A stretch of DNA of 25,693 nucleotides from IMG/VR virus record IMGVR_UViG_3300048919_000076, one strand, 5' to 3'. The stretch comes from an uncultured virus (IMG/VR IMGVR_UViG_3300048919_000076). Taxonomy: Duplodnaviria > Heunggongvirae > Uroviricota > Caudoviricetes. How positions within the stretch are numbered: the stretch's first letter is position 1; the number at the start of each line of letters is the position of its first letter. The notes beneath the pieces are model-generated. The model saw nothing but the letters and a program-made list of their open reading frames with translations, did no database searches and was not told where the DNA came from. Below are positions 1 through 25,693 of this stretch, piece by piece. The position numbers were made by a program, and so were the translations under genes.

Positions 1-26
1 CGGCTTGGTGTTGAGGAGAGAAATAA

Positions 27-326
27 ATGATTGTACTAAACGACTTGTGTGGTTGTGAGGATGACACTGTAATTGAAGTTGAATACTTGAAACAGTATCT
101 ACAAAACAGTATCTATGAAGCACTCAGTAAAACAGAACCTATTACCTATGAGCAATCAATTAAAATTATGGAGGGGCAATATAGGAAAGTTCTCATGGGT
201 GCTTACACAAACCCTGAATATGATCCACAAGTGAAATGTACACTTGAAGAAGATGGAAAGATGAATGTAACCTTCTTGTGTCCACAATGGATTGCTGATA
301 TGATTAATGAAGATGGACACCATTGA
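27..326 (+). CDS. Hypothetical protein resembling the C-terminal segment of myovirus tail sheath proteins
   Basis: GAGGAG RBS before ATG; 99 aa; segment YLKQYLQNSIYEALSKTEPITYEQSIKIMEGQYRKVL recalls sheath C-terminal helices (by-eye only). Confidence 0.6.
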   Translation: MIVLNDLCGCEDDTVIEVEYLKQYLQNSIYEALSKTEPITYEQSIKIMEGQYRKVLMGAYTNPEYDPQVKCTLEEDGKMNVTFLCPQWIADMINEDGHH

Positions 327-505
327 TGAAGCTGTTACTTATAGGAGTAATTTTAATTCTTACAGCATGTGACAATAAGCCTAAGACTCTTACTTGCACA
401 TCATCAACACCAAAAGGTTGGGTCACATGGGAGGAAGATGGTGGTAAAACTATTTGTTGGAAAAGTAAAGGTTTCCAATGTGCACCTAAATGTAAGGAGA
501 AATGA
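326..505 (+). CDS. Small lipoprotein
   Basis: ATG overlaps the upstream stop (TGATG); MK + hydrophobic stretch + lipobox LTA-C; four further Cys. Confidence 0.75.
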   Translation: MKLLLIGVILILTACDNKPKTLTCTSSTPKGWVTWEEDGGKTICWKSKGFQCAPKCKEK

Positions 506-645
506 GAATGTTAAAAGATACAGGTTTGAAAGAAGTTTTTGTTGTTTCTAATAAAGTATATATTGTCTTTCATGAACCAACAGAAGAGGTCGGGTTAACT
601 GTGGATGACCTGCAAGAATTACTTTTGCTGTTGGTTGGAGAATAA
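502..645 (+). CDS. Hypothetical protein (47 aa), likely paralog of 17783..17917
   Basis: Not in ORF track; AAGGAG RBS, ATGA overlap; MRMLKDTG...LTVDDLQELLLLLVGE. Confidence 0.65.
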   Translation: MRMLKDTGLKEVFVVSNKVYIVFHEPTEEVGLTVDDLQELLLLLVGE

Positions 646-647
646 AG

Positions 648-749
648 ATGATTGAAGGACTAAAGCTAGCTCTAAAGCACTGCACCAAATATGAAGACAG
701 GATGTACTTGTCTTTCTTGATTAAAGTGTATGAGAGGAACAACAAATGA
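648..749 (+). CDS. Hypothetical peptide (33 aa)
   Basis: GGAG RBS; fills the gap and its stop overlaps the next ATG. Confidence 0.5.
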   Translation: MIEGLKLALKHCTKYEDRMYLSFLIKVYERNNK

Positions 750-1018
750 TTCTAGACTTGAAAGATAAAACAGAGTGTCGATTCAAAACACTTGAGGATA
801 TTCCGGGCTTTGTAAGTGTGCACGAAGAGGTTAGTGACTTCTTAACGCTCAAGCTGACTATCATCTGTGATGACCCTAAAGACTTTGCCGAATATCTGTA
901 TTATAATCTACCCTCTGGTTGTAGACTTGTTGGAAGTACAACAGTTACTATCTTGACAGATCTTGTTCAGTATGAGATTGGGGGTATTGATTATAAGTTT
1001 GATTGGGAGAAATCATGA
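746..1018 (+). CDS. Hypothetical protein resembling a baseplate J-like C-terminal fragment
   Basis: GAGG RBS; 90 aa; aligns by eye with the C-terminal part of 1274..1657. Confidence 0.65.
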   Translation: MILDLKDKTECRFKTLEDIPGFVSVHEEVSDFLTLKLTIICDDPKDFAEYLYYNLPSGCRLVGSTTVTILTDLVQYEIGGIDYKFDWEKS

Positions 1019-1113
1019 ACAAAACAGAACTTATAGGAGCAGCAATAGCTATAACACTTATGCCTTGTATTATTGGGGTTTGGATGGTTTATAATTTGAG
1101 AGGTAAGAAGTGA
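1015..1113 (+). CDS. Small membrane peptide (32 aa)
   Basis: GGAG RBS, ATGA overlap; single hydrophobic stretch LIGAAIAITLMPCIIGVWMVY with basic C-terminus. Confidence 0.55.
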   Translation: MNKTELIGAAIAITLMPCIIGVWMVYNLRGKK

Positions 1114-1277
1114 GCTTATTTGAAGATTGGTATATTACAGTTCGATCAGGCCCAGACATCAATGTCTATGATGATTTGAAACTAGACCAAGAAGGTGAGT
1201 ATTATTACCAAGAAACCTTTTGGATGCATAAAGCATTTCTTGCTGGGCAAATAGTGTGTGAAGAGAAGAAACAATGA
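1110..1277 (+). CDS. Hypothetical protein (55 aa)
   Basis: GTG start with GAGG RBS, GTGA and ATGA overlaps at both ends. Confidence 0.6.
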   Translation: MSLFEDWYITVRSGPDINVYDDLKLDQEGEYYYQETFWMHKAFLAGQIVCEEKKQ

Positions 1278-1657
1278 CAGACACATACGAACGTTGTTCC
1301 TGTGGCGCTAGAGATAGGGCTAAGTGTAGCAAGGAGAGTTTATCAGGTGGCGGTAAGCTGTGTGTAAAAGACTTGAAAGAGGAGAAAGTAGGTATTAAAG
1401 TTAACATGGAAGATATTGGTATTCCAAAATACGATCTATTTGGCGAGCTGTTCAAGCTAGGTGTCACACAAGTAACTGAGAAATGGCATGACCTTCTGAT
1501 TGTTGAGCTTATCCTTGAAGGAGATTTTAAAGATGAGGATATTGCTAAGTGTCTTTATAAGAATTCTCCAATGATGTATAGACATGTGGGTGACATCACT
1601 CAGACAGTTGAAGGTGTGAATGGCATGTTGTTTAAATATGGGTTTACGAGGGGATAG
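1274..1657 (+). CDS. Hypothetical protein with Cys-rich N-terminus and baseplate J-like C-terminal fragment
   Basis: 127 aa; C-terminal GVTQVTE...EGDFKDEDIAKCLYKNSP...GDITQTVEGVNG...FTR; similar to 746..1018. Confidence 0.65.
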   Translation: MTDTYERCSCGARDRAKCSKESLSGGGKLCVKDLKEEKVGIKVNMEDIGIPKYDLFGELFKLGVTQVTEKWHDLLIVELILEGDFKDEDIAKCLYKNSPMMYRHVGDITQTVEGVNGMLFKYGFTRG

Positions 1658-1658
1658 T

Positions 1659-1955
1659 ATGCCAAGATTTAAAGAGTCTTACAAAGTGGTGACAGAAGAG
1701 TTTACAACAAGGGAGGCGGCCCTGAAGGTCTTTCATCTACTGGATGCACTACCTAATGTCAGTGTTCATATTGAGCAAGTCAGTATGCCGGTGGTTAAGT
1801 GGGATTGTATCGATGATGGATATGGTGTTGTCGGCTACAGTTGGGATTGTTTTACATGTGACACTGAGCATTCTTTTGTAACACCTTTCCTAGGGGATAC
1901 ATATCGTTGCAGCAAGTGTCACACGGAACATTATAGTGATTGGGAGGAAGAATGA
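1659..1955 (+). CDS. Hypothetical protein with C-terminal zinc ribbon
   Basis: ATG at 1659 with GAGG RBS; CFTC and CSKC pairs. Confidence 0.7.
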   Translation: MPRFKESYKVVTEEFTTREAALKVFHLLDALPNVSVHIEQVSMPVVKWDCIDDGYGVVGYSWDCFTCDTEHSFVTPFLGDTYRCSKCHTEHYSDWEEE

Positions 1956-2134
1956 CACCAGAACAACAAGCTCTGATTGATAAAGCCCTTAGTCGTAAAA
2001 ATCTTGGTCGTGAAGAACAGCGTAGGCTTGGACTGGAGTTGAAAGATGCTCTTACGCTGAATAAATATCAGGCGAATATGATTAGGGAAATGAGGGGTGA
2101 GATTATTAAACTTAAGATTGAGAGGAAAGTATGA
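1952..2134 (+). CDS. Hypothetical protein
   Basis: GGAGG RBS, ATGA overlap; 60 aa helical. Confidence 0.7.
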   Translation: MTPEQQALIDKALSRKNLGREEQRRLGLELKDALTLNKYQANMIREMRGEIIKLKIERKV

Positions 2135-2310
2135 GTAATAAAGTTTGGTGTGTTATGACAGACGATGAAAATTATGAAACAAAGATTTCCATGGGATGTT
2201 ATATGACTGAGAAAGAGGCAATCAAGAAGGCCGAATATTACAATTATGATGAACACCCACATTTCTGGGTGGAAGAATATAAATTTAAGGGTGAGGAATG
2301 TCAGGAATAA
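2131..2310 (+). CDS. Hypothetical protein (59 aa), small phage family shared with 14153..14347 and 15023..15172
   Basis: Not in ORF track; GAGG RBS; KVWCV...MGCYMTEKEA...WVEEY pattern. Confidence 0.7.
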   Translation: MSNKVWCVMTDDENYETKISMGCYMTEKEAIKKAEYYNYDEHPHFWVEEYKFKGEECQE

Positions 2311-2867
2311 AAGAGCAGGCTATTGTTTTAAGAAAGCAAGGTCTAACGTATGCACAAATATCAAGCGCCTTAAATGGCGCTGTATCTGTTGATTGGTGTA
2401 AACGAAACCTAAAGGCTGTCGAGTACAAGAAAACAGAAGATCCAATACTTACTGAAATCATTATACTTGCACTCAGACCAGAAGGTTGCACCAACTACGA
2501 ACTGACGGGGATTGTAATGAAACACAACCCTGAATTGATTGATAAGAAAGGAGCTTACATGAGTGCATATAAACGTAAGGCACGGGACAAGAATAGGAAC
2601 TCATTATTTCGGCCTTCATGGATTAGTCCAACTAAAGCTTTTGAGAGTTCTCAGGCTATGTACAGTATTGCTGATTCTATCTTTGAACGTATACAAGAAG
2701 CTGTACGTGACTATGCTGATATGTTCCCAGAGGTAGTAGATAAGAAAGCAATCCTAGATGAGATAGTCAAAATATCAAATGCTCACTTAGTTAAAGAGGG
2801 GTTGAGTACAAGGCTTTCAAGACATGAGGTGGTGGTAGAGAAGCTAATTGACAGGCACCAGACATAG
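2298..2867 (+). CDS. Helix-turn-helix DNA-binding protein
   Basis: N-terminal KEQAIVLRKQGLTYAQISSAL is a typical HTH opening; 189 aa. Confidence 0.7.
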   Translation: MSGIKEQAIVLRKQGLTYAQISSALNGAVSVDWCKRNLKAVEYKKTEDPILTEIIILALRPEGCTNYELTGIVMKHNPELIDKKGAYMSAYKRKARDKNRNSLFRPSWISPTKAFESSQAMYSIADSIFERIQEAVRDYADMFPEVVDKKAILDEIVKISNAHLVKEGLSTRLSRHEVVVEKLIDRHQT

Positions 2868-2969
2868 GTGCACTTTCTAGTCCTATTAACTCATTAGTGT
2901 GGTGCAGCTACTATTGCTGTGGGTGCACCTCATTTTTGATAATATTATATACGTGCGGTGGAGTGTGAA

Positions 2970-3536
2970 ATGATTCAAGAAGAAATATTGACTGAAGTCT
3001 GGAAAGATATTGAAGGGTATTCCGGCTATCAAGTTAGTAACATGGGAAGAGTTAAGAGTCTTGTAAAGGCTTACAGACGTGAAGAGATTATTCTTAAAGG
3101 TAGTCCTAACACAACAGGTTATATTCTTGTACAGCTTTATCCTGAACCAAGACAGCGTAAGTCACTGCTTGTGCATAGGCTTGTTATGCTAACCTTTCAA
3201 CCTAATCCAATGATGGATGAACTGGAGGTGAATCATAAGGATCTAGATACAACTAATAACAAGATGTCTAATCTTGAATGGGTTACTCAAAAGGAGAACA
3301 AAGAGCACTATCAGGCAAGTGATAAGTTTAAGACTGTAATCATTAAAGTGCCCAAAGGTGAGGAACAACATCTATCAAAGCTTACGGAGAAACAGGTGAT
3401 CGAGATACGCAGACTGTATGCAGCTAACGAACACGGTACTAGGAAGAAACTAAGAGAGACTTATGGTGTAAGTGAAGGTTGTATTCGTAACATTCTTGAC
3501 GGAGTTACTTGGAAACACCTTCTTCCAGAAGTGTAA
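2970..3536 (+). CDS. NUMOD4-HNH homing endonuclease with C-terminal HTH-like domain
   Basis: NUMOD4 EVWKDIEGYSGYQVSNMGRVKS; HNH motif VHRLV...VNHKDLDTTNNKMSNLEWVTQKEN; C-terminal SKLTEKQVIEIR...YGVS...I...TWKH; ATG 2970 with GGAG RBS. Confidence 0.92.
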   Translation: MIQEEILTEVWKDIEGYSGYQVSNMGRVKSLVKAYRREEIILKGSPNTTGYILVQLYPEPRQRKSLLVHRLVMLTFQPNPMMDELEVNHKDLDTTNNKMSNLEWVTQKENKEHYQASDKFKTVIIKVPKGEEQHLSKLTEKQVIEIRRLYAANEHGTRKKLRETYGVSEGCIRNILDGVTWKHLLPEV

Positions 3537-3558
3537 ATTCTAAACCCCCTCTATTTTG

Positions 3559-3588
3559 GGAGTCAGCTTTCACTAGTGACTCCTTTTT
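3559..3588 (+). terminator. Rho-independent terminator
   Basis: Stem GGAGTCA/TGACTCC followed by TTTTT, just after the HNH stop. Confidence 0.75.
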
Positions 3589-3805
3589 CTGTATCTGGAA
3601 AATATGGATATGAGCGGAAAGCCTTTACCTATAAGGGTCTGACTTCTGTAAATCACTGGCGGGCTATCAGTGCTACTTAACCGGTATTTGATTTCAGCTT
3701 TTGACTGGCTCTCACTTATAGAAATATCCTATCATTATCTCTTATTCAATAGACCTAACCTATACTCTATTGATCGTCTTACCTTAATAGACACAATCAA
3801 CTAAT

Positions 3806-3821
3806 AGCAAGCTCTGTGCCA
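3806..3821 (-). promoter_or_regulatory. Sigma54 (-24/-12) consensus site
   Basis: Minus strand TGGCACAGAGCTTGCT = TGGCAC-N5-TTGCW with correct GG-N10-GC spacing. Confidence 0.55.
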
Positions 3822-4066
3822 AGTCACTGATCGATAGCTATAAACAATACTGAGGCGTGTCATAACGTAACATTTCGCATAATGTAGCAAATGTTAAATG
3901 TTACCGAATAGACTCATCCTATCATGTTATCACTGAGCTACCACACATGTAGCTACTCTGTCAAGAACCTCTACTGGCCTACATGTATAGGGCCATATAG
4001 TGTAGTTGGAGTGGCTTGTCAAGGGTTTATTGGTGGATAAGTAGTGTAAAAGTGAAGACAGAATGT

Positions 4067-4084
4067 CGTAACGATATCGTTACG
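4067..4084. repeat. Perfect 18-bp palindrome
   Basis: CGTAACGATATCGTTACG. Confidence 0.95.
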
Positions 4085-4282
4085 GTGTGGGAAGTGGGCG
4101 ACAAGAAGGCTTGTGCTTAGCCATCAGAGATGTCTTCGCATATTGATAGTGGTCACTAGAACGCAATGAACACATTTTGAGAGTACATGTGTACACTAGA
4201 ATTGATAAGGCTTAGAGGATAATTTATAGTATCAACGAAAGAGATACAGGAGTGTTGTTATATTAATCTTGTTAATAGACTA

Positions 4283-4301
4283 AGCCCTCCTTTGGAGGGC
4301 T
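4283..4301 (-). terminator. Hairpin closing the leftward gene block
   Basis: AGCCCTCC-TTT-GGAGGGCT, 25 bp past the last leftward stop; weak U-tract. Confidence 0.6.
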
Positions 4302-4326
4302 ATAAGAAAGCCTGCTAATGTCTTTC

Positions 4327-4557
4327 TTAGTACATGCTGTGCTTTTTCATGAAAGAGGTGATTTCTTCAGCTTCTTCAGTAGCTAAGAACCACTTGGCAG
4401 CATCGAACGAGCAAGAGAAGTTTTCTACACGTTCACGACCTACATAACCAATCCAGTTACCGTGGATGTTAGATTTGAGGGATTTGAAACCAACTACATC
4501 AACCATGTTGCCTTTGTAGTCTTCTACTTGGATGGTCACTTTGGAGGAGGATTTCAT
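4327..4557 (-). CDS. Hypothetical protein
   Basis: 76 aa ORF with its own promoter and downstream hairpin. Confidence 0.75.
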   Translation of the reverse strand: MKSSSKVTIQVEDYKGNMVDVVGFKSLKSNIHGNWIGYVGRERVENFSCSFDAAKWFLATEEAEEITSFMKKHSMY

Positions 4558-4592
4558 TTTGATTAATCTCTGTGGTTGGCTTCAGTAGGTAT

Positions 4593-4620
4593 AGAATACC
4601 ACAAAAGAGACCTGAGTAAA
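4593..4620 (-). promoter_or_regulatory. Sigma70-type promoter
   Basis: TTTACT-N16-TATTCT with extended -10 TG. Confidence 0.55.
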
Positions 4621-4850
4621 CAACTATTTGAAGTTATTTTACATATTGATATCTATAAAGCCTAAGCTAGTAATAGCTTTTATTAAATGCCATACAAAGG
4701 TCTATAAACCCCTGTAGGGAGTGGTTAGTTATAGTCTTGATGTTGGTATGTCTTTCTTTCTAAAACAGCGTACCAAAAAGTGTGCCAGAATTAAGGTATT
4801 AAGTTGATTATTTAATGACTATTTCTTATGCTTTAGTCACAGTATCAGAG

Positions 4851-5012
4851 TTACAACTTCTCAAACCTAACAGCCGTATACTCCAAATAGTCATCTGTCA
4901 TACATAGGAATGACTTGTACATAGAGGCACGGAATGAATAGTCCCACAAGATTAGCTGTATGCCATTGATTGATTTGATGAATGGAGTGATTACGTGGTT
5001 GGTGGTGGACAT
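4851..5012 (-). CDS. Hypothetical protein (53 aa)
   Basis: AAGGAG RBS before MSTTNHVITPF. Confidence 0.65.
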   Translation of the reverse strand: MSTTNHVITPFIKSINGIQLILWDYSFRASMYKSFLCMTDDYLEYTAVRFEKL

Positions 5013-5022
5013 TTGAATCTCC

Positions 5023-5211
5023 TTATTCAGCAATGTAGCAATCGGACTCTTCGTAGCCTTTGGCACTCATATACTTACGTTCAAGCTTAGCACATTGCTC
5101 GAAGGCTTCACTCTCTTCCTGTTGTGTGCTAACAGTCCAAGATGCTGGTTCGTAAGCATCACATTGGCTAGGAGAGGTGCAGAGTAAGGTGTAAAGAATG
5201 ATTGTGTACAT
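5023..5211 (-). CDS. Small Cys-containing protein, YebW/DUF1482-like pattern
   Basis: Start reset to ATG 5211 (AGGA RBS, downstream of promoter); hydrophobic N-terminus plus C-x5-C...C...CY. Confidence 0.65.
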   Translation of the reverse strand: MYTIILYTLLCTSPSQCDAYEPASWTVSTQQEESEAFEQCAKLERKYMSAKGYEESDCYIAE

Positions 5212-5244
5212 GATGGTGTTTCCTGTGTTTGTCTTGATGTACGG

Positions 5245-5273
5245 ATTATAAAACCTAATCAACTACCTGTAAA
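5245..5273 (-). promoter_or_regulatory. Sigma70-type promoter
   Basis: TTTACA-N17-TATAAT. Confidence 0.85.
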
Positions 5274-5486
5274 GCTTTTCTTTGCTTCTTTTAAGCTGTT
5301 AAATGTGCCTGTATTCTCTCCTTTATCTCTAGCCTGCCCATCTGCATAGGTAGAGAAGTAAACCTCTTTCTTACCACATAATGTCCACCACTTAGCTATT
5401 ATCCAGCCACGTTCTGAGTGTGTCCATGCATACAGGTTTGTCTTAGTCCAGCCTGCATTATTAGCAGTCACGACGGTGGCAACCAA
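5259..5486 (-). CDS. Hypothetical protein, start uncertain
   Basis: Protein-like C-terminus GTFNSLKEAK; only a TTG start without clear RBS. Confidence 0.5.
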   Translation of the reverse strand: MVATVVTANNAGWTKTNLYAWTHSERGWIIAKWWTLCGKKEVYFSTYADGQARDKGENTGTFNSLKEAKKSFTGS

Positions 5487-5646
5487 GTTTCAACAGTTGG
5501 CTAATAATCTCGTCTTCTGCATCCATCAATTCACAGATAAGCGCATCAGAGCATTCTAGCTTTTCAGCTTCACGAGTGTTGCCTCGTGCCTCGGCAAGCT
5601 TGTGTTGAAGGGAGAGGATGTTGGAGTCATTAGTGAATTTGTTCAT
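5461..5646 (-). CDS. Hypothetical protein
   Basis: AAGGT RBS; helical hairpin-like, 61 aa. Confidence 0.65.
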   Translation of the reverse strand: MNKFTNDSNILSLQHKLAEARGNTREAEKLECSDALICELMDAEDEIISQLLKLGCHRRDC

Positions 5647-5711
5647 GATCATCTACCTTGCCTGGTTTGAGAGAAGCTATGTCAGAATGACAACCTCTCT
5701 TCTTGTGTTCT

Positions 5712-5739
5712 ATCGTACAGCTTCTGGTGTGGTGTGCAA
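5712..5739 (-). promoter_or_regulatory. Sigma70-type promoter
   Basis: TTGCAC-N16-TACGAT with upstream A/T tract. Confidence 0.6.
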
Positions 5740-5772
5740 GGGTTTCTTTCATAAAGTTTAATTTATTTTTTA

Positions 5773-5800
5773 AACAAAAGAAAGCCCCATAATTGGGGCT
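5773..5800 (-). terminator. Rho-independent terminator
   Basis: Minus strand AGCCCCA-ATTA-TGGGGCT then TTCTTTTGTT. Confidence 0.85.
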
Positions 5801-5809
5801 GTCCGCTAG

Positions 5810-6088
5810 TTAACCTTTAGAAACTTCTTCGTGAAACCTCTCAGGTACTTTTGCAACCTCAACACCATAAGCATCTTCAAAGTGACTTGGAAGCTCTCCA
5901 TCTTCAAGATAAGCCCAAGACCTACCGTGATCATCATCTCGCACTAAGACGATACGAGATGTCATACCCTCTTCACAAGGGATTTCATTAATAGCTTTGG
6001 CTTTAGCAAAGCTGTCTGTATGGTTGTGATTCTGGATGTCCTCATGCTCATCCACTTCCTCTACATCCCACTCGTAGTATACAGTCAT
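5810..6088 (-). CDS. Acidic hypothetical protein (92 aa)
   Basis: Start reset to ATG 6088 (GGAG RBS); about 24 D/E vs 8 K/R. Confidence 0.75.
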   Translation of the reverse strand: MTVYYEWDVEEVDEHEDIQNHNHTDSFAKAKAINEIPCEEGMTSRIVLVRDDDHGRSWAYLEDGELPSHFEDAYGVEVAKVPERFHEEVSKG

Positions 6089-6102
6089 TTTGTGTCTCTC
6101 CG

Positions 6103-6126
6103 TGATTCGTTTGTTTTGCTTCGTTA
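6103..6126. repeat. 24-bp direct repeat, copy 1 (5' leader)
   Basis: TGATTCGTTTGTTTTGCTTCGTTA identical at 9941..9964. Confidence 0.95.
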
Positions 6127-6132
6127 CAAACA

Positions 6133-6161
6133 ATCTTAGTTGAAAGCTCTCACCAATGCAA
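6133..6161 (-). promoter_or_regulatory. Sigma70-type promoter inside an inverted repeat
   Basis: TTGCAT-N17-TAAGAT; -35 flanked by GAAAGCTCT/AGAGCTTTC. Confidence 0.75.
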
Positions 6162-6176
6162 GAGCTTTCTGTAAAA

Positions 6177-6326
6177 TTATTCATTTACTGGTGCGTAGTT
6201 AGCCTGAATGTCTCTCCAGAAACCCATGGTAGAGTCGTAGAAGGTGACCCACTCTGTACCATCTTCGTCATAGGACAGACGACCAATGAAGCCAGTGAAG
6301 CTACCGCTGAGAATTTTAACTTTCAT
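6177..6326 (-). CDS. KOW-motif mini-protein (49 aa)
   Basis: Not in ORF track; AAGGAG RBS; MKVKILSGSFTGFIGRL matches the KOW pattern V-x-I-x-x-G-x-F-x-G-x-x-G. Confidence 0.7.
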   Translation of the reverse strand: MKVKILSGSFTGFIGRLSYDEDGTEWVTFYDSTMGFWRDIQANYAPVNE

Positions 6327-6368
6327 TTCGTTCTCCTTTGGAAGCTGTTTTGCTCCCTTCTGGTTTTA

Positions 6369-6397
6369 ATTCTAATGACCTTCACACCACACGTCAA
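6369..6397 (-). promoter_or_regulatory. Sigma70-type promoter
   Basis: TTGACG-N17-TAGAAT. Confidence 0.85.
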
Positions 6398-6450
6398 CAA
6401 GTATTTCAAACATTATTCATTGAAAGATTCTATCAGGTAAGCTTGTCTCA

Positions 6451-6729
6451 TCACTCCAAATAATCATAAATCACCGCAACATCTTCAGACTTACATCTAG
6501 CCACCACACCCTCTTCACTCAAACTCCCTTCCACACTGTCCCAAGCCTGCACCTTCGTATTAAACACATGTAGCTTCTTTGTCTTCCTGTCTAATTTGTA
6601 TAGAAGAGTTGTGTCAGAGATGGGGTAGCTATCAGATTTCAGCCAGACAGTGTTGTCTTCGATGTATGTGCAAATGAGGCGTAGAGAATTAAGTGTGTAG
6701 ACAGCATCTGTTTTGAATTGGATAGTCAT
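6451..6729 (-). CDS. Hypothetical protein
   Basis: AAGGA RBS before MTIQFKTDAV. Confidence 0.7.
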   Translation of the reverse strand: MTIQFKTDAVYTLNSLRLICTYIEDNTVWLKSDSYPISDTTLLYKLDRKTKKLHVFNTKVQAWDSVEGSLSEEGVVARCKSEDVAVIYDYLE

Positions 6730-6731
6730 TA

Positions 6732-6911
6732 TTAGTTCCTTTTGGTACACTCAAAAGTCTGAGTTAAATAACTCTCAATAGCCTCCTTAAGACAACCTTT
6801 CAAGTTATTAAACAATGGAGCATCTACTTGCTGATACTCTTGGATCTTGTCTAGAAGCTTCCATGCTGCTTCATTCAATGCATCTGAGCCCATATCAATT
6901 TGAATAGTCAT
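6732..6911 (-). CDS. Hypothetical protein (59 aa)
   Basis: Not in ORF track; GGAGG RBS, ATGA overlap; MTIQIDMGSDALNEAAWKLL. Confidence 0.7.
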   Translation of the reverse strand: MTIQIDMGSDALNEAAWKLLDKIQEYQQVDAPLFNNLKGCLKEAIESYLTQTFECTKRN

Positions 6912-7114
6912 TTAAAGAAGTCCTCCAATAACTCTGATTGCTTCTTGTTGATTGTGTCTATGATGCCAGTCTTGAAGCTTTCAGATAGAATCTCATTCTT
7001 GATAAGAGAATCAACGAGAAACTCAATAGCACCGACTGCAATCTCCCAACTATCCTCATCTAGATTAGCGTTGTAAATGAGTAGATCATTAGCAACTTGT
7101 TCTGTCTTATCCAT
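6908..7114 (-). CDS. Hypothetical protein
   Basis: GGAGG RBS; TGATG overlap; MDKTEQVAND. Confidence 0.7.
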   Translation of the reverse strand: MDKTEQVANDLLIYNANLDEDSWEIAVGAIEFLVDSLIKNEILSESFKTGIIDTINKKQSELLEDFFK

Positions 7115-7299
7115 CACTCTTCCCTCCAATTCCGCTTACTCTCCCTAATCCCTCTCCAAGCTTGCTTAACACAGCTATGCTTATTGTGTCGTTCGCTGTG
7201 TTCGTCTGACAGTGTGTCTGGAGAGTGTTTGCTAGGACGTTTACGTTCATATTTTTGGAATGTGTTGTTTTCTTTGAAAACGTCTTGTGTGTAAATCAT
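7114..7299 (-). CDS. Basic hypothetical protein
   Basis: GGAG RBS; coupled to neighbours; 61 aa. Confidence 0.65.
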   Translation of the reverse strand: MIYTQDVFKENNTFQKYERKRPSKHSPDTLSDEHSERHNKHSCVKQAWRGIRESKRNWREE

Positions 7300-7490
7300 A
7301 CTAACTCCGAGAGTGCATCACGAGCATGTTGAAGATCATCATAAGCTGTACGACAGTTGTCCTTTAGGTGCTCAAGCTCACCAATCAAGTCATCTAATTT
7401 GTCCCGTTCTTTACCTACTGCAACCATGCGTTTATCAATCTGTTTGATTGCGTTGTTGATTGTAACGGTTGGCTTTACTTTGTAAGTCAT
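7296..7490 (-). CDS. Coiled-coil hypothetical protein
   Basis: AAGGAG/AAGGG RBS; 64 aa heptad pattern. Confidence 0.75.
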   Translation of the reverse strand: MTYKVKPTVTINNAIKQIDKRMVAVGKERDKLDDLIGELEHLKDNCRTAYDDLQHARDALSELV

Positions 7491-7501
7491 TTCCCTTCTC
7501 C

Positions 7502-7645
7502 TTAGCTCGCTGTGTGAGCAGCATTAACAATTACGTTCCAGACCTTCCCCTCACTACGGTATAACTTGAAGCTAAAGAAGCCTTGTGAGACAAGTTGCTC
7601 GATAGTTGATAAGGCTGCGTTGAGTGTGGTGTGTTGTGTGTTCAT
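7502..7645 (-). CDS. Hypothetical protein (47 aa)
   Basis: Not in ORF track; fills gap; MNTQHTTLNAALSTIEQLVSQGF. Confidence 0.55.
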   Translation of the reverse strand: MNTQHTTLNAALSTIEQLVSQGFFSFKLYRSEGKVWNVIVNAAHTAS

Positions 7646-7647
7646 TG

Positions 7648-7860
7648 TTACAGTCTCATAGCTTTGAAGTAAACATTAGTTGTCAAGTATTGATTAACCG
7701 CAATCATGTCACCATTTTCCAGACCTATCCACAAGCTCTCGGTGTGTTGCATTTGTTTAAGGAAGTCCTTGGCTTCTTCGTCGCTTGCTGATTCTTGCAG
7801 CATCTGGATTGGAAAGTCAGTACCATTAATCACAATGTAGAATTTATATTCAGCTTCCAT
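7648..7860 (-). CDS. Hypothetical protein
   Basis: AGGAG RBS; 70 aa. Confidence 0.75.
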   Translation of the reverse strand: MEAEYKFYIVINGTDFPIQMLQESASDEEAKDFLKQMQHTESLWIGLENGDMIAVNQYLTTNVYFKAMRL

Positions 7861-7869
7861 TGTTATCTC

Positions 7870-8082
7870 CTAAAGATCGTTGTAAGTTTCTACTGCTTCT
7901 TGAAAGTTATTTGTTAACAAGACAAGCTCTTCATTAATAGTTACACGATAATAAAGGTGATTCGTAACAGGCTTAGCTGCCAGATAAATACGCTTAAGTC
8001 CGCAGAACTCACTAGAAGATGCAATAACTTGAGTGTGTACATAGTCGTTCAGTGTTTCGATGTCAATGACGTGGCGTTTCAT
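7870..8082 (-). CDS. Hypothetical protein
   Basis: AAGGA RBS; 70 aa. Confidence 0.75.
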   Translation of the reverse strand: MKRHVIDIETLNDYVHTQVIASSSEFCGLKRIYLAAKPVTNHLYYRVTINEELVLLTNNFQEAVETYNDL

Positions 8083-8083
8083 T

Positions 8084-8677
8084 TTAGACTTCCTTAAGAG
8101 TTTGAATGTATCGTTTGATTGCTTGGTGCCATCTTACCAAGGTTCTCACACCTTTGCAACCCTTCTGAAGAATCTTTTTAAAAGAATTTCCATTAGACAA
8201 ACTATCGATAAATTCCACACCTACAGCTTCGTATTCCTCTGAAGCATATCCGTCATTAGGCTGAGCGTTATCGTGGCTGGATGGGGCATATTCTACGCTG
8301 TCTTCGTCTGTTTCTGAGCGGATTGGGCGTATACTTGCAGCACGTTTGTACAACACTTCTTGACGTTGGATCTTAGCAACGATGATGTCTCTCAAGGTGG
8401 AATACTCAGAGATATCCATCTCACCAGCACGATAGCTTGTTTCGAGTTCAATCATTTGTTCACGAAGAGTTGTCAAGCGTTTTGCTTGTGGGAGGATTCG
8501 GTCCTTGATAGAAATCTTTGTAGTCTTAGGTTCATCATCCCCATAGGACGCTACACATGCCGAGCCATCAGGATTGAAATGTATACGACCAGACTTGCGT
8601 TGGCGATTACCAATCTGCTCTCCCGAGTAGTTGTACTGGTCCGCATCATTCCATGTTGCTTCAATGTAATTCCTCAT
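8084..8677 (-). CDS. Hypothetical protein with SHOCT-like helix pair and acidic linker
   Basis: AGGTGA RBS; 197 aa; ELETSYRAGEMDISEYSTLR. Confidence 0.75.
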   Translation of the reverse strand: MRNYIEATWNDADQYNYSGEQIGNRQRKSGRIHFNPDGSACVASYGDDEPKTTKISIKDRILPQAKRLTTLREQMIELETSYRAGEMDISEYSTLRDIIVAKIQRQEVLYKRAASIRPIRSETDEDSVEYAPSSHDNAQPNDGYASEEYEAVGVEFIDSLSNGNSFKKILQKGCKGVRTLVRWHQAIKRYIQTLKEV

Positions 8678-8714
8678 GACTCACCTACCTAAGCTTGTTT
8701 GTTTCGATAAGCTT

Positions 8715-8750
8715 ATTCTACAAGCAAAAAGAAAGGAGTACAAGGCTCCT
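8715..8750 (-). promoter_or_regulatory. Fused terminator and sigma70-type promoter
   Basis: AGGAG-CCTTGTA-CTCCT-TTCTTTTT; TTGTAC-N17-TAGAAT with the -35 in the loop. Confidence 0.75.
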
Positions 8751-8966
8751 CTAAGATTTATTTTCTAAAACTAGTTTATACCTATCGTGAAACACAATTC
8801 CCAACGTCTTACACTTCAATGCCTGTTGCTTGCATTCACGTTCAGAGTTACCAAAGAACCTCATCTTACTGAATGCTTTGGCTAAGGCAAGATAGTCATC
8901 AGCTCTCTGATACCATGCCTCTAGAGTTTCCTTGGCTTTGTCTAAGTGCCATGTAAGGTCTGTCAT
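8751..8966 (-). CDS. Hypothetical protein
   Basis: ATGA-coupled; 71 aa. Confidence 0.7.
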   Translation of the reverse strand: MTDLTWHLDKAKETLEAWYQRADDYLALAKAFSKMRFFGNSERECKQQALKCKTLGIVFHDRYKLVLENKS

Positions 8967-9160
8967 TTATCCATCCAACCTTTAAATTTGTTAACCCGAT
9001 TCATCTCCTCCAAGATAGCCAATTGACGTTCCTGAAGCTGCCTGTCACGCTTCTTCTGACTACTGCCACAACAGATGGCGCAAATTATCCAGAAGGGTAG
9101 GGCAATAAACCCTGTCAGTAAGGTTAAGATGAACCAAAGCAAATGCGCTCCACCACTCAT
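8963..9160 (-). CDS. Small membrane protein
   Basis: HLLWFILTLLTGFIALPFWIIC hydrophobic segment followed by a basic coiled tail. Confidence 0.75.
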   Translation of the reverse strand: MSGGAHLLWFILTLLTGFIALPFWIICAICCGSSQKKRDRQLQERQLAILEEMNRVNKFKGWMDK

Positions 9161-9561
9161 GACGCATCCTCCACATATTTGACAACTGAATAGTTCAGAG
9201 TCTTGGTTCCATCTTTATTATTGCTGACACTGGTTTGACTGTCAAGATAGCTATTCAGCTCCCATCCTTCCTCTTGACAGTTTTCGATAAGCCATTGCCT
9301 AAAGACCTTCTTATCCCAAACGTCTACTAGTGGGCACACTACAGAGCGTTGCTCAATTACTCTGTGCTTCCCTACACGATCAAGGCCACGAACATCACCT
9401 GTAGCCTCAACACGACTAAGACCTGTAATCAAGAGTGCATAGTTTTCAAGTGTCATCTGAATGTCAACAAATTCTGTGCCAGATGCACTATCATGAATTC
9501 GAATGTTAACTTGATCATTGCTGTTACGACTAATACTGACAGAACCTTTAAAATTGCTCAT
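9157..9561 (-). CDS. Hypothetical protein
   Basis: GAGGTG RBS; 134 aa; coupled both sides. Confidence 0.8.
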   Translation of the reverse strand: MSNFKGSVSISRNSNDQVNIRIHDSASGTEFVDIQMTLENYALLITGLSRVEATGDVRGLDRVGKHRVIEQRSVVCPLVDVWDKKVFRQWLIENCQEEGWELNSYLDSQTSVSNNKDGTKTLNYSVVKYVEDAS

Positions 9562-9767
9562 GATATCACCTCAATCGATTCAATTGTATACCAATTCTGC
9601 CTATACTTATTAACACCATCATCCAGAAGCATAGTGGCAGTTTCAGTCTCTTCACCTATGTTACTAACGTTTATTTCCTTAACTTCGCAAGCTGATTTGA
9701 ACTTGCTGCCACCTACACGGACGAAGACTTTATCACCGATGGTTATTTGGCCTATGAGCTTTTTCAT
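9558..9767 (-). CDS. Hypothetical protein, SH3/KOW-like N-terminus
   Basis: ITIGDKVFVR motif; coupled. Confidence 0.7.
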   Translation of the reverse strand: MKKLIGQITIGDKVFVRVGGSKFKSACEVKEINVSNIGEETETATMLLDDGVNKYRQNWYTIESIEVIS

Positions 9768-9925
9768 TTGGTTTCGTCTACACGACGTTTGCCGAACCTG
9801 TAGCCACCGTATGCATTGTCACGTTTGTCAACCGAGCGAATAGCTGCTTTGAACGACATTGGTTTGCTTACGACTGTGCCGGTTTGACCGTCAAATACTA
9901 CGTAGAGGTCTTTGATAGTGTCCAT
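9764..9925 (-). CDS. Hypothetical protein (53 aa)
   Basis: Not in ORF track; AGGAG RBS; MDTIKDLYVVFDGQTG...DKRDNAYGGYRF. Confidence 0.75.
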   Translation of the reverse strand: MDTIKDLYVVFDGQTGTVVSKPMSFKAAIRSVDKRDNAYGGYRFGKRRVDETK

Positions 9926-9940
9926 GATGTCTCTCCTGCC

Positions 9941-9964
9941 TGATTCGTTTGTTTTGCTTCGTTA
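9941..9964. repeat. 24-bp direct repeat, copy 2 (5' leader)
   Basis: Identical to 6103..6126. Confidence 0.95.
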
Positions 9965-9969
9965 AATAG

Positions 9970-9998
9970 ATATTAGGCTCCTTTCGAAGCCCTGTCAA
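9970..9998 (-). promoter_or_regulatory. Sigma70-type promoter with a hairpin spacer
   Basis: TTGACA-N17-TAATAT; spacer GGCTTC-GAAA-GGAGCC. Confidence 0.85.
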
Positions 9999-10003
9999 TA
10001 GCT

Positions 10004-10330
10004 TTATTTCCATTCACCTGTAATATCTTCAACACACTGAGCATCCATAATACCCTTGATTGCATCGAGTTTAGCAGCCCACAAAGGATTCTGTTCAGCT
10101 ATCTCTTGAGCCTCTTTTGTAATGTGATCATCAAGACGTTTAAAGATGTCATCAAGGTTATCAAATTCAATACCGTTTAGAACAATCTTGAAATCAATGC
10201 TATCAGGGTTCCATTCAGGGTGGTTAATCAACTGATCAAATTTAGAACCCGGACCAATACCTTTGTCACTAGATGCGACCGTGACAGCGAACCAGCGGGT
10301 TGTCCCGCCATTTTCCATACTGATTTTCAT
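10004..10330 (-). CDS. Hypothetical protein
   Basis: AGGAG RBS; 108 aa. Confidence 0.8.
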   Translation of the reverse strand: MKISMENGGTTRWFAVTVASSDKGIGPGSKFDQLINHPEWNPDSIDFKIVLNGIEFDNLDDIFKRLDDHITKEAQEIAEQNPLWAAKLDAIKGIMDAQCVEDITGEWK

Positions 10331-10363
10331 TGTGTTGCTCCTGTGGTTGGTTTGTATGTGCTA

Positions 10364-10399
10364 ATTCTAAGACAACAAAAAGCCCCAGTCAAGGGGCTT
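10364..10399 (-). promoter_or_regulatory. Fused terminator and sigma70-type promoter
   Basis: AAGCCCC-TTGACT-GGGGCTT-TTTGTTG; TTGACT-N17-TAGAAT. Confidence 0.85.
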
Positions 10400-10417
10400 G
10401 GGTAAATCTTTTCTACT

Positions 10418-10762
10418 TTATTCACTCGGTTTCAACAAAGCCTTACAGCTATCACCTATAACAATCAGCTTACTCCGACACTCGATTGGGCTATGACTCA
10501 CTACATCAGTCAGCTCAACGATGCCCTCAACGACTTCAACAAAGCCTTCAAGACGATGTTTGAGCTGGTCAATCTCTTGCTGTATTAAGTCAAACAACTC
10601 GTTCATCAATTGCATGCGTTCTTGTGTGTCATCTGTGTTTGTGATATTACTATCTACAGATGAAAGCTTCTCTACTTTGTACTCCTCACTTTGAGCCCAA
10701 TCAGGTATGGAATCAAGAACGTACTCACGACCATCACGAGTTACCAAGTATTTGATAGCCAT
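10418..10762 (-). CDS. Hypothetical protein
   Basis: AAGGA RBS; 114 aa with coiled-coil C-half. Confidence 0.75.
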   Translation of the reverse strand: MAIKYLVTRDGREYVLDSIPDWAQSEEYKVEKLSSVDSNITNTDDTQERMQLMNELFDLIQQEIDQLKHRLEGFVEVVEGIVELTDVVSHSPIECRSKLIVIGDSCKALLKPSE

Positions 10763-10764
10763 GA

Positions 10765-10968
10765 TTAATTATTCCTTGCGATGCTTTTGAAAGCTGCGGC
10801 GAGAGTCTTTTTGATTCTAACCTTGCCATCCAAACGTTGGACCAAATACCCTTCCGAACGTTTGATGATCAAGCCTTTGAAATCGCCTGTGTTTACGTCA
10901 TAGACCCTTCTAGTGGAGTTGCCACTTACTGGACTGTACTCACCGCGAACGCTGTCTGTTTGTGCCAT
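10765..10968 (-). CDS. Basic hypothetical protein
   Basis: TAAGGTG RBS before MAQTDSVRG. Confidence 0.75.
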   Translation of the reverse strand: MAQTDSVRGEYSPVSGNSTRRVYDVNTGDFKGLIIKRSEGYLVQRLDGKVRIKKTLAAAFKSIARNN

Positions 10969-11086
10969 GATAATCACCTTAAGATTAGGTAATCAACACA
11001 AAGAACCATTTCTTTGTGCCTTGACTCCGTGGTCGTCAGATGGCTAATTCTTGAAGCCGTCTCGTGCATCTCCTTGTATGTTTCCA

Positions 11087-11115
11087 AGGATAGCGAATGT
11101 CCTACATGACGTCAA
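11087..11115 (-). promoter_or_regulatory. Sigma70-type promoter
   Basis: TTGACG-N17-TATCCT. Confidence 0.7.
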
Positions 11116-11144
11116 GTGTTTTTCTCACACAACCTGAAAATAAT

Positions 11145-11417
11145 TTATAGGTCGTAAATTAATCCTTTCAAAACAAGGGCTTCCTCGATGTATCCAAGCT
11201 GAGTAGCGTAAGCTTCATCAGATTTATCTTTGTATTCCACACCTTCATCCAACCACAACCACTGTTGAAAATGCTGGAGAAGTGTTTCAAGAGAAAGGTT
11301 CAACAGGTTGCGACAATCAATCAATGCTTGGTTGTGTGTAAGAGGATTGTTCAGGGATTCCAGTGCTTCTTTGATATCGTTGGTTTCAGTGGTGCTATTG
11401 ATAACTTCTAAGGTCAT
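11145..11417 (-). CDS. Acidic hypothetical protein
   Basis: AGGAG RBS; 90 aa. Confidence 0.75.
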   Translation of the reverse strand: MTLEVINSTTETNDIKEALESLNNPLTHNQALIDCRNLLNLSLETLLQHFQQWLWLDEGVEYKDKSDEAYATQLGYIEEALVLKGLIYDL

Positions 11418-11463
11418 TTTAAAGCTCCTACGTACTTTGTGTTAGGTTGGCGTTACAGGTTTC

Positions 11464-11491
11464 AGTCTACACGGATCCAATCTACAAGCAA
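11464..11491 (-). promoter_or_regulatory. Possible sigma70-type promoter
   Basis: TTGCTT-N16-TAGACT in an intergenic gap. Confidence 0.5.
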
Positions 11492-11512
11492 TAGCCTTCA
11501 TGAAATAAAATT

Positions 11513-11755
11513 CTAAAAGAAAGAAGAATCTCTCCATTGACGAAATCTATTGATTCCCTTCATCACTAAGCTTTTCTCTTTGTACAGCTTAATCACCTTA
11601 TGAATGACCACCCTTTGGGTGAAGCTCTGCCCTATAGCCACTTCATAAACACTGCCTGCTGCATGCAAAAGATAGAGCTGTGCAAGGTTTGGAGAATCAC
11701 CTCCAAGGATTGACTTTAGGAATTGTTCTAGTTGAGCTTCAAATTGTTTGTTCAT
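11513..11755 (-). CDS. Hypothetical protein
   Basis: ATG 2 nt after the upstream stop; MNKQFEAQLE. Confidence 0.65.
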   Translation of the reverse strand: MNKQFEAQLEQFLKSILGGDSPNLAQLYLLHAAGSVYEVAIGQSFTQRVVIHKVIKLYKEKSLVMKGINRFRQWRDSSFF

Positions 11756-11757
11756 GT

Positions 11758-12009
11758 TTAAAACATCCCAGTAATTTTGTGCCACTCGTTTTCTACGAAT
11801 GCAACACCTTGTTGATACTCAATCTCAGTTTCTGTCAGAATATGCGAGTCTGTCAATGTCCAGATAGCAATCCATTGCTCAAGTGCTGTCACGCTATCCA
11901 ATACAGTCGAATAAATTGCATCCTCGACAGCACACTTGAAATGATAGTTCTCTGTTGATTCTGTGAAAGTATTCTGTAGTTGCTCATTCAGGATTTTAAG
12001 AGGATTCAT
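11758..12009 (-). CDS. Hypothetical protein
   Basis: AAGGA RBS; 83 aa. Confidence 0.7.
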   Translation of the reverse strand: MNPLKILNEQLQNTFTESTENYHFKCAVEDAIYSTVLDSVTALEQWIAIWTLTDSHILTETEIEYQQGVAFVENEWHKITGMF

Positions 12010-12190
12010 TTGTTTTGTCCTTGACCAAAGTCCGTTGAGCCACGTTTCCGATAATGTATGAAGTTATTACCAACCCTGTTAGGTTCTGCACAACTTCCTG
12101 AGAGATTTTACCGTTCCAAAGAAAAAGAAACAACAGAAGTTGTACGACAACACAGAGCCAAAACTTGCGACTGAGAAGTTTATCAGTCAT
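11996..12190 (-). CDS. Small two-TM membrane protein, holin-like pattern
   Basis: KLLSRKFWL + TM1, short loop, TM2 ending YIIGNV. Confidence 0.65.
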   Translation of the reverse strand: MTDKLLSRKFWLCVVVQLLLFLFLWNGKISQEVVQNLTGLVITSYIIGNVAQRTLVKDKTNESS

Positions 12191-12480
12191 TCTTCATCCT
12201 CCTCAGTTTGCATCGTACCATCTTTATACAACTTTTCACAGGTATTAAAGTGTGTACGAATAGATCCTTCCATACCCTCACCCATATGAACGATATCACC
12301 ACGCTTTCTTTCGATAGAATCCCACTCCCAAACCATTGTTTCAGCGTATCGAGAAGCGTACATGGATGAACTAGTTCTGTCGATTGTAGACACATAAAAT
12401 GCCTTATCTTCCTGTGTTTCGCTTGAAAAGAATACGTAGGTTTGGATAAGGGTTTTGTTTGGTTCACGTTCTTCAAACAT
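12187..12480 (-). CDS. Hypothetical protein
   Basis: AAGGAG RBS before MFEEREPNK. Confidence 0.75.
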   Translation of the reverse strand: MFEEREPNKTLIQTYVFFSSETQEDKAFYVSTIDRTSSSMYASRYAETMVWEWDSIERKRGDIVHMGEGMEGSIRTHFNTCEKLYKDGTMQTEEDEE

Positions 12481-12670
12481 TTTCAAATACTCCTTTAGTA
12501 TAAAGTTCTTCCACATAATCCCGGCAAGCTAGTGCGTAATTGAAGCGGGCAATCTTCAGCTCTTCTTTTGCCAGTATCAGTGCAAGGCTGCCATCAAGCG
12601 ATGACTGAGCAGTTTTGTATTCTTGCTCGGCCTCGGCTAACTTATTACGTAGTTCGATAATATCGTTCAT
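12473..12670 (-). CDS. Helical hypothetical protein
   Basis: GGGGTGA RBS; 65 aa. Confidence 0.7.
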   Translation of the reverse strand: MNDIIELRNKLAEAEQEYKTAQSSLDGSLALILAKEELKIARFNYALACRDYVEELYTKGVFENV

Positions 12671-12816
12671 CGTTCACCCCACTGAGAAGGCTTAGACACA
12701 TGAATTCCCGCACACTTCTCATACAAATCATTAGCCATATTAACAGCTTCACTTCGGCTGTTGGCTTGGATAGAGGAATGGAATATGTTGTTTATTAGAA
12801 TCTGATAAGTAATCAT
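12667..12816 (-). CDS. Hypothetical protein (49 aa)
   Basis: Not in ORF track; ATGA overlaps at both ends; MITYQILINN...IQANSRSEAVNMA. Confidence 0.65.
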   Translation of the reverse strand: MITYQILINNIFHSSIQANSRSEAVNMANDLYEKCAGIHVSKPSQWGER

Positions 12817-13037
12817 TTCAAATTGTCCTTTTCAATAGCCAAATCAATCAACTTAACAAGCTCAACACTTGCAGTGGCTACATCAGCTTGCTTGTCAAAG
12901 AAATTATACCACTCATCGGAGAGTTCCTGAATAGGTGTTCCAGATGCGATTAGGAAACTTTCCCAACGTTTTGCATTCTGAAGTTGTTCATCAGATACTT
13001 TGCGCGAGACTACAGCTTTCTTCTTTGGAATGCTCAT
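12813..13037 (-). CDS. Hypothetical protein
   Basis: GGAG RBS; coupled. Confidence 0.7.
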   Translation of the reverse strand: MSIPKKKAVVSRKVSDEQLQNAKRWESFLIASGTPIQELSDEWYNFFDKQADVATASVELVKLIDLAIEKDNLK

Positions 13038-13228
13038 TTCACAATCTCCACACGACGATAACTAACCTGAATTTCTTTCTGATTAGGGTCTTCATACGTA
13101 AAGCTAAGCTCTGAAGCTTTAGCATTGAAAGCTCGTTGAAAATGTTCGCTAATGATAGTTTCAATGTCATTAGCGTCTAGCATCACTTCAGCTTCATGAA
13201 CTTTCTTGGTTAGCTCTGTAATCTTCAT
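13034..13228 (-). CDS. Hypothetical protein
   Basis: AGGAGG RBS before MKITELTKK. Confidence 0.75.
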   Translation of the reverse strand: MKITELTKKVHEAEVMLDANDIETIISEHFQRAFNAKASELSFTYEDPNQKEIQVSYRRVEIVK

Positions 13229-13283
13229 CACCTTCCCTCCTAAATAATTTGTTTGACACATCTCTGTTGTGTGCATGGCTGTA

Positions 13284-13312
13284 AGATTAGCTGATCAGAT
13301 TGGATGCGTCAA
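13284..13312 (-). promoter_or_regulatory. Sigma70-type promoter
   Basis: TTGACG-N17-TAATCT; the -35 contains the TGA stop of the upstream gene. Confidence 0.75.
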
Positions 13313-13509
13313 GGGTTTATCACTGCAACCCTGCGAAATTCTCTCCGAAAAATGATTGCGTTAGGCTCCACTTTCATCCACGCAAAGCAAGGTGTAATCT
13401 TGAACACTTTTCCTGTGTACAAATAAGAACCGTTATCAGCACCAAAGACTACGTTATCACCTTCCCTGATTTGTGTGTTGTTTACGTCTAGTGGTAAAGT
13501 GGGTAACAT
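13309..13509 (-). CDS. Hypothetical protein, SH3-like
   Basis: DVNNTQIREGDNVVF...GKVFKI; GGAG RBS. Confidence 0.7.
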   Translation of the reverse strand: MLPTLPLDVNNTQIREGDNVVFGADNGSYLYTGKVFKITPCFAWMKVEPNAIIFRREFRRVAVINP

Positions 13510-13599
13510 CTAATTTCTCCCTGTGCGTTTATCATTGCTTGAGAACATGATAAACAAAATCATTGTCGGATATAGTAGAAAGCAGAACAATAGAAACAT
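13510..13599 (-). CDS. Small membrane peptide (29 aa)
   Basis: GGAG RBS; MFLLFCFLLYPTMILFIMF. Confidence 0.45.
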   Translation of the reverse strand: MFLLFCFLLYPTMILFIMFSSNDKRTGRN

Positions 13600-13600
13600 C

Positions 13601-13765
13601 TTATTTCTCTCCATTATCAATAAAGAAACGACATTTGCTAGTATCAGGAACGCTTACTATCTGCACAAGCCAAGGTTGATACTTAGCGAGTGGTGGTACA
13701 GTGAATCGTAAGCAGCTATCACGTTTTAGGCAGTCTGTGCCGACACATTTACTGTACACGCTCAC
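13601..13765 (-). CDS. Small Cys-rich protein (54 aa)
   Basis: GTG start with GGAGG RBS; C-x4-C-x5-C-LRF...Q...C pattern. Confidence 0.7.
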   Translation of the reverse strand: MSVYSKCVGTDCLKRDSCLRFTVPPLAKYQPWLVQIVSVPDTSKCRFFIDNGEK

Positions 13766-13944
13766 TCTTCCTCCCATTGCCTATCTTCATAATCGCTAAA
13801 TTCACACAACAGATTCCAGTAAGCATCAAAGCTTACATATTGTCCAAACTCTGTTGTAATTTTCTGTACAGATGCTTGACCAAAGTCGTGGTATTCTACT
13901 TTGAAGTCGTAACGCCTTGGATTCATGTGTTCATTGCTGCTCAT
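13762..13944 (-). CDS. Hypothetical protein
   Basis: GAGG RBS; coupled; GQYVSFDAY. Confidence 0.7.
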   Translation of the reverse strand: MSSNEHMNPRRYDFKVEYHDFGQASVQKITTEFGQYVSFDAYWNLLCEFSDYEDRQWEEE

Positions 13945-14156
13945 TTCAGTTCCTCAATTACAAAATCATTCTGGCTATCAAACAGTCCTTTACCATCAGC
14001 GAAATAATCTCGATATGTTGTGTGCATGTGTAATGCGAAAGCATTCTTAGCAGCACCAACCGTAGCCCAACCACACTTTGACCCAAATTTGATAAGCTTG
14101 CCTGTAGAAACTTGTCGAATCACATAAACAGATGTTACTTCAAATGCACGACTCAT
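13941..14156 (-). CDS. Hypothetical protein
   Basis: GAGGTG RBS; ATGA overlap. Confidence 0.7.
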   Translation of the reverse strand: MSRAFEVTSVYVIRQVSTGKLIKFGSKCGWATVGAAKNAFALHMHTTYRDYFADGKGLFDSQNDFVIEELK

Positions 14157-14347
14157 TTCCACACCTCACAAAATTCAACTTCATCGACCCAATACTCAAT
14201 ATCGGAGATCTTATAATTCGCTTGCAGATATTCACGTGCTTGATTAGCTGTGTCCATTGTAGAATAGATACCAAGATTACTTCGTGCATAGCGTGTCCCT
14301 GTCCACTCATCACAGACAATTATGAATAAGCTCTTTGGAGCTTCCAT
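14153..14347 (-). CDS. Hypothetical protein, family shared with 2131..2310
   Basis: AAGGAG RBS; LGIYSTMDTA...YWVDEVE. Confidence 0.75.
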   Translation of the reverse strand: MEAPKSLFIIVCDEWTGTRYARSNLGIYSTMDTANQAREYLQANYKISDIEYWVDEVEFCEVWK

Positions 14348-14358
14348 CTGATTTCTCC

Positions 14359-14520
14359 TTAGTAAAAACTATCACGATAGCTATCAACTTCCTGCTGCAC
14401 ATATTCTTGATATTCAGCATCAAGATCACGCATTTGCTGATAATATTCTTTGTCAGAAATCAAACCGTCAGTGTGATCCTGTTGGATTTGTTCTGATGCT
14501 TTATCATGCCAATTACTCAT
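14359..14520 (-). CDS. Acidic SHOCT-like protein (53 aa)
   Basis: Not in ORF track; GGAGG RBS; DGLISDKEYYQQMRDL. Confidence 0.7.
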   Translation of the reverse strand: MSNWHDKASEQIQQDHTDGLISDKEYYQQMRDLDAEYQEYVQQEVDSYRDSFY

Positions 14521-15026
14521 TCTATACCCTCCAATTCATCCATCTTATCATTCATCTTATCATTCAACGACAGCAACCGACTCTCAATATACTCTTTCTG
14601 AGCCAACAAGTCATTATATTCTTTCACATATTTCTTCAACACTGCCATCTTACTAACACTACTCCCTTTAGGCTTAGCCCACTTCTTTGTGCACTGATAC
14701 CCTACAAACACAACACCTTCATAATCATCTTTAGCGTACTCATGCACAAATTCATAATCATTCAGGTTGCAGATGAATTCTAGGTCAAACCTTTCAACAT
14801 CAATATATTTAGAATACTCACGAGCCAAACCTTCGTGTGTGAAGATGTTTGTATCTTCTTTGCCATCTTTGAAAGGCCAATAGTTGTATGTGTCAATTAG
14901 AACTATGTCGCCATGATTGTCTGTGCGAGCTATGCATGTTCTGTCTCTGCACCAGTATGGATCGTGTGCAGGAATGAGGCTAGGTTTCCAACTGTAGTGG
15001 AAATAATCACCATCTTTAATCGTCAT
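14517..15026 (-). CDS. Hypothetical protein with C-terminal coiled coil
   Basis: GGAG RBS before MTIKDGDYF; 169 aa. Confidence 0.8.
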   Translation of the reverse strand: MTIKDGDYFHYSWKPSLIPAHDPYWCRDRTCIARTDNHGDIVLIDTYNYWPFKDGKEDTNIFTHEGLAREYSKYIDVERFDLEFICNLNDYEFVHEYAKDDYEGVVFVGYQCTKKWAKPKGSSVSKMAVLKKYVKEYNDLLAQKEYIESRLLSLNDKMNDKMDELEGIE

Positions 15027-15172
15027 TGTGTAACTCCCCAACACCGAATGTTATAGAATGCATAAGAATCTTCATTCATTTCTTTAGCAATCTCTGCTAA
15101 CTCTTTTGTCTTAAACACACCAATGACCACTGTGTCATGTGCATCTATACCTGTCAGAATCCAAACGTTCAT
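15023..15172 (-). CDS. Hypothetical protein (49 aa), family shared with 2131..2310
   Basis: Not in ORF track; MNVWIL...VIGVFKTKELAE. Confidence 0.7.
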   Translation of the reverse strand: MNVWILTGIDAHDTVVIGVFKTKELAEIAKEMNEDSYAFYNIRCWGVTQ

Positions 15173-15336
15173 CTCTCTACTCCCACAATCTTAAAGTCAA
15201 TATTATCAGCCATAGCCTTAAACCTGTCAAGCACCGACATAAATTGATAACCTCCAGTTTTACTCCACACAAGGACAATAGCATTTCCTAGATGTTTGCG
15301 GAGTGTGTAGGGTTCGAAGTTTTCAATTGAGTACAT
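15169..15336 (-). CDS. Hypothetical protein
   Basis: ATG 1 nt after the upstream stop; MYSIENFEPY. Confidence 0.6.
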   Translation of the reverse strand: MYSIENFEPYTLRKHLGNAIVLVWSKTGGYQFMSVLDRFKAMADNIDFKIVGVER

Positions 15337-15337
15337 A

Positions 15338-15748
15338 TCAATCACACCATCCCGGTTGTTCATGTTTCTTACGAGCTTCTGGAATACAATCTGCACAAGC
15401 TCTGCCTGCAAAACTGTAACGATATGTCTTGTCTGCTTCTTTCTTGCACACACCGCAAGTAGTCTCAGCCTTCAAGAATGTTTCAGGATTGTAAACTGTT
15501 GGCAGCTCAATACACAATCCATCTGGTGCCCAAGCATGTAGACTAACTTCGTATTTCCACTTACCGACATCTTTACGCGTGATTGCGGATATTACAAAAC
15601 CGTCTCGTGTCAGGCGGCAAGCTCGCATAGCTGGTTCACTTGGATAAGTCTGTGATAGTTCCCAGCCATCAGCTCCAGCAGCTTGGATGAAAGCATTAGC
15701 TGCTTCAAAGTATTTTACATCATTTGTGTGGCCGAATTGATTGATCAT
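15338..15748 (-). CDS. Hypothetical protein with C-terminal zinc finger
   Basis: AAGGAG RBS; CGVC...CADC. Confidence 0.8.
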   Translation of the reverse strand: MINQFGHTNDVKYFEAANAFIQAAGADGWELSQTYPSEPAMRACRLTRDGFVISAITRKDVGKWKYEVSLHAWAPDGLCIELPTVYNPETFLKAETTCGVCKKEADKTYRYSFAGRACADCIPEARKKHEQPGWCD

Positions 15749-16062
15749 TTTGTTTCTCCTTTAGCCCATTCGATAGCTGCCACCAGCACATCACCATGGC
15801 ATGACTTCGGAGCATAATAGCAAGCCAATCGCTTACCGTCAAGCTCAAGAAGCATTTCTTTGGTAATCACGCCCTTGCGAATCTGATTCCATAGATATTG
15901 TTTGTAACGTTCTATAGACTCTTCTCGTGTAGCAACTTGCATTTCTGCTTTGGTTGGTGTGCTTAAGCTAGTGTAGGGGTTTCCCCATTTTGAGCCTCTA
16001 CCGATATAGACAATATCAGCATCGGACATACTTACTTTGTATTTGTTGACTACTGTTGTCAT
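15745..16062 (-). CDS. DUF4326-family protein
   Basis: VYIGRGSKWGNPY and ELDGKRLAC-x-x-x-P-x-x-CHGDVL signature. Confidence 0.85.
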   Translation of the reverse strand: MTTVVNKYKVSMSDADIVYIGRGSKWGNPYTSLSTPTKAEMQVATREESIERYKQYLWNQIRKGVITKEMLLELDGKRLACYYAPKSCHGDVLVAAIEWAKGETK

Positions 16063-16256
16063 TCTACCAACTCCACTTCATCCCTATGAAAAGGCCACTG
16101 AGCTGTATCATCTGGATCAGCCCCATCAAACCTGACTTCTTGGATATAAATTCCATATGGACGATCATCAACATAACTGATTGTATATTCTGAGCCTACT
16201 TCGAACATTGTGTAGGGGCTAGAGATGATGCGTACTTTGTTGCCTGTAATGTACAT
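16059..16256 (-). CDS. Hypothetical protein, SH3-like
   Basis: AGGAG RBS before MYITGNKVRII...DEVELVE. Confidence 0.75.
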   Translation of the reverse strand: MYITGNKVRIISSPYTMFEVGSEYTISYVDDRPYGIYIQEVRFDGADPDDTAQWPFHRDEVELVE

Positions 16257-16290
16257 GGTGTTTCTCCTATCAATTGGTTTGTGTGAACGA

Positions 16291-16325
16291 ATTTTAGACA
16301 AAAGAAAAGGGCCTGTCAAGGCCCT
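16291..16325 (-). promoter_or_regulatory. Fused terminator and sigma70-type promoter
   Basis: AGGGCC-TTGACA-GGCCCT-TTTCTTTT; TTGACA-N17-TAAAAT; the loop also holds the nuclease TGA stop. Confidence 0.9.
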
Positions 16326-17290
16326 GTGTGGATATTTCTTTCTGTAAGGGAATCAAGCAGTTGCACAATACCACCAAAATCTGATAGCGAAGCTGTCTCT
16401 GTGTAGCCGTCCGGCATTTCCTCTTTAGGTATTACACCACAAGAGAATGTATCTTTTACAGTCTGCTCAGCCTTACGACAATCAAAGGTTGTATTGAATT
16501 CCCATACTGCGTAGTTTTCAAGCCTAAGTTTGTTCTTTTTATTCAACCCTTTGAATCTTACACTCCAATTATTTGCAATGCCAAACTTAACACCAACAGG
16601 TGTATCCTCAGAGTAGAGGATATGTAGGTAAACTTGCTTTTGTCTGAAGGTGTTACACTCACAACCTCTATAACCTTGAATCAAATTCTTGTAGTTTGAT
16701 GTGTAAGTGATAGCACACTCTGGACACTGTACATCCCAATACTCTCTGTGTCCGTTCTTTGCTTTCTTATCTGATCTAGTAAAGATTGTGTCTTCTGCAA
16801 AACCTTTAAAACTTTTAATTGCTTCGTCATCAGGTTTTCTTGTTTTATGCACCATCTTTTGTGAGTGACATTCGGAACACAGTATGTCATATCGTCTAGA
16901 ATCGTTTATACAGCTACCGTCCCAAGTTATGTTGTGAGTCGTGCAGTGCATTTTAGTTCTAGTTTGTGAACCTATATAATCAGAAGACCAACCTAAGAAC
17001 TCACAATTAAATAAAGAAGCTCTTCGATTCAATAGGATTTTATATTGCCATTCCTCCCACTGGGGAGCTACAGAACAGCCGCAAGGTCTTACTTTATCTC
17101 TTAGTGTTTTCGTGCCTACATCAAATAATCCCAGTTTAAATAGTTCTGGATCTTGTTTGCATACTTCACACTCTACTACCAGTCTAAGCTTATTATTTTC
17201 ATTCCTGTAAGAGCCAATGATGTTGTAGTAATCAGATTTATATTTATCTACATCTGTATTTAGATCTTTAGTACTTTCGTATATCTTCAT
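16316..17290 (-). CDS. Homing-endonuclease-like protein: three Cys/His zinc-binding units plus a C-terminal GIY-YIG superfamily (T5orf172-like) nuclease domain
   Basis: CEVC...PCGC, CTTH...CSEC, CPEC...GCEC; then VYL...VKFGIA...R...L...AEQ...DGYTET. Confidence 0.8.
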   Translation of the reverse strand: MKIYESTKDLNTDVDKYKSDYYNIIGSYRNENNKLRLVVECEVCKQDPELFKLGLFDVGTKTLRDKVRPCGCSVAPQWEEWQYKILLNRRASLFNCEFLGWSSDYIGSQTRTKMHCTTHNITWDGSCINDSRRYDILCSECHSQKMVHKTRKPDDEAIKSFKGFAEDTIFTRSDKKAKNGHREYWDVQCPECAITYTSNYKNLIQGYRGCECNTFRQKQVYLHILYSEDTPVGVKFGIANNWSVRFKGLNKKNKLRLENYAVWEFNTTFDCRKAEQTVKDTFSCGVIPKEEMPDGYTETASLSDFGGIVQLLDSLTERNIHTGP

Positions 17291-17344
17291 TCTATCTCTT
17301 TCTTATCTATTATATTAATATCTTATATACCTATTCTGTTAGAT

Positions 17345-17688
17345 TAGAGTTTAGGAAAGATAGATTAATCCCAAGAAATGCCATACAGAAGTATCCTCCT
17401 GCCTAGACATAACTTTGATCTATCTTACCCTATAACAGCTCATTCTGTTGAGTTGTCGCTTAGGCTGACATTAGGTCAGAGCTATCAAGAATCTGATAAC
17501 AAGATTGTTCATCATTCCACCCAAAGGCGTAATCGATCCGCTATAATGAACTTCGATTCAGCTTGGCCGAGGATCTTCCCTCTTCATAACCTTTAATACA
17601 GAGCCGGTGAGTGCGCCTAAATAGGCCGTTGACATTTCTCTCTCTGTACGATGACCTTCTAATTTGCTCTCGCTTAGAAGAAGTCCAT
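17345..17688 (-). ncRNA. Candidate structured non-coding RNA (~345 nt)
   Basis: Downstream of a promoter, no credible ORF, 8 or more stems, several with G-U pairs valid only on the minus strand, GAGA tetraloop. Confidence 0.65.
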
Positions 17689-17694
17689 GTGTAA

Positions 17695-17723
17695 ATATTA
17701 CGCTATTAATCTCTCAATTGCAA
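17695..17723 (-). promoter_or_regulatory. Sigma70-type promoter for the ncRNA/nuclease unit
   Basis: TTGCAA-N17-TAATAT. Confidence 0.75.
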
Positions 17724-17782
17724 GCTTTCTGACATGATATGTTTTTATAGCAAACAGAGAAAGCGATAACTACAAGGAATAC

Positions 17783-17917
17783 CTAATCACCCTCCAACAC
17801 CCTCAACATCTCTTCAAGATCCTCTCTACTCAGCCACAGAGGACGTTCCTCTTGTTGGTGATAGATGATAATTGCATTACCTACCTTGTCCCAATCTGTA
17901 CCGTTGTCTGTGTTCAT
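17783..17917 (-). CDS. Hypothetical protein (44 aa)
   Basis: Not in ORF track; AGGAAGG RBS; LWLSREDLEEMLRVLEGD. Confidence 0.65.
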   Translation of the reverse strand: MNTDNGTDWDKVGNAIIIYHQQEERPLWLSREDLEEMLRVLEGD

Positions 17918-17919
17918 GT

Positions 17920-18147
17920 TCAAGCCTTCCTAACCAAATAATCCAACAATTTATAGATATCAGTGATAGCTTCTCCCATATCCATATTTCGTGAATTCAC
18001 ATTGTAACGAAGATCATCAAGTCTGCCCAACATCTCGGCTTTATATTCCTCGGCATACCTCTGCTCAAGAATCTTCTTGCAAGCCATCATTCCTTCACCA
18101 GTTTCTTGCTGCAAAGCTCGTACTTCTTCAATAGTTGGGCCTTTCAT
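17920..18147 (-). CDS. Protein with an EF-Ts N-terminal (UBA-like) domain
   Basis: TIEEVRALQQETGEGMMACKKILEQ vs EF-Ts [25 protein letters not shown]. Confidence 0.75.
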   Translation of the reverse strand: MKGPTIEEVRALQQETGEGMMACKKILEQRYAEEYKAEMLGRLDDLRYNVNSRNMDMGEAITDIYKLLDYLVRKA

Positions 18148-18344
18148 TTCACATCTCCAATAACATCATAAGTAGTCTCTGCACCATAAGGACGAACAGT
18201 CCACTTAGCAATCAGCTTCTTCTCATACTGATATTCATGTCCGTTGTCAACATAAATCCATTCATCATCCTCGGTGACATCAATCACAGGATCTACCCAA
18301 TCTCGTGAGCCATCTTTAAGCTCTACAACGAATTCATTGTGCAT
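18144..18344 (-). CDS. Hypothetical protein
   Basis: GGAGGGG RBS; beta-rich, 66 aa. Confidence 0.75.
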   Translation of the reverse strand: MHNEFVVELKDGSRDWVDPVIDVTEDDEWIYVDNGHEYQYEKKLIAKWTVRPYGAETTYDVIGDVK

Positions 18345-18411
18345 TAGCTCTGCCCCTCCCCAAGCTTAAGTTTCTCTCCAGAAGATGCGTCAATGATTTT
18401 AAATTTCTTTT

Positions 18412-18678
18412 TCATTTCTTCAAAGCCTCAAGAATCTTTTTAAATTCATCAGAACCCAATTCCTCTACATAGCCATCTACAGCGACAACATAGTGGTTTG
18501 TAGAAGGGCAATACTGCAAGCAAGCTTCCTCAGCCCCCTCATGAGACGAAAACCCGGCAGCCTTAGCCAATGCCTGCACGTCAGCTTCCGTATTAGGGAT
18601 ATACTCCCAACCTTCCCATGCTGGTGTCTGGTTAGGGTAGTAGTTGTAGGTCATCACGGATTCAATTAGATTTTGCAT
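18412..18678 (-). CDS. Hypothetical protein
   Basis: GAGGAG RBS before MQNLIESV; first gene of the leftward block. Confidence 0.8.
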   Translation of the reverse strand: MQNLIESVMTYNYYPNQTPAWEGWEYIPNTEADVQALAKAAGFSSHEGAEEACLQYCPSTNHYVVAVDGYVEELGSDEFKKILEALKK

Positions 18679-18706
18679 GGCGTTTCTCCTCAATTAATGT
18701 AGGCCA

Positions 18707-18734
18707 ATCATAACAGATCAAGGGGTGAAGTCAA
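18707..18734 (-). promoter_or_regulatory. Leftward sigma70-type promoter of the divergent pair
   Basis: TTGACT-N16-TATGAT with extended -10 TG. Confidence 0.75.
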
Positions 18735-18815
18735 GAGGGGATAGCGAATAAATTCGCATAGATGAGGAATAAATTTACTGGGATGGAGTGTAGGAGAATT
18801 TTGTTGGGAAGGTGC

Positions 18816-18843
18816 TTGACATAGCAAATTGAACGTGTAGAAT
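18816..18843 (+). promoter_or_regulatory. Rightward sigma70-type promoter of the divergent pair
   Basis: TTGACA-N16-TAGAAT. Confidence 0.8.
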
Positions 18844-18880
18844 GTGACGTATTGAAAGCAAACCTAATGAGGAAACGGAC

Positions 18881-19171
18881 ATGCAAAACAAATGTGTTGT
18901 AAAGGTGCAAACAGAGGCGTATAAACGTGGTGACACGTATTTCTATGGGAAATCCATACGTGTCCTTCAGAAACTTACAACGTACGATCTACTGAAGGAT
19001 GAATGTGATAATATTGGAATCTGTGATGGGCTGGAAAACATTATCAATTTACAGCAAGTGGAGGATGGTAAATACTATGTTGAAGCTGTTAACATTTCCA
19101 AAGATTGTGAGACAGGTTATATTGACGACTGGGACTTTAAGTTAGTGTCATTTGATGGGGAAGTAAAATGA
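18881..19171 (+). CDS. Hypothetical protein
   Basis: GAGG RBS; 96 aa; DCETGYIDDWD motif. Confidence 0.8.
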   Translation: MQNKCVVKVQTEAYKRGDTYFYGKSIRVLQKLTTYDLLKDECDNIGICDGLENIINLQQVEDGKYYVEAVNISKDCETGYIDDWDFKLVSFDGEVK

Positions 19172-19377
19172 GCACATTTGGCGACGGAACATTTAGACAA
19201 GACGTCTACGAGCAGATTCAATATTACGTAGACTCACACAGCTTGAAACCTTCTGAAGCTATCTCAGAGCTGATGGAGATTGTGCAATGGATGCTGACTA
19301 TTAGCGACATTGAAGGTGAAGCATACGAACGTGGTAAGGAAGACGCTAAAGCTGAGACTCTTGCAAAGCTTAATTAA
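19168..19377 (+). CDS. Hypothetical protein
   Basis: ATGA overlap; 69 aa. Confidence 0.75.
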   Translation: MSTFGDGTFRQDVYEQIQYYVDSHSLKPSEAISELMEIVQWMLTISDIEGEAYERGKEDAKAETLAKLN

Positions 19378-19403
19378 GCCATCAACCAAAAGGAGTAATA
19401 GAC

Positions 19404-19844
19404 ATGCGAAACAATATGCAAACATATCAAGACATCTTCGGCACTGAAAACTGGAATGCTCATTTCTCAGGTGGGTTTAATTCTCGTGTGTTTGGTGATA
19501 CACAAAGTCAAATGTTCCAAGGTCCGTATCGGTTTGAACGGCAACAAGGTTGGCGGCTGGCAGATGAGATGATCCGCGAAGGTAGAATTTACTTTACTCA
19601 TCCGTTCCCGCATGGTAATTGTAAGTCGAAAGCTTTCACGTACGGTGGTACATGGGCTTGTAATAGTTGCAATAGAGACCATCTTGACAAACCTTGGTGG
19701 GATGTTAAAGTGTTTAAGGACGGCGAGTCGTTCTGTGTAGTTGGGCAAGGTTTTGATAATCTGCAAGAGTCTGACAACTATGCGTTTGGGGCTACTAAAG
19801 AAGAAGCTCTTGAGAAATATTATCAGATCATGAAAGATGAATAA
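19404..19844 (+). CDS. Hypothetical protein with possible metal-binding His/Cys cluster
   Basis: AAGGAG RBS; HPFPHGNC...WACNSC. Confidence 0.8.
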   Translation: MRNNMQTYQDIFGTENWNAHFSGGFNSRVFGDTQSQMFQGPYRFERQQGWRLADEMIREGRIYFTHPFPHGNCKSKAFTYGGTWACNSCNRDHLDKPWWDVKVFKDGESFCVVGQGFDNLQESDNYAFGATKEEALEKYYQIMKDE

Positions 19845-19931
19845 GCTCTCAATGTCGCTGACATTTCGAAGAAACAATACACGTATGTGGTGTATGCAAG
19901 ATTAATTTAAATATAGGGGTGGAGAGATATT

Positions 19932-20111
19932 ATGAACGAACAATACGGTTTGAAAGAATACAAAGAATTGCTTGAGAGGGTTTACAAGGAGTATGAGAAT
20001 CCTGATAACTGTCCTTTTGGTATGGACCCGCACACTGAAGGTGTCCGGTATCGTCATAACAAACGTGAAATTCTACAATGGTGCTTAGAAATGTTGCCGG
20101 AGATTGAATAG
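19932..20111 (+). CDS. Hypothetical protein (59 aa)
   Basis: Not in ORF track; GGAG RBS; MNEQYGLKEY. Confidence 0.7.
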   Translation: MNEQYGLKEYKELLERVYKEYENPDNCPFGMDPHTEGVRYRHNKREILQWCLEMLPEIE

Positions 20112-20273
20112 ATGAGAGTATGTCAATCAATTCAAGAGCTTCTTGACGAAGAACTTAGTCAGATGTGGGGAGGATTGGATTATGAGGGAGTTAATGTGGA
20201 AGGTACGAAAGAGTGGTTTGCTGAATCAGACATATTTATCCAGATACTACGTAAGCTTGAGGAAGAGAATTAA
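20112..20273 (+). CDS. Acidic hypothetical protein (53 aa)
   Basis: Not in ORF track; GGAG RBS; abuts both neighbours. Confidence 0.7.
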   Translation: MRVCQSIQELLDEELSQMWGGLDYEGVNVEGTKEWFAESDIFIQILRKLEEEN

Positions 20274-20274
20274 C

Positions 20275-20676
20275 ATGGCAAATCTAGAAGGTTGGAAACC
20301 AAAGCTTGAGTGGAAGAAAGAAGGGACTAACTTCCTTGTATCTGTGACTAAACACATTGGATATGATGGGGAGAATAAATGGTGCGTCTATCTCTATGTC
20401 TACCCTAAACATCCAGCATTTGCACGATTCAATCGAGACGGGACAATGTGGGACCAACCTCACTTTGATTGTCACTCGTATGTGAGTTATTTTAATGCTC
20501 ATATTGCTTTCAAGACAGGTGAAGTGTGTAGCTATCAGCTTGGCTGGGATTATAATCACGACGGTGATAGCTATTATAGTTCGATTGATGGTGTTGATGA
20601 AGCGGGGAGCATCTTTTATGATGCAGAAAGATTGTTTGAACAAGCTGAATCTTGGAATGAGGAAGTGACAGAATGA
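20275..20676 (+). CDS. Hypothetical protein
   Basis: Start reset to ATG 20275 (GAGG RBS); WCVYLYVYPKHP...LGWDYNH. Confidence 0.8.
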   Translation: MANLEGWKPKLEWKKEGTNFLVSVTKHIGYDGENKWCVYLYVYPKHPAFARFNRDGTMWDQPHFDCHSYVSYFNAHIAFKTGEVCSYQLGWDYNHDGDSYYSSIDGVDEAGSIFYDAERLFEQAESWNEEVTE

Positions 20677-21644
20677 AATACGTAAAGAATATAGATGAAG
20701 CTTTCTCCTTTGTAAAAGGTCTTGTATCCGACCTCGAAAAGAAAGCTGAAAGTAACATTCCTTCGGTGATGAAACTAAACAAAATCACAATGCCTTCTGT
20801 GGCTAACACATATGCAGCTAATGCTTTCAAATACGGAAGTAGCTATTATGAACGTGATCCCAAGACTATTGAAGAGGTGGATACTAAATTAACTCAATTG
20901 CTTGAGAAAGCTGAAGTAGAACGTCTTAAAGTAGTAGCTGAACACGAAGCCAACCTTCCAGCGATTGAGAACAATCAGAAGGTGCGTGAAAAGATTAGTC
21001 AGATTATGAAGGATATTGGTATTCCTAACAATTATTCTACATCTGAATTCAAGACTCAACGATCACGCACAAAGACTACAACAACTCATTCTGCTGGATA
21101 TCTTGGGGACTTGCAGCGCAATGTCCCTGTAAGCGATGAAAGTGAACGTATGTTGACGCTAATTAAGAGTGCTGTAGACTCACTGAGGCGGCACGCCGAC
21201 CAACTCAAGGGTACGATCCGCAAAGAGCTGCAAGAGGCAGAAAAGACCGAGAAAGCTAAGAAAGAAATCCTTGCTAAAGCTCGATTGCAGGTCAAGTATA
21301 ACCTTGATGAAGACTTTGAATGGTCTGATGTGTTGGATGTCCTTGACAAGAAAGATAAATACTTTATGCTTGCTCGTGCTGGTGAGGAGACTCGTGGGTA
21401 TTGGGGCGAAGGTTTTGGTAAAGTGGAATATGCAATAGATCGCTTTGTAGTGGAAACAGAGGAAGACAAAGAGATTGAAAAAGAGTATGCTGAAATCCTT
21501 GAAGAACATAACAATGGTGATTGTGAAGACGGACGTGTGTTCCGTGATACTCAATATTCCTACTCGTTCCTGTACGGCAAAGTAAGTGAAGAAATCATGA
21601 AAGATTATGAAACTCTGAAGGAATACTATAATGTCTATGATTAA
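20673..21644 (+). CDS. Hypothetical protein, coiled-coil rich (323 aa)
   Basis: Long ORF, GAGG RBS, ATGA overlap. Confidence 0.85.
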   Translation: MKYVKNIDEAFSFVKGLVSDLEKKAESNIPSVMKLNKITMPSVANTYAANAFKYGSSYYERDPKTIEEVDTKLTQLLEKAEVERLKVVAEHEANLPAIENNQKVREKISQIMKDIGIPNNYSTSEFKTQRSRTKTTTTHSAGYLGDLQRNVPVSDESERMLTLIKSAVDSLRRHADQLKGTIRKELQEAEKTEKAKKEILAKARLQVKYNLDEDFEWSDVLDVLDKKDKYFMLARAGEETRGYWGEGFGKVEYAIDRFVVETEEDKEIEKEYAEILEEHNNGDCEDGRVFRDTQYSYSFLYGKVSEEIMKDYETLKEYYNVYD

Positions 21645-21867
21645 TATTGCTCGTAACTATCGCGGCTTCTCAAGTGAAGAGCTTCGTGATAAAGCTTATA
21701 TGGGGAGTCTTGAGTGTAATGGGTATGATTTGAGTGATTTTCTGGAATATATCTTTCAGGACATGATTTCCCAAGATGAACTAGACAAAGCTGTCGAGGA
21801 TGCTGAGGAACATGCTCGCAGTAATGGTTCAGACTGGTGTTCAGAGTGTGAAGCTGAGTTGAATTAG
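21631..21867 (+). CDS. Acidic hypothetical protein with a C-terminal CxxC
   Basis: AAGGA RBS; ends DWCSECEAELN. Confidence 0.7.
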   Translation: MSMINIARNYRGFSSEELRDKAYMGSLECNGYDLSDFLEYIFQDMISQDELDKAVEDAEEHARSNGSDWCSECEAELN

Positions 21868-21989
21868 CTGAGGCTTGAAGATTATGGCGAAGAATATTGA
21901 CTAGGAGATTGGTGTGAGACGCGAAACAAGTTCGCTGTCATTCAATCGCCATTTGGGCTTTAAGATCAAAAACTAAATTGGAGAGTAGC

Positions 21990-23636
21990 TTGTCCTATTT
22001 CAAAAAGCTAAAGGAGCGAGAAGTGGAAGTTTTTAATAAAGAAACAGTTGATGACGTTAAGAAGTATACATCTGTAGATGCGCCTGAACGTGGTATCCGT
22101 AAAGCTACATTGGAACGCTTTGGTGTAAAGGTGGCACTGTCTGAGAAAGATGGTAAGACACCAGAAGCTTTCTACTTCCCTTCATACAATCAGAAAGGGA
22201 AAGTTGTAGGCTACACAAAACAAGATGTCACCAAGGGCAAAGATGAGAAAGGTCATTGGACTGCTGTTGGTAGTGTTTCTATTGGCAATAAGTTGTTTGG
22301 CCAAGAAGTTGCTGAAAACACTAACCGCAAACGTACAAATCTGATCACGACCGAAGGCCAGTGGGACTGTCTTAGTGTATGGCAATCAGCTGTTGAGAAT
22401 GTAAAGGGTACAAAGTTTGAAGGTCTTGAACCACTAGTTGTATCTATTCCGCTAGGTACGGCTAATGCAGTAGAAGCTTTGCTTCATAACGAAGAGTATG
22501 TAAAGAGTCACGATTCCCTGACTATTTTCTTCGATGACGACTATTGTACTCCCGCAGAAACAAAGAAAGGAGTTATGAAAGGGCATGAAGCCCGTGAAGC
22601 TGTTGCTAGTGCATTAGTAGGTTCAGGGCTGTCTTTGATGACGGTAGTTCCGGCTGATGGCTTTAAGGATGCTTCTGATTACTTGCAAGCTAATCGTTCT
22701 GAAGATTTGGCTAAACTTATTCAGTTTGGTAAACGTGCATATTCTGCTGAAAAGATTGTTAAAGCATCTGACATTAGTATTGAGGAATTGCTTGAGCCAC
22801 GTCCAGAGGGTGTGTACGTTAACGAGTTTCCAAAGTTGATGGATAAACTACATGGTTTTCGTATGCGCGAACTTGTCCTGTTGACTAGTCCTAGCGGTGT
22901 AGGTAAATCAACTGTGACTTCTATTTTTGCTAGTTCTTTTATGGAATCTGGTGAGAAGCTTGGAATGATCTATCTGGAAGAATCAAACAAAGAAACAATG
23001 CAACGTCTGATTGCAGCTAAATTGAAAGTAAGTTATCTGAAGTTTAAAGATAAACCCCTTGAATGTGCAACACTGGAACAAATTACACAAGCTCGCAATG
23101 AAATTGTAGACAACGATTTGCTTGTTATGTTGGGCCACTTCGGCAGTTTGCCAGTTAGTGAGCTGATGAACAAAGTAAAACATATGCACTTGGTTGAAGG
23201 GTGTAAGTACATTCTTATTGACCACTTGAGTATGGTTGTATCTGGTAGTCATGTAACAGACGAACGTAAAGAACTGGATATTGTAATGACAGAACTTGCT
23301 GCATTCTGCGCAGCTAATGACGTCTGTGTTATTGCGGTGTCACACATCAACCGAAGTGCAGCGGAGCAATTCAAAGCACCAAAAGGCAATGAAGACAAAC
23401 CGTTTTGGGTCAAAGTTACAAAGGAGATGATGCGAGGAAGTGCGGCGCTGGAACAATTGAGTTTTGTTATCATTGGTTTGGAACCTCAAATTATGCCTGA
23501 CCGCTCTCGCGGTAATGTGCGACTAACTGTTCTGAAGAATCGACCTTGGAGTTACTTGGGAGTTGCAGATGAATTTACTATTGATGAAAACACTTGGGCA
23601 GTATTGCTTGCTCAGGAAGTTCCAGATGATTTTTAG
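21990..23636 (+). CDS. T7 gp4-like DNA primase-helicase (TOPRIM + DnaB-like SF4 helicase)
   Basis: TOPRIM TEGQWD, FDDD, KDASDY; Walker A SPSGVGKST, YLEES, IDHLS, VSHINR, RGSAALEQLS, LKNR; start is TTG 21990 or GTG 22023 (both have an RBS). Confidence 0.95.
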   Translation: MSYFKKLKEREVEVFNKETVDDVKKYTSVDAPERGIRKATLERFGVKVALSEKDGKTPEAFYFPSYNQKGKVVGYTKQDVTKGKDEKGHWTAVGSVSIGNKLFGQEVAENTNRKRTNLITTEGQWDCLSVWQSAVENVKGTKFEGLEPLVVSIPLGTANAVEALLHNEEYVKSHDSLTIFFDDDYCTPAETKKGVMKGHEAREAVASALVGSGLSLMTVVPADGFKDASDYLQANRSEDLAKLIQFGKRAYSAEKIVKASDISIEELLEPRPEGVYVNEFPKLMDKLHGFRMRELVLLTSPSGVGKSTVTSIFASSFMESGEKLGMIYLEESNKETMQRLIAAKLKVSYLKFKDKPLECATLEQITQARNEIVDNDLLVMLGHFGSLPVSELMNKVKHMHLVEGCKYILIDHLSMVVSGSHVTDERKELDIVMTELAAFCAANDVCVIAVSHINRSAAEQFKAPKGNEDKPFWVKVTKEMMRGSAALEQLSFVIIGLEPQIMPDRSRGNVRLTVLKNRPWSYLGVADEFTIDENTWAVLLAQEVPDDF

Positions 23637-23644
23637 AGAATGTG

Positions 23645-23673
23645 TTGCATTCAGTCTGAATTGGGCGTACAAT
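23645..23673 (+). promoter_or_regulatory. Sigma70-type promoter for the polymerase gene
   Basis: TTGCAT-N17-TACAAT. Confidence 0.7.
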
Positions 23674-23708
23674 CTTCACCAGACTTAAAAAGATAGAGGA
23701 ATTTATAA

Positions 23709-25693
23709 GTGATCATTACGTACGACATTGAAACGAGCGGGCTTTTGGATGAAACTGCGATTGATTATTGCAGCTCGCCTTACAAGTTGCGGGATAGCTT
23801 TAAGATGCATTGTGTTGTGGTAGAGGAACATGACACAGGAAAGATTATTGCCTTCTATAACGGCCCGACTTATGTTTTCGATGGTCGTCGTTATGAGGAA
23901 AAAGTTGGGGAGCATACATACGTTCTTGAAAATTATCTTGAACAAGATTATGAACATCAACAATTGGACGCGTTTGTCTCTTACATTAAGAACAATCCGA
24001 TTTCCAAGGTCGTTGGTGCCAACATCATTAACTTTGACTTGCTGGCTTGCAAATTGTACTTCGATATGGAGTATGAAGTAGAGCCGGATATGTGGGTTGG
24101 GAAGCCTGTAGAAATTTCCGATACTATGATGACCTCAAAAACACTCAATCCTGATAGGTTTGGTGGTCATAGTCTGGATGCTTTGTCTCAAAAGACCGGG
24201 ATTCAGAAACGAGAATTTCGTAAGCACATGCACAAAGATATTCGATTTAAAGATAATGCTGCGGATTTGATTTACTATTGCATCTACGACGTTAAGGCAA
24301 ACACCCAAGTCTATCATATGCTTGAGAAGGAAAAAGAGGGTTGGGATTGGTCTGATGCAATTAGTCTTGAGAAGTCTGTTGTTGAACTGATTACTCGACA
24401 GACACACCGAGGCTTCAAGTTTGATGCTGTTTTGGCTGAAAAGAACGTCCGAGAACTTGATATTATGATGGAAGAACGTCGGGCACGAGTGGAACCTATC
24501 TTGCCTAAACGTCCAGCCACAAAAGTTTTCATGAAAGACTTTACTCCGCCCGTACGTCAATTTAAAAAAGACGGGAGTTATGCAGCAGATTTGATTAAGT
24601 TTGTAGAGAGACATGGCGGGGAATTGGGGGAGGAGAGGACGGTAGATTTGTTTGGCACCACTTATGAGTTGCCGCTGCCTAATGAGCCTTTAGTAACTGA
24701 AATGACCGCTACTATTGATGATACAACACACATTAAAGAGTGGTTGTGTGGTTTGGGTTGGTCGCCGCAAGAATACAAAGAGAAGGATCTTTCAACAGAT
24801 ACAAAAAAGATTAAGCTTACGAAAGAAAAGCTCGAAGCATCTATTGACCGCTATGTTGTACAGACACTGGCAAGTAATTTCTGCGAAGATCGTTGCGATC
24901 ATTTAGATACAAATAGGCACAAACTGAAAGCACAACTCCTGAAAAGAGCAGATGCTGGACGTGCAATTAAAGTTCTGACTAACCCGAGCTTCACTGTGGG
25001 GCAAGACAAGGAGATGGACCCCGGACTTGAGGACATTGCAGAAAAGTTTCCTTTTGTTCGTGATGTTGTTGAATATCTCACTTACAAACACCGCCGCAAC
25101 AGTATTCTTGGTGGTGGTTTGGAATGGGACGAAGAGGAAGAACCAGAAAAAGGATTTATTGCAGCAGTAAGACAAGATGGACGTATCCCAACACCAGCAG
25201 ATACTTGCGGGGCCGGGACCAGCAGATTCAAACATCGTCTCGTCGCAAACATAAGTCGTGTAACATCTCTTTATGGAGAGCCGATGCGAGCTATGTTTGG
25301 GGTTGATGAGGGTTATTACCAAATTGGTTACGATTTTGACAGCCTTGAAGCTAAAGAGGAGGCGAGCTACTGTTGGAGGTATGAAGAGGGGGATAAAGAG
25401 TACTGCACATCTCTATTGCAAGATAAACCCAATGACGTACACACAATGATGGCCCGAAAGATTTCTGCACTGATTGGACGTGATTTTAAGCGATCACCTG
25501 CAAAATCAATCAAGTACGGGGCAACCTACGGAGCGCAAGCAAAGAAGGTAGCAAAGATTATTGGGGATAATATTACTGTAGGGCAACAAGTGTTTGATGC
25601 TTTCTGGGAAGCAGCAGCACCTTTGAACAAACTGAAGAAACGTCTGTCTGAGTATTGGGAACGACAGGGGGGTAAGAAATTCATTCTTGGTAT
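23709..25693 (+). CDS. Family A DNA polymerase (T7-like) with 3'-5' exonuclease, 3' truncated by window end
   Basis: Absent from the ORF track (no stop in window); GTG start with GAGG RBS; Exo I YDIETSG, Exo II NIINFD, Exo III YCIYDV; motif A GYDFDSLE; motif B RSPAKSIKYGATYG. Confidence 0.95.
   Translation, partial: MIITYDIETSGLLDETAIDYCSSPYKLRDSFKMHCVVVEEHDTGKIIAFYNGPTYVFDGRRYEEKVGEHTYVLENYLEQDYEHQQLDAFVSYIKNNPISKVVGANIINFDLLACKLYFDMEYEVEPDMWVGKPVEISDTMMTSKTLNPDRFGGHSLDALSQKTGIQKREFRKHMHKDIRFKDNAADLIYYCIYDVKANTQVYHMLEKEKEGWDWSDAISLEKSVVELITRQTHRGFKFDAVLAEKNVRELDIMMEERRARVEPILPKRPATKVFMKDFTPPVRQFKKDGSYAADLIKFVERHGGELGEERTVDLFGTTYELPLPNEPLVTEMTATIDDTTHIKEWLCGLGWSPQEYKEKDLSTDTKKIKLTKEKLEASIDRYVVQTLASNFCEDRCDHLDTNRHKLKAQLLKRADAGRAIKVLTNPSFTVGQDKEMDPGLEDIAEKFPFVRDVVEYLTYKHRRNSILGGGLEWDEEEEPEKGFIAAVRQDGRIPTPADTCGAGTSRFKHRLVANISRVTSLYGEPMRAMFGVDEGYYQIGYDFDSLEAKEEASYCWRYEEGDKEYCTSLLQDKPNDVHTMMARKISALIGRDFKRSPAKSIKYGATYGAQAKKVAKIIGDNITVGQQVFDAFWEAAAPLNKLKKRLSEYWERQGGKKFILG

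What the first reader, a model, noticed from the sequence alone, without database searches (positions are those of the whole stretch)
17345..17688. Candidate novel ~345-nt structured RNA with its own promoter
Seen: no credible ORF after the TTGCAA-N17-TAATAT promoter. Stems in transcript order: 17653-17685 (CUUCUAA/UUAGAAG capped by GC-GAGA-GC), 17597-17648 (UACAGAG/CUCUGUA enclosing GCCU/AGGC), GAGGG/UCCUC (~17569-17582), 17507-17551 (GUUCAUUAU/AUGAUGAAC), 17481-17500 (GUUAUCA/UGAUAGC), 17465-17479 (CUGAC/GUCAG), 17434-17449 (AACAG/CUGUU), and 17357-17426 (AAGAUAGAU/AUCUAUCUU enclosing GCAGGAG/CUUCUGU). At least four stems contain G-U pairs that would be A-C mismatches on the other strand, which points to selection on RNA structure in the transcribed direction. 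I do not recognise it as tRNA, tmRNA, RNase P, 6S or an intron.
Basis: partly seen in the sequence, partly recalled or inferred. Interest (0 to 1): 0.8.

Follow-up and report, generated by a model that had tools for sequence, protein, structure and literature searches.

The report
Conserved structured RNA leading phage homing-endonuclease cassette
A roughly 340-base folded RNA with its own promoter sits in front of a selfish nuclease gene in a soil phage and is kept almost unchanged while the nuclease gene drifts or breaks, which suggests a new kind of large functional RNA tied to mobile nuclease genes.

Summary
Window 17341-17688 (minus strand) has no conserved reading frame, starts about 7 nt after a TTGCAA-N17-TAATAT promoter, and folds into two 5' hairpins plus a six-hairpin domain closed by a long-range helix. 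It is not a free-standing gene. It runs, with no terminator, into a 324-aa CapR/T5orf172 homing endonuclease gene (HEG, 16316-17290) that ends in a terminator.

The promoter-RNA-HEG-terminator unit recurs in at least four other lineages with unrelated flanks. In them the RNA core is 93-98% identical. The HEG is only 78% aa identical (dS 1.6) in one lineage, and its 3' end is 82% nt identical in another. The few RNA changes preserve structure: a U-A to C-G swap, a hairpin replaced by another hairpin, G-U/G-C exchanges, and loop changes.

A second "type B" RNA shares the promoter and both 5' hairpins. It has a different ~400-nt structured core (z -3.5) and a different small HEG, with the same contrast in conservation.

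No Rfam family matches either type.

Function is unknown. My best guess is a cis-acting control domain for HEG expression (0.4). The main rival is an independent RNA gene that the HEGs use as an anchor (0.3).

The parts
17724..17756 (-). Conserved block upstream of the -35 hexamer (ATAAAAAnATATCATGTnAnAAAGC...)
   Evidence: 85% identical to L006 over 40 nt although the surrounding flanks cannot be aligned. Similar blocks occur in L074 and L091 and in the X14 loose end.
17695..17723 (-). Sigma-70-type promoter TTGCAA (17723-17718), N17, TAATAT (17700-17695); predicted start near 17688
   Evidence: Read. TTGCAA is kept in L006, L074, L091 and the X14 loose end. The -10 is TAATAT in L074, TGaCAAAAT in L006 and TGcTATAGT in L091. 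The X16 variant has 8 substitutions between 17690 and 17729 and none in either hexamer. The consensus scan does not list the promoter, because it matches 8 of 12 positions.
17653..17685 (-). HP1: 5'-terminal hairpin CUUCUAA/UUAGAAG capped by a 2-bp GC-GAGA-GC mini-hairpin
   Evidence: Folds. The 18-nt apical block UCUAAGCGAGAGCAAAUU is identical in L006 and L074. L091 has CG-GCAA-CG instead, with both pairs swapped and the loop still of the form G-N-R-A. In L006 a 73-nt expansion sits inside this hairpin and the stem is kept with changed pairs. X16 changes a U-A pair to U-G at 17657.
17596..17649 (-). HP2: stem GUACAGAG/CUCUGUAU enclosing UGU/GCA and GCCU-AUUU-AGGC
   Evidence: Mean pair probability of the basal stem is 0.96. 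X16 carries 17648 A>G together with 17597 T>C, which turns an RNA U-A pair into C-G. The same stem carries a different apical part in type B.
17341..17592 (-). Multi-branch core: a long-range helix (17592-17573 with 17361-17341) closes six hairpins at 17570-17558, 17551-17507, 17500-17481, 17479-17465, 17464-17429 and 17425-17362
   Evidence: z = -2.97, with 1 of 300 shuffles as good. Taken with HP2 (17345-17650) there are 7 substitutions and one 2-nt indel in 306 nt against L006, and all are compatible with the consensus fold. X16 replaces the apical hairpin CGCC-UUUG-GGUG with CGUAC-AACA-GUGCG. X20 inserts 13 nt at the apex of 17402-17385.
17291..17340 (-). A/U-rich spacer and ribosome-binding region; the block AAAGAGAUAGAAUGAA (17301-17286) is conserved
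   Evidence: 7 mismatches in 52 aligned nt against L006, but the RBS block is identical. No terminator-like site was found here.
16316..17290 (-). 324-aa homing endonuclease gene (CapR zinc-finger DNA-binding domain plus T5orf172/MUG113-like nuclease domain)
   Evidence: Pfam CapR E 5.4e-16. Pfam MUG113 E 0.0033, which is below the curated cut-off. phrog_681 'endonuclease' E 1.1e-53. Against L006: 78% aa identity, dN 0.12, dS 1.63, dN/dS 0.074.
16298..16325 (-). Intrinsic terminator closing the cassette (AGGGCCU-UGAC-AGGCCCU followed by a U run)
   Evidence: Homology to L006, X14 and X20 ends at 16287-16295.

Best explanation
Window 17341-17688 (minus strand) encodes a genuine, compactly folded RNA of about 340 nt. 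It is the conserved core of a mobile promoter-RNA-HEG-terminator cassette.

Shown by the sequence or by comparison:
- Host-type RNA polymerase would start near 17688, from a promoter whose hexamers are kept in all lineages.
- The transcript forms a 5' hairpin with a G-N-R-A cap (HP1), a second hairpin (HP2), and a six-hairpin domain closed by a long-range helix.
- With no terminator in between, transcription continues through an A/U-rich spacer into the T5orf172-type homing endonuclease ORF and stops at the terminator at 16325-16298.

Inferred:
- The RNA acts in cis as a control domain of the nuclease mRNA. It would be a 'safety lock' or sensor that sets when and how much nuclease is translated.
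- One way this could work is by deciding whether the pyrimidine tract AUCUAUCUU (17365-17357) pairs with AAGAUAGAU (17426-17418) or with the purine-rich ribosome-binding block GAGAUAGA (17298-17291).
- Phage-level selection against mis-expressed nuclease would then keep the RNA far more constant than the nuclease gene itself.

I put about 0.85 on it being a functional structured RNA. The figure of 0.4 is for the cis-control mechanism.
For: No coding signal.
- Sense frames are broken by stops.
- The 73-nt insertion in L006, which is not a multiple of 3, and its 2-nt indel shift the frames.
- All 5 nucleotide differences inside the antisense 72-aa ORF change the amino acid (comparison).

Mobile cassette.
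- Homology to L006 runs only from the promoter block to about 20 nt past the HEG stop. Both flanks match at about chance level, 19-32 matches per 60-nt window.
- The X14 contig carries 16287-17705 at 95% identity, again with unlike flanks on both sides. X16 diverges upstream of 17783.

The RNA is far more conserved than the HEG.
- Core 17345-17650 differs from L006 at 7 of 306 positions (p = 0.023). The HEG has dN 0.12 and dS 1.63.
- In X20 the RNA piece 17429-17595 has 3 differences, while the HEG 3' piece 16295-16522 has 42 differences in 228 nt.

Changes preserve structure.
- None of the 106 consensus pairs is broken in window or L006. Five one-sided changes keep pairing and the rest fall in loops.
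- X16 has a compensatory U-A to C-G change in HP2 and a whole hairpin swap in the core.
- The mini-hairpin GC-GAGA-GC becomes CG-GCAA-CG in L091.

Strand. The minus strand gives z = -2.5 to -3.0; the plus strand gives -1.5 to -1.9.

Promoter. Hexamers are conserved while the spacer is free to vary.

Cis role.
- There is no terminator between the RNA and the ORF.
- The RBS block is conserved inside an otherwise variable spacer.
- The motif AGAUAGA occurs both in the core stem and in the RBS.
- Type B repeats the same layout with another RNA core and another HEG.
- Established knowledge, recalled and not checked in a call: phage T4 endonuclease genes are translationally held back by mRNA hairpins.
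Against: - Only two full type-A sequences and three partial variants exist, so covariation cannot be tested statistically.
- The RBS is not clearly sequestered in the full-length folds. Unpaired probabilities are about 0.5-0.8 in the window and 0.2-0.7 in L006, and the global fold changes when the spacer is added.
- A lock for a selfish gene would be expected to co-evolve with that gene. Instead the RNA stays about 97% identical while the type-B HEG falls to 41-75% aa identity.
- The RNA is retained where the HEG is broken: L029 has a 338-nt deletion and L091 has a frameshift.
- Six of the 7 distant relatives of this HEG (32-38% aa) have no long leader; the seventh could not be judged. The RNA is therefore not needed by the enzyme family.
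- A structure of this size and complexity is more than a simple RBS lock needs.
Confidence: 0.4

Rival explanations
1. The element is an independent RNA gene that acts in trans, either as cargo useful to the phage or as a selfish RNA. The endonuclease genes are parasites parked next to it. Its highly conserved DNA would give them their recognition site or homology anchor, as free-standing HEGs do next to conserved genes. The RNA would be released from the co-transcript by processing in the A/U-rich spacer.
For: - The RNA is much more conserved than the HEG in three separate comparisons: L006 and X20 for type A, and L074 against L091 for type B.
- The RNA is kept where the HEG is deleted or frameshifted.
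- Two RNA types are each paired with a different nuclease family, as expected if each nuclease recognises 'its' RNA gene.
- The promoter sits directly at the RNA 5' end and a 5' hairpin follows it.
- T5orf172 HEGs are reported to lie at boundaries of genetic exchange (passages of PMC10448857).
Against: - The RNA was never found without an HEG or an HEG remnant downstream, in 2 type-A and 2 type-B lineages in IMG/VR.
- There is no terminator or other defined 3' end after the core.
- A complete relative genome, G006, lacks the RNA, so it is not a core phage gene.
- No host homolog or look-alike was found in 400 sampled genomes of the class of G007. Four of the 400 gave only 22-32-nt matches that look like chance.
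Confidence: 0.3
2. The conservation is a DNA-level effect. The nuclease would cut inside or beside this stretch in rival cassettes, and short-tract gene conversion would keep homogenising it. The fold would then be incidental.
For: - HEGs promote local exchange (passages of PMC10448857).
- The pattern is mosaic: the 5' module, the core and the HEG have different histories.
- The contrast of 97% nt identity in the core against about 50% aa identity in the type-B HEG is hard to reach by purifying selection alone.
Against: - The substitutions that do exist preserve pairing. They include two fully compensatory pairs, two hairpin-for-hairpin or loop-for-loop replacements, and G-U/G-C exchanges that would be A-C mismatches on the other strand.
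- Folding energy is strand-specific: z = -3.54 against -1.54 for type B, and -2.97 against -1.88 for type A.
- The 5' limit of high identity falls just 5' of HP2 in both RNA types.
Confidence: 0.1
3. The RNA is catalytic: a new self-cleaving, capping or splicing RNA. It would process the nuclease mRNA, or together with the HEG form a composite mobile element comparable to a mobile group I intron or to the GIR1-HEG arrangement.
For: - The RNA is large, multi-helix and very highly conserved in sequence.
- HP1 has a G-N-R-A cap in all four full sequences.
- A CUAAG/UAUGG pair lies on opposite strands of a predicted helix in type B, and CCUAAG/UAUAGG in type A. This resembles the 11-nt tetraloop receptor of large ribozymes; the motif identity is recalled, not tested.
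- The life-cycle pattern is intron-like: the HEG decays while the RNA is kept.
Against: - No group I, group II or small-ribozyme model of Rfam matches either RNA type at E <= 10.
- The cassette is intergenic with no exon continuity. It follows the upstream ORF's stop at 17783, has its own promoter, and ends in a terminator.
- The cassette's 5' limits differ between lineages: 17705, about 17757, and 17783.
Confidence: 0.08
4. The RNA is a partner of the nuclease protein itself: an inhibitor (antitoxin-like immunity for the carrier genome), a cofactor, or a guide, loosely like type III toxin-antitoxin pairs or IscB with its omega RNA.
For: - The RNA lies directly upstream of a nuclease ORF under one promoter inside a mobile unit.
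- Each nuclease type has its own RNA type.
- The 5' end is variable and the scaffold is constant.
Against: - The protein already has CapR zinc-finger DNA-binding domains.
- Six of the 7 distant relatives of similar length have no long leader.
- The RNA does not co-vary with the protein; it stays about 97% identical while the protein diverges.
- There is no repeat array and no terminator between the RNA and the ORF.
- Rfam shows no match to HEARO or omega RNA families.
Confidence: 0.07
5. The stretch is a decayed or unconventional protein-coding region, that is, a pseudogene, a small ORF or a recoded gene.
For: - One sense frame has only 4 stops in about 110 codons.
- That frame holds a 25-aa ORF, MSTAYLG..., at 17635-17558 behind a purine-rich stretch.
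Against: - Indels of 73 nt and 2 nt in L006, and of 13 nt in X20, are tolerated.
- The HP2 apical part that holds the 25-aa ORF is replaced wholesale in type B.
- All 5 differences in the antisense ORF are non-synonymous.
- A pseudogene would not stay 97-98% identical while the neighbouring working gene reaches dS 1.6.
Confidence: 0.03

Closest known systems
HEARO / omega RNA with IscB (OMEGA systems)
   Same: A large structured RNA of roughly 200-400 nt is encoded immediately 5' of a mobile endonuclease ORF, is co-transcribed with it, and travels with it.
   Different: The nuclease here is a CapR/T5orf172 (GIY-YIG-like) homing endonuclease with its own zinc-finger DNA-binding domains, not a RuvC/HNH IscB. 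No Rfam match was found. Distant relatives of the enzyme lack the RNA. There is no evidence of a guide segment.
mRNA hairpins that restrain translation of phage T4-type homing endonuclease genes (I-TevI, mobE); recalled knowledge
   Same: A cis-encoded RNA structure upstream of a phage HEG that could limit nuclease synthesis.
   Different: Those are single short hairpins over the RBS. Here the structure is a 340-450-nt multi-helix domain, is more conserved than the gene it precedes, and shows no clear RBS sequestration in the predicted folds.
Mobile group I introns and the GIR1 lariat-capping ribozyme upstream of an intron HEG; recalled knowledge
   Same: A structured RNA and an HEG form one mobile unit. 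The RNA is kept while the HEG degenerates. There are G-N-R-A caps and receptor-like motifs.
   Different: The cassette is intergenic, has its own promoter and terminator, and interrupts no gene. No intron or ribozyme model matches. The HEG lies 3' of the structure, not inside it.
Large phage-associated RNAs of unknown function (ROOL, GOLLD); recalled knowledge
   Same: Large, complex RNAs found in phage DNA, not coding, with unknown function.
   Different: No Rfam match at the gathering or E-value thresholds. The size and layout differ. This RNA is tied to HEGs rather than to tRNA clusters, and no tRNA lies in the window.
T5orf172 homing endonucleases with CapR-like domains (ICP1 phages; PMC10448857, PMC8096241)
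   Same: The downstream protein has this domain make-up, and such genes sit at boundaries between conserved and variable phage DNA.
   Different: The passages I read mention no conserved non-coding leader or RNA partner. The terms 'non-coding', 'noncoding' and 'promoter' do not occur in that paper's main text.

Membership tests
Any RNA family in Rfam 15 (4227 models) | Covariance-model match at the gathering score, or at least at E <= 10 | tested here: not met
   The whole window at gathering score gave 0 matches. Window 16000-18400 at E <= 10 gave 4 weak hits, none inside the element. The element alone gave one chance-level snoRNA hit at E = 7. The L006 copy gave 0 hits. Type-B locus L074 gave 3 chance-level hits.
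Group I intron | Match to the group I covariance model | tested here: not met
   No group I hit at E <= 10 on either strand of type A or type B.
Group I intron | Interrupts a host gene, with exons that join into one product or RNA | tested here: not met
   The upstream ORF ends with its own stop at 17783. The cassette starts with a promoter and ends with a terminator. The flanks are unrelated in L006 and X14, and X16 diverges upstream of 17783; the 5' limit of homology differs among the three.
Group I intron | Self-splicing activity | not testable with these tools
   This needs in vitro transcription and a splicing assay.
HEARO / omega RNA-IscB | The partner protein is IscB (RuvC plus HNH) | tested here: not met
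   Pfam finds CapR and, below the cut-off, MUG113. PHROGs finds phrog_681 'endonuclease'. No RuvC or HNH domain was found.
HEARO / omega RNA-IscB | A structured RNA directly upstream of the nuclease ORF inside a mobile element | tested here: met
   The core ends about 50 nt before the ATG. The unit recurs with unrelated flanks.
Type III toxin-antitoxin (ToxIN-like) | The RNA antitoxin is a tandem array of short repeats, separated from the toxin gene by a terminator | tested here: not met
   No direct-repeat family lies within the element. No terminator-like site lies between 17291 and 17700.
Riboswitch-type cis-regulatory leader | Lies in the 5' untranslated region of the regulated gene on one transcript | tested here: met
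   The promoter is at 17723-17695, the ORF start at 17290, and no terminator lies between them.
Riboswitch-type cis-regulatory leader | An expression platform: alternative pairing that hides the RBS or forms a terminator | tested here: inconclusive
   AUCUAUCUU (17365-17357) can pair with AAGAUAGAU (17426-17418) or with GAGAUAGA in the RBS (sequence). The predicted ensembles leave the RBS about half open, and the global fold is unstable.
Riboswitch-type cis-regulatory leader | Ligand or factor binding | not testable with these tools
   This needs in-line probing or binding assays.
Sigma-70 promoter | Two hexamers at 16-18 nt spacing, conserved in relatives | tested here: met
   The window has TTGCAA-N17-TAATAT. 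TTGCAA is kept in L006, L074, L091 and X14. The -10 hexamers are TAATAT, or extended -10 variants, behind unrelated spacers. X16 has 8 changes around the hexamers and none inside them. The match to consensus is only 8 of 12, so the scan does not call it.
T5orf172 homing endonuclease (the downstream protein) | T5orf172/MUG113-type nuclease domain plus a DNA-binding domain | tested here: inconclusive
   CapR E 5.4e-16, above the cut-off. MUG113 scores 18.4 bits, below the cut-off of 22.3. phrog_681 E 1.1e-53. 355 phage records hold relatives, several of them annotated as endonuclease. Catalytic residues were not checked.

The most novel reading that the evidence does not exclude
HP1, HP2 and the core form a new class of large ribozyme-like or ligand-sensing RNA, with at least two subtypes sharing one 5' module. 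This RNA, not the nuclease, would be the selected heart of a composite mobile element. It would work with GIY-YIG-type homing endonucleases either by processing or gating their mRNA, or by serving as the conserved site they home to. That would make it a bacterial-virus counterpart of the ribozyme-plus-HEG partnership of mobile introns, but without any host gene to splice.
Probability: 0.15. Interest if true: 0.9.

Novelty: new variant of a known kind. Interest (0 to 1): 0.7.

Why it matters
Large, highly conserved non-coding RNAs with no assigned family are rare, and several earlier ones turned out to be ribozymes or guide RNAs of mobile nucleases.

This RNA evolves about five times more slowly than the amino-acid-changing sites of a working neighbouring gene, and it survives that gene's decay. 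A second RNA type shows the same pattern with a different nuclease.

- If it gates nuclease expression, it would be a new and unusually elaborate way for a selfish gene to be kept harmless to its phage.
- If it is an independent RNA, it is a new phage RNA gene that homing endonucleases have learned to ride on.

Either way it gives a concrete, clonable unit of about 1.4 kb for testing how RNA structure and homing endonucleases interact.

Tried and rejected
**Expression data.** No RNA holder was listed by the look-up of sequencing runs. The runs marked 'RNA?' (X15, X16, X20) are contigs and the RNA label is a guess. I used them only as sequence variants, not as evidence of transcription. X15 gave one 212-nt contig (17385-17596) identical to the window, which shows nothing about expression.

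**Homolog hunting.**
- blastn of 17200-17900, and of the type-B leader, against 50,697 phage records found no match.
- Exact-pattern scans of viral contigs gave:
  - 6 of 6 stretches were already known.
  - 6 of 33 were true, and all 6 were known.
  - 7 of 18 were true, with 1 new, L074.
  - 9 of 9 were true, with 2 new and identical to each other, L091 and L094.
Only the contigs of L074 and L091 matched among what was fetched.
- Genome contigs: 0 of 5 pattern stretches were true. A protein-alignment scan found no relative.
- The metagenome scan found only the window's own contig and L029.
- The viral scan with the alignment found 4 loci, all known.
- 400 genomes of the class of G007: 4 gave 22-32-nt matches that look like chance. 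One genome was not scored.
- The search of earlier findings by sequence returned nothing.

**Ideas dropped.**
- CsrA/RsmA sponge: GGA motifs are not enriched in type A (7 observed, 5.6 expected) or type B (11 observed, 7.8 expected).
- Phage-wide promoter motif: AAAGCTTGCAAT with up to 2 mismatches occurs 5 times in the window against 4.4 expected.
- Transposon-like ends: there are no terminal inverted or direct repeats at the cassette limits.
- Extra copies: there is one module per contig in 4 of 5 contigs and none in G006.
- Pseudogene of the ORF that precedes the HEG in distant relatives: not tested by protein search. I set it aside because of the conservation argument.
It probably lies at or before the transcript start.

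**Not attempted.** I built no covariance model and made no structure or complex predictions. With two near-identical sequences per type they would add little.
Full report
**Setting.** The window is phage DNA. It encodes a primase/helicase, a family-A DNA polymerase, an HNH endonuclease and many small ORFs. The helicase is 79% aa identical to that of Pseudomonas phage vB_PsaM_M1, an 89-kb phage. An IMG/VR contig (G001) carries the region at 100% identity. The finding lies on the minus strand, in a gap of about 490 nt (17291-17782) between a 46-aa ORF that ends at 17783 and a 324-aa ORF at 16316-17290.

**Observation.**
- The promoter is present: TTGCAA at 17723-17718, a 17-nt spacer, and TAATAT at 17700-17695. 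It matches only 8 of 12 consensus positions, so the consensus scan does not list it.
- The sense-strand frames are cut by stops. The longest are 53 and 51 aa.
The other two are replaced by a long-range helix (17581-17573 with 17361-17353) and by GACA/UGUU plus CUCA/UGAG.
- At the bounds set by conservation it is better. 17341-17650 gives z = -2.49 (3 of 300 shuffles as good) and 17341-17592 gives z = -2.97 (1 of 300). The plus strand gives -1.49 and -1.88.
- No Rfam family matches at the gathering score or at E <= 10. There is no tRNA or tmRNA.

**What follows the RNA.**
- The 324-aa protein has a CapR zinc-finger domain (E 5e-16) and a sub-threshold MUG113/T5orf172 match. It matches phrog_681 'endonuclease' at E 1e-53.
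- This is the architecture described for T5orf172 homing endonucleases (passages of PMC10448857; search listing and abstract start of PMC8096241).
- A terminator follows at 16325-16298. No terminator-like site lies between the RNA and the ORF.
- The RNA is therefore physically the leader of the HEG mRNA.

**A mobile cassette.**
- An 88-kb viral contig (L006) carries the same unit.
- Homology runs only from a 40-nt block around the -35 hexamer to about 20 nt past the HEG stop. Both flanks match at about chance level, 19-32 matches per 60-nt window.
- Logan contigs laid on the region add three lineages:
  - X14, a 21-kb contig, covers 16287-17705 at 95% identity with unlike sequence on both sides.
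  - X16 covers 17429-17783 at 93% identity and diverges upstream.
  - X20 is present as pieces.
- Relatives of the neighbouring 75-aa gene (L019-L021) lack the cassette. L020 and L021 carry a different 440-aa gene in the same slot.
- Six of the 7 distant relatives of the HEG (32-38% aa) have the preceding ORF overlapping or ending within 140 nt of the HEG start, five of them overlapping it or within 36 nt. They have no long leader.

**Conservation contrast.**
- Against L006 the HEG is 78% aa identical, with dN 0.12, dS 1.63 and dN/dS 0.074. It is an old split and the gene is under purifying selection.
- Over the same comparison the RNA core 17345-17650 differs at 7 of 306 positions plus one 2-nt indel (p = 0.023).
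- The spacer 17291-17344 differs at 7 of 52 positions. Upstream of 17650 the sequences are barely alignable and L006 has a 73-nt insertion.
- In X20 the piece 17429-17595 has 3 differences, while the HEG 3' piece 16295-16522 has 42 differences in 228 nt.
- A near-identical phage (L029) has lost 338 nt from inside the HEG but keeps the RNA.

**The changes respect the fold.**
- In the two-sequence consensus none of the 106 pairs is broken.
- The five substitutions that hit paired columns are G-U to A-U, G-U to G-C, C-G to U-G, G-C to G-U and G-U to G-C. The others fall in loops or junctions.
- These exchanges would be A-C mismatches on the plus strand.
- X16 carries 17648 A>G together with 17597 T>C. 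That converts a U-A pair of HP2 into C-G.
- X16 also carries six substitutions and a 2-nt insertion at 17519-17527. These turn the hairpin CGCC-UUUG-GGUG into CGUAC-AACA-GUGCG, which is still a hairpin.
- X16 has a U-A to U-G change in HP1. X20 carries 13 extra bases at the apex of the 17402-17385 hairpin (pairings worked out by hand from the table).
- Against the fold: 17589 (RNA U to C in X14, X16 and X20) would weaken the predicted outer helix unless 17344 also changes, which I could not see.
- These are few events from few lineages. They are consistent with selection on structure but are not a statistical test.

**A second RNA type.**
- Searching for the conserved apical block of HP1 and for the HP2 stem found L074 and L091 (L094 is identical to L091).
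- These loci share the upstream block, the TTGCAA hexamer, a -10 hexamer, HP1 and the HP2 stem. They then continue with a different ORF-free core of about 400 nt and a small HEG-like ORF of 126 aa (phrog_314 'homing endonuclease', E 9e-7; no Pfam hit).
- Type B folds well on the sense strand only: z = -3.54 with 0 of 100 shuffles as good, against -1.54 on the antisense strand.
- L074 and L091 are 95% identical over 451 nt of leader. Their HEGs match at only 75% aa over 32 residues and 41% over 80 residues, and the L091 copy is frameshifted in an A run.
- Their differences are one compensatory C-G to U-A pair, loop substitutions, a loop replacement (UUUAU to GCAA), one unplaced change, and the HP1 cap GC-GAGA-GC becoming CG-GCAA-CG. 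None of the 144 consensus pairs is broken.
- No Rfam family matches type B either.
- Each contig holds one such module. A complete relative genome, G006, holds none.

**Motifs.**
- HP1 ends in a G-N-R-A loop in all four full sequences.
- Type B has CUAAG and UAUGG facing each other in a predicted helix. Type A has CCUAAG and UAUAGG at the base of the 17464-17429 hairpin.
- From memory this resembles the tetraloop-receptor pair of large ribozymes. I did not test it.

**Interpretation.**
- The element is real and RNA-level. I put this at about 0.85.
- Its function is open.
- I rank a cis-acting control domain of the HEG mRNA first (0.4). The reasons are the single transcription unit, the conserved RBS block, the repeated AGAUAGA motif that offers alternative pairing for 17365-17357, and the same layout in two cassette types.
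- Against this ranking: the RNA is more conserved than the gene it would serve, it is kept when that gene breaks, and the predicted folds do not clearly hide the RBS.
- The main rival (0.3) is an independent RNA gene beside which different HEGs have settled, using its constant DNA as target or anchor.
- Lesser rivals are DNA-level gene conversion with an incidental fold (0.1), a new ribozyme or intron-like partner (0.08), a protein partner, inhibitor or guide (0.07), and coding or pseudogene (0.03).

**Novelty.**
- No match in Rfam 15.
- Four literature searches and the passages read in PMC10448857 show no conserved RNA leader described for T5orf172 or GIY-YIG homing endonucleases.
- I did not read that paper's supplements. 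They may list intergenic features.
- I file it as a new variant of a known kind (a structured RNA coupled to a mobile endonuclease gene). There is a 0.15 chance that it is a categorically new RNA-HEG partnership.

Noticed in passing
L074:1383-1835 (minus strand) and L091:1768-2235: A 'type B' RNA. It has the same promoter block, HP1 and HP2 stem as the window's element, then a different ~400-nt structured core (z = -3.54). A small GIY-YIG-like HEG follows. The core is about 97% identical between two phages whose HEGs are only 41-75% aa identical.
   Followed up: partly
L029 (metagenome contig), matching window 16405-16742: A near-identical phage (99.8-99.9% identity) has a 338-nt internal deletion in the endonuclease gene while the leader RNA is intact.
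   Followed up: partly
L091:2312-2703: The type-B HEG is split by a frameshift in an A run. Two contigs from different samples (L091 and L094) carry the identical broken form.
   Followed up: partly
L021:4765-6087 and L020:2447-3769: The slot that holds the cassette in the window holds instead a 440-aa ORF (phrog_4756, no Pfam domain). By my reading of the two translations it is nearly identical between the two phages, although their flanking genes are much less alike. This looks like another mobile gene at a hot spot.
   Followed up: no
window 2958-3536 (+): A second homing-type endonuclease (NUMOD4 plus HNH_3, phrog_59). It has only about 90 nt of upstream gap, so not every HEG in this phage has a long leader.
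   Followed up: no
window 18700-18850: Good promoter matches face away from each other: minus strand 18734-18707 (10 of 12) and plus strand 18816-18843 (11 of 12). They sit where gene orientation switches, so this is probably the divergent early control region.
   Followed up: no
window 17464-17429 and L074:1492/1439: CCUAAG/UAUAGG in type A and CUAAG/UAUGG in type B lie on opposite strands of predicted helices, and the 5' hairpin has a G-N-R-A cap. This may be a tetraloop-receptor contact. The motif identity is from memory.
   Followed up: partly
window 15745-16062 (-): A DUF4326 protein (E 5e-19) lies two genes downstream of the cassette. PHROGs links related sequences to an NrdA-like annotation.
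   Followed up: no
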